64,000 bases of DNA, taken from positions 12,384 to 76,383 of the forward strand of contig VHDF01000011.1 in the NCBI GenBank assembly GCA_016871495.1, written 5' to 3'. The stretch comes from Verrucomicrobiota bacterium (GTDB lineage: Bacteria; Verrucomicrobiota; Verrucomicrobiia; Limisphaerales; VHDF01). Of this stretch, positions 1 to 64,000 are shown in pieces. The notes below the pieces were generated by a model. It saw nothing but the letters and a program-made list of their open reading frames with translations. It was not told where the DNA came from and ran no database searches. A program made the translations under genes and the position numbers. How positions within the stretch are numbered: position 1 is the first letter of the stretch; every line of letters starts with the position of its first letter.

Positions 1-523
1 CATACGCGGCCTTAAGCCGGGTGTCGAAGGTCGGATCCAGGACATTCATGGCCGTCTCGTGCAAGGCGTGCGCAAACTCGTGAATCAAGATGTTTTCGGT
101 CGAGTAAGGGTCCCCGGGGAAAGCCAGCAGGTTCTCCTCGGCGCAACTGACCGTGGGAACCGCGGGGGTGGCGCCCAAACCCCGAGCCCGCCGGTTCCAG
201 TAAACGCGGGGCTTGAGGTGGGCATGCTCGGGAACATCCGTCGTGAATTCGTTCCACGCCATCACGGCCAGCTTGACCTTGTTCGTGGCCATCACCCCCA
301 ACATCTCCCGCCGGTGCGCCGTGACCCGCTCCAGTATCCAGGCCGCCTCAAGCAGCGCCGCATCGGACACGCGCTCCGACCCCACAATGGGGAACCCGTG
401 AACTCGCACCCGCTTGGCATAGAACGAATGAAGACCTTCCGCCCTCGCCTGCTCGGCCGAAATACGCTCGACCGGCCGGCGGTCCGACGTCCAGCCCAAG
501 ACCCCCAGGCCCAACCAGGCCAT
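1..523 (-). CDS. Zn-metallopeptidase-like protein (HExxH), 3' end runs off the window; start uncertain (ATG 523 or 619)
   Basis: Not in the ORF track (no stop in window). Manual translation is open and gives ...FYAKRVRVHGFPIVGS...PEHAHLKPRVYWNRRARGLGATP...SCAEENLLAFPGDPYSTENILIHEFAHALHE..., with a hydrophobic N-terminus. Confidence 0.7.
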   Translation of the reverse strand, partial: MAWLGLGVLGWTSDRRPVERISAEQARAEGLHSFYAKRVRVHGFPIVGSERVSDAALLEAAWILERVTAHRREMLGVMATNKVKLAVMAWNEFTTDVPEHAHLKPRVYWNRRARGLGATPAVPTVSCAEENLLAFPGDPYSTENILIHEFAHALHETAMNVLDPTFDTRLKAAY

Positions 524-630
524 AAGCCATCCCCACCCCGCCGCCCGTCTGCACTGCGCGGCCACGGCGCCCCGGAAGAAATGCGGGAATAAGAGCTCCG
601 GTTCCGCTCTCCCAAGCATGGACAATGGTT

Positions 631-660
631 TGGACAATGCCCATCCAAAGCCGCTATGTT
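631..660 (+). promoter_or_regulatory. Possible sigma70 promoter for the spondin-domain gene
   Basis: TGGACA-18nt-TATGTT; TGGACAATG also occurs 12 nt upstream (619-627). Confidence 0.3.
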
Positions 661-725
661 GGTGTGAGTCCTCGGCTGACCGCCGTCGCCCCTCCGCATT
701 CGTCGATTTCCACATGCTCATCGCC

Positions 726-2261
726 ATGAAATCTTTGGTTCTCTTGTGCTGGTTCGTGTGCCTTGTCGGATGGAGCTTCAACCTGGTTCCGAACGTTCAC
801 GCCGAAATGGTCACCGTGACGCCCTCGGCGGACACGACCCTTCATGAAAAGTCGCCGGATTTCAATGTCGGGGGCCATTTTGATTTTTCCGCGGGCACCG
901 TGGCCAGCGGCCAGCGCACGCGGGCGCTGGTCAAATTCGACCTCACCGGAAAAGTGCCTGCCAACGCCACCATCCTCTCCGCCCGGCTGGTGTTGCGATT
1001 CACCCGCGAGCCGTCCAGCGGGGGTGCGGATGGCATCCTCGAAGTCCGCCGCGTGCTTCGCACTTGGACCGAGGGCAACAAACCCGGCCCTTCAGGACAA
1101 CCGGCGACCTCCGGCGAAACCACCTGGTCCTTCAATATGCATCCCGGATTGCCTTGGGCGGAAAAAGGCGGCGGATTCGGATCCGATTTCTCCAGCACCA
1201 CCAGCGCCTCGGTGCCGATCATCGGTCGAGGGACCCTGGAAATTCTATCGACCCGTGCCTTGTTGGCCGATGTTCAAGCGTGGCTCGCCGATCCCACGGC
1301 TAATTTTGGATGGGTGCTCGCGGTGCGCGACGAAAGCGTGCGCGAAACGGCTCGCCGCATCGCCTCCCGCGAAGATCCCGCCAACGCTCCCAAGTTGATC
1401 CTCGAATACACTCTCGGCCCCGCCGAGCTTCGATTCGCGCCCGCCACCACAAGTGCAACGCATCTCTTGCTGGCCTGGACCGGTGGAACACCCCCATTCC
1501 AAGTGCAACACCGCCCGTCACTCGAAGCAGGGACCTGGATGGACCTCGGGAAACCCACCACGAATCGGAACGTGGAGATCCCCCGGGCTTCCGCTCCCGG
1601 CTATTATCGACTGCAACTGGCCACCACCACTCAAAACCCCGACAACCCGCCGCCGCCACCCCCCGCAGACCCCAATGAAACCGTGGAGTATGAACTCTCC
1701 TTTCAAAGCGACTGGACTCCATCTACGCATCCGCAAAGTTATCCGCTCGGCGCCCATTGGTCGCCCTTGATCGGAGGCACGCACAATGAGGAAGTGGTAT
1801 TCTGGGAGGCAGGCGGTCTCGCCAGCCGTGGGATTGAGGATATGGCCGAGGTCGGGAGCGTGGTGAACTTGCGTCAGGAGATCAACGCGGTGATTGCCGT
1901 CGGCAAGGCATTCCAAACCTTCACGCGGCCGGGGTCGATTCCTCCCAGCGGGACCGTCAGCGTCACATTCACAGTTCATAGGAAATTTCCCCGAGTCACC
2001 GCAGTCACCATGATCGCGCCCAGCCCGGACTGGTTCACGGGGGTGCATGGTGTCCTCCTGCGGGAAAACGACCAGTGGGTGGATAAAAAAACCGTGGTCC
2101 TCAACCTTTACGACGCGGGAACCGACAGCGGCGCCAACTACAACTCGCTCGATGCCGATACTCAACCTCGATCGACCATCCGCCAGATCCTCGGCTTCCC
2201 CGCCTTGGTCGGTGGAAACGTGGTTCCTTTCGGCAGCTTCACCTTCACTCGAAAGCGTTGA
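726..2261 (+). CDS. Secreted protein: DNRLRE/CBM96-like domain + PVC-type FYRL module + Pro linker + Spondin_N domain
   Basis: Signal peptide MKSLVLLCWF...VHA; SADTTLHE...RALVKFDL...NFGWVL (DNRLRE-like); YELSFQSDW...AHWSPLIGGTH...ASRGIEDMAEVG...PSPDWFTG...YDAGTDSG (Spondin_N). Confidence 0.8.
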   Translation: MKSLVLLCWFVCLVGWSFNLVPNVHAEMVTVTPSADTTLHEKSPDFNVGGHFDFSAGTVASGQRTRALVKFDLTGKVPANATILSARLVLRFTREPSSGGADGILEVRRVLRTWTEGNKPGPSGQPATSGETTWSFNMHPGLPWAEKGGGFGSDFSSTTSASVPIIGRGTLEILSTRALLADVQAWLADPTANFGWVLAVRDESVRETARRIASREDPANAPKLILEYTLGPAELRFAPATTSATHLLLAWTGGTPPFQVQHRPSLEAGTWMDLGKPTTNRNVEIPRASAPGYYRLQLATTTQNPDNPPPPPPADPNETVEYELSFQSDWTPSTHPQSYPLGAHWSPLIGGTHNEEVVFWEAGGLASRGIEDMAEVGSVVNLRQEINAVIAVGKAFQTFTRPGSIPPSGTVSVTFTVHRKFPRVTAVTMIAPSPDWFTGVHGVLLRENDQWVDKKTVVLNLYDAGTDSGANYNSLDADTQPRSTIRQILGFPALVGGNVVPFGSFTFTRKR

Positions 2262-2314
2262 TCCCTGAACAAAGGGATTCGTCACACGCCCTGTGGAAGA
2301 CGGGAGCCGGCGCC

Positions 2315-2404
2315 CAGTACACCCACAAGGAGTCGGTGATGCGCGCGGATGCGCCGTGAGCGGCGCGCCCCACCACCGGACCGCGCCGTTCACGGCGCTT
2401 CCGC
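2315..2404. repeat. Degenerate, rearranged copy of repeat family B
   Basis: Begins CAGTACACCC..GGAGTCGGTGATGCGCGCGG like the B left end; contains the inverted pair GCGCCGTGAGCGGCGCG / CGCGCCGTTCACGGCGC. Confidence 0.5.
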
Positions 2405-2533
2405 GTCGCCCGGTCCCGCCCGCGGGCAACGAAGTGGACGCCTTCGCTGGGGTGTGGCAGCGTTGGATCCGTGCAGGCCGCATTGGTAAAATTCCGCGCC
2501 TATGATTCCCACCCCTGTCCAGCAGGAGCGTGG

Positions 2534-3832
2534 ATGCGCCTGGCCGTGCTCGCGGCACTTTTACTCGCGCATGTCGCCGGCGTTGGAGCCGCGGCTTCGC
2601 GGCTCCCCCAAATCATCCAGAGCGCGTCCGGCCAGTTCGTGATCCAAGGGCCTCGCCCCGTGCCGGGAACCCCAGAGCGAAATGATCAATTGACGGACGA
2701 TGTCCTGCTCCAGCTCGACACGGATCTGCTCGCGATCGCTTGCGAACGCGTCAAGAGGGCTTTCCTTCGTGAATTGCAATTGCCGGACCAATGGCGCGGC
2801 CGCGTCACGCTCAAGATCGAGCCTTCCTGGGGCGAGGATCGGGCCATTCGCCTTGAAAGCGCCCGTTCGCAGGGAGGCTGGCGATATCAGGCTGCCCTTC
2901 CCCCCAAAGTTTCCTCAAAAGTCCTGGTCCGTTACCTCGCCGAATTGCTGCTGCAAGAGTTCGCCAATCGAACTTCCGGGGATCGCCAGGCCGAAATTCC
3001 ATTCTGGCTCTCGGAAGGGCTCAGCCGCCACCTTCTCGCCGGCTACAAAACGGATCTGCTGCTGCGTCCTCAAACCCGCTCCGTCGTCAGCATCGCCCAA
3101 GGGGATCCGCTCGAGATGGTACGCACCTATTTCTCCACCAATCGTCCCCTGACGATCAACGAACTCAGCCTGCCCGGGCAAGTTGAGCTCGTGGCGGGCG
3201 GCGGCTTGACTTACTCCCTGTCGGCCCACCTGCTCTATTTCGAGCTCAGTCGTTATCACGCCAATCGTGCCCCCCTGGTGCAATACCTGAGCCGCTCCGG
3301 CCATTATCTCAACTGGCAAAGTGCCTTTCTCGAAAGCTATCGAAATGTCTTTCCCACCATGCTCGACTTCGAGAAATGGTGGGCCATCACGGTGGTGAAT
3401 TTTACCGGCCGCGATCCCCGGCGCTCGTGGAGTTTTCAGGAGAGCATGAAGCAACTCGACGACATCCTCAAAACTCCGGCTCAAATCAGCATCCAACCGC
3501 GGGCCGCCGCCCAACATTCCACCGTCTCCCTCCAAACGATGATCAACCAATGGGATCCGGCTCAGCAAACCTTCCTGTTCCGCAAGAAAATCTCCCAGCT
3601 CCACCTGCTGAAAACGCGTTGCGCCGAGGAAATCCTCCCGGTGGTCGAAGACTACCGGCTAACCCTTGACACTTACCTGGCCCGCCGCCAACGCGCAGGA
3701 TACGCCCCGGCCACCAAAAGCCAGGGCCTGCCCAGCCTCGTCGTCCTGGCCCAGGAAACCGTCCGGAGGCTCGACGAGGTCGACGGGCGCAAAGCTGCGC
3801 TCCGCCCGGTCGCGCCCGCCCCATCCCGCTAG
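2534..3832 (+). CDS. Secreted hypothetical protein, peptidase-MA-like fold lacking HExxH
   Basis: AGGAG before ATG 2534; signal peptide; P-F-W-L-S-E-G-L motif, but the upstream helix reads YLAELLLQEF with no His. Confidence 0.65.
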   Translation: MRLAVLAALLLAHVAGVGAAASRLPQIIQSASGQFVIQGPRPVPGTPERNDQLTDDVLLQLDTDLLAIACERVKRAFLRELQLPDQWRGRVTLKIEPSWGEDRAIRLESARSQGGWRYQAALPPKVSSKVLVRYLAELLLQEFANRTSGDRQAEIPFWLSEGLSRHLLAGYKTDLLLRPQTRSVVSIAQGDPLEMVRTYFSTNRPLTINELSLPGQVELVAGGGLTYSLSAHLLYFELSRYHANRAPLVQYLSRSGHYLNWQSAFLESYRNVFPTMLDFEKWWAITVVNFTGRDPRRSWSFQESMKQLDDILKTPAQISIQPRAAAQHSTVSLQTMINQWDPAQQTFLFRKKISQLHLLKTRCAEEILPVVEDYRLTLDTYLARRQRAGYAPATKSQGLPSLVVLAQETVRRLDEVDGRKAALRPVAPAPSR

Positions 3833-3843
3833 CCCTCGCCGAC

Positions 3844-5388
3844 ATGGCCGACATTCTCCTCAGCACGCTCAACGCGCGTTACATCCACGCCGCCTTCGGA
3901 CTCCGTTATCTCCAGGCGAACCTCCCGGAAGCACTGCAAAACCGCGCCCGCGTGCGCGAATTCGATGTTCAACAGCGGCCCATGGACATCGTCGAAAACC
4001 TCCTCTCCGAGCAGCCACGCATCATCGGATTTGGAGTCTATATCTGGAATGCCACCGCCACCCATGAAGTGGTCGCCCTGCTCAGAAAGGCGGCACCCGA
4101 AATCGTCATCGTCCTCGGCGGCCCCGAGGTCAGCTACGAATGGGAGTCGCAGCCGCTGGTGGCCCTGGCGGACTTCGTGATCACCGGCGAGGCGGATGTC
4201 GCCTTTGGAGAGCTTTGCCTCGACGTCCTGGACCGCCGTCCTCCCGCCGGGAAGATCCTGTCACCGCCGCTCCCCGACCTCGCCAAGCTGCGCCTGCCCT
4301 ACACGCTTTATTCGGACGAGGACCTCGCCCACCGCGTCGTCTATGTGGAAGCTTCCCGGGGATGTCCCTTCACCTGCGAGTTCTGCCTTTCCTCCATCGA
4401 CTTGCCAGTCCGGGCCTTTCCCTTGGAATCCTTTCTCGACGAGATGGACCGCCTGCTTGCGCGCGGTTTGTTGCAATTGAAATTCGTCGATCGCACTTTT
4501 AATCTTCATCTGCCCACAAGCCGCCGCATCTTGGAATATTTTCTCGATCGCCAGCGGCCCGGCCTGTTCCTCCATTTCGAAATGGTCCCGGACCGCCTGC
4601 CGGACGCGCTTCGAGACGTCATTCGAAAGTTCCCTCCGGGCAGCCTCCAGTTCGAAGTCGGGGTGCAAACGTTCAATCCCGAAGTCGCCACGCGGATCCG
4701 GCGCAAACAAAACCTCTCCAAGCTTGAGGACAACCTCCAGTTCCTGCGGCGTGAAACCGGCGTGCATGTCCATGCCGATCTGATCGCGGGATTGCCGGGC
4801 GAAACCATGGAAAGTTTCGCCGAGGGATTCAACCGCCTGGTCGCTCTCCGGCCGCAGGAAATTCAAGTGGGCATTCTCAAACGTCTGCGGGGCACTCCCA
4901 TCTCCCGGCATGACCAGGAGTTCGCCATGGCCTACAGCCCGCTTCCGCCTTATGAAATTCTGCGAACGCGGGACTTGACCTTCGCGCAAGTCAGGCAGCT
5001 CAGCCGTTTCTCGCGCTACTGGGATTTGATGGCCAACAGCGGCAACTTCGCGGAAGCGCTGCCGTGCTTGTGGAAAGGCGGCCTCTCTCCGTTTGCCGGT
5101 TTCACGGAATGGTCGAACTGGCTGCACCAACGCCTCGGCGCCCGCCACGGCATCGCCCTCGCCACGCTTTTCGAGGCGCTCCACACCTTCCTCGTCGACT
5201 TTCGGCAATTCGAGTCGGCCGCCGCCGGGGAAATCCTCGCGCGCGACTACCTCCGGCCCGGACGCAAAGATCCGCCGGAATTCCTCCGCCCCTGGCTTCC
5301 GCAAAGCGCGCCAAGCCATACCTCCGCCACCACCCGGCTCCTGCCTCGCCGACAAGCCCGCCACACGGCCGGCGCGAAAGTTTCATGA
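3844..5388 (+). CDS. B12-binding radical SAM protein (DUF4080-type)
   Basis: N-terminal cobalamin-binding domain (FGVYIWN, LGGPEVS); EASRGCPFTCEFCLS CxxxCxxC motif. Confidence 0.9.
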   Translation: MADILLSTLNARYIHAAFGLRYLQANLPEALQNRARVREFDVQQRPMDIVENLLSEQPRIIGFGVYIWNATATHEVVALLRKAAPEIVIVLGGPEVSYEWESQPLVALADFVITGEADVAFGELCLDVLDRRPPAGKILSPPLPDLAKLRLPYTLYSDEDLAHRVVYVEASRGCPFTCEFCLSSIDLPVRAFPLESFLDEMDRLLARGLLQLKFVDRTFNLHLPTSRRILEYFLDRQRPGLFLHFEMVPDRLPDALRDVIRKFPPGSLQFEVGVQTFNPEVATRIRRKQNLSKLEDNLQFLRRETGVHVHADLIAGLPGETMESFAEGFNRLVALRPQEIQVGILKRLRGTPISRHDQEFAMAYSPLPPYEILRTRDLTFAQVRQLSRFSRYWDLMANSGNFAEALPCLWKGGLSPFAGFTEWSNWLHQRLGARHGIALATLFEALHTFLVDFRQFESAAAGEILARDYLRPGRKDPPEFLRPWLPQSAPSHTSATTRLLPRRQARHTAGAKVS

Positions 5389-6144
5389 ATACTTCAACGC
5401 CTTCTCCACTTCACGCACACCCCGCGTCATCGGAAGCTGCTTTCCTCCTTCAAGAATCAACACGTGTTCACCCTTGAACATGGGCTGCAATTCTCTCACC
5501 CGGTCCAAATTCACAATCGCCGAACGGCTGACGCGCAGAAATTTTTCCGGATCCAGCTGCGATTCGAGGGAGGCCATGGTTTCGCGCAGGATATGACTCT
5601 CTTTTCCCGCGTGGACCGCGACGTAGTTTCCTGCCGACTCGATGAAATCGATATCCGCCGTTCTCACAAAGACAGTGCGGTCGTCGTTGCGGATCGAGAT
5701 CCGGGTTAAGGATGGCGTGGCGGAACCGCGCTGCCCGAGCAATTCCAACAATCCCTTGGCCGTTCGACCCGTCGCGCGATCCTCCAGTTGCTTGCGCGCA
5801 TGCGCGAGCGCCGATCGAAACCGGTCCGGCTGAACCGGCTTCAACAGGTAGTCGAGCGCATGGTGTTCGAACGCTTTCAAAGCGTGCCGATCGTAGGCGG
5901 TCGTAAAGATGACCGCGGGCAGCGGCTCGAGGCGCAATGCCTTCAACATCTGGAACCCGTCCATCTCCGGCATCTGCACGTCGAGGAATAAAAGATCCGG
6001 CGGCTCCTTCTCGATCGCAGGCAAAGCTTCGGGTCCACTCCCGAACTCGCCGAGAATCACCACCCCGGGTTCATCCTTGAGCAGAAATCGAATCCGTTCC
6101 CTCGCCAAAGGCTCGTCATCGATGATGGCCGCCCGGAGGTTCAT
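5383..6144 (-). CDS. LytTR-family response regulator
   Basis: IIDDEPLAR receiver, FLDVQMP, FTTAYD; C-terminal LytTR domain (FLRVSRSAIVN). Confidence 0.95.
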   Translation of the reverse strand: MNLRAAIIDDEPLARERIRFLLKDEPGVVILGEFGSGPEALPAIEKEPPDLLFLDVQMPEMDGFQMLKALRLEPLPAVIFTTAYDRHALKAFEHHALDYLLKPVQPDRFRSALAHARKQLEDRATGRTAKGLLELLGQRGSATPSLTRISIRNDDRTVFVRTADIDFIESAGNYVAVHAGKESHILRETMASLESQLDPEKFLRVSRSAIVNLDRVRELQPMFKGEHVLILEGGKQLPMTRGVREVEKALKYS

Positions 6145-7319
6145 GCCGTTGAGTCCTGCGTCTCGCGCCAGGGAAGCTCAATGCGCACCGAGAATCCCCC
6201 GTCCTGATCCGGACCTGCCTCCAAACGAGCCCCGTCACCATGGAGCTGCCGCAGCCGCGCCCGGGCGTTCGCCAAACCAATGCCATGCCCGGGCGAGGGG
6301 CGTTCCGAAGAAGACTCGCACGGAACCGTTGAAGCCACGGTTCCGTCGCCGCCTCTCGCTCGATTGCGAACGTGGAGAACCCATCGATTCCCCTCGCGCG
6401 AAGCCAAGAGGCAGATCAATCCCGGCCGCCGCGAGGACTCGATGCCATGCTTGACCGCGTTCTCCACCAGCGGCTGCAGCATCAGCGTGGGCACCAGTCC
6501 GTCCAGCAATGGACCGGGGATGTTCACCTCAACCGCGAGCCGGTCCCCGAATCGCCGCTTTTCAATGGCCAGATAGTGCTCGAGCAAATCCAATTCCTTG
6601 CGCAGCGGGATTTCCTGGTCGTCGCGGGTGTCCAACGACGCCCGCAGCAACTCGCTCAAATGCCCGATCATGCGATCCGCCGCGTCCGGATCGCTGTGAA
6701 TCAACGTGGAAATGGCGTTCAACGTGTTGAATAGAAAATGCGGATTCAACTGCATGCGCAGCGCCTGCAGATTGGCCTGGGCCAGGCTTGCTTGCAACGC
6801 GAGCGCTTGGCGTTCCCGTTGCCGGGACCGCCGCAAAAAAGTCGCCGCATGACAGGCGCTGGCGACCCCCGCATACAGCAGAAAATCGAAGGACATGCGG
6901 AAGGGCTGGCCTCGAGGCCGTGGCGGCGAGCCCCGCGGACGTCCCCGGCCCCAGGGCGGCCCCGGACCCTGGCGAAACATCGGCCCCTGCGGATCAGCGA
7001 TGCCCAAGAACGCCGCCAACCGCTCGGGAGGCAGATGATGCTCCCGAGCCTCGGTGGAAAGCCAGACAAGCAGAGCCGCCGCCACCGCGTGCAGCCCCAA
7101 GTGCCAGGGCCAGCGCGGACGTTCCACAGGAAAATAAAAGGAAAGGAGAATGGCAGGCAACGACAGCAGCGGCCACGTGACCCAAAAATGCAACCCGTTG
7201 AGGAGGGCGTCCGCCCAGTCCAGGGATACCCCCTGGCTGATCTGCAGCGCGGTGAAGCAGACCAACACCCCCCAGGCCCCAAGGGCCACACCCACCGCCA
7301 TGAGGATCGCCCTCGACAT
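6141..7319 (-). CDS. LytS/YehU-family sensor histidine kinase
   Basis: TM segments; LRMQLNPHFLFNTLN, LQPLVENAVKHG, GIGLAN; 4-nt overlap with the LytTR gene. Confidence 0.92.
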   Translation of the reverse strand: MSRAILMAVGVALGAWGVLVCFTALQISQGVSLDWADALLNGLHFWVTWPLLSLPAILLSFYFPVERPRWPWHLGLHAVAAALLVWLSTEAREHHLPPERLAAFLGIADPQGPMFRQGPGPPWGRGRPRGSPPRPRGQPFRMSFDFLLYAGVASACHAATFLRRSRQRERQALALQASLAQANLQALRMQLNPHFLFNTLNAISTLIHSDPDAADRMIGHLSELLRASLDTRDDQEIPLRKELDLLEHYLAIEKRRFGDRLAVEVNIPGPLLDGLVPTLMLQPLVENAVKHGIESSRRPGLICLLASREGNRWVLHVRNRARGGDGTVASTVPCESSSERPSPGHGIGLANARARLRQLHGDGARLEAGPDQDGGFSVRIELPWRETQDSTA

Positions 7320-7322
7320 GAC

Positions 7323-8189
7323 TCAGAGGTACGGAGCGAGGATGGACCGCAATGCCCGCACCCTCGATTTGGGCCATCGGCTGCGTTCCGTGAGGATGGC
7401 GCACTTCAGCGCCGAATGGCTTGGCCAGTTCGCTTGCTCGGGAACTTTTGGAACCACCCGCTGCACCAACTCGCGCGCGTGATCCGCGTTCTGGCGCAAG
7501 TTCTCAAGGATCATTTCCAGCGTGACATGGCCTTCCTCCGCCCTCCATCCATCGTAATCCGTGACCATGGCCGCCGAGGCATAGGAAATCTCCGCCTCGC
7601 GCGCGCAACGCGCCTCGCCCAGATTGGTCATGCCCACCACATCAAAACCTTGCCGGTGATGGAGCAGCGACTCCGCGCGGGTGCTGAACGCCGGGCCTTC
7701 CATATTGAGATAAGTGCCGCCGTCATGCGGGCGCAACTCCATCCGGCGCGCCTCGCGCAGCGCGATTTGCCGAAGGTCCTCGCAGATCGGGCGGGCGAAC
7801 GCGATGTGCGCCACCAAGCCCTGCCCGAAAAAAGTGTGCTCGCTGGATTTCTTGGTGCGATCGACGAACTGATCGATGAAGACAAAATCGCGCGGACGAT
7901 ACTTGGCTTGCAACGATCCCACCGCGCTCAAGCTGAGAATCCAGCGGACGTTAAGACTGCGCAGAGCCCAAATGTTGGCCCGATGATTGAGTTCGCTGGG
8001 AAGGATCGTGTGGCCGCGTCCATGCCTCGGCAGAAAAACCACCTCCCGGCCCGCCAACTGTCCGGTCAGCAGGTCGTCCGACGGAAGCCCGAACGGCGTG
8101 CGAACCTTGACCCACTTCTGGCAGGTCAATGACTCCAGGTGATAAAGGCCGCTGCCGCCGATGATGCCGATGCGGGGAGAGTGACTCAT
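7323..8189 (-). CDS. mtnP: S-methyl-5'-thioadenosine phosphorylase
   Basis: IGIIGGSG, FLPRHG, MEGPAFST, VVGMT, VTDYD motifs. Confidence 0.9.
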   Translation of the reverse strand: MSHSPRIGIIGGSGLYHLESLTCQKWVKVRTPFGLPSDDLLTGQLAGREVVFLPRHGRGHTILPSELNHRANIWALRSLNVRWILSLSAVGSLQAKYRPRDFVFIDQFVDRTKKSSEHTFFGQGLVAHIAFARPICEDLRQIALREARRMELRPHDGGTYLNMEGPAFSTRAESLLHHRQGFDVVGMTNLGEARCAREAEISYASAAMVTDYDGWRAEEGHVTLEMILENLRQNADHARELVQRVVPKVPEQANWPSHSALKCAILTERSRWPKSRVRALRSILAPYL

Positions 8190-8268
8190 GCCGGGAGGAT
8201 CTGTTTTTGGCTTGAGTACTCCGGAACCGCGTCGATCTCAAGGCATTCCTGGAAGAGTGCCGCCGTGC

Positions 8269-8402
8269 CCGTGCATCCCGATGTTGTTGGTAGGGCGGGC
8301 CTGTCCCAGCCCGCCGCCCACGGGATGCAAAACATCATGCTCCGGCGGCGCGCCGGGACGGACGCGCCCTACCTGCATCACCGGCAACATCGGGATGCAC
8401 CG
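8269..8402. mobile_element. Family A MITE/REPIN (copy 1)
   Basis: 16-bp perfect TIR GTGCATCCCGATGTTG; two inverted GTAG-led palindromes inside; 9-bp direct repeat CCGCCGTGC at 8260-8268 and 8403-8411. Confidence 0.85.
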
Positions 8403-8410
8403 CCGCCGTG

Positions 8411-8622
8411 CGGCGTATCCAGAGGTTGTCGGTGACCGGGTTGTCGTGGTCACGCAGACAGCCCTGTCTGCTGTGGCGCAGGTTGCCCAGCCTGCGGGGC
8501 GACGAAGGGAACCACGGCTCGGGGAGATCACGGAAGGGCCTGGTTCTTCACCCGCCGGGCCGTCGGCGATACGGCAGGCTGGGCCGCCTGCGCCACACGA
8601 CAGACCACTTCGGGATACGTGC
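8411..8622. mobile_element. Family C MITE/REPIN (copy 1)
   Basis: Ends CGGCGTATCC / GGATACGTGC; inverted GTGG-CGCAGG..CCTGCG palindromes; homologous to 47548-47743, 13972-14039 and 20988-21206. Confidence 0.8.
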
Positions 8623-8681
8623 GCCGCCGTGTTCATGCCGGGCCGAGCGGAGATAGCCGAGGATCCCGCCTCGGCTTCACG

Positions 8682-9377
8682 TCACGGCGCGGATTGTCCC
8701 GAGATCCTCTTCTTCAACCGCAACAGGCTGACATAGACGGCGGCGTAAAGATTCTTCACGGCCAAACGCATCCGGTTGGCCAGGCGTTCTGAGGCGGTGT
8801 TCCGGGCGACTTTGCGCGCGTAGGTAATCGAATTGGCGAAGGTCGCGCCCGCGAAACGGTCGGAACGGAAGATCGACTCCGCGACCAACCGTTCGGGCCC
8901 GGGCCATCCCACCGTGTCGTGAAAGGCGATCACGCCGCCTTCCATCAACCAAGGCTCGTAATTCTCGAAATCCGCCTTCACCGCCTCATACTCATGCGCC
9001 CCGTCGATAAAGAGGAGTTCAATGGGCTCGCGCATGTCACGAACGGCGTCGCCCGACATCTTCACGATCGGCACCACCCGGTCCGACAATCCGGCGTCCG
9101 CGATGTTCTTCTGAAACGCGTCAAAGGTCCAAATCTTGCCCTCCATCTGATGCTCCGGAGATCCCACGTGCGGATCGATCGCATAGACTTTGGGTCCGTT
9201 GACGGCTTGTGAACCACCCGCCAGGCAAAGCGTCGATTTTCCCTGCCAGGACCCGATTTCCACAATCACGCCCCGCCCGGTGCAGCCGCGCGCGAGCCGG
9301 TAAAGCGTCCGCACCTCCATCGGACTGAGCCATCCGTTGACGCTTCGGATCCGGTGTTGGACCTCTTCGAGCTCCAT
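8682..9377 (-). CDS. Class I SAM-dependent methyltransferase (Methyltransf_24-like)
   Basis: VEIGSWQGKST; LFIDGAHEYEAVKAD...IAFHD. Confidence 0.9.
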   Translation of the reverse strand: MELEEVQHRIRSVNGWLSPMEVRTLYRLARGCTGRGVIVEIGSWQGKSTLCLAGGSQAVNGPKVYAIDPHVGSPEHQMEGKIWTFDAFQKNIADAGLSDRVVPIVKMSGDAVRDMREPIELLFIDGAHEYEAVKADFENYEPWLMEGGVIAFHDTVGWPGPERLVAESIFRSDRFAGATFANSITYARKVARNTASERLANRMRLAVKNLYAAVYVSLLRLKKRISGQSAP

Positions 9378-9389
9378 GCCGGGATCCCG

Positions 9390-10247
9390 TCAAACCACCG
9401 CGACGGTGTTGCGCAATTCCCCGATGCCGGAAATGCGAATCGCCACGACATCGCCGGCCTGCAACGTGAAATCGTCCGCGGGCACGATGCCGGTTCCCGT
9501 CAACAGAATTGCGCCATGGGGAAACTCCTGGCTGCGGTGCAAATAACCCGTGAGTTCCTCGAAACTCCGTTTGATCTGGCTCACCGCAGTCTCACCCGCA
9601 AACACCGTGGCGTTGCCGCGTTCGATGACCAGCGAGATCGTCCAAGTCCGGGCCTCGGCCTCCGTCGCGCCGAGAGTGATCACCGGACCGAGCGCGCAGG
9701 AGTTCTTGTAGATCTTTCCTTGCGGCAGATAGAGCAGGTTTTCGCCCTCAATATCGCGCGAGCTCATGTCATTGCCGATCGTAAATCCCACAAGCTGCCC
9801 GCGGGCGTTATGCACCAACGCCAGCTCAGGCTCCGGCACATTCCATCGCGCGTCTTGACGAATCCCCACCCGGCCCCCCGGCCCGGCCACCTTTTCCGGC
9901 ATGGACTTGAAAAACAGCTCCGGGCGCGGCGCTTCGTAAACCCGGTCGTAAGCGGTGGCGCTAAAATTGGATTCCTCCATGCGCGCTTTCTTGCTGCGCA
10001 GGTAAGTCACCCCGGCCGCCCAAACTTCCTGGTTCTCCACCGGCGCGAGGCATTCCACCTGCGGAACCAAATAGCGGACGTGGGATCGCTCCGCACACTC
10101 GGCAGCGCGAGCTGAAGGATCGGGAGCGTCGAGGATTTCCCGCAGCGACTGAACACCGGCGGGTGTGAGGTCCACCACCGTCTGTTCGCCGGTCAGAACG
10201 CCGGCACGCACGCGGCCCAGGGGATCACGGAAGCGGCAGATTTTCAT
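9390..10247 (-). CDS. Fumarylacetoacetate-hydrolase family protein
   Basis: EVWAAGVTY, RPELFFK, PEPELA, GNDMSSRDIEGENLLYLPQGK, LTGTG. Confidence 0.9.
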   Translation of the reverse strand: MKICRFRDPLGRVRAGVLTGEQTVVDLTPAGVQSLREILDAPDPSARAAECAERSHVRYLVPQVECLAPVENQEVWAAGVTYLRSKKARMEESNFSATAYDRVYEAPRPELFFKSMPEKVAGPGGRVGIRQDARWNVPEPELALVHNARGQLVGFTIGNDMSSRDIEGENLLYLPQGKIYKNSCALGPVITLGATEAEARTWTISLVIERGNATVFAGETAVSQIKRSFEELTGYLHRSQEFPHGAILLTGTGIVPADDFTLQAGDVVAIRISGIGELRNTVAVV

Positions 10248-10340
10248 GGAATGGAGGTCGAGCAACGGGGGAGAGCGAGGGGATTGGCCATGGGAATTGT
10301 AGGAATGAATGTGTCAGCCGAGTCCGGTGCGGTTCAAGAC

Positions 10341-11618
10341 TCAATCGTCCGATGAAACTCCGAGCAAGGTTCGGCGCAACAATTCCAAGGCTTGCTGGGA
10401 GGTCACATATTTGAAGGTCTCGCGATCCACGGGATTGAGACAATGCTTCACCACCGTGCGCTCCGGTGTGGCCAACCCCACGTAGGCCGTGCCCACCGGC
10501 TTTTGCGGCGTGCCTCCCGAGGGTCCGGCAATGCCGGTCACGGAAAGTGCGAAGTCTGCTCCCGACCTGGCCCGAGCGCCCTCGGCCATGGCGCGAGCTA
10601 CCGGCTCGCTGACCGCCCCTTCGGATTCGATCAAGGCGGCGGGCACACCCAACTGGGAGGTCTTGGCGGCATTGGCGTAGGTGACCCAGGACTGTATCAG
10701 CACCGCTGAAGCGCCGGGCACATTGGTGATGCGATTCGATATCCCGCCCCCGGTGCAAGACTCCGCCAAGGCCAGCGTTCTTCCGGCCCGGGTCAATTCG
10801 CGCACAACGACGCCCGGGAGTTGATCGTCCTCTTCGCCGTAAATGTAGTTCCCAAGGACCGAGCGCACCAACGCCTCGCCTTGCGAAACAAGTTCAACCG
10901 CGTTGGCCCCGCTCGCCGCAAGTCGAACCTCGACTTCCCCAACCCGGGCGCAATAACCGATCCCTAATCCGCGTTCGACCCACTGTCGGAGCGGAGCTGC
11001 CACCCGCTGTTCAACCCAAGATTCCCCCAGACCATGCGTCTTGAGCGTCTTGCAGGCAAAGGTCGCGCCCGGTTCGCGATGCCGTTGAATCAGCGGGATC
11101 ACCTGATCCTGGAACATCGGATACAGTTCCCGAGGCGGTCCCGGAAGCATGACCAGCCAGGAGGCCTTGCGATCGGTGCGCCAGGGATTAGGATCTGATC
11201 GGATGACCAGTCCGGGAGCCGTGCCGTGGTGGTTCGGCAAAACGATGGCGCCCTCGGGAATCAGGGCCTGAACGCGCGTGGAATCAGGCATCGGCCGGTT
11301 GCGGGCGGCAAAAAACGCCGCAATACGGTCGAGTGTCACTGGATCTTCTCGAAGTTTGAGTCCGAGCATCTCCGCGAGCGCGTCCCGGGTGAGATCGTCC
11401 GAAGTCGGCCCCAGCCCCCCTGTGCAGAAAATCCAATCCGCCCGGGAGAAGGATTCTCGGAGGGCGGACGTGATATCGTCGGCGGTGTCCGAGACAGCCA
11501 CTTGGCGTTGGACGGGCAACCCCAGGTCGGCCAGGCGGCGGCAAAGCCATTGCTGGTGGGTGTTGAGGACCCGGCCCAGCATCAGTTCACTGCCAGTATT
11601 GACGATTTCAACCTGCAA
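10341..11618 (-). CDS. cinA: CinA / nicotinamide mononucleotide deamidase (MoCF-binding + PncC domains); likely TTG start
   Basis: (L)QVEIVNTGSELMLG, TGGLGPTSDDLT, NHHGTAPG, LPGPPRE, AESCTGG, SVTGIAGP. The ORF-track extension to 12131 is antisense to rplM. Confidence 0.9.
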   Translation of the reverse strand: MQVEIVNTGSELMLGRVLNTHQQWLCRRLADLGLPVQRQVAVSDTADDITSALRESFSRADWIFCTGGLGPTSDDLTRDALAEMLGLKLREDPVTLDRIAAFFAARNRPMPDSTRVQALIPEGAIVLPNHHGTAPGLVIRSDPNPWRTDRKASWLVMLPGPPRELYPMFQDQVIPLIQRHREPGATFACKTLKTHGLGESWVEQRVAAPLRQWVERGLGIGYCARVGEVEVRLAASGANAVELVSQGEALVRSVLGNYIYGEEDDQLPGVVVRELTRAGRTLALAESCTGGGISNRITNVPGASAVLIQSWVTYANAAKTSQLGVPAALIESEGAVSEPVARAMAEGARARSGADFALSVTGIAGPSGGTPQKPVGTAYVGLATPERTVVKHCLNPVDRETFKYVTSQQALELLRRTLLGVSSDD

Positions 11619-11670
11619 AGTGGACAAACTCTTGCAATCGTCCTCCCGGGAGGGGAAGCAAAATAGGCTA

Positions 11671-11698
11671 TTGACTTGAAAAACCTCGTTGCTACCCT
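11671..11698 (+). promoter_or_regulatory. Probable sigma70 promoter of rplM-rpsI
   Basis: TTGACT-16nt-TACCCT, about 25 nt before the rplM ATG. Confidence 0.5.
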
Positions 11699-11723
11699 CT
11701 GCGTTCTTTATTTTGAAGGCTTG

Positions 11724-12158
11724 ATGAAAACGTACTTGCCGAAAATTGATGTGAACCAGCGTTGCTGGCACGTGGTGGATGCCGAGAACGCAATTCTCGG
11801 GCGATTGGCCAGCAAAGTAGCCGACGTCCTGCGTGGAAAAAACAAGCCGGTTTACACGCCGCACCTCGACGCCGGGGATTTCGTTGTCGTGATCAACGCG
11901 GACAAGGTCCGCGTGACCGGCAAGAAGGAAACGCAGAAAGAGTTCATGACTTATTCGGGCTGGAAAGGCGGCGAGAAGTTTAAGACCGTGGCTCAGGTCC
12001 GCGCCCGCCAGCCGGAACGATTGATCATGCACGCCGTCAAAGGCATGCTGCCCAAGAACCGTTTGGGCGACCGCCTCTTGACGAAGCTCAAAGTCTATCG
12101 CGGCTCGACTCACCCGCACCAAGCCCAGCAACCCGCCGCAATGACGGCCGGCAAGTAA
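11724..12158 (+). CDS. rplM: 50S ribosomal protein L13
   Basis: MKTY...WHVVDA...LGRLAS...GKNKPVYTPHLDAGDFVVVINADKV...GMLPKNRLG. Confidence 0.97.
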   Translation: MKTYLPKIDVNQRCWHVVDAENAILGRLASKVADVLRGKNKPVYTPHLDAGDFVVVINADKVRVTGKKETQKEFMTYSGWKGGEKFKTVAQVRARQPERLIMHAVKGMLPKNRLGDRLLTKLKVYRGSTHPHQAQQPAAMTAGK

Positions 12159-12185
12159 GCCCCCTCAACCCTTCCCAGAACGACT

Positions 12186-12587
12186 ATGTCGGACTCGAAA
12201 ATTCAGGAATTTCTCGGAACCGGACGGCGCAAGACGGCCGTTGCCCGCGTGCGACTGGCTTCCGGCAGCGGTAAAATTGTGGTCAACGGACGCGCCATCG
12301 AGGCCTATTTTTGCCTCGAATCCCAGCGCATGACCGTCACCCAGCCCTTGAGCGCCACCGGCACCACCGCCAAATTCGACGTGCGCGTCAGTGTTCAAGG
12401 CGGCGGCCCCAATGGACAAGCGGGCGCGACCCGTCACGGCATCGCCCGGGCTTTGCTCAAGGCCGACCCCACCTTCCGCCCCGTTCTGAAGGCTGAGGGC
12501 TTTCTCACTCGCGATCCTCGTATGCGGGAGCGCAAGAAGTACGGCCAGCCGGGCGCGCGCAAGCGATTCCAGTTCAGCAAGCGCTAA
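12186..12587 (+). CDS. rpsI: 30S ribosomal protein S9
   Basis: [12 protein letters not shown]; [10 protein letters not shown]; [27 protein letters not shown]. Confidence 0.98.
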
Positions 12588-12611
12588 TTCTCGATTCCCC
12601 ATTTCCATGGA

Positions 12612-12650
12612 ACGCCCCGTTGGTGGATACACTGGCGGGGCGTCTTTCTT
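12612..12650 (+). terminator. Intrinsic terminator after rpsI
   Basis: Stem ACGCCCCG/CGGGGCGT followed by CTTTCTT. Confidence 0.6.
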
Positions 12651-12719
12651 GTCCCCGGACCCAGGCGTGCGCCGCAAGCGCGTTTCCTGGGATGTTCCGT
12701 CGAAATCCAGCCCGTTCTC

Positions 12720-13796
12720 ATGACCTCTTCAAAACCATCACGGGTGGCCATTATCGGAGCCACCGGTTATTCGGGTGAGGAACTCGTTCGCATTCTGCTC
12801 CATCATCCCGGTGTGGATTTGGCGCTCGTCACCTCGCGCCCGAACGCGGGCCAAACAGTGGCCCAAGTGTATCCCAAGTTCGCCCACCATCCCAAGGCGC
12901 GCAGCCTGAAGTTCGTTGAGCCCGACGCCGCGAAGGTGGCACGCGAGGCGGACCTTGCCTTCCTCGCGCTGCCCCACGGGGTCGCCGCCGAATATGCCTT
13001 GCCCCTGCTCGAAGCCGGCTGCCGGGTCATCGATCTCAGCGCGGATTTCAGGCTGCGCGACGCTCAAACGTACGAGGAATTCTACGGACACGAACATCCC
13101 GCCCCCGGCTGGCTGGAGAAAGCGGTTTACGGGCTGCCGGAGGTCTATCGTGACCAGATTCGCGAGGCTTCCTTGATCGCCTCCCCGGGATGTTATCCCA
13201 CCAGCATCCTGCTCCCGGTCCTTCCCTTGGTGCGCGACCGGCTGATCCATCCGTCGTCCGTGATTGCGAGTTCGATGAGCGGCGTCTCGGGAGCGGGGCG
13301 CAAAGCGGAGTTGGATTATTTGTTCTGCGAATGCAATGAAAGCGTTCGCGCCTACGGCGTGCCGAAGCACCGGCACCTCTCCGAAATCGAGCAGGAAATC
13401 AGCCTGGCCGCCGGCGAGAAAACCACCATTCAATTCGTTCCTCACCTCATCCCGGTCAACCGCGGCATCCATACCACGATCTACGCCGCCCCCGTGCCCG
13501 ATTTGCGCAGCCCGGAAGCGAGGGAAAATTTCGAGGCCGCCGTGAAAGCTTCCTGGAGCCAAGCCTACTCCAGCGAGCCCTTCGTGCGATTGCTGGACGG
13601 CAAGAATCTCCCCGATACCAAGAACGTCGTCGGCAGCAATCTCATCGACATAGCCTGCCGACTGGACGCCCGGACCGGACGCCTGCTGATCTTCAGCGCC
13701 GAGGACAACATCGTCAAAGGCGCCGGGGGCCAGGCCGTGCAAAGCATGAACATTCTTTGCGGACTTCCGGAAACCATGGGGTTGTTGGCCGGTTAA
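12720..13796 (+). CDS. argC: N-acetyl-gamma-glutamyl-phosphate reductase
   Basis: IIGATGYSGEEL, ALPHG, IDLSADFR, SPGCYPTS, SGVSGAGRK, DNIVKGAGGQAVQ. Confidence 0.97.
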   Translation: MTSSKPSRVAIIGATGYSGEELVRILLHHPGVDLALVTSRPNAGQTVAQVYPKFAHHPKARSLKFVEPDAAKVAREADLAFLALPHGVAAEYALPLLEAGCRVIDLSADFRLRDAQTYEEFYGHEHPAPGWLEKAVYGLPEVYRDQIREASLIASPGCYPTSILLPVLPLVRDRLIHPSSVIASSMSGVSGAGRKAELDYLFCECNESVRAYGVPKHRHLSEIEQEISLAAGEKTTIQFVPHLIPVNRGIHTTIYAAPVPDLRSPEARENFEAAVKASWSQAYSSEPFVRLLDGKNLPDTKNVVGSNLIDIACRLDARTGRLLIFSAEDNIVKGAGGQAVQSMNILCGLPETMGLLAG

Positions 13797-13828
13797 TTCA
13801 ATGCCCGGTCCTGGGGAACGAATGCGTT

Positions 13829-13962
13829 CCGTGCATCCCGATGTTGCCGGTGATGCAGGTAGGGCGCGTCCGTCCCGGCGCGCCGCCGGAGCATGATGTT
13901 TTGCATCCAGTGGGCGGCGGGCTGGGACAGGCCCGCCCTACCAACAACATCGGGATGCACCG
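13829..13962. mobile_element. Family A MITE/REPIN (copy 2, opposite orientation)
   Basis: Reverse complement of copy 1 with one mismatch seen; perfect 9-bp DR GAATGCGTT at 13820-13828 and 13963-13971. Confidence 0.85.
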
Positions 13963-13971
13963 GAATGCGTT

Positions 13972-14039
13972 CGGTGTATCCAAAGGTTGTCGGTGACCGG
14001 GTGGTCGTGGTCACGCAGACAACCCTGTCTGCTGTTGGC
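13972..14039. mobile_element. Family C element, left part only
   Basis: CGGTGTATCCAAAGGTTGTCGGTGACCGGG..CACGCAGACAACCCTGTCTGCTG matches the C left end and starts right after the 9-bp DR. Confidence 0.75.
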
Positions 14040-14067
14040 TGATTTCGTTGGAGTGAACCCATGAACA

Positions 14068-14180
14068 AGCCGGAGGCTTGCCAGCGATTAGCCGGTGGTT
14101 GCGCGAGGAACGAGCGCTACCACCGGATCACGGTTCGCAGTCAAGGCCGATCCCGGAGGGATCGCAGCGTCGTACGGCTG
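14068..14180. repeat. Multi-hairpin palindromic element (single copy in window)
   Basis: Hairpins AGCC-GGA-GGCT, CCGGTGG..CCACCGG and GATCCC-GGA-GGGATC; REP-like appearance. Confidence 0.4.
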
Positions 14181-14209
14181 CGGAATGACTCACCCCCTCG
14201 TAAACCCCG

Positions 14210-14238
14210 TTGATTTAGCCTATTCCCCACTCTAGATT
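14210..14238 (+). promoter_or_regulatory. sigma70 promoter, probably giving a leaderless mRNA
   Basis: TTGATT-17nt-TAGATT, then 6 nt to ATG 14245; no SD. Confidence 0.55.
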
Positions 14239-14244
14239 CACTTC

Positions 14245-16290
14245 ATGAAATTTGCCCGATTGCTGGCTGTAGCCGCGTTCGCGTGCCTGCTCGTCCAGGC
14301 CAGCTTGGCCCAAACCGCCGACGACCGCTTCATTCAAATTTACCGCGCCATCAAACAGGCCGACCAGTTCTCGGAGAACGGCCAGTCGTCCGAGGCCTAC
14401 AAATTATACCGGGAAGCCCAGGACGAACTGCGCAAACTCCAAGCCTCCCAACCCAGTTGGAATCCCAAAGTTATCCAATACCGCCTGGGTTACGTCGCGG
14501 ACAAACTTTCCCTGCTCGCCCCCCGGGTTCCCGCCGACGTCCGCGACACCCAGCCCGCCCCGGTCACAACCCCCGCCTCGCCGTCCCCCTCCCAAATCAA
14601 CAACCTCGCTCAAGCCGCAGCCGAAGCCGCCGAGCTCCGGCAACAGCTTCAACGAATGCAAAGCGAGAAAACTCTCCTCGAATCGAAACTCCGCGAAGCT
14701 CTCCTCGCCCAACCGGCCGCGGTGGATCCTCGCGAGGTTGCCAAAGCCGAGGAAAAAGTCCGCCTCCTTCAAAAAGAAAACGAGACGATGCGCGTCACCC
14801 TCGAGTCCCAAAAGAAACGTCTCGAACGAGTCGTGGACCCGGCGGAGCATGATTCCCTTCGGCGCAATCTCGCGGACGCCCGCAAGAAAATCGACGAACA
14901 AGAGCGCTTGCTGGCGAGAAAACCCGCGGCTTCCATCAGCAATGCCGACCGCGACCGTTTGGAGGCCCTCCGCAAGGAGAACGAAATCCTCAAACAACAG
15001 CTCGCCTCCAGGCCTGGCACTCCCGCCCCTGACACCTCCTCACGGCGCATCGGCAACCTCGAACAGCAACTCAAACTCGCCCAAAATGAACTGGCTGCCG
15101 AGCGATCCAGTAGCGGGAACTTGCGCGACCAACTGCGGCAGGCGGAAAAAGAATCCGCCGAAAACCGGAAACAACTGAAGGCCCGCGAAGAATCGATCGC
15201 CGATCTCCAAAAGGAACGAGATACACTCAAACGCCGCGCCCAACGCCTCCCGCGCGCCACCCCAGGCTCCACCGAGGATCCTCGCCTCGCCGCCCTCGAA
15301 CGTGAATCCTCCAAACTCCAATCGGACCTCGCCGCCACCCGCGAGGAATTGAAACAATCCCAAAACACCGCCGAGGCCCTCCGCAAAAGCAATTCCGACC
15401 TCGAAACACGACTCGCCAAGGCCAGCAAGGAAACGGCCAAGGCCGCCGGGAAAGAGTCGGATCGCATCCGCAAACTCGAAAAGGAAAGGGACGACTTGCT
15501 CGCCCAAATCGAGGCTTCCAAGCGTTCTCGCCGGGGCGGCAGAGCGACAGAAGCCGCCCAGCTCCAGGCCAAACTCGACGTGCTTGAGGCGCGCAAGGTG
15601 CCCTTCACCCCCGAAGAACTCGCCCTCTTCAAAGCACCCCTTGTGCAAGTCACGCCGTCCACCGCCGAAACGAAATCAACACCCGCACCCCGCAAAGCCC
15701 CGGCGCTGCCCGCCGAAGCCACCCTCCTGGTCGCGGAAGCCGAACGCGCCTTCCAAAACCGGCAACTCAACGAAGCCGAGCAAAAATATCAAGCCCTGCT
15801 CAAACTCGACGCCAAGAACGTCAATACCCTTGCCAATCTCGCGGTGGTCGAAATGGAACAGAACCGCTTGGACGACGCCGAGAAACACTTGTCTCAGGCG
15901 ATCGCCGAGCTCCCCGAGGATTTCCGATCTCATTCGCTCATGGGGATTCTCCGTTTTCGCCAGAAACGTTTCGATGACGCCTTCGAATCCCTGAGTAAGT
16001 CCGCCAAACTGAATCCCAATGACGCCGAGACCCAAAACTATCTCGGTATCACCTTGAGCGAAAAGGGCCAAAGAATCCCAGCCGAGGCCGCCTTGCGCAA
16101 AGCCATCCAGCTCCAGCCCGGTTATGGCAACGCCCACCATAACCTCGCCATCATCTACACCACGCAAAAACCCCCCTTCATCGAACTCGCCCGCTGGCAC
16201 TACCAGAAATCCATCAGTGCCGGACACCCCCGCAATCCCGATCTCGAAAAAGCGATCGACAACGCCGCCACCACCGCCAAAACACCCTAG
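14245..16290 (+). CDS. Secreted coiled-coil + tetratricopeptide repeat protein
   Basis: Signal peptide; long E/K/R/Q heptad region; C-terminal TPRs (LANLAVV, HSLMGIL, QNYLGIT, HHNLAII). Confidence 0.85.
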   Translation: MKFARLLAVAAFACLLVQASLAQTADDRFIQIYRAIKQADQFSENGQSSEAYKLYREAQDELRKLQASQPSWNPKVIQYRLGYVADKLSLLAPRVPADVRDTQPAPVTTPASPSPSQINNLAQAAAEAAELRQQLQRMQSEKTLLESKLREALLAQPAAVDPREVAKAEEKVRLLQKENETMRVTLESQKKRLERVVDPAEHDSLRRNLADARKKIDEQERLLARKPAASISNADRDRLEALRKENEILKQQLASRPGTPAPDTSSRRIGNLEQQLKLAQNELAAERSSSGNLRDQLRQAEKESAENRKQLKAREESIADLQKERDTLKRRAQRLPRATPGSTEDPRLAALERESSKLQSDLAATREELKQSQNTAEALRKSNSDLETRLAKASKETAKAAGKESDRIRKLEKERDDLLAQIEASKRSRRGGRATEAAQLQAKLDVLEARKVPFTPEELALFKAPLVQVTPSTAETKSTPAPRKAPALPAEATLLVAEAERAFQNRQLNEAEQKYQALLKLDAKNVNTLANLAVVEMEQNRLDDAEKHLSQAIAELPEDFRSHSLMGILRFRQKRFDDAFESLSKSAKLNPNDAETQNYLGITLSEKGQRIPAEAALRKAIQLQPGYGNAHHNLAIIYTTQKPPFIELARWHYQKSISAGHPRNPDLEKAIDNAATTAKTP

Positions 16291-16366
16291 CCCGGAAGTC
16301 TCTTCCCTTTTCCGCGACAACAATTCTCCGGGCTCAGCGAACCACTCCAGGCAGCAGGCGTTTCCT

Positions 16367-16496
16367 CCTTAAAACGACCGTTCGCCACGGTGAAGTTTTG
16401 CAAAGGCCAATCCTTGATGGATCGGGTGAGTGATTCGGAAAGGCTTTATCGCTTGGACCTTGCGAATCCCCATGATGGGCAACTGCCGTTGTAAGC
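16367..16496. mobile_element. Family E MITE, degenerate copy
   Basis: Ends CCTTAAAACGACCGTT / AACTGCCGTTGTAAGC; core GGATCGGGTGAGTGATTCGGAAAGGCTTTATCGC shared with 63259-63420. Confidence 0.7.
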
Positions 16497-16549
16497 AAAA
16501 GAATCGTCACCTCCCATCCTCGACTCGCCTTGGGTCGAGGATCCACGCC

Positions 16550-16626
16550 GGGAGGGCTGCGTTCCACCGCAGCCCATCTTGATCACCCTCGGAAAAGGTG
16601 GGACGGCGGTGGAACGCCGCCCTCCC
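16550..16626. repeat. REP doublet (GGAG-led variant)
   Basis: GGAG-GGCTGCG-TTCCAC-CGCAGCC and its inverted partner GGACGGCGGTGGAACGCCGCC-CTCC. Confidence 0.65.
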
Positions 16627-16740
16627 GGAACCGAGCTGCATGGACACCTCGGGAGATCCGCATGCACGCCGTGGCGCGGCTGTATCGCAGACCCGCCGCA
16701 GCAACCTGCGAACATGGAGACGCAGTAGGTTTTTCCACGA

Positions 16741-16797
16741 GTGCCGGGCCGGGGTGCGGAACGGAGAGTAACTTCACCCTCAAGTTAGTCGGGAGGT
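16741..16797. repeat. Solo right end of family D element
   Basis: ...CACCCTCAAGTTAGTCGGGAGGT is the near reverse complement of 56411-56471 and shares TCCCGACTAACTTGA with the 25337-25620 TIRs. Confidence 0.7.
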
Positions 16798-16899
16798 CTC
16801 TACGAATTCACCTCGAATCGCCACGGCGACATTTGGTTTCCTTTGCGAGCCTTCACACCCCAGTATCAGCTCTGAAATCTTAACCCTGAATCTCCTGCT

Positions 16900-17112
16900 A
16901 TGGCCTTGCTCCGAGTCTCCGGTTTTCACAATATCGCCGCCCAACCCCAGCGAGAAGAGGAGCTGATCCTCAACACCGCCCATATCATGCTGGCTTACCC
17001 CGACATCCAGAGCCCCTCGCGCGGCACCCTCGTGCAACTGGTCCATGGGGACCAGATTCTCATCGCCATGAAGTTCGACGAGTTCTGGACGCTCGTTCAG
17101 CGGGAAACCTGA
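16900..17112 (+). CDS. Small hypothetical protein (70 aa)
   Basis: Protein-like composition with alternating beta-like segments; ends 13 nt before rsmD. Confidence 0.6.
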   Translation: MALLRVSGFHNIAAQPQREEELILNTAHIMLAYPDIQSPSRGTLVQLVHGDQILIAMKFDEFWTLVQRET

Positions 17113-17125
17113 TCTGATCTGAATC

Positions 17126-17755
17126 GTGAGAATCATCGGCGGAACAGCCGCGCGGCGTTTGCTCAAGGCTCCCTCGGGCTATGCCGTACGCCCCACGCCG
17201 GACCGCGTCAAACAAGCGGTCTTCAACAGCCTCGGCGACTTTGTCTCCGGCGCTTCCGTGCTGGAGCTGTTCGCCGGGACCGGCGCCCTCGGCCTCGAAT
17301 GCCTCAGCCGCGGCGCTCACCGCCTGGTTGCCGTCGAGAAATCAGACCGCCAGGCGCGGTTCATCCGCGAAAATGCCCGGACCGCCCAACTCGACACCTC
17401 CGCGCTCTCGCTCCGCATCCAGGATGTTTTCCCCGCCCTCTCTCAACTCCTCGCCGAAGGCGAACGGTTCCAATTGATTCTCGCCGACCCGCCCTATGGA
17501 GAAAAAAATTCGGGCCATCGTTCGCGCTCCCTCGCCCAAGCCTTGCTGGACGCACCTGCCCTCCTGGAACTCCTCGCGGAAAACGGACTCTTCGTCCTTG
17601 GCCACGCCAAACGGGATCAATTGACCCTTCCGCCAAGCTGGAAGGCCAAAAAGTCCCTGGAGCATGGCGACAACCGCATGCTCTTCCTTTTCAAATCTCC
17701 GACGCCACCCGGATCGCCGGACCCGGCAACACCTGCGGATCCGACCGCAGGCTAA
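17126..17755 (+). CDS. rsmD: 16S rRNA (G966-N2) methyltransferase RsmD
   Basis: MRIIGG, RPTPDRVKQAVFN, LELFAGTGALGLE, ADPPY. Confidence 0.93.
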   Translation: MRIIGGTAARRLLKAPSGYAVRPTPDRVKQAVFNSLGDFVSGASVLELFAGTGALGLECLSRGAHRLVAVEKSDRQARFIRENARTAQLDTSALSLRIQDVFPALSQLLAEGERFQLILADPPYGEKNSGHRSRSLAQALLDAPALLELLAENGLFVLGHAKRDQLTLPPSWKAKKSLEHGDNRMLFLFKSPTPPGSPDPATPADPTAG

Positions 17756-17819
17756 GCCAAGACCGCGACCCATCGGCAGCTCGGCCGGGGAAAACACAGC
17801 CCCGATCAAGCTCTCGAAT

Positions 17820-18083
17820 CTACTTCAACTTCGCCAACTTGGACGCGAGCCTGGACTCTTTGCGGCTCGCCGTCCCACGGTGAATCACTCCACCCTTGGA
17901 GGCTTTGCCCAATGCCGAAGCCACGTTCTTGAAGGCTTCGCCTGCCTGCGCCTTGTCGCCCGAGGTGGCGGCGGCCAAAAACTTCTTCTCGAGCGTTTTC
18001 AAGCGGGTCTTGACACTCCTGTTGCGGAGCCGTTTTCGGGCGCTGTTGCGGACGCGGCGTTCGGCGGACTTTGTATTCGGCAT
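17820..18083 (-). CDS. rpsT: 30S ribosomal protein S20
   Basis: MPNTKSAERRVR..RN..KTRLKT...KGGVIHRGTASRKESRL. Confidence 0.96.
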   Translation of the reverse strand: MPNTKSAERRVRNSARKRLRNRSVKTRLKTLEKKFLAAATSGDKAQAGEAFKNVASALGKASKGGVIHRGTASRKESRLASKLAKLK

Positions 18084-18109
18084 AAATTGGTTAAACGATA
18101 AGGTCGCGG

Positions 18110-18137
18110 ATGGTAACGCTCGTTTCCAGCTTGTCAA
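18110..18137 (-). promoter_or_regulatory. Probable sigma70 promoter of rpsT
   Basis: Minus strand TTGACA-16nt-TACCAT, 26 nt before the ATG. Confidence 0.6.
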
Positions 18138-18234
18138 CGCGCGGTTTAGCCTTGAATGAGGCTCTCCACGAAGTCTAGGCTGAAGGAACCCTGATTCATT
18201 TCATCAACCTCTTCGACGCATCGATTCGACCATT

Positions 18235-19077
18235 ATGAGACTCGGCATCAATACGTTCCTCTTCACCTCTCCTTTCACCAACGAAAGCACCAAGCTGTTC
18301 CCCCAATTCAAAAAGTGGGGCTTCGATACCGTCGAAATTCCGGTCGAGGATCCGAGCCATATCGATCCCGCCCACGTCAAAGCCGAACTGGACAAGCACG
18401 GCCTCGTCTGCGGCTCGGTGTGCGCGTGCATGGGTGAGGACCGCGACTTGCGAGGCACGCCCGAACAGCAGAAGACCGGCCTCGAATACATGATGAAGCT
18501 TATCGACCAAATGGTCGTGCTGGATTGCCCCTCCCTGATCGGACCCGTTTATTCCGCCGTGGGCCGCGCCGACGCGGTTCCCGAGAAGGAATACAAACAG
18601 CAATGGAAAACGGTCGTGAAGCACCTTAAAGCGCTGGTCAAGTACGCCGGCAAAAAGGGCCGCCAAGTCTGCCTCGAGCCCCTGAATCGCTTCGAAACGG
18701 ATTTCATCAACACCTGCGATCAAGGCCTCAAAATGCTGGCCGATGTCGGGCATCCCGCCCTCAAGCTTCACCTCGACACGTTCCACATGAACATCGAAGA
18801 GAAGAACCAGGCCGCCGCCATCAAGAAAGCCGGCAAACAACTCGGCCACTTCCACGCCTGCGGCAGCGATCGCGGCACCCCGGGCAACGATCACATCGAC
18901 TGGAAACCCATCGCCGCCGCCCTTAAGTCCATCGGCTACCACGGCGACGTGGTGATCGAATCCTTCACCACCGACGTCAAAGTGATCGCCCGCGCCGCCG
19001 CCATCTGGCGCCGCATCGAACCCACCCGCGACGAAATCGCCGTCAAAGGAATCAAATTCCTCAAGAAAACACTCTAA
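18235..19077 (+). CDS. Sugar phosphate isomerase/epimerase (D-tagatose/psicose 3-epimerase-like TIM barrel)
   Basis: LEPLNRFETDF, HLDTFHMNIEE, HFHACGSDRGTPG, VIESF. Confidence 0.9.
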   Translation: MRLGINTFLFTSPFTNESTKLFPQFKKWGFDTVEIPVEDPSHIDPAHVKAELDKHGLVCGSVCACMGEDRDLRGTPEQQKTGLEYMMKLIDQMVVLDCPSLIGPVYSAVGRADAVPEKEYKQQWKTVVKHLKALVKYAGKKGRQVCLEPLNRFETDFINTCDQGLKMLADVGHPALKLHLDTFHMNIEEKNQAAAIKKAGKQLGHFHACGSDRGTPGNDHIDWKPIAAALKSIGYHGDVVIESFTTDVKVIARAAAIWRRIEPTRDEIAVKGIKFLKKTL

Positions 19078-19088
19078 ACCCTCCCTCC

Positions 19089-19802
19089 ATGAAAACTCTC
19101 GTTTCCCTCGCCGCACTGGCCCTCTCCTGGGCGGCCGCCGGCGCGCTTCAAGCCGCGTCCGTCGAACCCGGCTTCAAATCACTGTTCAACGGAAAAGATC
19201 TCACCGGCTGGCAAGGCAGCACGGATCTCTGGTCCGTCCAGGACGGCGCCATCACCGGCGTCACCAAAGCGGACCCCAAACTGACCCATAACACCTTTCT
19301 CGTCTATACAGGCGGCGAAGTGGGCAATTTCGAATTGCGCCTTTCCTACCGGATCGTCAATGGCAACTCCGGCATCCAATACCGCAGCAAGGTCGTCGAA
19401 CAAGGCAAGTTTGGCCCGATTGTCTCCGGCTACCAAGCCGACTTCGAGGCCGGCAAGACTTACTCCGGCATCCTCTACGAGGAACGCGGCCGCGGCATCC
19501 TCGCGCAACGCGGACAAAAAACCGCCATCAAGGAAGTGGACGGCAAAACCAAGGTCGAAGTCACCGGCCAAGTCGGCAAATCGGACGAAATCCAGGCCAA
19601 AATCAAGCACGAGGAATGGAACGAATACGTCGTCATCGCCGATGGCAACCACCTGCGCCACTTCATCAATGGCGTTCAAACCGTCGATGTCGTGGATGAA
19701 CAGGCCGCCAAGGCGGCCAAGTCCGGCGTGCTCGCCCTCCAAATCCACACCGGCCCCCCCATGACCGTCCAATTCAAGAATCTCCGCATCAAACAGTGGT
19801 AA
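19089..19802 (+). CDS. DUF1080 (3-keto-disaccharide hydrolase-like) secreted protein
   Basis: Signal peptide; SLFNGKDLTGW, NSGIQYRS, GYQAD, WNEY, LALQIH, VQFKNLRIK. Confidence 0.9.
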   Translation: MKTLVSLAALALSWAAAGALQAASVEPGFKSLFNGKDLTGWQGSTDLWSVQDGAITGVTKADPKLTHNTFLVYTGGEVGNFELRLSYRIVNGNSGIQYRSKVVEQGKFGPIVSGYQADFEAGKTYSGILYEERGRGILAQRGQKTAIKEVDGKTKVEVTGQVGKSDEIQAKIKHEEWNEYVVIADGNHLRHFINGVQTVDVVDEQAAKAAKSGVLALQIHTGPPMTVQFKNLRIKQW

Positions 19803-19815
19803 GCTCCCGCCACTC

Positions 19816-20739
19816 ATGAAATTCACCCGCTGTCTCGCTGCGCGCTCTTTCGTTTTCTTCGCCGTCCTTTTTGCCGTCCTCTTCACCGCTTGCACCCCTC
19901 TCGGCACTTCCAAATCCGCCAGCAAGAAGGTGATCTTTATCGCGGGGCGCATCAGCCATGGCGCGGGCGAACACGAACATCGAGCGGGTTGCCTGCTTCT
20001 CCAAAAATGCCTCGCAGGCGTTCCCGGCCTCGTCACCGAGGTCTACACCAACGGATGGCCGGCCGATGAACGCGTCCTCGACTCCGCCGATGCCATCGTC
20101 ATCTACAGCGACGGCGGCGGCGGTCACCCGGCCTTGCAAGCCCAGCGCCTGCAAACACTCGATCGCCTCATGAAAAAAGGCGTCGGGCTCGGCTGTATCC
20201 ACTATGCCGTCGAACCCACCAAGGACAAGGGCCAGCGCGAATTCCTGGAATGGATCGGCGGCTGCTTCGAGATTCATTACTCGGTCAACCCCCACTGGAC
20301 CGCCGAGTTCAAGTCCCTGCCCAAACACCCCGTGACCCAAGGGGTGCAGCCGTTCCAAACCCAGGATGAGTGGTATTTCAACATGCGCTTCCGGGAAGGC
20401 ATGAAAAACGTACAGGGAATCCTCACCGCGATCCCTCCCCAAACCACGATGAACCGTCCGGATGGACCCCACAGCGGCAACCCTTTCGTCCGGGCCACGG
20501 TCTCCCGCCGCGAACCGGTGCACGTCATGTGGGCCGCCGAACGGAACGGAGGCGGACGTGGCTTCGGCTTCACGGGCGGCCATTTCCATCGCGGATGGGG
20601 CAAAGACGATCAGCGCAAAACGGTGCTCAACGCCATCCTCTGGATCGCCAAGCTGAAAGTGCCTCGGCAAGGAGTCCACTCCGTCGTCACGCCCGAGGAT
20701 CTCCAAGCCAACCTTGATCCCAAACCACCGCGACGTTGA
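19816..20739 (+). CDS. ThuA-like domain lipoprotein
   Basis: Lipobox-like FTAC; IAGRISHGAGEHEH, YSDGGGGHP, LGCIHYAV, DEWYF, GFTGGHFH. Confidence 0.8.
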   Translation: MKFTRCLAARSFVFFAVLFAVLFTACTPLGTSKSASKKVIFIAGRISHGAGEHEHRAGCLLLQKCLAGVPGLVTEVYTNGWPADERVLDSADAIVIYSDGGGGHPALQAQRLQTLDRLMKKGVGLGCIHYAVEPTKDKGQREFLEWIGGCFEIHYSVNPHWTAEFKSLPKHPVTQGVQPFQTQDEWYFNMRFREGMKNVQGILTAIPPQTTMNRPDGPHSGNPFVRATVSRREPVHVMWAAERNGGGRGFGFTGGHFHRGWGKDDQRKTVLNAILWIAKLKVPRQGVHSVVTPEDLQANLDPKPPRR

Positions 20740-20987
20740 TGGAGTCCCCATCCATCTGCCCGCGCGGCCTGGCTCATCTCTCCGTGCGTTAGACGTTTTC
20801 CGTCCGCAGCGGTTCTCCCGCCTCGCGGGTTCAGCAGAGCCGTGCTCACGAATCGGAGTTCAGGAACACCCCAAACGATTTCAGTCCATTACCCGGAGCG
20901 GGCCTGTGCCGAAGGCCAAGCGTAGCCGATGGCACAGCCCAGAAAGACTTCACCTGTCCTGGGCGCCTCAGCCCTCCACAAACACAC

Positions 20988-21206
20988 CAGTGCATCCCGA
21001 AAGTATCCGCGACCGGCTTGCCCTGGGAACTCAGACAGCCCCGTCTGCCGTGGCGCAGGTTGCCCAACCTGCGAAGGGGAGACGGGAACGAGGCGCTTTG
21101 GGTGAAGACCGCCGCCCAGGTTGTCGCCCGCCCCGCCGACGGGCAGTCGGCGAAACCGCGGGCTCAGCCGCCTGCATTACCCTGCCACCAACTTTGGGAT
21201 GCACCG
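20988..21206. mobile_element. Family C element, diverged copy
   Basis: Ends CAGTGCATCC / GGATGCACCG; CAGACAGCCCCGTCTGCCGTGGCGCAGGTTGCCCAACCTGCG core; no clear DR. Confidence 0.7.
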
Positions 21207-23869
21207 TCAATACCACCACCCTCGCTCTCTTCTTCATCCTCGTCTGCCTGTTCACTCGCGCAAACGCCACTCCAGCCCATAAAGCCGCGCTCGACCAACA
21301 CTACGACCGTTTCCTCACCCCCTCTCTGAATCATTGCACGACGTGCCATCGACCATCCCCGCTCAAGGAACCCCAAAGCCTGTCTGAATTCCCCCATAAT
21401 GCCTTCGGTGACCGGCTCAAACGCGCCGCCGCCGAGCTCTCCCAGGCCGGCAAACCCAAAGCGCTGGCCGCCCGGTTGATCCTCGTGGGCACGGAAGATA
21501 GCGATGGAGACGGCACGGCCAACCAAGCCGAAATTCTTCTCGGACACAACCCCGGGGATCCTCTCGACAAACCCAACCACCAGGAACTCGCTTCCGCGTC
21601 CAGACGTGAATCCGAATTCCGCCAGTTCCTTTCTTCCTACCGTTGGCGGCCTTTCGAAAGCATCACCCAGCCCAAAATTCCCGCCACCGCCCCCCACCCC
21701 GTGGACGCGTTCCTCAGCCGCGCCCGCAGCGAGCAAAAACTCAGCGTCCAAAAAACCGCGCCAAAGCTCATCCTCCTGCGTCGGCTTTACCAGGACCTCA
21801 TCGGTCTCAATCCCACTCCATCAGAACAGCAGGCGTTCCTCGATGACTCTTCGATCGATGCTTACGAGAAAGTCGTGGACCGCCTGCTCGCAGACCCCCG
21901 ACACGGCGAACGCTGGGGACGCCATTGGATGGACGTGTGGCGCTACAGCGATTGGGCAGGCTGGGCGGACGGCAACCAGGTCCGTGACAGCAAACCTCAT
22001 ATTTGGCGCTGGCGCGATTGGATCATCGAATCCCTCAATCAGGACAAAGGCTACCATCGCATGCTTGCCGAAATGCTGGCCGGCGACGAGATCGCGCCCC
22101 TCGATTCGAACACGCTCCGCGCCACGGGCTTCCTCGTTCGGAATTACAAGATGCTTAGCCGCGAGCAGTGGATGGAGGACACCGTCAAACACACCTTCCA
22201 AGCTTTTCTCGGCGTTACTGTGGGATGCGCCAAATGCCACGATCACATGACCGATCCCATCTCCCAGTTGGATTACTACCGCGTGCGCTCCATCTTTGAC
22301 CCGCACCATGTTCGCACGGACGCCCTCCCCGGCCAAGCCGATCCCGCCAAAGACGGACTGGTCCGTGCCTACGACCTCAATACCAACCGGGTGACCTACG
22401 TCCTCAAACGGGGCGACGAACGGCATCCCGAAACCAATCGGGTTGCCGAGCCAGGAGTTCCCGCCGCCCTCACCGGATCGACTTCGCTGGCCCCTCGCGA
22501 AGGCCGCTTCCACACCAGCGATCTGCCGCTCCCCTCCGAAGCCGCCAAACCGCACCATCGCGAGTCCGTCCGCCGCGATCTCCTTACCGCCGCCGCCGCC
22601 GCCACGCTGCAAAAGCGAAAAGCGCTCGAGGCCGCCAAACCCACCGCGAACCCAGGCCGCCTTCAAGGGCTCGAACTCGAAGTGCTCCTGGAACAATCCC
22701 GCCAGGCAGCCTTGTCAGACTTGTTGGCCTTGGAAAGGTTCGAGGAGAAGAACGGGAGAAACAGCGGGCTTTGGGAATCCCTGGCCCGCCAAACCGTCGC
22801 CAGCCAGCGGCAATCCGCCCTGCTCGAAGCCCAATGGGACCAACGGCGCAAATTGGACTCCGTTTCCGAAGCCAAAACCAAATTCGAAGCGGCCAACCCG
22901 CTCGACGCCAAAACCTCCAACACCCTGGCCACCGCGCGCAAGAACCTTGAAGAGGCCGAAAAACAATTGCTTGCCGCGAAGCGCGAGATGGAGAAGCCCT
23001 TGTCCACCGAGTTCAAACCCCGCGCCGCAGAAACCTTCCCGGCGTCCAGTTCGGGCCGCCGGCTGCGTCTCGCCGAATGGATCGCGGATCCCAAGAATCC
23101 TCTCACCGCCCGGGTCGCCGTCAATCATGTCTGGCTCCGCCATTTCGGGCGCGGCCTCGCCCCCAACCCGGCTAACTTCGGCCGCCTCGGCGGCACCCCC
23201 GATCATCCGGAATTGTTCGACTGGCTGGCGGCAGAATTCGTCGCCCGTGAATGGAGCTTGAAATGGCTGCACCGGCTTCTCGTCACCAGCGAAACCTATC
23301 GACTGAATTCCACGCCGGACGAACCCAACCTGGCCATTGATCCGGACAATCGCTTCTACTGGCGCATGATGCCGCGGCGCCTCGAGGCGGAGGCTGTGCG
23401 CGACAGCCTTCTGCACGCGTCGGGCTCGATTCAACAAACCATGGGCGGACCCGAAATCGATCACCAACTCGGTTTGAAATCCACGCGACGCAGCGTCTAT
23501 CTCCGCATCGCTCCCGAAAAAGAAGTGGAGTTCCTCAAACTCTTCGATGGTCCCTCGGTGACCGAATGCTACGAACGGCGGCCCAGCATCATGCCTCAGC
23601 AAGCGCTCGCCCTGGGCAATAGCTCCATGGCCATCGAGCAAGCCAGGCTGCTCGCCACCCGCCTGTCGCGCGAGCACCGCGGCGACGAATCCTTCGTCCA
23701 ACAAGCCTATGCCCGGATCCTCGGACGTCCACCTGGACCCGAAGAACTCCGCTTGTGCCGCGAATTCCTCGACCGGCCTCCTCAAACCCAAGCCGGCAAC
23801 CCGGCCCGGCCCCGCGAAAATCTGGTGCTCGTCCTCTTCAATCATCACGAGGCGGTCACCGTCCGTTAA
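21194..23869 (+). CDS. DUF1549/DUF1553 (PSD1) protein with N-terminal CxxCH; start codon uncertain
   Basis: CTTCH, EDSDGDGTANQAE, LLRRLYQDLIGL, GERWGRHWMDVWRY, CAKCHDH, TARVAVNHVW, RRLEAEAVRD. The nearest in-frame start before the signal peptide is TTG 21194. Confidence 0.85.
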   Translation: MGCTVNTTTLALFFILVCLFTRANATPAHKAALDQHYDRFLTPSLNHCTTCHRPSPLKEPQSLSEFPHNAFGDRLKRAAAELSQAGKPKALAARLILVGTEDSDGDGTANQAEILLGHNPGDPLDKPNHQELASASRRESEFRQFLSSYRWRPFESITQPKIPATAPHPVDAFLSRARSEQKLSVQKTAPKLILLRRLYQDLIGLNPTPSEQQAFLDDSSIDAYEKVVDRLLADPRHGERWGRHWMDVWRYSDWAGWADGNQVRDSKPHIWRWRDWIIESLNQDKGYHRMLAEMLAGDEIAPLDSNTLRATGFLVRNYKMLSREQWMEDTVKHTFQAFLGVTVGCAKCHDHMTDPISQLDYYRVRSIFDPHHVRTDALPGQADPAKDGLVRAYDLNTNRVTYVLKRGDERHPETNRVAEPGVPAALTGSTSLAPREGRFHTSDLPLPSEAAKPHHRESVRRDLLTAAAAATLQKRKALEAAKPTANPGRLQGLELEVLLEQSRQAALSDLLALERFEEKNGRNSGLWESLARQTVASQRQSALLEAQWDQRRKLDSVSEAKTKFEAANPLDAKTSNTLATARKNLEEAEKQLLAAKREMEKPLSTEFKPRAAETFPASSSGRRLRLAEWIADPKNPLTARVAVNHVWLRHFGRGLAPNPANFGRLGGTPDHPELFDWLAAEFVAREWSLKWLHRLLVTSETYRLNSTPDEPNLAIDPDNRFYWRMMPRRLEAEAVRDSLLHASGSIQQTMGGPEIDHQLGLKSTRRSVYLRIAPEKEVEFLKLFDGPSVTECYERRPSIMPQQALALGNSSMAIEQARLLATRLSREHRGDESFVQQAYARILGRPPGPEELRLCREFLDRPPQTQAGNPARPRENLVLVLFNHHEAVTVR

Positions 23870-23870
23870 C

Positions 23871-25325
23871 ATGAAATCCCGCCCCGCCCCCCTTCACTGT
23901 CCCGGCGTCTCCCGCCGTTCGTTCCTCTCCGACACGGGCATGGGTTTCACCGGTCTCGCTCTCGGAGCCATGCTCCACCGGCACGGTTTTCTCACGGCCT
24001 CACCGGCGGCCTCTCCACCGCCGATCCCGCGAGCCAAGTCGGTGATCTGGATCTTTCTCTGTGGAGGCGTCAGCCACCTCGAAAGTTTCGACATCAAACC
24101 GGCGCTCAACACCTACTCCGGCAAGTCCATCGCCGAAACGCCTTACGCCAAGGTCCTCCAGACGGAGGGGAAAGACATCATCGGAGGCAACCCGAGCCAC
24201 GGCAATCGGAAGACGATCATGCCGTTGCAAACAGGTTACCGCGCCTATGGCCAATGCGGTCTCGAAGTGGGTGATTGGTTCAAAAACATCGGCGAATGCG
24301 CCGACGATCTCGCCATCGTCCGCTCGCTGTGGACCATCCACAACGATCACGGAGCCCAACTGACCTGGCAGACCGGGCGCCACCCCCGCGAGCTCGAACA
24401 TCCGACGCTCGGATCCTGGGTCGCCTACGGCCTGGGTTCGCTCAACCAAAACCTGCCTGAATACGTGGTGCTCGGCACGCCCACCGGCGATTGCTGTGGC
24501 GGCGCGTTCACCTACGGCGCTTCTTACCTCGGCCCCCAGCACGGCGGCGTCCGACTCGGCACGGACCCCAAGAATCCACTGCCCTTTCTCGCGCCGCCCC
24601 CAGGATCCCTTTCGCGCGAGGAACAGTTCGAAAACCTCTCCCTGCTTGGACGCCTCAATCAACTGTCTGGCATCGATTATCCCGACGACCCCCATCTGCT
24701 CGCTCGCATCAAATCCTACGAACTCGCTTTCCAAATGCAGTCCAGCGTTCCGGAAACGCTGGAGCTGCCGAAAGAATCGGAGCTCATTCGCCGCCTCTAC
24801 GGCATGGACCAGTCAGAAACGCGATCTTTCGGAGAACTTTGCCTCGTGGCCCGCCGACTCGTCGAACGCGGCGTCCGCTTCATTCAAATCTTCCACGGTG
24901 GCGGGGGTGGAGGCGCGTGGGACGCCCACTCGGAAATCAAATCCAATCACACCAAACTTTCCACCGAAGTGGACAAGCCGGTGGCGGGTCTGCTCAAGGA
25001 CCTGAAACAGCGCGGATTGCTCGACGACACGCTGGTGGTGTTCGGCACCGAATTTGGCCGCTCACCGGGAGCGGAAGGCAGCGGACGCGATCATCATCCT
25101 CAAGGCTTTTGCGCCTGGCTGGCCGGGGGCGGCGTCAAGGGCGGAGTTCAACATGGCGTTACGGACGAATTGGGTTTCCACGCGGTCGAGGACCGCCATT
25201 ACGTCACCGACATCCACGCCACCGTGCTCCATCAACTCGGCCTCGATTCCCGCCATCTCGAGCTCCCCGGCCGCAAACGCCTGGAACTCGACCACGGCGA
25301 AGTCATCCGCCCGATTCTGGGATGA
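23871..25325 (+). CDS. DUF1501 family protein (Tat signal)
   Basis: SRRSFL..GFTGLAL; AKSVIWIFLCGGVSHLESFD; LVERGVRFIQI; WDAH; TEFGRSP; RDHHP. Confidence 0.92.
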   Translation: MKSRPAPLHCPGVSRRSFLSDTGMGFTGLALGAMLHRHGFLTASPAASPPPIPRAKSVIWIFLCGGVSHLESFDIKPALNTYSGKSIAETPYAKVLQTEGKDIIGGNPSHGNRKTIMPLQTGYRAYGQCGLEVGDWFKNIGECADDLAIVRSLWTIHNDHGAQLTWQTGRHPRELEHPTLGSWVAYGLGSLNQNLPEYVVLGTPTGDCCGGAFTYGASYLGPQHGGVRLGTDPKNPLPFLAPPPGSLSREEQFENLSLLGRLNQLSGIDYPDDPHLLARIKSYELAFQMQSSVPETLELPKESELIRRLYGMDQSETRSFGELCLVARRLVERGVRFIQIFHGGGGGGAWDAHSEIKSNHTKLSTEVDKPVAGLLKDLKQRGLLDDTLVVFGTEFGRSPGAEGSGRDHHPQGFCAWLAGGGVKGGVQHGVTDELGFHAVEDRHYVTDIHATVLHQLGLDSRHLELPGRKRLELDHGEVIRPILG

Positions 25326-25336
25326 ATTCGATAACC

Positions 25337-25620
25337 TTCCCGACTAACTTGATGCTGAATTGACTCACCCTTCCACATCCTGGCCCGGCGGAGTTTATTC
25401 CAATGCGCTTTCAAGATGAGCTTAAGTCGCGCAGGATATTTCGTTGCAGGCAAGGCGCGAGGAAGGAGCATATCCGATGGATCTGGTGAATGATTCGGAA
25501 AGGCTTTATCGCCTGTACTTTGCGAAGTTTCATGAAGGGCAATGGCCGTTGTCAGCAAATAAACTCCGACGGGCCAGGATGTGGAAGGGTGAGTCAATTC
25601 AGCCTCAAGTTAGTCGGGAA
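25337..25620. mobile_element. Family D MITE with 63-bp TIRs enclosing a degenerate family E core
   Basis: TTCCCGACTAACTTGA..GGAGTTTATT inverted at both ends (2 mismatches); internal GGATCTGGTGAATGATTCGGAAAGGCTTTATCGC. Confidence 0.85.
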
Positions 25621-25900
25621 TTTCAAGACACTCATTTCGAACGGGGAAGGCGCATCGAGAATCAGACGCACCCATCCTTCAGGCTCACGCCCCAGGAATA
25701 CGAACCCGCGTTGCTTATGCTCGAAGTTCAAAAAACCGCGGAACACCCTGCCCTGCGCGCTCGCTTTGAAGCGGATCGCCAAGTGTTCACCAGGATGGAT
25801 CATCTTCGCATCGCCAAACCGGCTCAGCGCACAAATGAACCGAATCTTTTCGGAATTTCCGATTGTCTCGCCCCCCCTGAACCAGCTATAGAGGCACTCC

Positions 25901-26665
25901 ATGACGCCCTCACTGCTCATGCTACTGCCCTTCGGGGTCGTCGTGGCAGTGGGTTTTCTCTTCGTCCGCATGGCAAGCCGCGAGATTCCCAAGCGGCAAA
26001 GATCCCGGCTCAAAGAGGCCTTGGATGCTCTGGACCCCAGCAACGACCCGGAACCGGCGGAAGAACAAGCCTGGCTTCAGTGGCCTTCCCGATGGATCGC
26101 CGTATCGGGGGCCAAGCCTGTGGCCGTTCGCAATGCCCTTGATCTTTGCGGAGTCCAATGGTGCTCCCTCGCCGAAGGACTCCAATTGGCCTCGGAAGAC
26201 CGCTACTTCATCAGCCAGCATGTCAAGGACTGGGTCGTGGTTTTCGGTCGCGAATTGCCCGATCCTGGATCGGATCCCGACCATCTTTTTCGCTTCCTCT
26301 CGGATCTCAGCCACGAACTGGGCACGGTTCAGTATTTTTGCGCAGACCCCGTGGTGGGCGAACACGCCTGGATTTGGATCGAGCAAGGCCGGGTTAAACG
26401 CGCGTTCGCCTGGTCAGGCTCCACCGTCTGGAATCAGGGGGACCTCACTCCGGCCGAGAAATCCCTCGGCGTGGAATGCCCTGGATACGGCGAGGAATCG
26501 CCCGAAGATTTACGACGCAATGCCATGGCCCGATACAACGTGGACCGTGTGCATCAACTCGCCTCCAAATGGGGGCTGGACCCCGGGCGCTTGACCCGCA
26601 GCCTCCCGAAAGGTGCTCAGGGCATCGTTGGCAAAAGACGGCTGCAAAGAAAAAGCCAGCCTTAA
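25901..26665 (+). CDS. Hypothetical membrane-anchored protein
   Basis: One N-terminal TM helix, then a globular domain (RWIAV, DWVVVFG, EHAWIW, TVWNQGDLT). Confidence 0.75.
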   Translation: MTPSLLMLLPFGVVVAVGFLFVRMASREIPKRQRSRLKEALDALDPSNDPEPAEEQAWLQWPSRWIAVSGAKPVAVRNALDLCGVQWCSLAEGLQLASEDRYFISQHVKDWVVVFGRELPDPGSDPDHLFRFLSDLSHELGTVQYFCADPVVGEHAWIWIEQGRVKRAFAWSGSTVWNQGDLTPAEKSLGVECPGYGEESPEDLRRNAMARYNVDRVHQLASKWGLDPGRLTRSLPKGAQGIVGKRRLQRKSQP

Positions 26666-26731
26666 GTCCAAGGCCGGTTTCGAGTTTCCGCGATGCCCTC
26701 TCGGGGAGCTCTTACTCAAGTGTTATTCTCC

Positions 26732-29287
26732 ATGATTCTTCCCCCATCCCGCTCCATGCTCCTCGCCGGCTGGTTCGCTGTCTCGAATCTGCTCGCCCAG
26801 AATGGCGATCGACCCGGCGAAACTCAGGCCGAACGCATTCCCGCCGACAAAATTCCACCCGCTCCCGTCCTCCCGCCCGAGGAAGCCCTCAAGTCCTTCA
26901 AAGTGCCGGAAGGATTCAAAGTGGAAATCGTCGCCGCCGAACCGCTCGTCGAAGCCCCCGTGCTCATGCAGTTCGATCCGGACGGACGGCTCTGGGTCCT
27001 CGAAATGCGCGGCTACATGCCCAACCCCGAAGGGAAAGGAGAGGACGCAAAAACAGGACGCGTCAGCATTCTTGAAGACACGGATCAGGACGGGCGCATG
27101 GACAAGCGGACCACGTTCCAGGACAACCTCGTCCTGCCTCGCGCCTTGGTCCTCACCCGCGGCGGAGCTCTGGTCGGCGAACCCCCGAAACTGTGGTTCT
27201 TGCGCGACACGGACGGAGACCTCAAGGCCGACGATTTTATTGAAGTCGCCACGGATTACGGCGGACGCGAGAATCCGGAGCATACCTCGAACGGATTGAT
27301 CGTGGGTCTCGACAATTGGATCTATAGCGCCAATCACACGACGCGGTACCGTTTCCAGGACGCGGAATGGAAAAAAGAACCCACCGTGTTCCGCGGCCAG
27401 TGGGGCATCAGCCAGGACGACTTTGGCCGACTCTTCTTCAATTCCAATAGCGATCATCTCAGGGCCGACTTGGTGCCTTCCCACTATTTTCACAGAAACA
27501 GCCACCTCCGCGGTGTCACCGGACTCAACTTCGCCGTCGCCAAAGATCAATCCGTCTGGCCGGGACGCATGAACCCCGGAGTGAACCGGGGATACCAGCC
27601 TCAACAACTCCGCGCAGACGGCACTCTGGCTACCTTCACCGGTGCCTGCGCCCCGCTTATCTACCGGGGAGACCAATTTCCAGAATCGCATCAAGGCAAT
27701 GCCTTCGTTTGTGAACCGACCGGCAACTTCGTCCGCCGCAGCCTGCTCAAGGAGCAAGCCGGCATCATCACGGCCGAAAACGCTCACGCTCGCACAGAAT
27801 TCCTGACCTCCACCGACGAACGCTTCCGCCCGGTGAGCCTGGCCAACGGCCCCGACGGTGCCCTGTATGTCGTGGACATGTATCGCGGCATCATCCAACA
27901 CCGCATCTACCTGACCAGCTACCTGCGCAAACAAGCCCTTTCGCGAGGCCTCGAAAAAGGGCTGGAACACGGTCGCATCTATCGCGTGGTGCGCACCTCT
28001 GCCCCGCCCACTCCGAAAACCCGGCCCGGCCTCGGATCCGCGACGCCGGCGCAACTCGCCGAATACCTCTCGCATCCCAATGGCTGGCATCGGGACACCG
28101 CGCAACGACTGTTGGTGGAAAGCAGTGAAAGCTCCGCCGCCGCCCCCCTGCGTCAAATCGCTCGCTCTCATGCCAATCCGAAGGCGCGACTGCACGCACT
28201 CTGGACCCTGGAAGGCCTCGCCCTGTTGGATCGCCCCACACTGATGGCCGCTTTGGGCGATTCCCACGAACGCGTGGCCGCCGCCGCCATCCGTTTGTCG
28301 GAACCTTTCCTGGCCCGTGATGAAATGGATCTCTTCCCGAAACTGATCGGTTTTTCCACCGATCCACGCCACGCCATCCGCTTGCAATTGGCGTTTTCCC
28401 TCGCCCGCTACCCGCGAGAAGACGTCGACACCGCCTTGGTCAAAATGATCGTCCATGCGCCCACGGACACTTTGCTCCGCGAAGCTGTCGTTTCCGGCTG
28501 GGTGGGACGAGAAGCGCATTTCCTCGAGGCCATCCTATCCATGCCGACAGATCAGAAGTCATCGCTCCTTCCGACCTTGGGCCTCCTGGCGCGTTGCGTT
28601 TGGAACGAGGGTCAGGGCGCCAAGGTGAGCCGTATCCTGCAGCGCATCGCTGCCAGCGGCACTGATTCCTCTCCATACCTCGCCGTCCTTCAAGGCCTGA
28701 ACGCCGCCGCCCCCAAGCCGAATACGAAAAACGCAGCACCGCCGCGACCGGTGAAACTCGATCGTGAACCCTCCGAACTGGTTTCGCTCAAGGCTTCACC
28801 GAATTCGGAACTGGCCAAAACCGCGGAAAGCCTCCTCTCGGTTCTCGTCTGGCCGGGCAAACCCGGATACGTGGAGCCGAAAGTCATTCCCTTGAACGCC
28901 GAGGATCAAGCCCTCTTTGACGAGGGGAAACCCCTCTACCAAGCCATCTGCGGCGCCTGCCACCAACCCACCGGTCTCGGGCAGGACGGTTTGGCGCCGC
29001 CCGTGCTCGATTCTGAATGGGTGCTGGGCTCGCCCGATCGCCTGATTCGAATCGTGCTCCACGGGGTGCGCGGCAAACTCACGGTCAAAGGCGTCAGCTA
29101 CAACCTCGAGATGCCTCCGCTCAGCATTCTGGACGACCGGCAGGTGGCTGCCATCCTCACCTACATGCGCCGCGAATGGGGCCACAACGCATCGCCCATC
29201 TCCCCCGCCACGATTCAAACCATCCGCCAGCAGACCGAGTCTCGTGCCGAAGCGTGGACCGAACCCGAACTGCTCAAGCTTCCCTGA
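26732..29287 (+). CDS. PVC-type membrane-bound dehydrogenase-like protein with HEAT repeats and C-terminal cytochrome c
   Basis: FKVEIVAAEPLV, FDPDGRLWV, EHTSNGL..GLDNWIY, FRPV..GPDGALYVVDMY, CGACHQ, MPP. Confidence 0.88.
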   Translation: MILPPSRSMLLAGWFAVSNLLAQNGDRPGETQAERIPADKIPPAPVLPPEEALKSFKVPEGFKVEIVAAEPLVEAPVLMQFDPDGRLWVLEMRGYMPNPEGKGEDAKTGRVSILEDTDQDGRMDKRTTFQDNLVLPRALVLTRGGALVGEPPKLWFLRDTDGDLKADDFIEVATDYGGRENPEHTSNGLIVGLDNWIYSANHTTRYRFQDAEWKKEPTVFRGQWGISQDDFGRLFFNSNSDHLRADLVPSHYFHRNSHLRGVTGLNFAVAKDQSVWPGRMNPGVNRGYQPQQLRADGTLATFTGACAPLIYRGDQFPESHQGNAFVCEPTGNFVRRSLLKEQAGIITAENAHARTEFLTSTDERFRPVSLANGPDGALYVVDMYRGIIQHRIYLTSYLRKQALSRGLEKGLEHGRIYRVVRTSAPPTPKTRPGLGSATPAQLAEYLSHPNGWHRDTAQRLLVESSESSAAAPLRQIARSHANPKARLHALWTLEGLALLDRPTLMAALGDSHERVAAAAIRLSEPFLARDEMDLFPKLIGFSTDPRHAIRLQLAFSLARYPREDVDTALVKMIVHAPTDTLLREAVVSGWVGREAHFLEAILSMPTDQKSSLLPTLGLLARCVWNEGQGAKVSRILQRIAASGTDSSPYLAVLQGLNAAAPKPNTKNAAPPRPVKLDREPSELVSLKASPNSELAKTAESLLSVLVWPGKPGYVEPKVIPLNAEDQALFDEGKPLYQAICGACHQPTGLGQDGLAPPVLDSEWVLGSPDRLIRIVLHGVRGKLTVKGVSYNLEMPPLSILDDRQVAAILTYMRREWGHNASPISPATIQTIRQQTESRAEAWTEPELLKLP

Positions 29288-29296
29288 CCCGTCCGC

Positions 29297-31474
29297 TCAA
29301 AACGGCCGCTTCGCCAACCGCACCCGCGGCGGCGACACCGCGAGTCCCGCCGGGCCATGCATGCTCGAATTCCCCTTCGCCTCCTCGCCCAGGCTGCGGC
29401 GGATGAATTCGACCTGGCTGCGCAAGCGGGCTTTCCCGTGACCTGAAGTGGAAAGCACAGACTTTCCATCCGCTTTGAGCATGCGTGCCTTCACACGATC
29501 CCGCAACGAAAGTCCCAGCACCTCCTCCACCAAACGATCCCGCAAACGTCCATCCACGATCGGAAACACCACCTCCACGCGGCGAAAGAAATTGCGCGGC
29601 ATCCAATCGGCGCTCCCCACAAAAACTTCGGGCCGGCACGCGTTTTCGAAATAGTAAATCCGGCTGTGTTCCAGGAAACGGTCCACGATGCTGCGCACCT
29701 CGATCCGGTCGCTCAGGCCGGGAACACCGGGACGCAGACAACAAGTCCCGCGAACGATCAACTGGATGTTTACCCCGGCCCCGGACGCGGCATAAAGCGC
29801 GTCAATCACCTTCGTGTCCACCAAGGCGTTCATCTTGGCCACAATCCTCGTCGGCAATCCTCGTCGAGCGTGCTCGGCCTCCCTCTCGATCAAGGACAGT
29901 ATTTTCGCATGGAGCTCAAACGGCGCCACCACCAACCGGCGCATCGGTTGATACTGGCAGATTCCAGTCAACAGATTGAATAACCGGGTGGCGTCCTCCC
30001 CGAAATCTTCGTCACAGGTCAGCAAGCTGATGTCCGTGTAAAGCCGGGCGGTGTTCGGATTATAGTTTCCCGTTCCCAGGTGCAGGTATCGGCGCAGGCC
30101 GTCGTCGTCCCGGCGCACAATCAACAACGCCTTGGCGTGAATCTTGAATCCCACCAAACCGTACACCACATGCACCCCGGCCTCTTCCAGCCGCTTGGCC
30201 CATTCGACATTGTTGGCCTCGTCGAAACGTGCGCGCAATTCCACCACCACGGACACCTGCTTGCCGTGATGCACCGCCCGCATCAGTGCCCCCACGATCC
30301 GGTCATCCCCGCCGGTGCGATAAAGGGTCTGTTTGATCGCCAGCACCCGCGGATCGCTGGCGGCCTGGGTCAAGAGCTCGAGCACGGTCGAGAAGCTCTC
30401 GTACGGATGATGCAGGAGCACGTCACCCTCGCGAATCACCTCGAACAGATCCGTCTTTCCACGCACAACCGGCGAAAGCTGCGGCGAAAAGGGAGGATCC
30501 TTCAATTCCGGAACGTCGTCCCGATCACACAACATCATCAATCTCGCAGGATGCATCGGGCCGTCGATGACATAGAGATCCTCCCGCCGAAGCCGGAGAT
30601 GCTCCAGCAAGAAACCCGCCACGGAAGGCGGACAATCGTGAGCCACCTCGAGACGAACCGCGTCGCCCCGGCGCCGGTTGTGCAGTTCGTTCTCGACCGC
30701 CTTCAGCAAGTTGGCCGCTTCCTCCTCGTCGATGTAGAGTTCGCTGTTACGGGTCACGCGAAAAAGCCAGCTGCCCTGGATGGCCATCCCCGGAAACAAA
30801 TCGGGCAGGAAGTGCCGGATCAATTCCCCCAAAAAAACGTAGGCTCGGGAACCGTCGCCGCGAGGCAACTGGACCAGCCGGGGCAGACGACGCGGCACCG
30901 GCACGATGGCGTTGTGACGTCCCTCGCCCAGAGCGTTTGTCCTCGCCAGTTGCACGATCAAATTGAGCGATTTATTGATGAGCAGGGGAAAAGGATGAGC
31001 CGGATCAATGGCGATGGGAGTCAAGAGTTGGCGGATTTCCGCCCGATAAAACTGCTCCAGCCAGGCCAAGTCCCTTCCCGGCATGTTCGCCACCGGGATG
31101 AAGGCCACGCCCGCCTTGGCCAGCCCCGGCAACAATTGTCTCTTCCAACATTGATACTGCACGCGCACGAGCCTTCGAATGCGCTTCTCGATCGCCGCCA
31201 GGAGTCTGGACGGCGCCATTTCCCCCTCCTCGGCGCCCCCCCCGCCGCTCTCAATCCGCTGTTTTAATCCGGCCACGCGAATCTCGAAAAACTCGTCGAG
31301 ATTCGTGCTCGTGATGCAAAAAAACTTCAACCGCTCCAGAAGGGGAGTCGAGGGATCCAGCGCCTCATCAAGCACGCGCTGGTTGAATTCCAACCAGCTC
31401 AGCTCACGCTGCAAATATCGCCCCCCCGAGAGGGACGGCGGCGAGACACGGCCAAGTTTCTTGCTTATCCTCAT
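29297..31474 (-). CDS. ppk1: Polyphosphate kinase 1
   Basis: RELSWLEFNQRVL, NLDEFFEIRVAGL, HPFP, LLHHPYESF, ELRARFDE, KIHAK, HLGTGNYN, SADWMPRN. Confidence 0.97.
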   Translation of the reverse strand: MRISKKLGRVSPPSLSGGRYLQRELSWLEFNQRVLDEALDPSTPLLERLKFFCITSTNLDEFFEIRVAGLKQRIESGGGGAEEGEMAPSRLLAAIEKRIRRLVRVQYQCWKRQLLPGLAKAGVAFIPVANMPGRDLAWLEQFYRAEIRQLLTPIAIDPAHPFPLLINKSLNLIVQLARTNALGEGRHNAIVPVPRRLPRLVQLPRGDGSRAYVFLGELIRHFLPDLFPGMAIQGSWLFRVTRNSELYIDEEEAANLLKAVENELHNRRRGDAVRLEVAHDCPPSVAGFLLEHLRLRREDLYVIDGPMHPARLMMLCDRDDVPELKDPPFSPQLSPVVRGKTDLFEVIREGDVLLHHPYESFSTVLELLTQAASDPRVLAIKQTLYRTGGDDRIVGALMRAVHHGKQVSVVVELRARFDEANNVEWAKRLEEAGVHVVYGLVGFKIHAKALLIVRRDDDGLRRYLHLGTGNYNPNTARLYTDISLLTCDEDFGEDATRLFNLLTGICQYQPMRRLVVAPFELHAKILSLIEREAEHARRGLPTRIVAKMNALVDTKVIDALYAASGAGVNIQLIVRGTCCLRPGVPGLSDRIEVRSIVDRFLEHSRIYYFENACRPEVFVGSADWMPRNFFRRVEVVFPIVDGRLRDRLVEEVLGLSLRDRVKARMLKADGKSVLSTSGHGKARLRSQVEFIRRSLGEEAKGNSSMHGPAGLAVSPPRVRLAKRPF

Positions 31475-31604
31475 GCCCAAACCCTCAGCCTAAGGTCCGG
31501 CCCTCTGTTCAGGCCAGCGACAATTGTGTGACAGCCATCAGGTTCAACGCTCCCCTCGGGCCGGCGCTTGCCTTTGCCAATTCGAGGAAGTTAGCCTGCC
31601 GGAC

Positions 31605-32471
31605 ATGAACTCCCTTCGATTCTCCGCTCTCTTCCTTTTTCTTTGCACCTTGCCGGCCCTGGCCGCCCCCGCCATTCCCGATTCCCACCGGATCGGCGGA
31701 CTGGCCGTGGGGACTCAAGCCTACACCTTCAATCGTTTTTCGGTCTTTGAAGCCATTCATAAAACCGCCGCCGCAGGCGGAAAAGTGATCGAGTTTTATC
31801 CCGGCCAGAAACTCAGCCCCGAAGAACCCGGCGTCAAGTGGAGCCATGACGCCTCGGACGAAGTCATCGCCAAGGTCAAGGAACAGTTGTCCAAATTCGG
31901 ACTGCTGGCCGTCAATTATGGGGTGGTGAGCATTCCCAAAGAGGAGGCCAGCGCCCGGAAAATTTTCGATTTCGCCAGGAAAATGGGCTTCGTGGCCGTG
32001 ACGACCGAGTCGGTGGACTCGATCGACATCATCGAAAAGATGGTGAAGGAATACGACATCAAGGTCGCATTCCACAATCATCCACGACAGCCCAACAACC
32101 CCAACTATCGCGTCTGGGATCCCCGCTTTGTGGCGGACTTGGTCAAGGATCGCGATCCGCGCATCGGCGCGTGTGCGGACACGGGGCATTGGCTGGCCTC
32201 CGAACTCGACCCCGTTGAAGCGCTGCGAATCCTGAAAGGAAGGGTCATCAGCAGCCACCTCAAGGACCGCAATGTGAAAGGCCGCCAGGGACATCACGAT
32301 GTGCCTTACGGCACCGGCATCGGGCGGGTGGCCGAAGTCCTGGATGAATTCCGAGCCCAGGGATTTCAGGGCAATATTTCCATCGAGTATGAATTCAATT
32401 GGGACCATTCCGTCCCTGACATTGCCCAGTGCGTCGGGTTCATTCGAGGCCACACCGCCCGATGGAAATAG
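31605..32471 (+). CDS. Secreted sugar phosphate isomerase/epimerase (AP_endonuc_2 TIM barrel)
   Basis: Signal peptide; QAYTFNRF, VAFHNHP, ADTGHW, HLKD, ISIEYE. Confidence 0.88.
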   Translation: MNSLRFSALFLFLCTLPALAAPAIPDSHRIGGLAVGTQAYTFNRFSVFEAIHKTAAAGGKVIEFYPGQKLSPEEPGVKWSHDASDEVIAKVKEQLSKFGLLAVNYGVVSIPKEEASARKIFDFARKMGFVAVTTESVDSIDIIEKMVKEYDIKVAFHNHPRQPNNPNYRVWDPRFVADLVKDRDPRIGACADTGHWLASELDPVEALRILKGRVISSHLKDRNVKGRQGHHDVPYGTGIGRVAEVLDEFRAQGFQGNISIEYEFNWDHSVPDIAQCVGFIRGHTARWK

Positions 32472-32565
32472 CGCTCGGCTTGCCCGGCTCCGCCCACCGG
32501 TAGAAATGAGGCAAGAATCCGCGCGTTCCCCGTCCCGGGAAGCGCGCTGAATTTGGGGTTCCCGC

Positions 32566-32793
32566 CAGTGCATCCACAGGTATCGGTGATGCGCGCGGCA
32601 CCGCCGAGGCAGCGGCGTTTACGCCGCTGCAGGGCGTGTCTTCAAGGGCATGTCAGGCTCAACAGGCAAGGGTGCTGCCGGGGCGAAGGCATCCACCCAG
32701 GGCGGGCCATAAAGCGGGAGGAGATCGCCGCGGCCGATGAGCGCGAGCGGAAGCACCGTGAACAGCGCGCCCCGACAACTTGCGGATGCACCG
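32566..32793. mobile_element. Family B MITE (copy 1)
   Basis: Ends CAGTGCATCC / GGATGCACCG; perfect 9-bp DR GGTTCCCGC at 32557-32565 and 32794-32802; homologous to 41457-41681 and 63003-63232. Confidence 0.85.
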
Positions 32794-32832
32794 GGTTCCC
32801 GCCACGGAGCGGCTTCCGCCTTGCTTGAAGGC

Positions 32833-34719
32833 CTAGGCTTCGACTCCTTCGCCCTCGAGGAATCCCTGCAACTGGCGAATGCGCGTCGGATGGCGCATCT
32901 TGCGGAGCGCCTTCGCTTCGATCTGCCGGATGCGTTCGCGCGTCACCTTGAACTGCTTGCCCACTTCCTCCAGCGTTCGTGAATAGCCATCCCCCAGGCC
33001 GAACCTGAGCTCCAGGACTTTTCGCTCCCGTTCCGTCAACGTCTCGAGCACATCCTGCAACTTGTCCTTGAGCAGGCTGTAGCTCGTCATGTCCGACGGA
33101 TTCTCCGCGGACTTGTCCTCGATAAAATCTCCGAAATTCGTGTCCTCACTGTCGCCGACCGGGGACTGCATGGAAATGGGCTGCTGCGCCATTTTGAGGA
33201 CGGCGCGCACCCGCTCCACGGGCATCTGCATTTCGTCCGCGATCTCCTCCGGCGTCGCTTCGCGTCCGAAATCCTGCACAAGCTGCTTCTGCACCCGCAT
33301 CAGCTTGTTGATGGTTTCGATCATGTGGACCGGAATGCGAATGGTCCGGGCTTGGTCGGCGATGGATCGAGTAATGGCCTGGCGGATCCACCACGTGGCG
33401 TAGGTGGAGAACTTGTAGCCACGGCGGTACTCAAACTTCTCGACCGCCTTCATCAGCCCCATGTTCCCCTCCTGAATCAGATCCAGAAAGGAGAGCCCGC
33501 GATTGGTGTACTTTTTGGCAATCGAAATCACCAGACGGAGGTTCGCCTCGACCATCTCGGTCTTGGCCTGGAGGGCCTTTCGCGAAAAATGCTGGAGCCG
33601 CTCGTAGGCTGCCAGGTAGTCGGTGGCCATCATCCGCACGAATTCCTCGAGGGCTTTGATCTTGCGCTGCTCGGATTGAATGATGGCCTGCGATTGGGGC
33701 GACTTGCGCTGGTGCTCCATCTCGTGAATCACCCGCAAGCTGGCCTGAATCTTCTCGTAAATGTTGTCCGCCACCAGCGCCATCTCCTCGATGACCTTCT
33801 GCTTGTAGAAGAACTTGGCGAAGGTGCGCTGCAGCTTGTCGTCCAGCTTCTTGAACTCCGCCGCAACCTTGTCACGCTTGGCCTTGTTCGGCACGTGGTG
33901 CGTCTCGGCGTACTTGTCGTCCACGTTTTGATCAATCGTGCGCACCTCCTTCACGAGCTTGCGCAAGGCCTTGAGATGGTTCTCCCGGCCCTCAATCTTC
34001 TTGTCCACGATGACGCGGTCGAATCGCTCCTTGGGCGGCTCCGAAATCAACTTCTCCGCAAGCGCGATGTGCTCCTTCCCCGCGAATCCGAATCCGTATA
34101 TGATCCGCTTCACTTCGGTCTCCGCATCCTCGATGCGTTTCGAAATCTCCACCTCCTGCTCGCGCGTCAGCAAAGGGACCTGGCCCATCTGCTTCAGATA
34201 CATGCGCACCGGATCATCGAGAATGTCGAGGCGCGTCTTGTCCTCCTCATCCTCAGGCTCAGGCTGCTTGACGCGATCCACCTCCGCCTGATCGACAATC
34301 TCCACCTCGAGATTGCGCAGCTTGATGTAGATCTCATCAAGCTCCTCCGGCGTGACGATGTTGTCCGGCAAAGCGTCGTTGATATCCCCGTAAGTCAGGT
34401 AGCCCTGTTCCTGCGCCAGCCGGACGAGTTCCTTGATCTTTTCCGTCAAATCCAGGCCCGACTGGGTCTTGATAGGAGGAATCACCGCACCCGCCACGCC
34501 GTCCGCAGGGGGGTGGGATTCAGAAGCAGGGGTGGAGGAAGAATGGGCCGAAACAGCAGAGAGGTGCTTGGAAGCCCTCGGGCCAGGCGCGGGACGGGAC
34601 TTTTGCTTGTCCTTTGCGACCGCTTTTACCGTCTTCTCCTCCGGCTTGGCAGCCGGTTTGATGTTTTTTCGAGAGACGACTTTCGTTGCGTGTTTCTTGG
34701 GCTTCGGCGACTTGACCAT
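32833..34719 (-). CDS. rpoD: Primary RNA polymerase sigma factor
   Basis: Region 1.1, [67 protein letters not shown]. Confidence 0.98.
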
Positions 34720-34771
34720 ATTTTTCGTCTATTCCAATTCTGGCCATATTTTTCGTCTATTCCAATTCTGG
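34716..34771. repeat. Perfect 2x28-nt tandem repeat covering the rpoD start codon
   Basis: CCATATTTTTCGTCTATTCCAATTCTGG at 34716-34743 and 34744-34771. Confidence 0.95.
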
Positions 34772-34929
34772 CAAGAGTGGCAAAGGAGCAAAACTCCAGA
34801 ACTCGAATAGATCTAGAGAAGATCGTTGTGCCGCCCGGCCGCGAAATAGCCGGTCAATATTGTGTATCATCAAGTTCGAGTCAAGCGGCCAAATGTCACC
34901 GTGGATTGGCGGGGTGGCGGTTCCAACCC

Positions 34930-36270
34930 TCATGCTCCAACACTGGCAGGCGCCAGGATCGCGTCACCCATGCCATGGATGATCTTCTTGTCTCCCGGAC
35001 AAGTGGTGGCCAGCACGCCCCCCAATCGCGCCCGACGATCATCCCCCTCCCCGGCCACAAAATAATAAGGACACAGGCGAGTCCGGCCTTCCATGGGAAC
35101 CATGGACCCGGCATCGGGGTCATACCAAGCCGTCGCAACCCGCCGAGGTTTGTGATACTCTTGCAGAATATAGGGGTGATCGCCCGCCTGCTGGATCGCC
35201 TTTCGAACTGCCGCAGACCAATCGGACGAAGAGAGGTCGCTTCCCAAGGAGACTCCACGCGCCCCCCATGCCATGGGAGAAAACCCCGAGATCTTGAGAA
35301 TTAACTGGCGTTCTCGCCGCGAAAGGGCCCCCAACTGATTCCAATCCGTCACATTTAATCTTGGAATCGCCCCTTGCGGTGGAAGCGGCTCCGGATCCAC
35401 CAACCAAGTGTAAGGCACCACCGCCATGAGGGTCGAAAGAAACCCTTCCCCAAGTTCCCGATGCCAAAAGGCCCTCAATTTGCGATTCCACAACAAGGCG
35501 AAAAGCAACTTTTCCTCAAACAAGGAGCAAGGCGGAGGGGTCAGAAAAATCGACCCGGACGCCGCCCTCTCCAGCAAGTCCTTCGCCCCAGGCACGTGGT
35601 CCAAATCAAAGAGTTCAAAAAAGCGGTAAACAGCGTCCCCCCCAGCCAGGTCGCGGCTCCCTGGCGAAGTCACCCGGAACCGGTCCGGCGGCAATTGTCT
35701 GCAAAGCCATTCCATTTCAGGTCGATACGTGGACGACTCATCCGAAATCACGATATGGACGTTTGAACGCGGTCCGAAAATGGACTGGAAGCCCTCGACC
35801 ATGCCGGAGGCGCCCCCCAGCGGCGACTGCTGCTCCGACTCCACGCCAGACCAAGGCATTGCCGCATACGTTTGATTGAGCCACGCGGTCAAGCCGATCC
35901 CTCCCGGCACGCTGTCAAGCTCGGTGATAACCCAATGTTTTTCGGTCAACAGGATGTCGGGACGAATGACACGGGGCGTCTCATGTTTGAAGGCGGCCGC
36001 ACGCTGAAGTTCGATCAAAGCCTTGGGTTTGCCACGTTCCAGCCACTGCGCCACCCAGGCCGGTTGTCGTCCTTCACAACTGTGGCGATAAAGCAGACCC
36101 GCCGCCTGATAGAATTTAAGCAAAACCCTTCCGAGTTTTTCGAATTGATCTGCAAGCGCCCGCCCAATTGGAAAAGGACGTCCCGCCACCCGCCATCCCA
36201 ACCCCGCAAACAAGCCCTCGGGAGGAAGCCGACGAAGGGCTTCCCGTGCTCGATCGACATCACCGTGCAT
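34930..36270 (-). CDS. Circularly permuted ATP-grasp-like hypothetical protein
   Basis: IRPDILL..VITELDSVPGGIG; FEEKLLFALLW; LILKISG; YILQEY; RTRLCPYYF. Confidence 0.7.
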   Translation of the reverse strand: MHGDVDRAREALRRLPPEGLFAGLGWRVAGRPFPIGRALADQFEKLGRVLLKFYQAAGLLYRHSCEGRQPAWVAQWLERGKPKALIELQRAAAFKHETPRVIRPDILLTEKHWVITELDSVPGGIGLTAWLNQTYAAMPWSGVESEQQSPLGGASGMVEGFQSIFGPRSNVHIVISDESSTYRPEMEWLCRQLPPDRFRVTSPGSRDLAGGDAVYRFFELFDLDHVPGAKDLLERAASGSIFLTPPPCSLFEEKLLFALLWNRKLRAFWHRELGEGFLSTLMAVVPYTWLVDPEPLPPQGAIPRLNVTDWNQLGALSRRERQLILKISGFSPMAWGARGVSLGSDLSSSDWSAAVRKAIQQAGDHPYILQEYHKPRRVATAWYDPDAGSMVPMEGRTRLCPYYFVAGEGDDRRARLGGVLATTCPGDKKIIHGMGDAILAPASVGA

Positions 36271-36300
36271 GACTGCTAATGCGCGCGGGGAGCGCGGCGG

Positions 36301-37587
36301 TTAGACACGAACTTGACCAGTTCCGTACCCGAGCCATTTGTACGTGGTGAGTTCCTCCAATCCCATCGGGCCTCGAGCGCCAATCTTATCCGTGCTGATG
36401 CCGATCTCCGCGCCCATGCCGTACTCGCCCCCATCCGTGAAACGGGTGGAGGCGTTCCAATAAACCGCGGCGGAATCGACTTCGGCAAGAAACCGCTCGG
36501 CGGTTTCGCGGTTGGCGGTCACAATCGTGTCCGAATGACTGGAACCGTAGCGCCCAATATGGTCGATCGCGGCGGAGCAGTTCTCGACCACGCGAACATT
36601 CAGGATGTAATCGTTGTACTCGGTATGAAAGTCCTGCTCCGACGCAGCCGCCAGCTTCCAAGTCGCGGCGTTGGGTTGGGCCTGGAGAAGGGTCAAGGCA
36701 TGGGAATCGGCGCGAAGTTCGACCGATTTCTCAGCCAACGCTTTCGCGGCTTGAGGCAAGAACTCGGCAGCAACCGACTGATGAACCAGTAAGGTCTCCA
36801 TCGCATTGCACACCGCGGGACGATGCGTTTTCGCGTTCACGACGATCCGCAGGGCCATGGGCAAATCCGCCTCACGATCCACAAAAACATGGCAAACTCC
36901 CTTGAAGTGCTTGATCACCGGAACGCGGCTGCATTCCGCCACCGCCCGGATCAAACCCTCACCCCCTCGAGGCATGCACAGATCCACCAACCCGGTGAGA
37001 CTCAATAACGCCTTAATCGCCTCCCGGTCCGGGGTGGAAACGACTTGAATGGCGTCCTCAGGAAACGCCGGGGAAGCTTCGCGGCCCGCTTCGATCAAAC
37101 ATCTCGCGATGCACTGATTCGAGCGAATCGCTTCCTTGCCCCCCCGCAACACCGTGGCGTTCCCGGACTTAAAACAAAGCGCGGCGGCATCCGCCGTGAC
37201 ATTGGGCCTCGATTCGTAAATGATGGCGATCACCCCAATGGGCGTGGAAACCTTGCGCAACCGCAGGCCGTTGGGTCGAATTCTTTCCTCCAAAACCCTC
37301 CCGGTGGGATCGGGCAAAGCCGCAACTTCCCGCAAACCCTTGGCCATGGCCGAGATGCGGGCCGGAGTTAATTGAAGACGGTCCAGCATGGCCTGCGAAA
37401 GCCCGACCGCTTGCCCGTCCCGCAAATCCTCGGCATTCGCGAGGACCAAGGCATCAACGGACTTTTCAAGCCGGTCCGCCATCGCGAGAAGGCATCGATT
37501 CTTCTCCGCCGGAGTAAGCCGGGCCAGCGCGCGTGCCGCAGCCTTCGCCCGCTGAGCCAGGTTCGTCATTTGCTCGATCAAACTCAT
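36301..37587 (-). CDS. proA: Gamma-glutamyl phosphate reductase
   Basis: PIGVIAIIYESRPNVT, LRGGKEA, PRGGEGLI, PAVCNAMET, NASTRFTDGGEYGMGAEIGIST, RGPMGL. Confidence 0.97.
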   Translation of the reverse strand: MSLIEQMTNLAQRAKAAARALARLTPAEKNRCLLAMADRLEKSVDALVLANAEDLRDGQAVGLSQAMLDRLQLTPARISAMAKGLREVAALPDPTGRVLEERIRPNGLRLRKVSTPIGVIAIIYESRPNVTADAAALCFKSGNATVLRGGKEAIRSNQCIARCLIEAGREASPAFPEDAIQVVSTPDREAIKALLSLTGLVDLCMPRGGEGLIRAVAECSRVPVIKHFKGVCHVFVDREADLPMALRIVVNAKTHRPAVCNAMETLLVHQSVAAEFLPQAAKALAEKSVELRADSHALTLLQAQPNAATWKLAAASEQDFHTEYNDYILNVRVVENCSAAIDHIGRYGSSHSDTIVTANRETAERFLAEVDSAAVYWNASTRFTDGGEYGMGAEIGISTDKIGARGPMGLEELTTYKWLGYGTGQVRV

Positions 37588-37637
37588 GGCTCCATCATCC
37601 TAATTCCCCGGGGCGGAAGGAAAGCCTTTGATTCGAT

Positions 37638-37666
37638 TTGACGATGGCTGTCAGAGGGCATAGAAT
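37638..37666 (+). promoter_or_regulatory. Near-consensus sigma70 promoter on the strand opposite to both flanking genes
   Basis: TTGACG-17nt-TAGAAT. Confidence 0.7.
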
Positions 37667-37672
37667 GATAAC

Positions 37673-37747
37673 GTCAATGGGGTTAACAGTCTCGGTTCCT
37701 CCTGCCCGGTGGTACTGCTTTTTTGGGGCCACCGGGCCTTTTCTTTT
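37673..37747 (+). ncRNA. Candidate small RNA (~75 nt) with anti-SD motif
   Basis: Lies between the promoter above and a + strand terminator; TTCCTCCT at 37696-37703 directly 5' of the stem. Start inferred from promoter spacing. Confidence 0.55.
37704..37747 (+). terminator. Intrinsic terminator, + orientation
   Basis: Stem GCCCGGTGG/CCACCGGGC followed by CTTTTCTTTT; no U-tract on the minus-strand side. Confidence 0.75.
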
Positions 37748-37760
37748 CCCCTTTTGAAGG

Positions 37761-38978
37761 TCACCCAAGAAAAGCCTTGTGGATGACCTTGGTCGCCAGA
37801 TCGCCTTTGGCCAGATCCACGATCACGGAAATCTTGATTTCACTGGTCGAAATCATGTCGATGTTGATGCCTTCCTTGGCCAGCGCCTCAAACATCCGCG
37901 CCGCCACTCCGGAATGGCTTTTCATGCCCACTCCAACAATGGAGAGTTTTCCGATTTGTTCGCTGGCGAAAACCTCTCGCACGCCAATCTCGCTCTTCAA
38001 CCCGTCGATCACTTTACTCGCCTTCAAGAGTTCGGCCTTCTCGACCGTAAACGACAAGTCCGTCAAGGGCTTGCCGGAGCCATGGCTCGCGTTCTGGACG
38101 ATCATGTCCACGTTGATGGCAGCCTCACCCAAGGCCTTGAATACCTTGGATGCCATGCCGGGCTGGTCCGGCACTCCGGCCAGGGTCACTTTGGCTTGAT
38201 TCTTGTCGAAAGCCACGCCGCGAATGACGACGTCCTCCATGCTCTTGGTTTCCTCTTTCACAATCGTTCCTGGGTTGTCGTTCAAACTCGAGCGCACTTC
38301 AAAAACCACACCGAATTTCTTGGCAAATTCAACCGACCTCGACTGCATGACTTTCGCCCCCAAACTGGCAATCTCCAGCATCTCGTCGTAGGAGATCTCC
38401 TGAAGTTTGCGCGCACCGGAAACCACGCGGGGATCAGCAGTATAAACCCCGTCCACATCCGTATAAATCTGACAAAGATCGGCCTTCAAAGCCGCGGCCA
38501 GCGCGATGGCGGTCAAGTCGGATCCTCCCCGGCCCAGCGTGGTGATCTGGCCCTCCGACGTTTCGCCCTGAAAACCCGCCACAATCACCACCTGCCCCGC
38601 GTCAAGCAACGCGTGGACCATCCGCGGGCTAATATTCTTGATCTTGGCCTTGGTGTGCACTCCATCCGTCACAATGCCAGCCTGGGCGCCCGTCAACGAC
38701 GCAGCCGGTACATTCAGCGCATGCAGCGCCATCGCCATCAGGGCAATGGTCGTCTGCTCGCCCGTCGCCAGGAGCACGTCCATTTCACGCTCGCTCGGAA
38801 GGGGCATGATTTCCTTGGACAGCTTGATCAAATTGTCGGTCACACCGCTCATCGCGGAGACCACCACAACGACCTGATCCCCGCGTTGCCGATACTTCGC
38901 CACGCGGTTCGCCACGTTCTTGATCCGCTCCGTGTTGCCGACGGAGGTGCCGCCGTACTTTTGAACAATAAGGGCCAT
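37761..38978 (-). CDS. lysC: Aspartate kinase (with ACT domains)
   Basis: MALIVQKYGGTSV, VVSAM, AGFQG, TLGRGGSD, YTDVDGVYTADP, MISTSEIKIS. Confidence 0.96.
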   Translation of the reverse strand: MALIVQKYGGTSVGNTERIKNVANRVAKYRQRGDQVVVVVSAMSGVTDNLIKLSKEIMPLPSEREMDVLLATGEQTTIALMAMALHALNVPAASLTGAQAGIVTDGVHTKAKIKNISPRMVHALLDAGQVVIVAGFQGETSEGQITTLGRGGSDLTAIALAAALKADLCQIYTDVDGVYTADPRVVSGARKLQEISYDEMLEIASLGAKVMQSRSVEFAKKFGVVFEVRSSLNDNPGTIVKEETKSMEDVVIRGVAFDKNQAKVTLAGVPDQPGMASKVFKALGEAAINVDMIVQNASHGSGKPLTDLSFTVEKAELLKASKVIDGLKSEIGVREVFASEQIGKLSIVGVGMKSHSGVAARMFEALAKEGINIDMISTSEIKISVIVDLAKGDLATKVIHKAFLG

Positions 38979-38998
38979 GGGGTTGACAGAAGTCGGAT

Positions 38999-40081
38999 TT
39001 AAAGTCCGATGACGCGCATCACCGCGGAAAGCTCGGCGGGGACTTCCACCGGCGAAAAACCCGCGGAGGCGATGGCCGTTTCCGGATCTTTGAGCCCATG
39101 GCCGGTCATCACCGCGGTCAGCACGCTCCCCGGGGGGATGCGGCCCTGTTGATGGGCTTTGACAATGCCGGCCAGGCACGCCGCCGAGGCCGGCTCGACA
39201 AAAATGCCATCCGTGCGCGCGATCCGGCGATATGCCTCCAGGATTTCCTCGTCCGTCACGGAATCGATCAACCCTGAGGATTCGGCCCATGCGTTTTTCG
39301 CTCCCTCCCAACTGGCAGGGTTGCCAATCCGAATGGCACTGGCCAGGGTCTCGGGGTCGGTCACGGGCGTTCCCCGGACGATGGGCGCAGCCCCGGCGGC
39401 CTGAAAGCCAAGCATTCGAGGGAGGCTGGCGATTTTGCCCGCGTCGTGGTATTCCTTGAAGCCTTTCCAGTAGGCCGTGATGTTCCCGGCATTCCCCACC
39501 GGCAACACATGAAAATCAGGAGCCCGCCCAAGCGCATCGCAAATCTCGAACGAAGCAGTCTTTTGCCCCTCAATGCGAACCGGGTTGATGCTGTTCACCA
39601 CCTCAACCTTCCCCGTTTCACCGAGTTCACGAACCATCCGCAACGCATCGTCGAAATTGCCCTCAATCGCGACCGTGGTGGCCCCGTACATCAAGGCTTG
39701 CGCCAGCTTGCCCTGGGCAATCTTGCCCTTGGGAAGCACCACCACACATTTCATCTTGGCCCTCGCGGCATAGGCTGCAGCCGAGGCCGAGGTGTTCCCC
39801 GTGCTGGCGCAAATCACCACCTGCGCCCCTCGGTGCTTGGCCTTGGAAACGGCCATCGTCATGCCGCGATCTTTGAACGAACACGTGGGATTAAGCCCCT
39901 CGTACTTAAGATAAAGGGAAAAGGATCCCCCCAGATCCGCCACAAAGTTATCCGCTTTGACCAGCGGCGTGTTGCCTTCGGAGAGCGACACCACGGGCAT
40001 GCCGGCATCGACGGGGAGAAAACGAGCGTAACAGTCAATGACCCCCTTCCAAAGCGCGGGGTTGTGAGGAGCGGCGTTCAT
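38999..40081 (-). CDS. thrC: Threonine synthase
   Basis: EGNTPL, KYEGLNPTCSFKDRGM, CASTGNTSAS, PVGNAGNI, AIRIGNP, TGHGLKD. Confidence 0.95.
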   Translation of the reverse strand: MNAAPHNPALWKGVIDCYARFLPVDAGMPVVSLSEGNTPLVKADNFVADLGGSFSLYLKYEGLNPTCSFKDRGMTMAVSKAKHRGAQVVICASTGNTSASAAAYAARAKMKCVVVLPKGKIAQGKLAQALMYGATTVAIEGNFDDALRMVRELGETGKVEVVNSINPVRIEGQKTASFEICDALGRAPDFHVLPVGNAGNITAYWKGFKEYHDAGKIASLPRMLGFQAAGAAPIVRGTPVTDPETLASAIRIGNPASWEGAKNAWAESSGLIDSVTDEEILEAYRRIARTDGIFVEPASAACLAGIVKAHQQGRIPPGSVLTAVMTGHGLKDPETAIASAGFSPVEVPAELSAVMRVIGL

Positions 40082-41394
40082 GAAAAATCTTCCACACGGA
40101 ACACCACGGGCTCTCCTTTGACAACGGAAAGTCCCGCAATGCCTTTCAAAGCTCGGCGCATGGCCTTCACCGGGGCGTCGTGAATCATGAAGATCAAGGG
40201 AACACTTTCACCTTCGTGCCCTTCCGGCTGGATGACCGAGGAAATCCCGATGCGGGCTCGCCCGAGCAGCGTGGCGATCTTAGCCAGCGTGCCAGGACGG
40301 TCAATGACGCTCAGGCGAAGGTAAAAACGGGATACGATTTCCTCGTAGGGAACCACGCGTCCACCCCGGGCATGGCACACAAAAGGCGGCACACGGCGCT
40401 GAGAACCGTGCTTGAGATCCAGGGCGGCATCCGCCAGATCGCTCAACACCGAACTGGCCGTGGCATCCTGTCCCGCCCCGCGCCCATAATAAAGGGTATC
40501 GCCCACCACGTCACCGCGAACGCAAATCGCGTTGTAGACGTGATTCACACTCGCAAGCACATGAGTGTTGGGAACGAGGACGGGCCCCACTGAAACCTCG
40601 ATGTCTTCCGTTCCCGAGGAGCGGCCACTTCCCGTCGTCTTGACCACGCCGAGCAACTTGATGGTGTAACCAAGCTGCTGGGCATACTGAATGTCCAGGG
40701 CGCTGACACTGCGGATTCCCTCGACATGAATCTCGCCGGGCCTCACCCAAAATCCGTGCGCCAGGGAGGCAAGGATCCCGGTCTTGTGGGCCGCATCGTG
40801 ACCATCGATGTCCAGCGAAGGTTCAGCCTCCGCGTAACCGAGCCGCTGCGCGTCAGCCAACACCGCGGCAAAATCGGCGCCCTCAAGCTTCATCCGGGTC
40901 AAAATGTAATTGCAGGTGCCGTTGACAATGCCATGCAAACGGGTGACCCGATTGCCGACCAGGCTTTCGCGCAAGACCTTGATGATCGGAATCCCACCCG
41001 CCACGCTGGCCTCGTAGTAAAGGTTCGCGTCATACTTGCGGCAGGCTTCAAAAAGCTCCTCTCCATGGGCGGAAAGAAGGGCCTTGTTGGCCGTCACGAC
41101 GGATTTGCCAGACCGCAGCGCCGCGAGCACGGCCAACCGCGCCGTCTGCGTTCCTCCCATCAGCTCCACAATGATTGGACAGCGAGGGTCATCAACCACC
41201 TTCCTCCAATCACGGGTTACCGTGCCTCCAGGGAGGGGGACTTTCCGGCGCTTTCGCGGATTGCGGACCGCCATCGACTGAATTTTGAACGCGACGCCTA
41301 GACGCGAGGTCAGCAAGGGACCATTCCGGCGCAGGCCGAGGATTAACCCTCCGCCCACCGTGCCAACGCCCAACAATCCCAAAGCCACCTGCAT
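40078..41394 (-). CDS. hom: Homoserine dehydrogenase (with ACT domain)
   Basis: LGVGTVGGG, VVTANKAL, YEASVAGGIP, NGTCNYIL, AEAEPSLDIDG, GRGAG. Confidence 0.95.
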   Translation of the reverse strand: MQVALGLLGVGTVGGGLILGLRRNGPLLTSRLGVAFKIQSMAVRNPRKRRKVPLPGGTVTRDWRKVVDDPRCPIIVELMGGTQTARLAVLAALRSGKSVVTANKALLSAHGEELFEACRKYDANLYYEASVAGGIPIIKVLRESLVGNRVTRLHGIVNGTCNYILTRMKLEGADFAAVLADAQRLGYAEAEPSLDIDGHDAAHKTGILASLAHGFWVRPGEIHVEGIRSVSALDIQYAQQLGYTIKLLGVVKTTGSGRSSGTEDIEVSVGPVLVPNTHVLASVNHVYNAICVRGDVVGDTLYYGRGAGQDATASSVLSDLADAALDLKHGSQRRVPPFVCHARGGRVVPYEEIVSRFYLRLSVIDRPGTLAKIATLLGRARIGISSVIQPEGHEGESVPLIFMIHDAPVKAMRRALKGIAGLSVVKGEPVVFRVEDFS

Positions 41395-41456
41395 AAGGCC
41401 GGCCAGATTGCCGACAAGCCCAGGCATGGACAATCCCATTTTTTGGGTTCACGCCC

Positions 41457-41681
41457 CGGTGCATCCAGAGGTTTTCGGGGATGCGCGCGGCAGCGCCGGG
41501 GCGTTCACGCCGCTTCAGGGCGTGTCTTCAAAGGGGCATGACAGATTCAACGGGCAAGGGTGCTGCCAGGGCGAAGGCATTCACCCACGGCGGGCCATGG
41601 AGCGGGAGGAGATCGCCGCGGCAGGTTGGCGCGAGCGGAAGCGCCGTGAACGGCGCGCCCCCACAACTTGCGGATGCACCG
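41457..41681. mobile_element. Family B MITE (copy 2)
   Basis: Ends CGGTGCATCC / GGATGCACCG; no direct repeat, flanks extend the inversion (GCCCCG / CGGGGC). Confidence 0.85.
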
Positions 41682-41774
41682 GGGCACTCCCGGTCGTGGA
41701 ATGAAGAAGATCAGCCTGCGCGAGGCCGGACTGGGCTCCGGGTCGGTTCGAAGGAGGAGAGGGACGTCGCCCCC

Positions 41775-42659
41775 TCAGGGATTCGGATTATTCCGGGACG
41801 GCAAACCATCGACCACACCAGGGATCGGTTCGATGCCAGGGATGGGAGGCAGAGGAGGAAGTTTTACGCCGCGATTGTTGGCATCCAACTTCTGCGCCAC
41901 CATGTTCAAGACTTGCTGTTCGACCGGCATGGAAGGCTCACCGCCCACAGGCTGCACATAATCACTCTGGGCCTGAGTGCGCAAAGCTCTCGAAGGGATG
42001 ATCCGCGCGGCACCCGTCGTGACACCCGCCGCGGAGTTGTTATTAACTCCGCCGGGGGGATTCATGATGAAGGTCGAGGCTCCCGTCGGATTGGGATTGT
42101 TATCGACCAACACCCCTCCCCGGCCAATCACCACGGGGCCGCCACCTCCGCCCGCAGCTCCCGGAACCGGCATCGCGGAGGGCATTCCAGCGGGGACAGG
42201 AGGCACCGAAGCCGTATTGATCGGGGCGGCAGCGCCCTTGTCCTTCACGCCATGCGTCGCATAGGTCAAGGTCACCGGCGCGCCTGCGTTCAGGATTTTG
42301 ACGGTGTCGGAAATCTCGTCGATGGAAATGACTTCGATATCGTCCTGCTTTTCGCCTTCGGCGAGACTGTAGAAAACCGTCGGGGGCGTCTTCCCATTCA
42401 CGGTGGCACGCAGCCAAACCTTCTTCGATTCAAGATCCGTGGTAATGCCTGTCAGGTTGATGTTGGAGGCCGGATTCGGCTTGTTGTTGGCCTGAGGGTC
42501 CGGCGGCGGAACAACCACGGGCGGCTTCAACGCGAAGGGATTGCGATCGACGATGGCTTGATAGTTGCGCTCGCCTGCAGCCGCCCAACCCGTCAAACCC
42601 AAGGCCAGCGAGCCAATAACCCCGCGAAAATTTCGGGCGTTCGTCCAGGCCGATCTCAT
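41775..42659 (-). CDS. Pro/Gly-rich exported hypothetical protein, possibly T2SS GspC-like
   Basis: N-terminal TM/signal; IVDRNPFALKP; LTGIT...V.L...SLAEGE..DDIEVISID..V.I (GspC HR-like); low-complexity tail. Confidence 0.7.
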   Translation of the reverse strand: MRSAWTNARNFRGVIGSLALGLTGWAAAGERNYQAIVDRNPFALKPPVVVPPPDPQANNKPNPASNINLTGITTDLESKKVWLRATVNGKTPPTVFYSLAEGEKQDDIEVISIDEISDTVKILNAGAPVTLTYATHGVKDKGAAAPINTASVPPVPAGMPSAMPVPGAAGGGGGPVVIGRGGVLVDNNPNPTGASTFIMNPPGGVNNNSAAGVTTGAARIIPSRALRTQAQSDYVQPVGGEPSMPVEQQVLNMVAQKLDANNRGVKLPPLPPIPGIEPIPGVVDGLPSRNNPNP

Positions 42660-42739
42660 AAACACATCGTAACTTGTAGCACCAGGAGAGGAAAACACCA
42701 GCCGAACCCGAAAGTTTCCAGCAGTTCGAATTTGGGTGG

Positions 42740-42813
42740 GTAGGGCGCGTCACTCCGTGCGCGCCGCCTTTGGAAACACCCGGTTTCGGCGCGTAGCGGA
42801 GTGCGCGCCCTAC
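42740..42813. repeat. GTAG-type REP doublet (REPIN) without the outer TIR
   Basis: GTAG-GGCGCG-TCACTCCG-TGCGCGCC ... GGCGCG-TAGCGGAGTG-CGCGCC-CTAC. Confidence 0.8.
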
Positions 42814-42905
42814 CTTGATCAGTCAAAATGAGAAGACCTGGAAAGTTTCCGGGTATCACAACCTTGACGCGAACTGCCCCAACTGGTCCATTCAAGCCAC
42901 ATCCC

Positions 42906-43703
42906 ATGCACTCATCTCCCTCAAAATTCCGGTCTTCCCAACGCCACACCCGTCGCGGCTTCACGTTGATCGAGTTGCTCGTCGTGATCGCCATCATCGC
43001 CATCCTGGCCGGCATGCTGCTCCCCGCCCTCTCGAAAGCAAAGGAGAAGGCGAAAACCACCAGCTGCATCAATAATTTACGGCAGTTCGGCATCGCCCAA
43101 GCCGTTTACTCTGGCGATTTTGACGACCGGTTTTGCTACACCTTCTTCGTGCGCGGCAATAATGCGCTGCGCAAAGGCTGGTTCAACGCGCTCCAACCCT
43201 ACCAGGGCACCACGAACCTTCTGCTCTGCCCCAATAAGTCCAAGAAATTCAAGGAAGTCGTCGCCCTCTACCCCAGCGATCAACAAGACAAGGCCATCTC
43301 CAATTATCAGATGAACTTCCGATTGGGCGGTTGCGACTGGGAAGGGGTCTGGGACGTCAAACAATGGCCGGCGAAGAAGATCGGCACCGTGGTCAGCCCC
43401 GCCAAAACCGTGCACCTCACCGACGGCGGCGTGAAACCCACCAACTCCAAGGAACCCTTAAAAGCGATCACCCCCAAATCCACGGAAAAACCCGGCGCCT
43501 GGGTTCTCCACGATCCGGCCAACAGTGCCCCCTGCGATGGCTGTGTGACGTCGGACGATCCGAATTGGGGCGGACCCCACCAGCGGCACAATCAACGAAG
43601 CAACGTGCTCATGGCCGATTCCCACGTGGAAACCATCAAAGCCCAAACCTGGTTCTGGTCCGACACGCCGTGGCTCAAACCCGAAATCGGCGGCGGCAAT
43701 TAA
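42906..43703 (+). CDS. Prepilin-type N-terminal cleavage/methylation domain protein (DUF1559-like)
   Basis: [31 protein letters not shown]; C-terminal [15 protein letters not shown] (H-X9-DG variant with DS). Confidence 0.92.
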
Positions 43704-43729
43704 GCGACCGCCCCGTTACCCATCCGCTC

Positions 43730-45226
43730 TCAAGCCAGGATATCGCGAATCACCTCGGCTTCCACCACGCCCGTAAGTCGATTCTCAAGACCTCCGTAAA
43801 AATAAGTCAGTTTACGGTGGTCCAACCCCATCAGATGGAGAATCGTGGCATGCAAGTCGCGCAAATGAACCTTGTTCAATGCGGCTTCCTGCCCGAGTTC
43901 GTCCGTCTCCCCAAAGCTGGTGCCGGCTCGCACACCCCCACCCGCGAGCCAATAGGTGAATCCTTTGGGATTGTGATCCCGCCCTCCCGTCTTCCCACCC
44001 GTGTTGAACGTCTCGCTGACCGGCATCCGTCCAAACTCGCCCCCCCAAACCACCAGCGTTTCCTCCAACAACCCTCGACGTTCCAAGTCCGCCAGCAGCC
44101 CCGCCATGGGCTTGTCCACCTCCGGCGCGTGAATCTGAAGGTTCTCCTCGATCCCGTGGTGTCCATCCCAGGTGTTTTGCCCGCCCGCGGGGCCGCCGCC
44201 CGAATAAATCTGCACAAAACGCACACCACGTTCCACCAGCCTGCGCGCGATCAGACATTGCGTCCCGAACGTCGCCGATCCCACCGTCAACGGATGCGCC
44301 CCCTTGGGATCGTGGATGCCATAAAGGCCGCGAGTCGCCTCCGACTCCGATGCGATGTCCATCGCTTCCGGTGCTGAAGTCTGGAGTTGAAACGCGAGTT
44401 CGTAGCTGGCGATCCGGGCCTCCAGCTCGGATTGTCCAGGCCGCGTCAGCGAGTGGGCTTGGTTTTGTTGATTGATCCAGCCGATCTGGTGTCGTTGCAT
44501 GGAACGGCTGACCCCCTCGGGTGGATTGAGGTTTAAGATCGGAGATCCGCCGTTTCGAAGCACGGAGCCTTGAAAGGCGGCGGGCATGTAACCGCTCGAC
44601 CAGTTCGGAGCCCCCGTGGTCGGTCCTCCGCGCGGATCCAACATCACGACATGGGCGGGCAGATTGGAGTTCAGGGCGCCCAACCCATACGTCATCCAAG
44701 CCCCAATCGAAGGATGACCCTGAATGATGCGCCCGGTGTTCATCTGCAGCACCGCCGAACCATGGGCGAAGGAGTCGCTTTGCAACGATTTTACCAAGGC
44801 CAGCTTGTCCATGTGGCGGGAAAGGTGGGGAAAAGCGTCCGAACACCAAAGACCGGATTGGCCATGCTGGCGGAACACTCGACGGCTGGCTTGCAAGACG
44901 GCCTTCGTCTTGGTCCGGCGACGAAACTCGTTGTCAATCGTCTGGCCGTCCCGGCGCTGCAACTCCGGTTTGTAATCGAACAAATCGACCTGAGACGGCC
45001 CTCCAAACATGAACAAAAAAATGCAGGACTTTGCCTTGAACGGAAGTTGAGGCAGCGGCCAGGAAGGGGCTGGGCTCCCGGACGCCTGAAGACGCGAAAA
45101 GAACCCGTCCTCACTCAACAGACTGGAAAGCGCAAGCCCGGTAAATCCCGCTCCGGCTTCCCACAGGAACTGCCGTCGAGTACCGAAGCATCCTGGACGA
45201 AATCTAGTCGACATAAACGAACTCAT
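43730..45226 (-). CDS. DUF1501 family protein (Tat signal); start 45226 or 45214
   Basis: TRRQFL..GFTGLAL; AKSCIFLFMFGGPSQVDLFD; RLVERGVRFVQ; WDGH; GEFGRMP; RDHNP. Confidence 0.92.
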   Translation of the reverse strand: MSSFMSTRFRPGCFGTRRQFLWEAGAGFTGLALSSLLSEDGFFSRLQASGSPAPSWPLPQLPFKAKSCIFLFMFGGPSQVDLFDYKPELQRRDGQTIDNEFRRRTKTKAVLQASRRVFRQHGQSGLWCSDAFPHLSRHMDKLALVKSLQSDSFAHGSAVLQMNTGRIIQGHPSIGAWMTYGLGALNSNLPAHVVMLDPRGGPTTGAPNWSSGYMPAAFQGSVLRNGGSPILNLNPPEGVSRSMQRHQIGWINQQNQAHSLTRPGQSELEARIASYELAFQLQTSAPEAMDIASESEATRGLYGIHDPKGAHPLTVGSATFGTQCLIARRLVERGVRFVQIYSGGGPAGGQNTWDGHHGIEENLQIHAPEVDKPMAGLLADLERRGLLEETLVVWGGEFGRMPVSETFNTGGKTGGRDHNPKGFTYWLAGGGVRAGTSFGETDELGQEAALNKVHLRDLHATILHLMGLDHRKLTYFYGGLENRLTGVVEAEVIRDILA

Positions 45227-47435
45227 TCAAATTGAACAAAGCCACGCAGAACGCCTGCCAGGCCATGGCTTCGGCTTCCGCCGGGTGTTTGGCTTCGGCC
45301 AACTGCCTCTGCTCCCGCCACCACGCCTGGGCCGAGTCAAGTTCCTCCACGGCGGGCCGCCGCTGCAGGGCGAGCTCGAAAGCCCGCTGGATGCGGCGCG
45401 CGGGATCTTGCCCAGCCTCGCGATCCAGCCTCGCCGCCAACCGGGCGCCACGCTCCCGAACAAAGGCATCGTTCAGCAGTGTCAGGGCTTGCGCTGCAAC
45501 CGTCGTGACCGCGCGTTCCCCCACCGGCACCGTGGTGGTCGTGTAATCGAATGATTCCAGCAAAGGGGTCAGCAGCGCGCGTTTGACAAAAGTATAAATG
45601 CTCCGGCGGGATTGCTCCCGCGGCGGACTGGTTTGCCATCCCTTGCCTTCGCTGTCCTGGGTTCGGTGCACTTCCTTCGGCAGCGAAGAGAAAAATGAAG
45701 GCCCTCCTTTCGCAAGCTCGAGGTCGCCGGACACCGCCAGCATGGAATCCCGCATGACTTCCGCTTCCATCCGGCGCGGGTTTTGACGCCAGAAGTAGCG
45801 ATTGGCCTCATCCTTGGAACGGGAGACCGGATGATCCGAACGGGAGGATGCCCGGTACGCCGCACTGGTCATGATCAGCCGATGCGCACGCTTAATGGAC
45901 CAGCCGCCCGCCAAAAACTCCCCCGCCAGATAATCCAATAAATCGGGATCACTGGGGCGGCTCCCGGTTTGGCCAAAGTCGTTCGGAGTCTCCACCAATC
46001 CCCTTCCAAAATGATGCTGCCACAACCGATTGACCAGGACGCGTGCCGTCAACGGATTCTCCGGGTGCACGACCCAGCGCGCAAAAGCCAGCCGCCGTCC
46101 CGAAGTGCCCTTCCCCGGGGCTCGGACGATTTCCGGAACCAGAAGACGAAAGACCTCGGGAACGCCGGGTTGAACTTCCTCGCCCGGGGACAGCACGTCG
46201 CCCCTCCGAAAGACATGAGTCGGTTTGATGGGATCCTCGTGCACGGCCAGTGCATAGCCAAAAGGCGGACGGTTCTCAAAGTCCTGAATCCGAGTTCGCA
46301 ATCTCTTCTTCTCGTCCTCCGTAGCTGCGGCTTCGAGCGCTTGCTGCAAAGGCCGGACCGCCTCCGCCTTGGCGAGCTCCCAAGCTCGAACTTTCTCCGG
46401 TTCGGCCAGGGGACGAATAATGCGTCCCGTGCCCCGGCCACCCCCTCCGGTCTTGTGAAGACCGTAAGGATTGATGCTGCGGAAGTAGGCCAAAGTCCGG
46501 TAGTAATCCTTCTGACTGATCGGATCGTACTTGTGGTCGTGGCAGCGGGCGCATCCCAGGGTAAGCCCAAGAAAGGCCGCGCCCGTGGTCACCATCACAT
46601 CGTCCAAATCGTCGAACTCCGCCGCGAGGGTGCTGTCCGGCTCGTCATCCCAAACGTGCAAGCGGTAGAAACCCGTCGCGACAACCGCCTCTTCGCGATC
46701 CTGTTCGTCAAGTTCGTCCCCGGCCAATTGTTCGAGAATGAACTGGTTGTAGGGCTTGTCCCGGTCAAAAGACTGTACCACATAATCGCGATACCGCCAG
46801 GCATGGGGTTTGGGGCCATCCCGTTCGTAACCGTTGCTCTCGGCAAAACGAACGAGATCCAGCCAGCGCCGGGCCCAGCGTTCGCCATACTCCGGGCGGG
46901 CCAGCAGCCGGTCGATCAGCCGCTCCCAGGCGTCCGGCCGACGGTCATCCAGAAACTCCTTCATCTCCTCCGGCTTCGGCGGCAAGCCAATCAAATCGAA
47001 ATAAGCCCGCCGCATCAGCTCGCGCGGAGGTGCCTCCGGATTCGGAGCCATCCCCGCCCCTTCAAGCCGAGACATCCAGAAACGGTCGATGGGATGCGCG
47101 CGCGCCGTCAGAGAACGAACCTCCGGTGGACGCTGGGCACGAAGCGGCTGGAACGCCCACCAGGACCGGTCCTCGGACGTCAGCTCAAACTCGCGGGAAC
47201 GGAGCTTGGGGACCGGGGAGCCTCGATCGAAATCCTCCCCGACACTCTGCGGCGACGACCCGGCTGCCCCCGAACCTTGCCGGACTTCCGCAGCAGGCGC
47301 CTGGGTCACATCCGCGAGGATTGGATTGATCCCACCGGTCACGATGGGGCCAAGCTGAAGGCACACCGCCAGCCTGCCGAACAACCAAAGCGCGGACACG
47401 ATCCGTGGAAACGGGAATGATTGAAAGCGGACCAT
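45204..47435 (-). CDS. DUF1549/DUF1553 (PSD1) protein
   Basis: WWAFQP, HPIDRF, LMRRAYFDLIGLPP, YGERWARRWLD, CARCHDHKYDPI, TARVLVNRLWQHHFGRG, RRSIY. Confidence 0.92.
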   Translation of the reverse strand: MVRFQSFPFPRIVSALWLFGRLAVCLQLGPIVTGGINPILADVTQAPAAEVRQGSGAAGSSPQSVGEDFDRGSPVPKLRSREFELTSEDRSWWAFQPLRAQRPPEVRSLTARAHPIDRFWMSRLEGAGMAPNPEAPPRELMRRAYFDLIGLPPKPEEMKEFLDDRRPDAWERLIDRLLARPEYGERWARRWLDLVRFAESNGYERDGPKPHAWRYRDYVVQSFDRDKPYNQFILEQLAGDELDEQDREEAVVATGFYRLHVWDDEPDSTLAAEFDDLDDVMVTTGAAFLGLTLGCARCHDHKYDPISQKDYYRTLAYFRSINPYGLHKTGGGGRGTGRIIRPLAEPEKVRAWELAKAEAVRPLQQALEAAATEDEKKRLRTRIQDFENRPPFGYALAVHEDPIKPTHVFRRGDVLSPGEEVQPGVPEVFRLLVPEIVRAPGKGTSGRRLAFARWVVHPENPLTARVLVNRLWQHHFGRGLVETPNDFGQTGSRPSDPDLLDYLAGEFLAGGWSIKRAHRLIMTSAAYRASSRSDHPVSRSKDEANRYFWRQNPRRMEAEVMRDSMLAVSGDLELAKGGPSFFSSLPKEVHRTQDSEGKGWQTSPPREQSRRSIYTFVKRALLTPLLESFDYTTTTVPVGERAVTTVAAQALTLLNDAFVRERGARLAARLDREAGQDPARRIQRAFELALQRRPAVEELDSAQAWWREQRQLAEAKHPAEAEAMAWQAFCVALFNLNEFVYVD

Positions 47436-47547
47436 GGATGAGTGGAGTGAAGCGTGGGAAGTGTAGCAGCGACGAGTCTCGAAAACAGGCTTTTCTTGGT
47501 CACGGCCCCGCAGCGATCGTCCCCCCGGCGAGCAGGAAGATCGGGAC

Positions 47548-47743
47548 AGGTGCCTCCAGAGGTTGTCGGTGACCCGCTTGTCGTGGTCACGCAGACAGCC
47601 CTGTCTGCTGTGGCGCAGGCTGCCCAACCTGCGGGGCGACGAAGAGACCAGGCGCGTGGAGAGCATGGAAGGGCCTCGTTCTTCACCCGCCGGGCCGACT
47701 GCCAGCCTGCGCTGCAATACTGAGAAAGCTTCGGGATGCACCG
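47548..47743. mobile_element. Family C element
   Basis: Ends AGGTGCCTCC / GGATGCACCG; DR GATCGGGAC at 47539-47547 and 47744-47752. Confidence 0.8.
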
Positions 47744-47752
47744 GATCGGGAC

Positions 47753-47886
47753 CGGTGCATCCCGATGTTGCCGGTGATGCAGGTAGGGCGCGTCCGTCCC
47801 GGCGCGCCGCCGGAGCATGATGTTTTGCATCCCGTGGGCGGCGGGCTGGGACAGGCCCGCCCTACCAACAACATCGGGATACACGA
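47753..47886. mobile_element. Family A element (copy 3)
   Basis: Near-identical to copies 1 and 2; followed by GATCGGGAA (47887-47895). Confidence 0.85.
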
Positions 47887-48012
47887 GATCGGGAATTGCA
47901 GAGCAACGGTTTCTTGCATGCGCGGTTCGGGGGGAACAAGCTCAGCTCATTCATGAAATACTGTCGGAGGACGCTCGCCTTTTGCGGTCGCATGATTCGA
48001 ATCCGATAGCCG

Positions 48013-49296
48013 GTGTTCGCGAGGCGAGTCGGTGGGGCGGTCTTGCTGGCCAGGATGGTCTGTTGCGTTCAGGCAGGGCTTGACCTGCCCTTCTCACTTT
48101 CACCCGCGCTGGAACAGGAGATTTTGCGTCCTGCCTTCGTGGATGCACTGACGGGCGGGACTCCCATCCTGCCCGCGGTGACGAACTTGACTCAGCTGAA
48201 AGCCCGGCTGGACGAATTACTGATTTCACCCCATGGATTCACGAACGCTTATGAAGATCTTTCGATTCAAGAAGCGGTTTACGAGCGCATGCTTTATGGC
48301 AGCACCACGGAACGCTGCCGGGTTGATTTCACGTTTGGAAAACGCCTTTCGGCTCATGCCTATGTGAAGCGGGCCGAACGGGGTTCGGAATCTCCTCGAC
48401 TGGCCATCCTGCTCATCCCGGGAAGCGGCTTCAATCAGTCCTCCGCGATCGCCAGGATGGATCGCCTGAATTACCATGGGGCCATTCTCGGGGAGATCGC
48501 TCCCTATGGCGACGCCTACGTCCTCGTGAAACCCAATGAGGATTTCCTGGCGATTCACAACGGCACGAACAAGCTGAGTTACAATTTCATCTACACCGGT
48601 TTGATTGACCAGGGAGGGACTTACTCCGGGTTGTATCTCATCCAGGCTCTGGCGCTCTGCAAACATCTCCAAGCCCAGTATGACAGGCTCGTCATCATGG
48701 GCTTGTCACAAGGGGGCGCCGCGGCGCTGCTCGTCGCGCTCCAAGCCAGGCCCACCGGCGCCATGGTCGCCTCCGGCTACAGCATCTTGCTGCAGCAAAT
48801 CCAATGGGCCGGCAGCAACCAAATCATGATCCCCAATATCGACGTTTGGTATGCGCGGGATCGAATCCGGGACCTGATGCTCCTTTCCAGAACCCAATTC
48901 TTGTTCACCTGGGGGCGAGCGGAAACCAACTACTACAAAATTGAAGCGGAGACCGGACTGACGTCAGCCTACTTCAAGTCGGTTCCCAATTACCAATCTG
49001 CCGTCCACCCCGCCGGGCATGAGTTTTCCTTCACCGAGGTCGCGGGATTCTTGAACAAGATGGTTCGTGCCTTGAGTCTCCGGGGAACAAGTTCGCAATC
49101 CACAGGAAAGGATTTTCGGATGTCCTGGTCCGGGCTTGTCACCGGCGCCACGTACGAATTGCAATACTCGCCGGACCTGGTGCAGTGGAAAAAGGTGAGA
49201 CGTTGGTCGCAAGAGGAGAACGCCCGCTCCGTTGACCTGATCGAGAACGCTGGCAGTGTCCAGGGCTTTTACAGGTTGCTCGAAACGGCTCCGTAA
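48013..49296 (+). CDS. Secreted alpha/beta-hydrolase-like protein with C-terminal PVC-type FYRL module
   Basis: Signal-like N-terminus; LLIPGSG, MGLSQGG nucleophile elbow, late HPAGHEF; tail YELQYSPDLVQW...GFYRL. Confidence 0.75.
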   Translation: MFARRVGGAVLLARMVCCVQAGLDLPFSLSPALEQEILRPAFVDALTGGTPILPAVTNLTQLKARLDELLISPHGFTNAYEDLSIQEAVYERMLYGSTTERCRVDFTFGKRLSAHAYVKRAERGSESPRLAILLIPGSGFNQSSAIARMDRLNYHGAILGEIAPYGDAYVLVKPNEDFLAIHNGTNKLSYNFIYTGLIDQGGTYSGLYLIQALALCKHLQAQYDRLVIMGLSQGGAAALLVALQARPTGAMVASGYSILLQQIQWAGSNQIMIPNIDVWYARDRIRDLMLLSRTQFLFTWGRAETNYYKIEAETGLTSAYFKSVPNYQSAVHPAGHEFSFTEVAGFLNKMVRALSLRGTSSQSTGKDFRMSWSGLVTGATYELQYSPDLVQWKKVRRWSQEENARSVDLIENAGSVQGFYRLLETAP

Positions 49297-49424
49297 GCTT
49301 GCCGGGCGCGAAACCCAGCCGACGAAACGGCTTCCCGCCAAGGTTCACGCGCGCTTCGGCCGAAAAACCGCACCGTGAAGATCCGCAAAAAAGGCCAAGC
49401 TCCAAACCGAGGCGCCACTCGCCT

Positions 49425-49808
49425 TCACTTCAACTGATCCAGGGGGTCGCTCGACTTCTTGCGGCGTGGTTTGGTCACAGACTTGGCATCCGCCCAAAGG
49501 CTTTCCAAGGCGTACTTTTCCCGCACATCCACCCGCATCACATGCACCATCACATCGACGAAATCCAACACCACCCAGCCGGTCTGTGCGCCACCGTCGG
49601 TGGCGTTGGGACGCAGCCCGTCCTCGCCGCGCAGCTTCTCGGTGATCTCATCGACAATGGCGCGAACGTGCGGGTCGCTGGTCGCGGTGGCCAGGACGTA
49701 AAAATCCGTCACCGAAGAAACTTTTCGCACATCGAGCACGACAAGATTTTCGGCCTTCTTGTTGTCAGCAAGCTCGCGACAACGCTGGGCGAGTTTCCGG
49801 GAGTCCAT
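49425..49808 (-). CDS. rsfS: Ribosome silencing factor
   Basis: ADNKKAENLVVLDVR, DFYVLAT, WVVLDFVDVMVHVM, REKYALESLW. Confidence 0.95.
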   Translation of the reverse strand: MDSRKLAQRCRELADNKKAENLVVLDVRKVSSVTDFYVLATATSDPHVRAIVDEITEKLRGEDGLRPNATDGGAQTGWVVLDFVDVMVHVMRVDVREKYALESLWADAKSVTKPRRKKSSDPLDQLK

Positions 49809-49841
49809 GGACATCGTCTGCCGCGCATTCTGGACGGGAGT

Positions 49842-50417
49842 TCAATCCAGATAAAGCCGATTCTCCAGAAGATCATGCGCCACCGATTCCGGAACCAGGT
49901 GCTCAATGGGCAGGCCAGCCTGCACTCTTGCCCGGATTTCGGAGGATGAAAGCGCAAGCGGATGCCCTCGCAACCGGTGAATGGAAAAGCCCGGCGGAAC
50001 TTCCGTGAAGCTCGCGCCAGGGCGCGGCACAAGAATGAATTCGGCGCTTCGGGCCAGTTCCTCCGCTTCCCGCCACTTCGGCAATTGCGACACGTGATCC
50101 TCGCCGATCAGGCAAAAGAGGGAAGCTTGCGGAAAGCGCTGCCGATAGTGTCGCACGGTATCGATCGTGAACGAAACACCGCCGCGGCGAATCTCCAAGT
50201 CGTCCACCCTGCACTTCGTCTGACCGGCAAGGGCCAGGCGAAGCCAGCGCAGCCGAAAACGCGCCGGCGCAGGCTTTCGCTCAGGTTTGAAAGGAGATTG
50301 CGCCACGGGCACGAAGCTCAGGAAGTCGAGCTGAAACTCCTGCAGCGCGGCCGTGGCCACCAACAGATGGCCCAAGTGAATCGGATCGAAGGATCCGCCG
50401 TAGAGCGCCAGCCTCAT
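49842..50417 (-). CDS. nadD: Nicotinate-nucleotide adenylyltransferase
   Basis: LYGGSFDPIHLGH, SPFK, SFTIDT, LIGED, SSSEIR. Confidence 0.95.
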   Translation of the reverse strand: MRLALYGGSFDPIHLGHLLVATAALQEFQLDFLSFVPVAQSPFKPERKPAPARFRLRWLRLALAGQTKCRVDDLEIRRGGVSFTIDTVRHYRQRFPQASLFCLIGEDHVSQLPKWREAEELARSAEFILVPRPGASFTEVPPGFSIHRLRGHPLALSSSEIRARVQAGLPIEHLVPESVAHDLLENRLYLD

Positions 50418-50436
50418 GCCCTGGATCAAATCGTTC

Positions 50437-52839
50437 TCAGCAACAGCGGCGCACACCTCGGTTGTAGGTTTTCTCAAAATACTCGTCCAACGCCCGCTGC
50501 CGGAGGATTCGCAAATCCGCTTCGGGACCCGTCAATCGAACCCGAATCCCCTGCGGGGTTCTCTCCGCAGCATACACTCCAACGGTCGCGGGGCCGCTTT
50601 CCATCGCCCTGTCGATCGAGGATTGCCCCGAGAGCTCCTTCCCGAGAGCGATGGAAAGCGGAATCAGACTGGCCAGTGAGGACGTGCGTGCCGAGGTCAG
50701 CGCGGAATCGGGCAGCCAAACGGGCGGAGTTTCTGAAAGTTCGGGAGGCTTTTGCCCGCTCCACAACCGGATCCACTCCCTCAAACTCAGCCCCACGATG
50801 ATCGCGACCAAACCGAGAAATACGGAGGCGGCGACCGCGTCAATCCAGTTGTTCAAGTGCTGCCGGCGATTGTCCCGCACCGCTTTGGCGGCTTTGGTGA
50901 GGGCAGCCGCTTCGCCGGCTTGGCGCGCGGCGGACTCCGCTTCAATCAGCGCAGGGAGTTTCGCCTTCAAGTCATGGGCCGCCGCGACAAACCCGATGCG
51001 CTTGTCCGAATGGAAAACCTTTTGCACGCCCGCCGTCAGGGTCACCGTGAGAAGCCAGGCCAGAGGCAAAAGGGTTACCCAAGCCAAGGCCGGGTTCGCG
51101 GGCAATCCCTCTCGCCTTCGCTTGAGCTGGGTTTTCAAGATCACCGTCGTCGCAAAACAGAGTGCGATGGAGGCCAGCAATTGGTTCGCGATGCCAAAGA
51201 GCGGCCAGAGGGCCTTGACCCCTCCGTCCGGATCGCGCACGCCTTGAATCAGAAAAAAGCCCCAGCCGCCCACCATGAGCGTGCTGGCGGCAAGGTTGGC
51301 CGCCGTGCTCTGCGTGTTCCCCAGCGGCTTCCAAAAATGACCCAGCACGTCCTGGATCAAATAACGGCCCACGCGGGTCCCCGCATCCAGCGTCGTCAAA
51401 ATGAACAACGCCTCGAACATGATCGCGAAATGATACCAAAGATCCAGCCAGCGGCCCTGGGTCACCTCACTGAACAATTTCGCCATCCCGACCGCGAGGG
51501 TGGCCGCGCCACCCGTCTTGCCCACCAGGGTCGTCTCCCCCACCTCCCGAGCCAATTGCTCCATTTGTGCCGCCGACACCGGAAACCCCTCCGCGCTAAT
51601 CCTGGCCACAGTGGCACTCGTCTTCACGGCCAGCGTTTCGCCAGGCACATTCACGTTCATGCTCAGATAAACGCCCGGTTCCAACGTGCAGGCCGCAATC
51701 ATCGCCATGATGGCCACCAGCGACTCCAAACACATCGCGCCATAACCCACCGGACGGGCGTAACCCTCCCTCGTAATAATCTTCGGAGTAATGCCGCTGG
51801 AGATCAGGGTGTGGAACCCCGAAATCGCCCCGCAGGCAATGGTGATGAAGCAAAATGGAAACAGCTTTCCACTCACCACCAAACCCGAGCCGTCCACATA
51901 CTTGGTGAGGGGCGGCATCTTCAAATCCGGAAGCACCAGGAACACCCCCAAGGCCAGGGCGACGATCGTGCCCAATTTCATGAAAGTGCTGAGATAATCG
52001 CGCGGCGCGAGAAGCAACCAAATCGGCAGGACACTGGCCGCAAATCCATAGAGAATAATGGACCACGCCAAGGGCTCCTTGGAGAGGGTGAAAAGTTTGC
52101 TCAAGCCCGGACTCTGGTAGACAAACTGCCCGCCCCATACCGCAAGGAGCAGCAGAATCACGCCCAGCACGGTCACCTCCATCACCTTGCCGATCCGCCA
52201 ATAACGCAAATACCCCCCCATGAGCATCGCAATCGGAATGGTCGCGCCCACCGTAAATACACCCCAGGAACTCTCGGCCAGAGCATTCACCACGACCAAC
52301 GCCAGCACCGCCAGCAAGATCGTCATGATGGCCAGAATCGCGACAATGCCGATCGCACCCGCCGCCGGCGAAAGCTCCTCCTTCACCATCTGACCCAAGG
52401 AACGCCCATCCCGCCGCATGGAACAAAACAGGATGACGAAGTCCTGCACCGCCCCTCCCAGCGCCACGCCAATCAAAATCCACAACGTGCCAGGCAGATA
52501 CCCGAACTGGGCGGCAAGCACGGGACCCACAAGCGGACCCGGACCCGAGATGGCGGCAAAGTGATGCCCAAAAACGATCCACTTGTTCGTGCGGACAAAA
52601 TCGTGGCCGTCCTCATGAACCTCGCAGGGAGTGGCCCGGCGATCGTCAAGCGCCAGCACCCGGGCCGCAATCCACTTCGAGTAAAAGCGGTAACCGATGG
52701 CGTAGGTGCATAACGCGGCGATGAGAACGTAAGAAGAATTCACCGGCTCCCCTCGTTGCAGGGCAAGGGTCGCGTACGCGAAAGCACCCAGCCCCGCCAC
52801 GGCGAACCAAAGCAAAACACGAAAAAACGTCGGAATCAT
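50437..52839 (-). CDS. cstA: Carbon starvation protein A with C-terminal extension ending RCC
   Basis: FGHHFAAISGPGPLVGP, LAPRDYLSTFMKLGT, FITIACGAISGFH, FEALFILTTLDAGTRVGR, LWPLFGIANQLLA. Confidence 0.95.
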   Translation of the reverse strand: MIPTFFRVLLWFAVAGLGAFAYATLALQRGEPVNSSYVLIAALCTYAIGYRFYSKWIAARVLALDDRRATPCEVHEDGHDFVRTNKWIVFGHHFAAISGPGPLVGPVLAAQFGYLPGTLWILIGVALGGAVQDFVILFCSMRRDGRSLGQMVKEELSPAAGAIGIVAILAIMTILLAVLALVVVNALAESSWGVFTVGATIPIAMLMGGYLRYWRIGKVMEVTVLGVILLLLAVWGGQFVYQSPGLSKLFTLSKEPLAWSIILYGFAASVLPIWLLLAPRDYLSTFMKLGTIVALALGVFLVLPDLKMPPLTKYVDGSGLVVSGKLFPFCFITIACGAISGFHTLISSGITPKIITREGYARPVGYGAMCLESLVAIMAMIAACTLEPGVYLSMNVNVPGETLAVKTSATVARISAEGFPVSAAQMEQLAREVGETTLVGKTGGAATLAVGMAKLFSEVTQGRWLDLWYHFAIMFEALFILTTLDAGTRVGRYLIQDVLGHFWKPLGNTQSTAANLAASTLMVGGWGFFLIQGVRDPDGGVKALWPLFGIANQLLASIALCFATTVILKTQLKRRREGLPANPALAWVTLLPLAWLLTVTLTAGVQKVFHSDKRIGFVAAAHDLKAKLPALIEAESAARQAGEAAALTKAAKAVRDNRRQHLNNWIDAVAASVFLGLVAIIVGLSLREWIRLWSGQKPPELSETPPVWLPDSALTSARTSSLASLIPLSIALGKELSGQSSIDRAMESGPATVGVYAAERTPQGIRVRLTGPEADLRILRQRALDEYFEKTYNRGVRRCC

Positions 52840-53043
52840 GTGGCGCGAGTCCGCACACTCTATCGGGGGAAGCCACCGTTGAAAAGGTCGATCACGTGCG
52901 CGGTCCTTGCCTCACCAGCCTGACCCTCGCATCGCATTCCCGAGGTCCTGCCTGCTCCCCGATCAACCCATGAAGCGACGTCAACGCCGTACTCCGCCGT
53001 CTTCAGTGCGATGCGCCCCACGCATGGCCTCAACCCGACCCGG

Positions 53044-55938
53044 CTATCGAACCACCGTTTGACCGCTGACTTCTCGCTCGTAAATGCGGGCCAGGTAACG
53101 CAGGTGCGGAACGGTGGAATCGCGTTCCATGCCCATTCGAATCAATCGTCCGGCCAAAGCGTAATCGCGACGCCCCAGCGCAGTCCGGGCTGCCACGTTC
53201 ACAAACGGCATCGGGCTCCAGGTGGCTCCGGCGGCGGAGGGCTTGGGAGCCCTCTCGATGAGACCCGCCATCTCCTCCAGAACAGACCGCCATGATTCCG
53301 GCCGGGTCCGCAACCGATGCTCGGCCTCCAAAAGCGATTGGTGAATGGGGTCCGCGTTCGGAGGAAGCACCAGTTGATGACGGTTCTCATGAAGGGGGCG
53401 GAAAACACAGGGCAACTGCTGGTCGCCAACCATGATTTCCGCCTCGGCGCGGGCGCCATTGGTTGGAAATCGCTGCCTCATGTAACGCGAAAGATCCCCA
53501 TTGAGCGAAAGAAACTCAGTAAAGACAGAGCGCTGGACTTCGGGTGCCAGGCCGTTGAGCGTCGAGCGCTTCGCCTCTGAGGCCAACTCCGTTTGCCAGG
53601 TGCGTTCGTCAAAAAGGAGCAGCAGATAGGAATGCGCGCCAACAAAAAAGGCCTGGGGCGCTTGATACTCCAAAACCGGAAAGTGATCCGATTGAATCGG
53701 ACCCTCTCCCGGCACCGCGAAAGCGGTGCGCTGCGAGGCAAGCTGCCGGGCCCAAACAGCCTCGGGCGAAGTCAACCCGATGCGCTCGAAATCCTTTCGA
53801 GGCTCCGCCCTGGCGAATACCCTTTGATAAACCTCCGGATCACTCTTCCAAGGTCGCTGGCTGCCAAGCATCACCAAATCCCCCTGCTGGGTATCCCAAA
53901 CTTCCATGTGGGGAAAAACTCTCGAAAAAGTCCGCAGCACCAGGGAGACGATGCCATCGTTCATTTCATAAGCGTGAAACCACTGGGTCATGATCCCCCC
54001 TTCCTTCAACTGCGACGCGGCCAGTTGATAAAACTCCAAACTGAACACGCTGCCCACCCCCGCCATCCAGGGATTCGAAGGTTCGCTGATGATCACGTCG
54101 TACTGCTTGCCGCCTAACTTCAAAACCGTGCGCGCGTCGTCATTGATGAGACGCGTGATCGAGTTCGTCCAAACCCCGCGATTGAGCGGATAAAAAAAGT
54201 GGGCGGCGCGAATGACCGGCTCGCAATTCTCAGCGATGGTCAAACTTTGGATGGGATGCCCCAACAAAGCGCCCGCCGTAATGCCGCTGCCAAAGCCCAG
54301 CACAAAGATATCCTTGGCCTCCGGACGCGCCAGCATGGGCAAATGCCCCAGCAAGTATTGAGTCGAAAGATCGCCTTTCGTGGTGGCATCCGCCTTGCCG
54401 TTGATCCGAAGTGTGGTCTGCGCCTGCGATTTAATCCCATCTCCTTGCTCCACGGAAACGGTCGCATCGGCGGCATCCTCGTAAAAAGCGATGCGCAAAC
54501 TCTTGCGATGTTCGCGAATCGATTTCGGATCCACGTCGGTGCTTCGAATCCGAAACATGCCCGAGCTCAGGACATCGCGCCAGCCCGCGCCGGTCGTGGC
54601 ACCCAACACGCCCAATACCACCGCCAATCCCGCCAGAACTCCCGCCGCCCTCCATTGCCGGCGCGGCGCCGCGGTCAAAATCCCCGCCCCGCAGACACAA
54701 ATGGCCAGGATAAAAAACGAACCTCTCAAACCCGCTATCGGCATGAGAACGAAACCGGTCACCAGGGTGCCGACCACCGCACCCACGGTATTCCAGGTCA
54801 GCAAGCGCCCCACCCCACCCCCCAAGGCTCCCGCACAATCCGCCGCGTTCCGAATCCAGAGGGGCACGACCGCCCCAAGCAGCGCCGCCGGGATGCCCAA
54901 CACCACCAGCGACATGCCCGCCGTCAATATCTGGTAGTACCGGTATCCCATCACACTCTGGGCAAGCCCATTCTTGGCGTAGGTGTAGAGATCAACCCAT
55001 TGGGTAATGCCAAGCACTAAGACGCCAATCACCGAAGCCGCGCAAACGAGAAGCACCAGGGTCGCACGATCCGCCGCGATGGACTTCCACCTCGGGGATG
55101 CCACCACCGAACTCCCAAGTCCAATGCCCAGAATGAAGGCCATCAAAACGATCGCGAAGGATTGCAGTGAGGCCCCGAAAATAAGGACCAAGGAGCGCGC
55201 GGATAGCACCTCAAGCCCCATGGACACTCCGCCCGTGATGGCCACCAGCACGCACCCCGAGGCCAGCGGAGAGACGCGGCTGGCCACCGGTGGCGCGGAC
55301 TCGCCTTCTGAACCGGTTCCCACAGCCGGGAGCGCAATCCGTCTCGAAAGCCCAATCGCCGCCAGGCCAATAAACACGTTGGCCAGTGCCGTCAGTTGTA
55401 ACGAGGAGACCATCCCGAGGTTCTTGATGAGATAAAAACCGGCCAGAAACGAACCGGTCACCGCCCCCAGACTGTTGACTGAATAAAACCGGGCGGACCA
55501 CCGGCCCGCGTGTTCAAAAGACTGACGCTGCAGCCACGAAGCCAACAGGGGCAGGGTCCCCCCCATCAGCAAGGTCGGACCGATCAGAAGTCCAACGCTG
55601 AGAACCGCCTTGATCACCAGCAAGGTCGCCGGTTGATCAAGCCGTCCGCCGCCGAGATATCGAAACAACGCGTCCGCCCACCCGTGGAACTCGTGAAAGA
55701 AAAAGGCGTAGATCCCGATGGCAATCTCGATGCGCCCGTAGAGAGCCAGCGGCTGGTGGGTTCGATCAGCCCATTTTCCAAACGCGCGATTGCCCAGGGC
55801 CAGCCCACCCATGAACACGGCCAGGACGACCGTTTGCGCTTGCACCGTGCTTCCCAAAAGCTGGCTCAGATACTTCGACCACACCACCTCGTAGATCAAG
55901 GCCGTCGCGCCGGAGCAGAAGAACAAAAGTAAAACCAT
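53044..55938 (-). CDS. Fused MFS-like membrane / spermidine-synthase-like protein
   Basis: FFCSGATALIYEVVW, multiple TMs, LRINGKADA, LGFGSGITAG, DDARTVL, YDVIISEPSNPW, QWFHAYE. Confidence 0.9.
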   Translation of the reverse strand: MVLLLFFCSGATALIYEVVWSKYLSQLLGSTVQAQTVVLAVFMGGLALGNRAFGKWADRTHQPLALYGRIEIAIGIYAFFFHEFHGWADALFRYLGGGRLDQPATLLVIKAVLSVGLLIGPTLLMGGTLPLLASWLQRQSFEHAGRWSARFYSVNSLGAVTGSFLAGFYLIKNLGMVSSLQLTALANVFIGLAAIGLSRRIALPAVGTGSEGESAPPVASRVSPLASGCVLVAITGGVSMGLEVLSARSLVLIFGASLQSFAIVLMAFILGIGLGSSVVASPRWKSIAADRATLVLLVCAASVIGVLVLGITQWVDLYTYAKNGLAQSVMGYRYYQILTAGMSLVVLGIPAALLGAVVPLWIRNAADCAGALGGGVGRLLTWNTVGAVVGTLVTGFVLMPIAGLRGSFFILAICVCGAGILTAAPRRQWRAAGVLAGLAVVLGVLGATTGAGWRDVLSSGMFRIRSTDVDPKSIREHRKSLRIAFYEDAADATVSVEQGDGIKSQAQTTLRINGKADATTKGDLSTQYLLGHLPMLARPEAKDIFVLGFGSGITAGALLGHPIQSLTIAENCEPVIRAAHFFYPLNRGVWTNSITRLINDDARTVLKLGGKQYDVIISEPSNPWMAGVGSVFSLEFYQLAASQLKEGGIMTQWFHAYEMNDGIVSLVLRTFSRVFPHMEVWDTQQGDLVMLGSQRPWKSDPEVYQRVFARAEPRKDFERIGLTSPEAVWARQLASQRTAFAVPGEGPIQSDHFPVLEYQAPQAFFVGAHSYLLLLFDERTWQTELASEAKRSTLNGLAPEVQRSVFTEFLSLNGDLSRYMRQRFPTNGARAEAEIMVGDQQLPCVFRPLHENRHQLVLPPNADPIHQSLLEAEHRLRTRPESWRSVLEEMAGLIERAPKPSAAGATWSPMPFVNVAARTALGRRDYALAGRLIRMGMERDSTVPHLRYLARIYEREVSGQTVVR

Positions 55939-56410
55939 AGCCCGATCCAGTCCAATTACCCCTAGTTTATCGGAGCGTCGATGACCAAGTTTAAGCCTTC
56001 GAGCTCAAGGATGTTTTAGCCCGGAATTCTCATCCTCGTTTCGCGACTGGGAATTTCCGGTTTCGTGAAACCGCGCCCTGGTCGCCCGAAAACGTATCCT
56101 GAAGGCATGGTCCGAGGAGGAACTTCTTCCAACAGGGTGTGGAAAGCGAAAGGCATCCGTTTGTGGAACGAGGGGCGCGGTTCGATCTCACCCGCATGGT
56201 TGAAACTCGATGGGGAACGTTTCCCTACCCAGTCGAGTGTGAAAGATGCGGGTTTGGGCCTTCGGAGTCGATCAAACCACGGGCCATCGCCAGGCTTCAT
56301 GGTCATCAGCCACTGAAACCTTCTTGAAGTCACAAGGCCTCAACTGCACACCCTCCGCGTGGCGAATTTGAAGGGCGAAGCCGCCAAGGCCGCCTGCATC
56401 ACCCACTTCA

Positions 56411-56471
56411 ACCTCCCGACTAACTTGATGGAGAAGTTACCCACCGTTCCGCACCCTGGCCCGGCGGAGTT
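56411..56471. repeat. Solo left end of family D element
   Basis: ACCTCCCGACTAACTTGATGGAGAAGTTAC..CCTGGCCCGGCGGAGTT. Confidence 0.7.
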
Positions 56472-56622
56472 CTTTTGCTAGAAATGGCAATTGATCAGCA
56501 TCAATCTGTGGCAAGATATTTTAATCACAAGTCTTTGATAATAAAGGTATTGAGAATGTCAACGCTGCTGAATTGCCGATTCTGGTTTGAATTGCCGCGC
56601 ATTTTCGCATATAAATGTTTTT

Positions 56623-56883
56623 ATGAGAACCACGCTTGATCTACCCGATCCGCTCTTTCGCGAACTCAAAGCTCGATCCGCACTGCGCGGTGTGCTGCTG
56701 AAGGACTTCGTCGCCGAAATCCTGGAACTCGGCCTTGCCCAAAACGCCGCAGCTAAACCCGCAGCCCGGCCACGCAGTCCTTTGCCCGTGATCCGCAAGG
56801 CCACCGGCGTCTCGCACCCTGCCCTTTCCAACCGCGAAATCGACGCCTTGCTCGTCGCCGAGGATGCTCATGGCGGCAATTGA
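56623..56883 (+). CDS. Putative antitoxin (RHH-type, VapB-like)
   Basis: MRTTLDLPDPLFRELKARSALRGVLLKDFV; overlaps the downstream PIN gene. Confidence 0.85.
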   Translation: MRTTLDLPDPLFRELKARSALRGVLLKDFVAEILELGLAQNAAAKPAARPRSPLPVIRKATGVSHPALSNREIDALLVAEDAHGGN

Positions 56884-57304
56884 CGTTCCCGACCTCAACC
56901 TCTGGCTCGCCCTCTTCGACCCGGACCACGCGCACCACGCCCGCGCCCGCCGCTATTGGGAAAACGAAGCCGCACCCGACATCGGCTTTTGCCGCGTGAC
57001 CATGCTGGGCCTTCTCCGCCTGCTCACGAACCCCCGCGTGATGCACGGTGCGCCCTTCACCTCCGCAGAAGCATGGGATGCCTATCGCTCCTTCGCGGTG
57101 CTTCCCGATGTGTGTTTCATCGAGGATTCCCTCGCCGCCGAAACGCGCTTCGAACTTTGGAGCCGCGTCCCTGATTTTCCCGTCCACCGTTGGACCGACG
57201 CATGGATCGCCGCCCTCGCTTCGTCCGCTCGATCGCGCGTGGTCTCCTTCGACTCGGATTTCACCACCTTCCCCGATCTTGATTTTCTCCACCTGCGCCC
57301 ATGA
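56870..57304 (+). CDS. vapC: PIN-domain ribonuclease toxin (VapC family)
   Basis: DVPDLNLWLAL..DHAHH, TMLGLLRLLTNP, WTDAWIAA, VVSFDSDF; GAGG 6 nt before ATG 56870. Confidence 0.9.
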   Translation: MAAIDVPDLNLWLALFDPDHAHHARARRYWENEAAPDIGFCRVTMLGLLRLLTNPRVMHGAPFTSAEAWDAYRSFAVLPDVCFIEDSLAAETRFELWSRVPDFPVHRWTDAWIAALASSARSRVVSFDSDFTTFPDLDFLHLRP

Positions 57305-57362
57305 CCGACCCCAGCCAAAAGCAACCGGGCAACACCCTCTCAACGATGACAGCTCGAAGTTT

Positions 57363-57650
57363 TCAGCCCGTGCCCGGATGAGTTGGAATAAGCAGTTCCA
57401 TCGCAATGGCGGTTTCCCTTGCCAAGAGCCATACCCTCAAATGCCCCATCCTCATGCTGAAAGAGGATGTCCGCGAGGTGTCTTTTCCAAGAAGCCCAAC
57501 GGCGATTGCCTTCAGCAGGGTGCTCTTGCCCGAACCGTTGTCACCGGTGAACACCGTCCAGCCGGCGTACTTGCCGTCCGGTCGGGCCAGTTCAAAATCG
57601 AGCGTCTCGAAACCGCGAATGTTTCGGAGCGAGACTTTGTGGATAAACAT
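57363..57650 (-). pseudogene. Truncated AAA/SMC-like ATPase (AAA_21-like N-terminus only)
   Basis: MFIHKVSLRNIRGF...FTGDNGSGKSTLLKAIA Walker A; the ATPase-like sequence appears to end near 57477, with no Walker B. Confidence 0.75.
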
Positions 57651-57669
57651 GGGACATTTCTATCAGAGT

Positions 57670-57771
57670 TCAGTTGAGATTCCAACGAATCGTGAAAAGC
57701 TGCCGTTGCCCACTCTTCTGCGCGAGCTGCCCCTCGATCTTGGCCATCAGGGATTCTCGTTGCTGGTCCAA
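57670..57771 (-). pseudogene. Remnant C-terminus of a SNF2-family helicase
   Basis: Manual translation LDQQRESLMAKIEGQLAQKSGQRQLFTIRWNLN*, resembling from memory the tail of RM-associated SNF2 helicases; in-frame stop upstream. Confidence 0.55.
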
Positions 57772-57906
57772 ACGCCTCCCCCTCCCATCCTCTTAGAAGA
57801 TGTCGCCCGCGACCTCTCCATCGGTCTCAGCGGGTTGCAATCACCCCGCCTCGGATTCCAAAACAAGGAACCGTGTAAGCCGTCGAAAGATCCGCCCGCG
57901 TGATGC

Positions 57907-58269
57907 CTAAATCTTCTCGAAAACGTGGACCACAGGGAGCAACTCCCCGCAGTAGAGACAATGACTTCGTCCACTCTGGCTATTGCGGCGGCATTTCGGG
58001 CATGGGACCGGTCGCCGGGTGATCTTGCCATCCTGCTTCCCATCCCGCAGATCGATTTCCTCCATGGTCCGAATGAGCAGATCATCCGAGAGATCGGAGT
58101 TTCTCCTCAACAACTCCCAAAGGGCCTGGCAGGCGATCGTCAGCGCGTCGGCCTTTCGCTTCAAATCGCTGATTTCGTTTCGAAGCCGTGCCGCTTCATC
58201 CCTCGCCTACCCCGCGTCAGCCGAAGCTTGTTGAATCGCACCATGCTGATAGAGGTCGATGATGTCCAT
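57907..58269 (-). pseudogene. Zn-ribbon protein interrupted by an in-frame TAG
   Basis: MDIIDLYQHGAIQQASADAG*ARDEAARLRNEISDLKRKAD...IDLRDGKQDGK...CPKC...CLYCG; TAG at 58209-58207. Confidence 0.75.
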
Positions 58270-58303
58270 AAATGTCCTGACGGCGCGGGTGGATGGGCCA
58301 GTG

Positions 58304-59242
58304 TTACGCTCCGAGCTCGATGGGCTTGCCACCGCTGACCAGGAAGAGAACCGCCATGCGCACGGCCAGTCCGTTGGTGACCTGCTCCAGAATCACGGAT
58401 TTCGGTCCGTCCGCCACCCGGCTCTCGATCTCCACCCCCCGATTGATGGGGCCGGGATGCATGATGAGCACGTCGGGTTTGGCGCCCGCCAGGCGCGAAG
58501 CGCTGATTCCGAACAACGTGGTGTATTCCCCGAGGCTCGGAAACATCACGACCCGCTGACGTTCATGTTGAATCCGGAGCAAATTGATAATGTCGGCATT
58601 CTCCACCGCCTCCTCAATGCGATGGGTCACGCGGCAACCCCATTTCTCAAAAACTTTGGGCACTAGCGTGGACGGGCCGCACAGAGTCACCGACGCGCCC
58701 AGCTTGAGCAAAGCCCAGATATTCGACCGCGCCACGCGGCTGTAAAGAATATCACCCAGAATCGTCACCTGCAGGCCTTCGATTCTCTGCTTCCGCTCCA
58801 GGATGGTAAAAATGTCGAGCAAAGCCTGGGTCGGATGCTCGTGAGCCCCGTCGCCCGCGTTGATCACACTCGCCTCCAGGAATCGCGACAGGAAATGGGC
58901 GGCGCCGCTCGCGCTGTGCCGGATGACGATGATGTCGGCGTTCAACGCCTCCAGATTGCGGGCCGTGTCCTTGAGCGTCTCTCCTTTGCGCAGCGACGAG
59001 GATTCGGCGGTGAAATTGACGATGTCCGCGCTCAACCGCTGCGCCGCCAGCTCAAAGCTAATCCGCGTGCGGGTCGAAGGCTCCACAAACAGATTGACGA
59101 CGGTCTTGCCTCGCAGGGTCGGCGCCTTCTTGATCGACCGCTCTCCCAGGGCCTTGAAGCTCCGCGCCGTTTCCAAAACCGCCAGGATTTCCTCCTTCGA
59201 GAGCGATTCGATATCCAAGAGATGGCGGCGATTCCAGGTCAT
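58304..59242 (-). CDS. pyrB: Aspartate carbamoyltransferase catalytic subunit
   Basis: [45 protein letters not shown]. Confidence 0.97.
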
Positions 59243-59784
59243 GAGCCGGTCAGGTAAACCGCGTCGTCCGCCTCGTTGGCCGCCATTCGAACATCCACGC
59301 GCTGCCCCGGTTCGGTCTCCACGTATTTCCCCACGAAATCAGCCTTGATGGGAAGCTCTCGGTTCCCGCGGTCGATCAACACGACAAACTGAACGCGGCG
59401 CGGACGTCCATAGTCATGCAACGCGTCGAGAGCCGCGCGTGCGGTTCTGCCGCTAAACAACACATCGTCCACCAACACCACGGTCTTTCCGTTGACGTCA
59501 AAGGGGATGACCGTGGGCAGGATTTCCGGAGTGGCTTTCTTGTCGAGATCGTCCCGATGCATCCCCACATCGAGGGTGCCCTGCGGCACCGGGTGGTTCC
59601 AGATCGCACCCAAATCACGAGCCAGCCGCTGGGCAATCATCACGCCCCCTCTCTGCACCCCCAAAATGCCGAGGGCATCGCTCTCCTCATTTTGCTCGGC
59701 AATCTCGTGAGCGATTCGCGAAAGAGCTCGGCGAATCGCTTGTGCCGGCAGGATCCGGGTCGATGGGACAGGCGGCGGCGTCAT
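59239..59784 (-). CDS. pyrR: PyrR (pyr attenuation protein / uracil PRTase-like)
   Basis: [40 protein letters not shown]. Confidence 0.95.
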
Positions 59785-59796
59785 CCGTAGACCGCA

Positions 59797-60711
59797 TTAT
59801 GAACCCTCGGAGCGAGGTCGATCAACCATGGAGTGATAGGCCGCGCCCAGCGCCCCCGCATACTCGCCCAGTTGAGCGGGAACAATCCGTGCCCGGACCC
59901 CACCAGGACGCCATTCAAACACCTCCAAGTATTGTTCCAACGGCTTGAACAAGCTTTCACCCGCCTTCGCGATGCCCCCCCCAATGATCACGGTGTCGGG
60001 ATCCAGCACGTTGATCAGCGAGGCGACGGCAGCCGCCAGACGCCGGACCGCGGTGAGCCAGAACACCCGGGCCGGACCGTCACCAGACTCGAACGCGGCA
60101 ATGAGCTCGTGCGTCGTGGTGAATCGTCCTCCCGTCCGGTCAACAATGGACGCATTGCCCATGGCCCACTCCAGGCTGCCTGGAGCGCCACAGACATCGG
60201 GTGGCCCGTCCGGATCCAGGCTCAAGTGTCCGAGATGGCCGGCGCGTCCCATGGCCCCTCTGAGTAATCTTCCATCCACCATGGCGGCACCGCCCACCCC
60301 CGTTCCCAGAGTGAGCATAAAGACATGACGACTCCCACGGGCGGCTCCCAGCCAGACTTCCCCCAACAAAGCCGCCTGAGCGTCGTTCAGCACCGGAATG
60401 TCCCCCTGCCTGCCCAGCGCGATGGACCAATCCAATCCTTCAAGCCCTTCGAGCCTCCCGGGCATGTAGGCGATCGATTTTCCATCCGCCGACGTCAATC
60501 CTGGCGCGGACAGTCCGCACGAGCCGGCAAGTCCCATGCCTTTGGCTTCGAGGGAATGGACAAGCTCTCGCACCGCCTCGACGAAGGCTCGCGGCTCAGC
60601 AGAGTCGAACGGTTGCGATTGCCGAACCAGCATGGATCCCTCGCGGGTGACCATCACACCCTTGGCACTCGATCCTCCAAGATCAATGCCCATGGCAATC
60701 CCGGGCGTCAT
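59797..60711 (-). CDS. ROK-family sugar kinase
   Basis: GIDLGGS, LNDAQAALLGE, LTLGTGVGG, GHLGH, CGAPGSLE, IIGGG. Confidence 0.92.
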   Translation of the reverse strand: MTPGIAMGIDLGGSSAKGVMVTREGSMLVRQSQPFDSAEPRAFVEAVRELVHSLEAKGMGLAGSCGLSAPGLTSADGKSIAYMPGRLEGLEGLDWSIALGRQGDIPVLNDAQAALLGEVWLGAARGSRHVFMLTLGTGVGGAAMVDGRLLRGAMGRAGHLGHLSLDPDGPPDVCGAPGSLEWAMGNASIVDRTGGRFTTTHELIAAFESGDGPARVFWLTAVRRLAAAVASLINVLDPDTVIIGGGIAKAGESLFKPLEQYLEVFEWRPGGVRARIVPAQLGEYAGALGAAYHSMVDRPRSEGS

Positions 60712-61511
60712 GCTTCATGGCTGTCGGCGAGTTGACCCTCGCTGACTTCCCACCCCCCATCGATGCCGATGACCTGCCCCGTCACAAATTTCGACGCGTC
60801 GGAAAGCAGCCACACCACGGCAGCATCCAAGTCCTCCGGAACTCCGATCCTTCCCTGGGACAGGGGCTGTTTGGTGCGAATGAATTCCAGAATCTCAGGA
60901 CGCTCCTGGGCGCGTTGAGACATGGGGGTGGCAACCAGACCGGGCGCGAGCAGATTAAAACGTATGTCCCGAGGGGCGTAATACGCGGCGGACGATTTCG
61001 TGAGTCCCATGGCTGCCGCTTTGGCGGCCGCATAAGCGTGCGTGGCGAAATAGGCCGGGGAGGGCGAGTAACCGAGCACCGAACCGCAGTTCACGATCGA
61101 ACCTCCACCCCCCTGTTTTAACAACTGCCGCACTGCGGCGCGGTTCGAGAAAAACATCGAATCCAGGTTCAAACGCAGGGTCTTGTTCCAGCCTTCGTCC
61201 GAAATCTCGTCAAGCGGTCCATCCCCAAACCTCCGACCGCTCCCACCTGCCACGTGATAGAAGCCATCCAAACGTCCAAAAAGGCGCACCGCGAGCTCGA
61301 TTGCGGATGGGGCAGTGGCTGGCTCGGCGGCATCTCCCGCCAGTCCCGCCGCTTGGGAACCCAGAGCTTTAATCGCACTCTCCACTTTCTGCTCGGATCT
61401 TCCGACCACAACCACCTTCGCTCCCTCCAACGCGCAGGCACGCGCGGCAGAAAGTCCCAAACCACTTGTCCCGCCCATGATGACAATGGTTTTGCGGTCA
61501 AGCGCGGGCAT
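60708..61511 (-). CDS. Short-chain dehydrogenase/reductase
   Basis: MGGTSGLG, YAAAKAA (YxxxK), NLLAPG, TGQVIGIDGG. Confidence 0.93.
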   Translation of the reverse strand: MPALDRKTIVIMGGTSGLGLSAARACALEGAKVVVVGRSEQKVESAIKALGSQAAGLAGDAAEPATAPSAIELAVRLFGRLDGFYHVAGGSGRRFGDGPLDEISDEGWNKTLRLNLDSMFFSNRAAVRQLLKQGGGGSIVNCGSVLGYSPSPAYFATHAYAAAKAAAMGLTKSSAAYYAPRDIRFNLLAPGLVATPMSQRAQERPEILEFIRTKQPLSQGRIGVPEDLDAAVVWLLSDASKFVTGQVIGIDGGWEVSEGQLADSHEA

Positions 61512-61589
61512 GAGACTCAATCCTGCCTATCATCCAACGAAACACGCATCTCATCGACCCAGTTCAAGAGAAACTCGATTCTATTCCAT

Positions 61590-62948
61590 TCAATCGAGCC
61601 GCTTGATGAAGAGGTTGGCGAATTGGATGGGACTGCCATGGTGCTGCAATCCGATGCGGCCGCGGTGAGGAATTCCGTCCAGTTCAGCCTGGTCAATCAC
61701 CCGTTCTCCGTTCAATTCCACACTCACTCGGTTGCCCCGCAGCGTCACCACGAATCGATTCCATTGGCCAGGGGGCTTGTCCGCCCGCCGCTTCGGAGTC
61801 GCGGCGGCGCGCGCTTCCGCGGAACGCTTCACATCTTCACGATATTTGAAGAGCTCGCCCGAGCCCACCGGCCAGCACCAAATGTTGACCTCACTGTTCA
61901 AATCTCCCCTGAGATAAATTCCGCTGTCCCCGGCGTCAAGCACCTCCCGCAATTCCTCGCTGCCATCCGGATTCAAGCCTCTGGTTCCGTCCGATCGAAT
62001 CACCGGTAACGGCTTCGCCACGGGCTTGGCGGTCCAACGCCAGTCCGCCACCAGCACAAAGTCGCCGAACTCCTCCTCCGTCCAAAGGTGGGGATCGCCC
62101 TCACCCTTCTTCCCATCATGATCCAGGACCCAGTCCTGCGCCCGCCAGTGTCGCGCCGTGTCCGCCCGCGTCAGCCAGCCGGTCAGATCCAGGCCATTAT
62201 ACAACGAAACGAAGTGTTCGTCCGGACGCGCAATGTGGTCCGGAGCCAGCGCCTTCTCCACCGGCCATTCTTGAATGCGAAGGTTTCGAAATTCGATCGG
62301 GGAGCCCTCGGATTCCAGACAAATGTACCCTTTGCGCGGCGAGGCTTCCCGTCCCCGGGTCACCACCTTGCCGTTGACCGCCAAAGCAATGGCGCCATTC
62401 GTGCATTCGATCCGGTAGTGATTCCACTCAGGGGAAGGCTTCATGCGTTTCTCGGTCGGAAAGGCGCGATCACCGCCCCGCCCGTTCTCGGGGATCATGC
62501 GAGCGCCGTGAATTGGGAAAATATCCCCATCCGAGGTGTGGCCCGGCCCCTCGCGCCCATCAAGCACCTGCACCTCGACGGCCCGAATAAAAGGCTGCCC
62601 CGGCGCGGTCAACGCATCAGCCCAGACGAACACCCCCGCATTCCCTTGCGGACGCAGATGCCGCCATTCCAATTCCAGCGCGAAATTCTGATACATGCGC
62701 CGAGTGCGAAGCTCTCCCGTCGGGAACCCGGTGCAGAAAATGACACCGTTGGTCGCGCGGAACGTGTCCGGAGCACAATTCACATTCACCCAACCCTCCA
62801 AGTCTCGACCGTTGAAGAGCGGCGTCCACGCCATGTCCCGGGCATGCGTGCCATCGGCTTTCGCAAGCATCATCAACAACACGAGCCAGACGGGGATTGG
62901 AGAACTCGGGAAGGAGCTTCGATGGATCGAGGGAGTCACCGGGCGCAT
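61590..62948 (-). CDS. Tandem two-domain DUF1080 secreted protein
   Basis: Two repeats of LF/LYNG.DL.GW ... N/DSG ... WN ... I.L..(E/H)G..I.F.NL.I. Confidence 0.88.
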   Translation of the reverse strand: MRPVTPSIHRSSFPSSPIPVWLVLLMMLAKADGTHARDMAWTPLFNGRDLEGWVNVNCAPDTFRATNGVIFCTGFPTGELRTRRMYQNFALELEWRHLRPQGNAGVFVWADALTAPGQPFIRAVEVQVLDGREGPGHTSDGDIFPIHGARMIPENGRGGDRAFPTEKRMKPSPEWNHYRIECTNGAIALAVNGKVVTRGREASPRKGYICLESEGSPIEFRNLRIQEWPVEKALAPDHIARPDEHFVSLYNGLDLTGWLTRADTARHWRAQDWVLDHDGKKGEGDPHLWTEEEFGDFVLVADWRWTAKPVAKPLPVIRSDGTRGLNPDGSEELREVLDAGDSGIYLRGDLNSEVNIWCWPVGSGELFKYREDVKRSAEARAAATPKRRADKPPGQWNRFVVTLRGNRVSVELNGERVIDQAELDGIPHRGRIGLQHHGSPIQFANLFIKRLD

Positions 62949-63002
62949 GTTGAGGAAACATCTCCGTTCCGCCAAGCCCGTTTCTTGGCAAGCGTCCAGC
63001 AG

Positions 63003-63232
63003 CGGTGCATCCAGAAGGGGTCGGTGATACGTGCGGCAGCGCCGGGGCACGGCGTTCACGCCGCTTCAGGGCGTGTCTTCAAAGGGGCATGCCAGCTTCA
63101 ACGGGCAAGGGTGCTGCCAGGGCGAAGGCATTCACCCAGGGCGGGCCATGGACCGGGAGGAGATCGCCGCAGCAGATTGGCGCGAGCGGAAGCGCCGCGA
63201 ACGGCGCGCCCCTACACCTTGCGGATGCTCCG
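63003..63232. mobile_element. Family B MITE (copy 3)
   Basis: Ends CGGTGCATCC / GGATGCTCCG; flanks GTCCAGCAG / GTCAGCAG (DR with a 1-nt indel). Confidence 0.85.
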
Positions 63233-63258
63233 GTCAGCAGCGTGGAGGTTTCCTTGAA

Positions 63259-63420
63259 CCTTAAAACGGCAGTTGAACGTCGTGAAGATTTGCAAAGGCC
63301 TGGATGAGACGGACATGACGAAGAACGAGGCAGATCCTTTATGGATCTGGTGAGTGATTCGGAATGGCTTTATCGCCGGGACCTTGCGAAGGTTCACGAA
63401 GGGCAACTGCCGTTTTAAGG
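63259..63420. mobile_element. Family E MITE, intact
   Basis: Perfect 16-bp TIR CCTTAAAACGGCAGTT; perfect 5-bp DR TTGAA at 63254-63258 and 63421-63425. Confidence 0.9.
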
Positions 63421-63454
63421 TTGAACAACGGCCGCGCGGCCGAAGGCGATCAGG

Positions 63455-64000
63455 TCAGACCGAGCCGTGCCATCGCTGGTTCCAGCCGTCGCCCCGGGTG
63501 GGACGCGGCTCGATCTCGACTTCCGCAACCTGGAGCACCTCCGCCGATTCCCCGTATTCACCCTGCCATGCCACTTCACCTTGAGGATTCACCAGCAAGG
63601 AACACCCAATGCAACGGCGGCCCTGCCACGGCCCGGCCGTGATGGGACCAACCGAACTCACCCCCGCAATCCAAAGCCGGAAATCGCGGGCCACCGGACC
63701 ATAGTTCTCCCGCCAAAGCGCGCCGTAGGGCTCGCGTTGATTGTCGTGATCGGACGGCACCGCCCAGGCGCAGGGGGACAAGATCAGTTCGGCCCCCATG
63801 TAGCCCAGCGCTCGGGAAAGCACCTGTCCGGGAGCGAACGCGTCCGCGCAAATCATGACCCCCAAAGTCCCGAGGGGCGTGCGGACAGTTTCCAATTTTG
63901 CGCCCTGTCCATAACAGGCATGGCCGATCTCCAATTCATTCAATTTGCGATGCTTCAACAGGAGGCGCCCTTCGGGATCGATAAGCACCGCCGTGTTATA
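63455..64000 (-). CDS. Carbon-nitrogen hydrolase (nitrilase family), 5' end outside the window
   Basis: YNTAVLIDPEG..LKHRK, LGVMICAD, ILSPCAW, GCSLLVNPQG. Confidence 0.88.
   Translation of the reverse strand, partial: YNTAVLIDPEGRLLLKHRKLNELEIGHACYGQGAKLETVRTPLGTLGVMICADAFAPGQVLSRALGYMGAELILSPCAWAVPSDHDNQREPYGALWRENYGPVARDFRLWIAGVSSVGPITAGPWQGRRCIGCSLLVNPQGEVAWQGEYGESAEVLQVAEVEIEPRPTRGDGWNQRWHGSV

Follow-up and report, generated by a model that had tools for sequence, protein, structure and literature searches.

The window analysed here, a stretch of 64,000 nucleotides (positions 12384-76383 of contig C11), belongs to a metagenome-assembled genome obtained from lake water (5.06 Mb, 60.7% GC, 97% complete). 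Within it, the genes proA and lysC are separated by a spacer of 173 nt that holds, on the opposite strand, the elements of a putative small RNA (sRNA) gene. The features of the locus are the following:

36301-37587, minus strand: proA, glutamate-5-semialdehyde dehydrogenase (PF00171 and names of homologs), with its ATG at 37587
37638-37643, plus strand: -35 box TTGACG of the sRNA promoter; TTGAC stands at the equivalent position in 28 of 28 family members
37661-37666, plus strand: -10 box TAGAAT, after a 17-nt spacer; nAnnnT is found 16-18 nt past TTGACn in 27 of 28 members
about 37672-37675, plus strand: predicted transcription start (inferred position)
37667-37751, plus strand: full-length match to covariance model R1 (model positions 1-87, 58.6 bits, E = 1.3e-14)
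37676-37697, plus strand: 5' hairpin AAUGGGGU / GUCUCGGUU, weakened by four G.U pairs and two mismatches (window row of alignment A3)
37691-37702, plus strand: core CTCGGTTCCTCC, of which CGGTTCCTC is invariant in every member (invariant columns of the alignment)
37698-37704, plus strand: linker CCUCCUG, putative pairing site, single-stranded in the family structure
37704-37737, plus strand: terminator hairpin GCCCGGUGGU...GCCACCGGGC, 10 bp, -21.5 kcal/mol
37738-37748, plus strand: U-rich tail CTTTTCTTTTC of the intrinsic terminator; tails are T-rich in 26 of 28 members
37761-38978, minus strand: lysC, aspartokinase, beginning MALIVQKYGG, with its stop codon at 37761-37763 (AA_kinase and ACT domains were identified in the ortholog of relative L003)

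The proA 5' end and the sRNA promoter are placed back to back, the lysC stop codon lies 13 nt past the sRNA tail, and any transcript reading through from lysC to proA would have the sRNA as its antisense. A preliminary description of this DNA had pointed to a TTGACG-17-TAGAAT promoter on the plus strand, to a GC-rich stem with a U-tract that works in that direction only and to two neighbours on the minus strand, and we found the three of them in place. The promoter (37638-37666) is a 10/12 match and the best sigma-70-type match within the 6 kb scanned. The hairpin is directly followed by CUUUUCUUUUCC on the plus strand; in the minus-strand reading AGGAGGAACC comes next, without any U-tract. 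The spacer also holds a possible proA promoter on the minus strand, GAGACT-17-TATCAT (8/12), whose -10 box at 37665-37670 overlaps that of the sRNA by 2 bp, and the predicted divergent starts of proA and the sRNA are about 15 bp apart. Additionally, a GTG that overlaps the lysC stop TGA (GTGA, 37761-37764, minus strand) opens an ORF of 37 codons that runs through the spacer and reads ...GQEEPR.... This 37-aa ORF was discarded as a candidate gene because it is not conserved and is absent in L003; the likeness of its EEPR to the protein tails described below is a consequence of the shared RNA core and not evidence of a gene. A lysine or proline leader, or a small minus-strand ORF after AGGAGG, was likewise rejected since no canonical start follows, and a repeat or mobile element was dismissed because the genome contains this spacer only once.

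Dinucleotide shuffling of the 173-nt spacer produced a promoter match of at least 10/12 on either strand with P = 0.007, and a terminator at least as strong as -21 with P = 0.009. At the genome level, terminator and promoter scans were run after a crude whole-genome gene calling that gave 4,028 ORFs. Promoter matches of at least 10/12 numbered 62 on both strands together, with 25 in intergenic positions; 21 of these 25 face a downstream gene on the same strand, which argues that this consensus is meaningful in this organism. Hairpins with a T-tract at -18 kcal/mol or stronger were about twice as frequent in the sense orientation as in the antisense one within tandem spacers (47 vs 21). The unit between proA and lysC is the only case in the genome of an intergenic promoter of at least 10/12 paired with a terminator 25-350 nt downstream, and the number of such pairings expected by chance was estimated at about 0.04 per genome. 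It is unlikely that this promoter-hairpin unit arose by chance.

When 400 genomes of the order were searched by blastn with the 123-nt element, weak and consistent matches appeared in about 20 of them (61 nt, 74-78% identity); these matches span the core, the hairpin and the tail and are located at a locus other than lysC-proA. Covariance model R1 was built from an alignment of 18 sequences (A2) with a two-hairpin consensus; the window sequence is one of the 18, so its score is somewhat inflated, and the blastn link is independent and earlier. R1 matches full length in 298 of 401 genomes of the Limisphaerales/Pedosphaerales (Verrucomicrobia subdivision 3), including 189 of the 250 high-quality genomes and 131 of 166 genera, almost always once per genome, and the listed E-values are mostly between 1e-10 and 1e-23. 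When its own whole genome was searched, the window copy was the sole R1 match (E = 5e-13). In 300 genomes from the rest of the phylum R1 gave no match at E <= 1e-5, and an exact-pattern scan of species genomes returned carriers under the names Limisphaerales, Pedosphaera or subdivision 3, together with a few bins that are evidently mislabelled. As far as these genomes tell, the predicted sRNA gene is specific to the order. The element had been taken for an orphan, which cannot be maintained with homologs in so many genomes.

The suggestion that it belongs to no known family was borne out. Rfam 15 at gathering thresholds gave no match over the whole window, nor was there a relevant one on seven homolog loci at E up to 1; below threshold, the best matches in the local region (E = 2.1 to 9.9) were to generic hairpins only. 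A search of the literature on sRNAs in Pedosphaera or Limisphaerales found nothing relevant. To our knowledge, no regulatory RNA has been characterized from Verrucomicrobia subdivision 3, although these bacteria are common in soil, peat, freshwater and sediment metagenomes. Judged by its homologs, the putative RNA is a new family, of a kind already known, that is missing from Rfam 15.

The members of this family share a definite architecture. In relatives oriented like the plus strand of the window, a TTGAC[ATG] box is followed 16-18 nt later by TAnnnT, and then by a 5' hairpin of consensus AAUUGAGGU-loop-ACCUCGGUU, a core CUCGGUUCCUC that is invariant in all but two of these relatives, and a long GC-rich terminator hairpin, whose arms differ among lineages yet stay complementary, ending in a T-tract. 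Among 28 aligned members, TTGAC is present in 28, the full -35/-10 geometry in 27 and the T-rich tail in 26; the tail of the window copy has T at 7 of 8 bases. The distance from the -10 box to the core is 21-33 nt in 26 of the 27 members with full geometry (26 nt in the window), the exception being L073 with 15. Within the invariant CUCGGUUCCUCC core, the UCCUCC part is single-stranded, and typical members leave the linker UCCUCC(Y) unpaired with a probability of about 0.85-1.0.

The structure statistics were obtained from the 28-member alignment A3, which was fitted to R1, and this favours the structure. In A3, 93.7% of the cells are paired, 10 pairs have compensatory changes and none of 500 shuffles reaches the observed values; when the partner columns are slid, pairing falls to 30-44%. 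The two helices behave differently: helix 1 (95.2% of cells paired) is conserved in sequence and hardly covaries, whereas helix 2, the terminator, has changes on both sides in 8 of 15 pairs, and its covariation is plain in the raw sequences. Paired columns contain far more G.U than A.C combinations (69:1 in helix 1, 68:3 in helix 2, 137:4 in total), an excess which indicates that the helices were selected in the RNA of the window's plus strand and not in the mRNA strand. A complete and independently transcribed plus-strand sRNA, as had been proposed, is therefore supported by the homologs, the promoters and tails, the covariation and the G.U excess. We have little doubt that this is a real RNA gene under selection, a statement made from sequence comparison, as no transcript has been observed.

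In the relatives, the gene occupies a constant position. In the 22 relatives examined, all 22 have the sRNA gene convergent with an MMPL-family gene (PF03176) and overlapping its 3' end in antisense; the best NCBIfam match of this neighbour is the HpnN-like hopanoid-associated RND transporter (TIGR03480, 1e-102 on the C-terminal half), of the ~860-aa class. The other flank, also in 22 of 22, is a divergent gene of ~440 aa without a family match. In most lineages the transporter ORF reads through the antisense of terminator, linker and core, which make up its last ~20 codons, and ends in ...PSGDNARSTLGREEPR followed by the stop codon. These tails, wholly encoded antisense to the sRNA gene, are similar at the protein level (...KKQPSGDNARSTLGREEPR and stop; L097-L116 and L105). 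The ORF ends sooner in the f39 members, L106 and L114 (...GWRKEKAQ and stop), where the RNA sequence is conserved equally or better. Furthermore, the synonymous positions of GAG GAA CCG AGG are invariant. The persistence of the core where the ORF stops earlier, together with these synonymous positions, implies that the RNA is the primary constraint, and the C-terminal tail of the HpnN-like protein appears to be read off, or overprinted on, the putative RNA gene.

The window copy is not at this canonical locus; it is flanked by lysC and proA, which are arranged around it in the same way. Contig C80 carries the HpnN-like ortholog of this genome, which ends in ...RRKSTD and stop and lacks the element, as does the ortholog of the ~440-aa neighbour on contig C7. 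We propose that the gene moved to the lysC-proA spacer in this genome with its core, promoter and terminator kept, and the copy is counted as a family member in spite of its locus, which is context and not a property of the RNA. The copy is diverged. It scores 58.6 bits vs 75-92 for most members, in its hairpin 1 the strong GAGGU/ACCUC of the family is replaced by GGGGU/GUCUC, which contains G.U pairs and two mismatches, and the GUGCAUU motif conserved in the terminator loop of the family is missing. The exposed seed described previously is thus only partly sustained: a single-stranded CCUCC between two hairpins is found across the family, whereas in the window copy the unpaired probability of CCUCC is only 0.25-0.7 and it is able to pair with GGGG at 37679-37682. 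The seed had also been given as GUCUCGGUUCCUCCU, which has to be corrected to CCUCC(Y), because CUCGGUU is mostly inside the 5' hairpin. The window copy could be decaying. Its rare promoter match, intact 12-nt core and strong terminator, and its being the sole copy in the genome, lead us to read it as still functional, with some doubt.

The near relatives do not help to follow the gene at its present position. The nearest proA homologs are only 77% identical (73-77% for L002, L003 and L004). Neither L002, whose lysC-proA gap has 34 nt (1211-1244), nor L003, with an unalignable gap of 183 nt (2818-3000), contains the element there, the model finds no match in either of the two, and L004 has no alignable element; in 20 more distant relatives lysC does not adjoin proA. 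The L003 spacer contains a different GC-rich hairpin without a T-tract. The lysC-proA spacer turns over quickly in near relatives; lysC-proA is probably an operon in this clade. The check by synteny and covariation suggested in the preliminary description therefore gave a divided answer, with covariation in the family terminator and no synteny, since the nearest lysC-proA relatives lack the element and the relatives that carry it do so at another locus. Sequencing runs add little: 20 DNA runs match the locus and are nearly clonal, which leaves no power to detect constraint, the sole variant in the spacer being T37719C, in the terminator hairpin loop, present in contigs of two lake metagenome runs. 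Among the RNA runs searched none matched the lysC-proA locus of this organism, and the freshwater metatranscriptomes that contain its 16S words had no contigs on lysC-proA. Ten RNA-labelled runs contain two or three of four family words sampled from relatives. In four of them, compared with the locus of a relative, the contigs with the core are shallow and unstranded and extend past both ends of the sRNA.

Taken together, we propose that the gene would encode a single-copy RNA of ~75-80 nt, whose transcription would start from a sigma-70-type promoter of its own (37638-37666) and finish at an intrinsic terminator (37704-37748). The predicted molecule would have three parts: a 5' hairpin, a short single-stranded linker with the invariant UCCUCC, and the terminator hairpin. 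The exposed stretch containing CCUCC may pair, independently of Hfq, with G-rich (GGAGG-like) sites of at least one conserved partner RNA. A conserved, order-wide sRNA that acts by base pairing is, in our judgement, the best explanation overall and a probable one. The core is kept after relocation and also where the opposite strand is non-coding, which argues for a partner elsewhere in the cell and not only for the overlapping transcript. That the RNA acts mainly in trans through CCUCC is nevertheless an inference on mechanism for which the balance is nearly even and leans slightly to the negative. An Hfq-dependent trans-acting sRNA was rejected: Hfq (PF17209) gave no match in this 97%-complete genome, and control genomes did give matches. 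RNase III is encoded in the genome, and aragorn found no tmRNA gene in the assembly.

Whether the targets are ribosome-binding sites is more doubtful, and we hold an anti-Shine-Dalgarno role, which is inferred only, to be rather unlikely. The genome barely uses Shine-Dalgarno sequences (GGAG, GAGG or AGGA at -17 to -5 precede 13% of first ATGs vs 11% of internal ATGs) and has no detectable Hfq, so occlusion of ribosome-binding sites is less obvious than had been assumed. Of 65 genomic sites of GGAGGAACC, none stands 4-11 nt before a candidate start, without enrichment before start codons, and elsewhere in the genome complementarity to the RNA never exceeds 13 nt; the 9-mer matches listed by the target search were uninformative. 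The anti-Shine-Dalgarno idea specifically is weak for now. A more elaborate and speculative version, to which we give little credence, is an order-wide, single-copy riboregulator that would mimic the anti-Shine-Dalgarno of 16S rRNA, with a free CCUCC beside an internal GAGG:CCUC duplex, in a lineage where initiation led by Shine-Dalgarno sequences has nearly disappeared; it would act on the few genes left with strong GGAGG sites or on the ribosome, and under the constraint on its gene the antisense strand would have been taken over as the HpnN-like tail (...GREEPR and stop).

Other explanations of the same data must be weighed. The RNA may be real and act only in cis, convergent to the read-through transcript with which it pairs (from the hpnN-like gene to the next gene in relatives, from lysC to proA here), uncoupling co-directional genes through an RNase III site or transcriptional interference, as GadY does for gadX-gadW. 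The 22 canonical loci and the window agree in geometry: the RNA is antisense, two co-directional genes enclose it, and its promoter and the downstream gene stand back to back; the minus-strand hairpin has no U-tract, so read-through is likely, and the 34-nt gap of L002 implies an operon; the genome encodes RNase III and not Hfq. GadY is reported by Opdyke et al. to be encoded opposite to two co-directional genes, in the spacer that separates them. GadY (E. coli, RF00122) overlaps, pairs with and stabilises the gadX mRNA (PMC7373196, citing Opdyke et al., 2004). Any cis-antisense RNA is bound to match its target, regardless of the sequence it has, however, and this explanation leaves unaccounted for both an invariant core across about 300 species, including those where the opposite strand is non-coding, and its retention after a move to an unrelated operon. 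Such a GadY-like role fits the constant geometry and cannot be excluded; as the only role of the RNA, we regard it as unlikely. Even less weight falls on an RNA that binds a protein or the ribosome, its GAGGU/ACCUC hairpin and free CCUCC imitating the 3' tail of 16S rRNA or the duplex of Shine-Dalgarno and anti-Shine-Dalgarno and thereby titrating or guiding a conserved factor. An order-wide invariant core of 12-13 nt would more typically point to a fixed partner than to mRNA targets that change, the 5' hairpin has a conserved sequence and almost no covariation, no regulon of ribosome-binding sites is visible, and the 3' end of the 16S rRNA is canonical (GGAUCACCUCCUUUCU). Direct evidence is lacking, though, and no co-occurring protein gene was identified, the neighbours being a transporter and an uncharacterised gene, which makes this option improbable to us.

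It could also be argued that there is no functional RNA at all, and that the conservation reflects the C-terminal peptide of the HpnN-like protein plus its 3' flank, the window element being a translocated relic. Core, linker and terminator are indeed antisense to the last ~20 codons of the HpnN-like gene in most relatives, with a tail similar at the protein level, and the window copy is diverged and absent from the nearest relatives. A peptide does not account for the invariant synonymous positions, nor for equal conservation where the ORF ends upstream, nor for a conserved 5' arm, loop spacing and -35/-10 boxes that lie outside any ORF; the G.U excess is a mark of selection for pairing on the non-coding strand, and the window keeps a 10/12 promoter and a strong terminator. 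We consider it very improbable. The product could finally be a small hydrophobic peptide from the ORF of 26 codons starting at ATG 37677 (MGLTVSVPPARWYCFFGATGPFLFPF), which had been named as a possible product. This ORF exists, and its ATG is a few nt past the predicted transcription start, nearly leaderless; yet its stop (37755-37757) is about 8-10 nt beyond the expected termination at 37744-37748, the ATG is missing in other members (AATTGAGG), and there is no Shine-Dalgarno sequence and no shared frame, because the loop of hairpin 1 varies by 4-9 nt across the family. We have excluded it in practical terms. A type I antitoxin was rejected as well, since the short ORFs of the spacer are not conserved in frame or start and the overlapping gene in relatives is a large transporter. 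An order-wide base-pairing sRNA thus remains the reading that we prefer.

Such an RNA has parallels in other bacteria. RsaE/RoxS-type sRNAs of Firmicutes (RF01820) are short, have their own promoter and an intrinsic terminator, carry unpaired C-rich seeds resembling the anti-Shine-Dalgarno, and are expected to be Hfq-independent. The Limisphaerales RNA is also predicted to be short, with its own promoter, an intrinsic terminator and an unpaired C-rich motif able to pair with G-rich ribosome-binding sites. It differs in that it belongs to another phylum and gives no Rfam match (window at E up to 10, seven homolog loci at E up to 1), has a single CCUCC linker instead of repeated C-rich loops, and its gene is usually antisense to a transporter gene, in a host poor in Shine-Dalgarno sequences and with no target identified. 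Like GadY, it would be a small RNA whose sequence overlaps a neighbouring mRNA; in contrast, there is no Rfam similarity between them, GadY is not known to have an order-wide invariant core, and the Limisphaerales RNA kept its core after a change of operon, something not required of an RNA that works purely in cis. The only weak Rfam matches are to the DUF1874 RNA motif (RF02953; minus strand, a hairpin followed by GGAGGA; 16.6 vs a threshold of 42, E = 2.1) and RybB (RF00110; plus-strand terminator hairpin and U-tract; 14 vs 40, E = 3.9). Both concern a generic hairpin only, and the G.U asymmetry in favour of the plus strand contradicts the DUF1874 orientation. Bidirectional promoters that arise from the symmetry of the -10 box have start sites 7-25 bp apart (Warman et al., 2021, as summarised in PMC10268837), and the predicted proA and sRNA starts fall inside that range. 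The sRNA promoter differs by its near-consensus -35 box at 17 bp and by its conservation, together with the RNA, in 27 of 28 relatives with unrelated neighbours, so it is not a by-product of the proA promoter, an origin that we rejected as the main explanation.

The family described here is single-copy and present in about three quarters of the sampled genomes of the order, and its clear promoter, structure and invariant exposed motif make it annotatable with a covariance model. It may offer an entry into post-transcriptional control in a lineage without Hfq and poor in Shine-Dalgarno sequences, linked to the locus of an HpnN-like lipid transporter, and would be a clear-cut case of an RNA gene whose antisense strand supplies the tail of a protein. 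Direct testing will be possible if cultured Pedosphaera or Limisphaera carry the gene.

Some minor observations concern the surroundings of the gene. TTAACA is found upstream of the core in 13 of 28 members and, in the loci read, it stands ~10 nt before the -35 box as TTTAACAT. At the canonical loci, L103, L098, L115 and L107 among them, the spacer that separates the sRNA promoter from the ~440-aa gene contains a conserved palindrome-like motif (GATAACGTTATC, TAACGATAACG) ~70-95 nt ahead of the -35 box, and this motif is likely an operator for an unidentified regulator; a word resembling it, GATAACGT, occurs in the window at 37667-37674, at the predicted transcription start. The genome also contains three more intergenic units with a 9/12 promoter and a strong terminator, C1:156293-156456 (plus strand), C50:16710-16912 (minus strand) and C16:43559-43825 (plus strand), each on the strand opposite to both neighbours. 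None of the three shares sequence with the present family, and they may represent further genes for small RNAs or small proteins.

What the first reader, a model, noticed from the sequence alone, without database searches (positions are those of the whole stretch)
47539..47895. Growing arrays of modular mini-elements: DR-element-DR-element-DR with a shared terminal repeat and swappable REP cargo
Seen: GATCGGGAC, family C element, GATCGGGAC, family A element, GATCGGGAA. The two elements have unrelated interiors but share the ~10-bp end CGGTGCATCC...GGATGCACCG. The 9-mer between them equals the 9-mer outside. The same design recurs at 8.3 kb and 13.9 kb with a different 9-mer, order and orientation each time, so A+C is not one fixed composite. 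Known: 9-bp duplications are typical of DDE transposases (IS4 subgroups IS10/IS50, IS256/ISLre2, IS1), whereas GTRG-led palindrome doublets are RAYT/HUH-associated REPINs. Inference: one trans-acting enzyme mobilises several REPIN cargos through a common end and re-inserts flush against an existing element, duplicating its flank each time. That would be iterative array growth, reminiscent of CRISPR or integron accretion. I know no named system with this combination.
Basis: partly seen in the sequence, partly recalled or inferred. Interest (0 to 1): 0.85.

Follow-up and report, generated by a model that had tools for sequence, protein, structure and literature searches.

The report
Promoter-homing miniature transposons stacked in arrays
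The repeat–element–repeat–element–repeat arrays are real. They form because small non-coding transposons of an ISKra4-like family land 27 bases upstream of a promoter-like TTG box, so later arrivals at the same box re-duplicate the same 9 bases and stack up; this is a by-product of a known targeting habit, not a new accretion system.

Summary
At 47539-47895 the order is GATCGGGAC, a 196-bp element, GATCGGGAC, a 134-bp element, GATCGGGAA. Genome-wide, about 480 insertions share a ~25-nt terminal inverted repeat and make exact 9-bp target duplications. Forty-three sites carry two or three elements spaced by about 9 bp.

The cause is not attraction to a resident element. Elements sit with a TTG(aca) -35-like box exactly 27 bp beyond one end (170 of 594 flanks, against about 9 at other offsets). 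In mixed arrays with 9-bp gaps, the young family A (99% identical copies) is always on the TTG side and the old element (about 90%) is distal (16:0). Site occupancy (393 single, 41 double, 2 triple) fits chance re-use of roughly 1,900-2,400 equally likely targets.

A 2.2-kb insertion sequence with the same ends was found in a related Verrucomicrobium. It encodes a DruA-like protein and an ISKra4-type transposase. None is present in this assembly.

One unexpected result: adjacent elements never have related interiors (0 of 45 pairs, 10 expected). Same-family tandems probably collapse by recombination.

The RAYT/REPIN reading is not supported. Verdict: a variant of known promoter-homing ISKra4 elements, of moderate interest.

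The parts
47539..47547 (.). 9-mer copy 1 (GATCGGGAC), distal target duplication of the older C-type element
47548..47743 (+). C-type MITE, 196 bp. Left end AGGTGCCTCC... is decayed; right end ...GGATGCACCG is intact. Older family: top-5 identity to other copies 89.1%.
47744..47752 (.). 9-mer copy 2 (GATCGGGAC), shared by both elements. It was the promoter-proximal duplication of C and later served as the target of A.
47753..47886 (+). Family A foldback MITE, 134 bp. About 141-163 copies; top-5 identity 100% for this copy. Its TTGTTGGTA-type end faces the TTG box.
47887..47895 (.). 9-mer copy 3 (GATCGGGAA, one mismatch)
47914..47919 (+). TTGCAT, a -35-like box starting exactly 27 bp beyond the end of A (18 bp beyond the 9-mer). 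After a 17-nt spacer comes a weak -10-like CAAGCT at 47937-47942. An ORF starts at 48013 (+).
   Evidence: the strict consensus scan finds no textbook promoter here
8260..8632 (.). Second array: CCGCCGTGC (8260-8268), A (8269-8402), CCGCCGTGC (8403-8411), C-type (8412-8623), CCGCCGTGT (8624-8632). TTGAGA lies on the minus strand at 8236-8241, 27 bp beyond the A end.
13820..14035 (.). Third array: GAATGCGTT (13820-13828), A (13829-13962), GAATGCGTT (13963-13971), C-type truncated at about 14035. TTGAAT lies on the minus strand at 13796-13801, 27 bp beyond the A end.
20988..21206 (+). Solo 219-bp element (D/C-type) with the same ends
32566..32793 (+). Solo B-type element, 228 bp, with a perfect 9-bp duplication GGTTCCCGC
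41457..41681 (+). Solo B-type element, 225 bp
63003..63232 (+). Solo B-type element, 230 bp; its duplication carries a 1-nt indel

Best explanation
The arrays are stacks of independent insertions of miniature inverted-repeat transposable elements (MITEs). All carry the ~25-nt ends of an ISKra4-like, Mutator-type DDE insertion sequence. The transposase, supplied in trans and not present in this assembly, places an element so that its end lies 27 bp upstream of a -35-like TTG box, with a 9-bp staggered cut. Nothing on the far side of the target is read. A site that already holds an element therefore stays a full target. The next arrival cuts the same 9 bp (the copy next to the TTG box) and duplicates it again, giving T-old-T-new-T-18 bp-TTG.

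Stacking is therefore polar, with the newest element nearest the TTG box, and its frequency is set by chance re-use of a limited set of promoter-like targets. Same-family neighbours are missing, most likely because homologous tandems collapse to one copy by slippage or recombination.

Shown here: the ends, the 9-bp duplication, the 27-bp register, the polarity, the occupancy statistics and the existence of a parent-type IS. Inferred: that this transposase mobilises the MITEs, that the TTG box acts as a promoter, and how same-family tandems are lost.
For: 1. TTG sits at outward offset 27 in 170 of 594 flanks, against about 9 at other offsets. The logo is TTGaca, a 17-nt spacer, then A/T at positions 2 and 6 of a -10-like hexamer. 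There is no information in the 9-mer or on the far side.
2. 60% of solo A and 55% of solo non-A elements have an exact TTG on exactly one side (background 1.7% per position). A lies in both orientations, 27:28.
3. A copies are 99.3% identical (median of top 5) and 68% have perfect duplications. Non-A copies are 90.8% identical and 19% have perfect duplications.
4. In mixed arrays with 9-bp gaps the TTG side is A in 16 and non-A in 0 (p=3e-5). In arrays of two complete elements the proximal one is younger in 10 of 12.
5. Occupancy of 393/41/2 sites matches Poisson expectation of 394/39/2.6 for about 2,400 targets. The estimate falls to about 1,900 if same-family pairs are invisible. My crude count of gene starts preceded by a gap is 1,600-1,850.
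6. The TTG register wobbles (offset 26 in 19, 27 in 186, 28 in 6). This predicts the observed 8- and 10-bp junctions with duplications shifted by one base, for example C5:29125.
7. L161, from a genome of the same order, holds a 2,197-bp IS with ends scoring 36.9 and 27.0 bits on my matrix. ORF1 matches DruA/PF14236 (8.6e-30). ORF2 matches the ISKra4 transposase model NF033572 (1.8e-52).
8. The 27-bp register recurs in other Verrucomicrobial MAGs with these ends: 24, 14, 19 and 6 matches at spacing 27, against 6, 2, 6 and 0 at spacing 25.
9. Published precedent: ISKra4-group elements with near-perfect IRs insert upstream of sigma-A promoters in both orientations, with 8-9-bp duplications (PMC3942029).
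Against: No ISKra4-type transposase is in this 97%-complete assembly, so mobilisation by it is inferred from shared ends. L161 scores below the NCBIfam equivalog cut-off (179 against 205 bits) and has no visible duplication.

The register is 27 bp, not the published 13-17 bp.

Evidence that the TTG box is a working promoter is indirect. At this locus the -10 is poor and the strict scan finds nothing. With my crude gene calls, a gene points away on the TTG side in 64% of sites, against 55% on the other side. No RNA data were available.

About 40% of elements and 11 of 27 gap-9 mixed arrays show no exact TTG.

Two arrays (C10:58007, C13:10357) have A distal to an exact TTG, with gaps of 8 and 11 bp and unequal outer 9-mers.

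A-with-non-A co-occupancy (36) is 1.1-1.7 times the uniform expectation, depending on the number of targets. Some extra attraction, or hot targets, cannot be excluded.

No empty or intermediate allele was found.
Confidence: 0.75

Rival explanations
1. End-homing: the transposase, or a transposase-bound resident end, attracts the incoming element. The newcomer then inserts flush against an existing element and re-duplicates its flank, independent of anything else. IR-targeting by IS30 and IS21 would be the precedent.
For: Junctions are spaced by exactly 9 bp. One end of A carries TTG at positions 19-21, which places a TTG exactly 27 bp from a neighbour across a 9-bp spacer (rows such as AAGTACGTT CCGTGTATCCCGATGTTG TTGGTA). 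A-with-non-A co-occupancy is somewhat above the uniform expectation if there are 2,400 targets or more.
Against: Polarity is absolute in gap-9 arrays: the young element is on the TTG side 16:0, whereas end-homing predicts either side. The TTG-bearing end of A faces the neighbour in only about 10 of 30 arrays by my own count from the table, so mimicry is not the driver. The number of arrays needs no extra attraction. Solo flanks show no signal other than the TTG box.
Confidence: 0.1
2. Each A+C pair is one composite element that transposes as a unit.
For: One clear case exists. At C61:1666 a 230-bp and a 219-bp element are separated by GAACTACAG, but both are flanked outside by ATTTTGGGG. The inner 9-mer differs from the outer at 5 or more positions in 8 comparisons.
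Against: In most arrays the inner 9-mer equals the locus-specific outer 9-mer (0-2 mismatches in 34 of 45). A travelling composite cannot produce that. Order, orientation and partners also vary.
Confidence: 0.04
3. Arrays arise by unequal crossing-over or slippage between the 9-bp repeats, or they are an assembly artefact.
For: Direct repeats can drive duplication, and short-read MAGs mis-assemble repeats (45 ends lie within 250 bp of contig ends).
Against: Duplication would give same-family tandems, yet 0 of 45 adjacent pairs are related. Several of the genome's A-to-C-type array junction sequences (for example the 13.9-kb one) are present in independent Logan contigs from several lake metagenomes.
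Confidence: 0.02
4. The elements are RAYT-mobilised REPINs that merely acquired inverted-repeat ends.
For: A's interior is a pair of inverted GTAG-headed hairpins. Five Y1_Tnp homologues exist in the genome. A separate ~130-bp GTAGGCC-hairpin doublet family does occur on its own, about 50 times.
Against: A's arms occur almost only inside A (122-143 inside against 15-32 outside, the latter probably fragments). There are exact 9-bp duplications and 25-nt inverted ends. The best Y1_Tnp gene is not flanked by these repeats.
Confidence: 0.03

Closest known systems
ISKra4 group of the ISKra4 family (p-MULT 4, prokaryotic Mutator-like DDE transposases; Guerillot et al. 2014, PMC3942029)
   Same: Inverted repeats of 18-39 bp beginning with C, and 8-9-bp duplications. 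Insertion lies upstream of sigma-A-type promoters, in both orientations when the two IRs are nearly identical. Some members carry an extra gene. The parent-type IS found here (L161) hits the ISKra4 transposase model at 1.8e-52.
   Different: The register is 27 bp from the element end to the -35-like box, not 13-17 bp. The transposase scores below the equivalog cut-off. A DruA-like ORF1 is present. The elements here are non-coding derivatives at very high copy number (about 480 in 5 Mb). I found no published description of stacked arrays that reiterate the duplication.
TnGBS conjugative elements and ISLre2 insertion sequences (p-MULT 3)
   Same: A DDE transposase inserts at a fixed distance (15-17 bp) upstream of the -35 box of sigma-A promoters, so genes are not disrupted.
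   Different: Different transposase clade (ISLre2 model only 8.5e-16). Insertion is oriented and the register is shorter. These are large autonomous elements, not MITEs.
Tandem (IS)2 dimers and IR-targeting of IS30, IS21 and IS911 (from my own knowledge; Kiss and Olasz 1999 is cited in PMC3942029)
   Same: Two element ends abut and are separated by a few base pairs. This also resembles the circle junction of Mutator-like IS, whose IRs are separated by 6-10 bp.
   Different: Those junctions join two copies of the same element and arise from the transposition chemistry. Here the neighbours are always heterologous, each has its own duplication, and placement follows the TTG box.
REPINs mobilised by RAYT (HUH/Y1) transposases
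   Same: The interior of A and the insert of the 355-bp subfamily are inverted pairs of GTAG-headed hairpins.
   Different: The elements have 25-nt terminal inverted repeats and 9-bp duplications. A's arms are not found free, and no RAYT is flanked by them.
CRISPR spacer acquisition, integron cassette capture, and Tn7 at attTn7 (functional analogies only)
   Same: Additions are polar at one defined point next to a promoter or leader, so order reflects age.
   Different: There is no dedicated array, leader or attI and no adaptive read-out. Stacking occurs at chance frequency, and unlike Tn7, Mu or Tn3 there is no sign of target immunity toward heterologous residents.

Membership tests
MITE (non-autonomous DDE-transposon derivative) | Small, non-coding, terminal inverted repeats, target-site duplication, many copies | tested here: met
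   Sizes of 77-388 bp, with main classes at 134, 219 and 230 bp. A ~25-nt TIR, an exact 9-bp duplication, and about 300 complete copies plus about 190 orphan ends.
ISKra4 group (p-MULT 4) | IRs of 18-39 bp with a terminal C, and 8-9-bp direct repeats | tested here: met
   the criterion comes from PMC3942029.
ISKra4 group (p-MULT 4) | An autonomous element with the same ends encoding an ISKra4-family transposase | tested here: inconclusive
   Absent from this genome. It was found in another genome of the same order: L161, 2,197 bp, NF033572 at 1.8e-52 but 179 bits, under the 205-bit cut-off. A 1,519-bp variant is L159. Short high-depth contigs about 82% identical to parts of that transposase are present in the lake metagenomes.
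ISKra4 group (p-MULT 4) | Insertion 13-17 bp upstream of a sigma-A promoter | tested here: not met
   A promoter-like TTGaca-17-TAnnnT motif is present, but at 27 bp from the element end. This is about one helical turn further than published.
ISKra4 group (p-MULT 4) | Both orientations relative to the promoter when the IRs are nearly identical | tested here: met
   A orientation is 27:28.
REPIN/RAYT system | REP doublets dispersed on their own, no target duplication, and a cognate RAYT gene flanked by REPs | tested here: not met
End-targeting tandem IS (IS30/IS21 type) | Insertion directed by a resident element's end, independent of other flanking sequence | tested here: not met
   Polarity of 16:0 toward the TTG box and chance-level array frequency.
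Dedicated accretion systems (CRISPR, integron) | A specific acquisition site with its own machinery and more arrays than chance predicts | tested here: not met
   Poisson fit of the 393/41/2 site occupancy. Arrays are scattered over 43 different promoter-like sites.

The most novel reading that the evidence does not exclude
The stacks may be more than a chance by-product. This PVC lineage of ISKra4-like elements (two genes, with a DruA-like partner) would read promoters one helical turn further upstream than any described relative. It would tolerate unlimited re-use of a target, and the stacks would be filtered by a homology-dependent process (collapse or self-exclusion) so that only heterologous neighbours survive. 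The stacks would then be ordered records of successive transposition bursts. Their IR-9 bp-IR junctions, which mimic the circle junction of Mutator-like IS, could let whole stacks move as new composite MITEs (as at C61) and so generate the 'swappable cargo' families.
Probability: 0.2. Interest if true: 0.55.

Novelty: new variant of a known kind. Interest (0 to 1): 0.36.

Why it matters
The finding shows, from sequence alone, that target choice by this transposase is read entirely from the promoter side and that no target immunity operates. It gives a natural age-ordered record of transposition bursts: old C/B families first, then family A. Roughly one promoter-like target in five in a free-living lake Verrucomicrobium has a MITE parked 27 bp upstream of its -35-like box, which could uncouple promoters from upstream regulators on a genome-wide scale. 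For annotation, it warns that element-repeat-element arrays with reiterated duplications need not signal a new accretion mechanism.

Tried and rejected
1. A long element with these ends in the same genome: none found, and no ISKra4 transposase.
2. The twenty best ISKra4 loci from 150 genomes of the order: none carried these ends, only family-like GGGTGCA.../GGGCGCATC... ends.
3. A scan of genome contigs with a 15-base end pattern: mostly chance hits plus MITE-like pairs in Verrucomicrobia, including Akkermansia MAGs. No IS was found in the loci I inspected.
4. Empty or intermediate alleles. The genome is the only member of its family in the collection. Lake-metagenome contigs are occupied or break inside the repeats. 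An exact-pattern scan of metagenome contigs for the right flank gave nothing.
5. Arrays in other genomes: none among 400 genomes of the phylum. One 16-bp junction occurred in seven MAGs that have these ends.
6. Rfam: only sub-threshold generic hairpin hits.
7. RNA evidence for the promoter: no runs available.
8. Positional bias of mismatches within the 9-mers: none.
9. Immunity from intact resident ends: non-A ends next to an A are as well preserved as solo ends (29.0 against 26.3 bits, p=0.29).
10. The idea that the 355-bp elements are fused A+C stacks: rejected. They are C-type elements with a nested copy of a different ~130-bp repeat.

Full report
**What is there.** The stretch 47539-47895 reads GATCGGGAC, a 196-bp element, GATCGGGAC, a 134-bp element, GATCGGGAA. 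The two elements have unrelated interiors but share inverted ends. The conserved end is about 25 nt (CGGTGCATCCnGAnGTTGyCGGTGA), not 10 nt. The arrays at 8.3 kb (three 9-mers, the last with one mismatch) and 13.9 kb (two 9-mers, because the C element is truncated) are also real.

**Scale in the genome.** The window is C11:12384-76383 of a 5.05-Mb, 201-contig, 60.7% GC assembly from lake water. A 26-nt end matrix finds 769 ends at >=14 bits, against 8 in reversed sequence. These resolve into about 300 complete elements and about 190 orphan ends. The main sizes are 134 bp (family A), 219 bp and 230 bp. The duplication is exactly 9 bp: 124 of 304 pairs are perfect and 66 have one mismatch, while 8-, 10- and 11-mers and control 9-mers do not match. 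These are MITEs of a DDE transposon.

**Arrays are a genome-wide feature.** Ends that face each other are separated by exactly 9 bp in 21 of 32 junctions (strict core) or 47 junctions (looser core). Chaining gives 393 single sites, 41 doubles and 2 triples. The inner 9-mer equals the neighbouring outer 9-mer with 0, 1 or 2 mismatches in 19, 7 and 8 comparisons. Most arrays were therefore built in place. One was not: at C61:1666 a 230-bp and a 219-bp element are separated by GAACTACAG but flanked on both sides by ATTTTGGGG. That stack later moved as a unit.

**What sets the insertion point.** Pooling all flanks, the only information outside the element is CAA at -30 to -28, which is TTG read outward at offset 27. 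TTG occupies that offset in 170 of 594 flanks, against about 9 elsewhere. The aligned flanks give TTGaca, a 17-nt spacer, then enrichment of A and T at positions 2 and 6 of a -10-like hexamer. An exact TTG lies on exactly one side of 60% of solo A and 55% of solo non-A elements (background 1.7% per position). A occurs in both orientations, 27:28. The register is sharp: 186 at offset 27, 19 at 26 and 6 at 28. The same register is seen with these ends in four other Verrucomicrobial MAGs (24, 14, 19 and 6 matches at spacing 27, against 6, 2, 6 and 0 at spacing 25). In all three arrays of this window a TTGnnn box lies 27 bp beyond the A end: TTGCAT at 47914, TTGAGA at 8236-8241(-) and TTGAAT at 13796-13801(-).

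**Why arrays form.** If only the TTG side is read, an occupied site stays a target, and a newcomer re-cuts the 9 bp next to the box. This predicts polarity by age.
- Family A is young: median top-5 identity 99.3% and 68% perfect duplications. The other families are old: 90.8% and 19%.
- In mixed arrays with 9-bp gaps and a recognisable TTG, A is on the TTG side 16 times and the old element never (p=3e-5).
- Among arrays of two complete elements, the proximal one is younger in 10 of 12.
- At 47.5 kb the order C then A then TTGCAT fits: C arrived first, and A then entered between C and the box.
- The small wobble of the register explains junctions of 8 or 10 bp with duplications shifted by one base (C5:29125).

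**How often arrays form.** With 481 recognisable insertions at 436 sites, a uniform model gives about 2,400 targets and predicts 394/39/2.6 single, double and triple sites, against 393/41/2 observed. Allowing for the invisible same-family pairs (below) lowers the estimate to about 1,900. My crude count of gene starts preceded by a 40-60-bp gap is 1,600-1,850. No extra attraction to resident elements is needed. A-with-non-A co-occupancy (36) is 1.1-1.7 times expectation over that range, so hot targets or a weak extra pull cannot be excluded. The possibility that A's own end mimics a -35 box is not the driver. That end has TTG at positions 19-21, exactly 27 bp from a neighbour across 9 bp, but it faces the neighbour in only about 10 of 30 arrays (my count).

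**An unexpected result.** None of the 45 adjacent pairs has related interiors, although 22.9% of random pairs do (10.3 expected, P=8e-6). A-A pairs are expected 5-8 times and seen 0 times. Short-read collapse alone is an unlikely cause. No A-end/9 nt/A-start junction appears among about 200 A-bearing Logan contigs in each of four metagenomes, although contigs can miss rare forms. Immunity through intact ends is also unlikely: old ends next to an A are as well preserved as solo ends, and all families share the same ends. The simplest reading is that homologous tandems collapse to one copy by slippage or recombination.

**The enzyme.** This assembly has no ISKra4-type transposase. A genome of the same order has a 2,197-bp element (L161) with matching ends (CCGTGCATCCCGAAGTTGTTGGTGAT and CGGTGCATCCCTAAGTTGGCGGTAGG; 36.9 and 27.0 bits). 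It has two genes: a 289-aa DruA-like protein (PF14236, 8.6e-30) and a 414-aa ISKra4-type transposase (NF033572, 1.8e-52, 179 bits, under the 205-bit cut-off). A MAG from another study has an identical end followed by the start of a similar ORF1, at several contig edges. Lake metagenomes that hold this genome also hold short, high-depth contigs about 82% identical to parts of that transposase. The autonomous partner may therefore simply be unbinned.

**Published background.** Guerillot et al. 2014 report that ISKra4-group elements with near-perfect IRs insert upstream of sigma-A promoters in both orientations and make 8-9-bp repeats. They also report that Mutator-like IS move through circles whose IRs are 6-10 bp apart. 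The register here, 27 bp, is about one helical turn longer than their 13-17 bp.

**Cargo.** Family A's GTAG-headed arms occur almost only inside A, and the best Y1-transposase gene is not flanked by such repeats. The RAYT/REPIN reading therefore fails. The 355-bp subfamily is a C-type element with a nested copy of a different ~130-bp hairpin-pair repeat that also occurs alone about 50 times. These 355-bp copies have their own perfect 9-bp duplications.

**Limits.** Promoter function of the TTG box is inferred. At this locus the -10 is weak and a strict scan finds nothing. My crude gene-orientation test is only suggestive (64% against 55%). No RNA data exist. No empty or intermediate allele was found. 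Two arrays break the polarity rule and are unexplained.

**Earlier notes of this scan.** These had already proposed ISKra4-like MITEs homing 27 bp upstream of promoters. I re-derived the register, the duplication and the parent IS independently. I added the polarity, occupancy and heterologous-only results.

**Verdict.** The proposed new accretion mechanism is replaced by chance re-use of promoter-defined targets by a variant of a known transposon family.

Noticed in passing
genome contig C61:1666-2124 (outside the window): A stack of a 230-bp and a 219-bp element with inner 9-mer GAACTACAG is flanked on both sides by ATTTTGGGG. The whole stack has transposed as a composite using its outer ends.
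   Followed up: partly
genome contigs, e.g. C1:1200-1400, C116:11390-11560; nested copies in C22:12841-13196 and C25:7929-8284: A second repeat family of about 130 bp and about 50 copies. It has an inverted pair of GTAGGCC-headed hairpins, ends like TTCATACTGAGC.../...GCATGAAATA, and is flanked by CTAG/CTAA-like tetramers. A copy nested in a C-type MITE created the 355-bp subfamily, which then spread with its own 9-bp duplications.
   Followed up: partly
window 14036-14200: The C-type element of the 13.9-kb array is cut off at about 14035 by another repeated sequence (...CCGGTGGTTGCGCGAGGAACGAGCGCTACCACCGG...CCCGGAGGGATCGC...). A similar motif lies next to the Y1_Tnp gene on contig C176.
   Followed up: no
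L161:620-1489 (IS from a genome of the same order): The parent-type IS carries a DruA-like (PF14236, Druantia DruA/DUF4338) ORF upstream of and overlapping the transposase gene. Its role is unknown; target selection is one possibility.
   Followed up: no
lake metagenome runs X1 and X3, laid on L161:1747-1865 and 2119-2159: Short contigs at 380-444x depth (this genome is at 47x and 22x) are about 82% identical to parts of the ISKra4-like transposase. They may be an unbinned multi-copy autonomous IS in the same community.
   Followed up: no
L040, L042, L097 (Akkermansia muciniphila MAG contigs): Pairs of ends matching this TIR matrix lie 148-164 bp apart, so MITE-like elements of the same lineage appear to be present in gut Akkermansia MAGs.
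   Followed up: no
whole genome: About 436 of an estimated 1,900-2,400 promoter-like targets (roughly one in five) carry at least one of these MITEs 27 bp upstream of the TTG box.
   Followed up: partly
genome contigs C10:58007-58368 and C13:10357-10720: In two arrays the young A lies on the side away from an exact TTG box. The gaps are 8 and 11 bp and the outer 9-mers do not match. They may involve a second, divergent target (TTTCCA at offset 27 in C10) or later rearrangement.
   Followed up: partly
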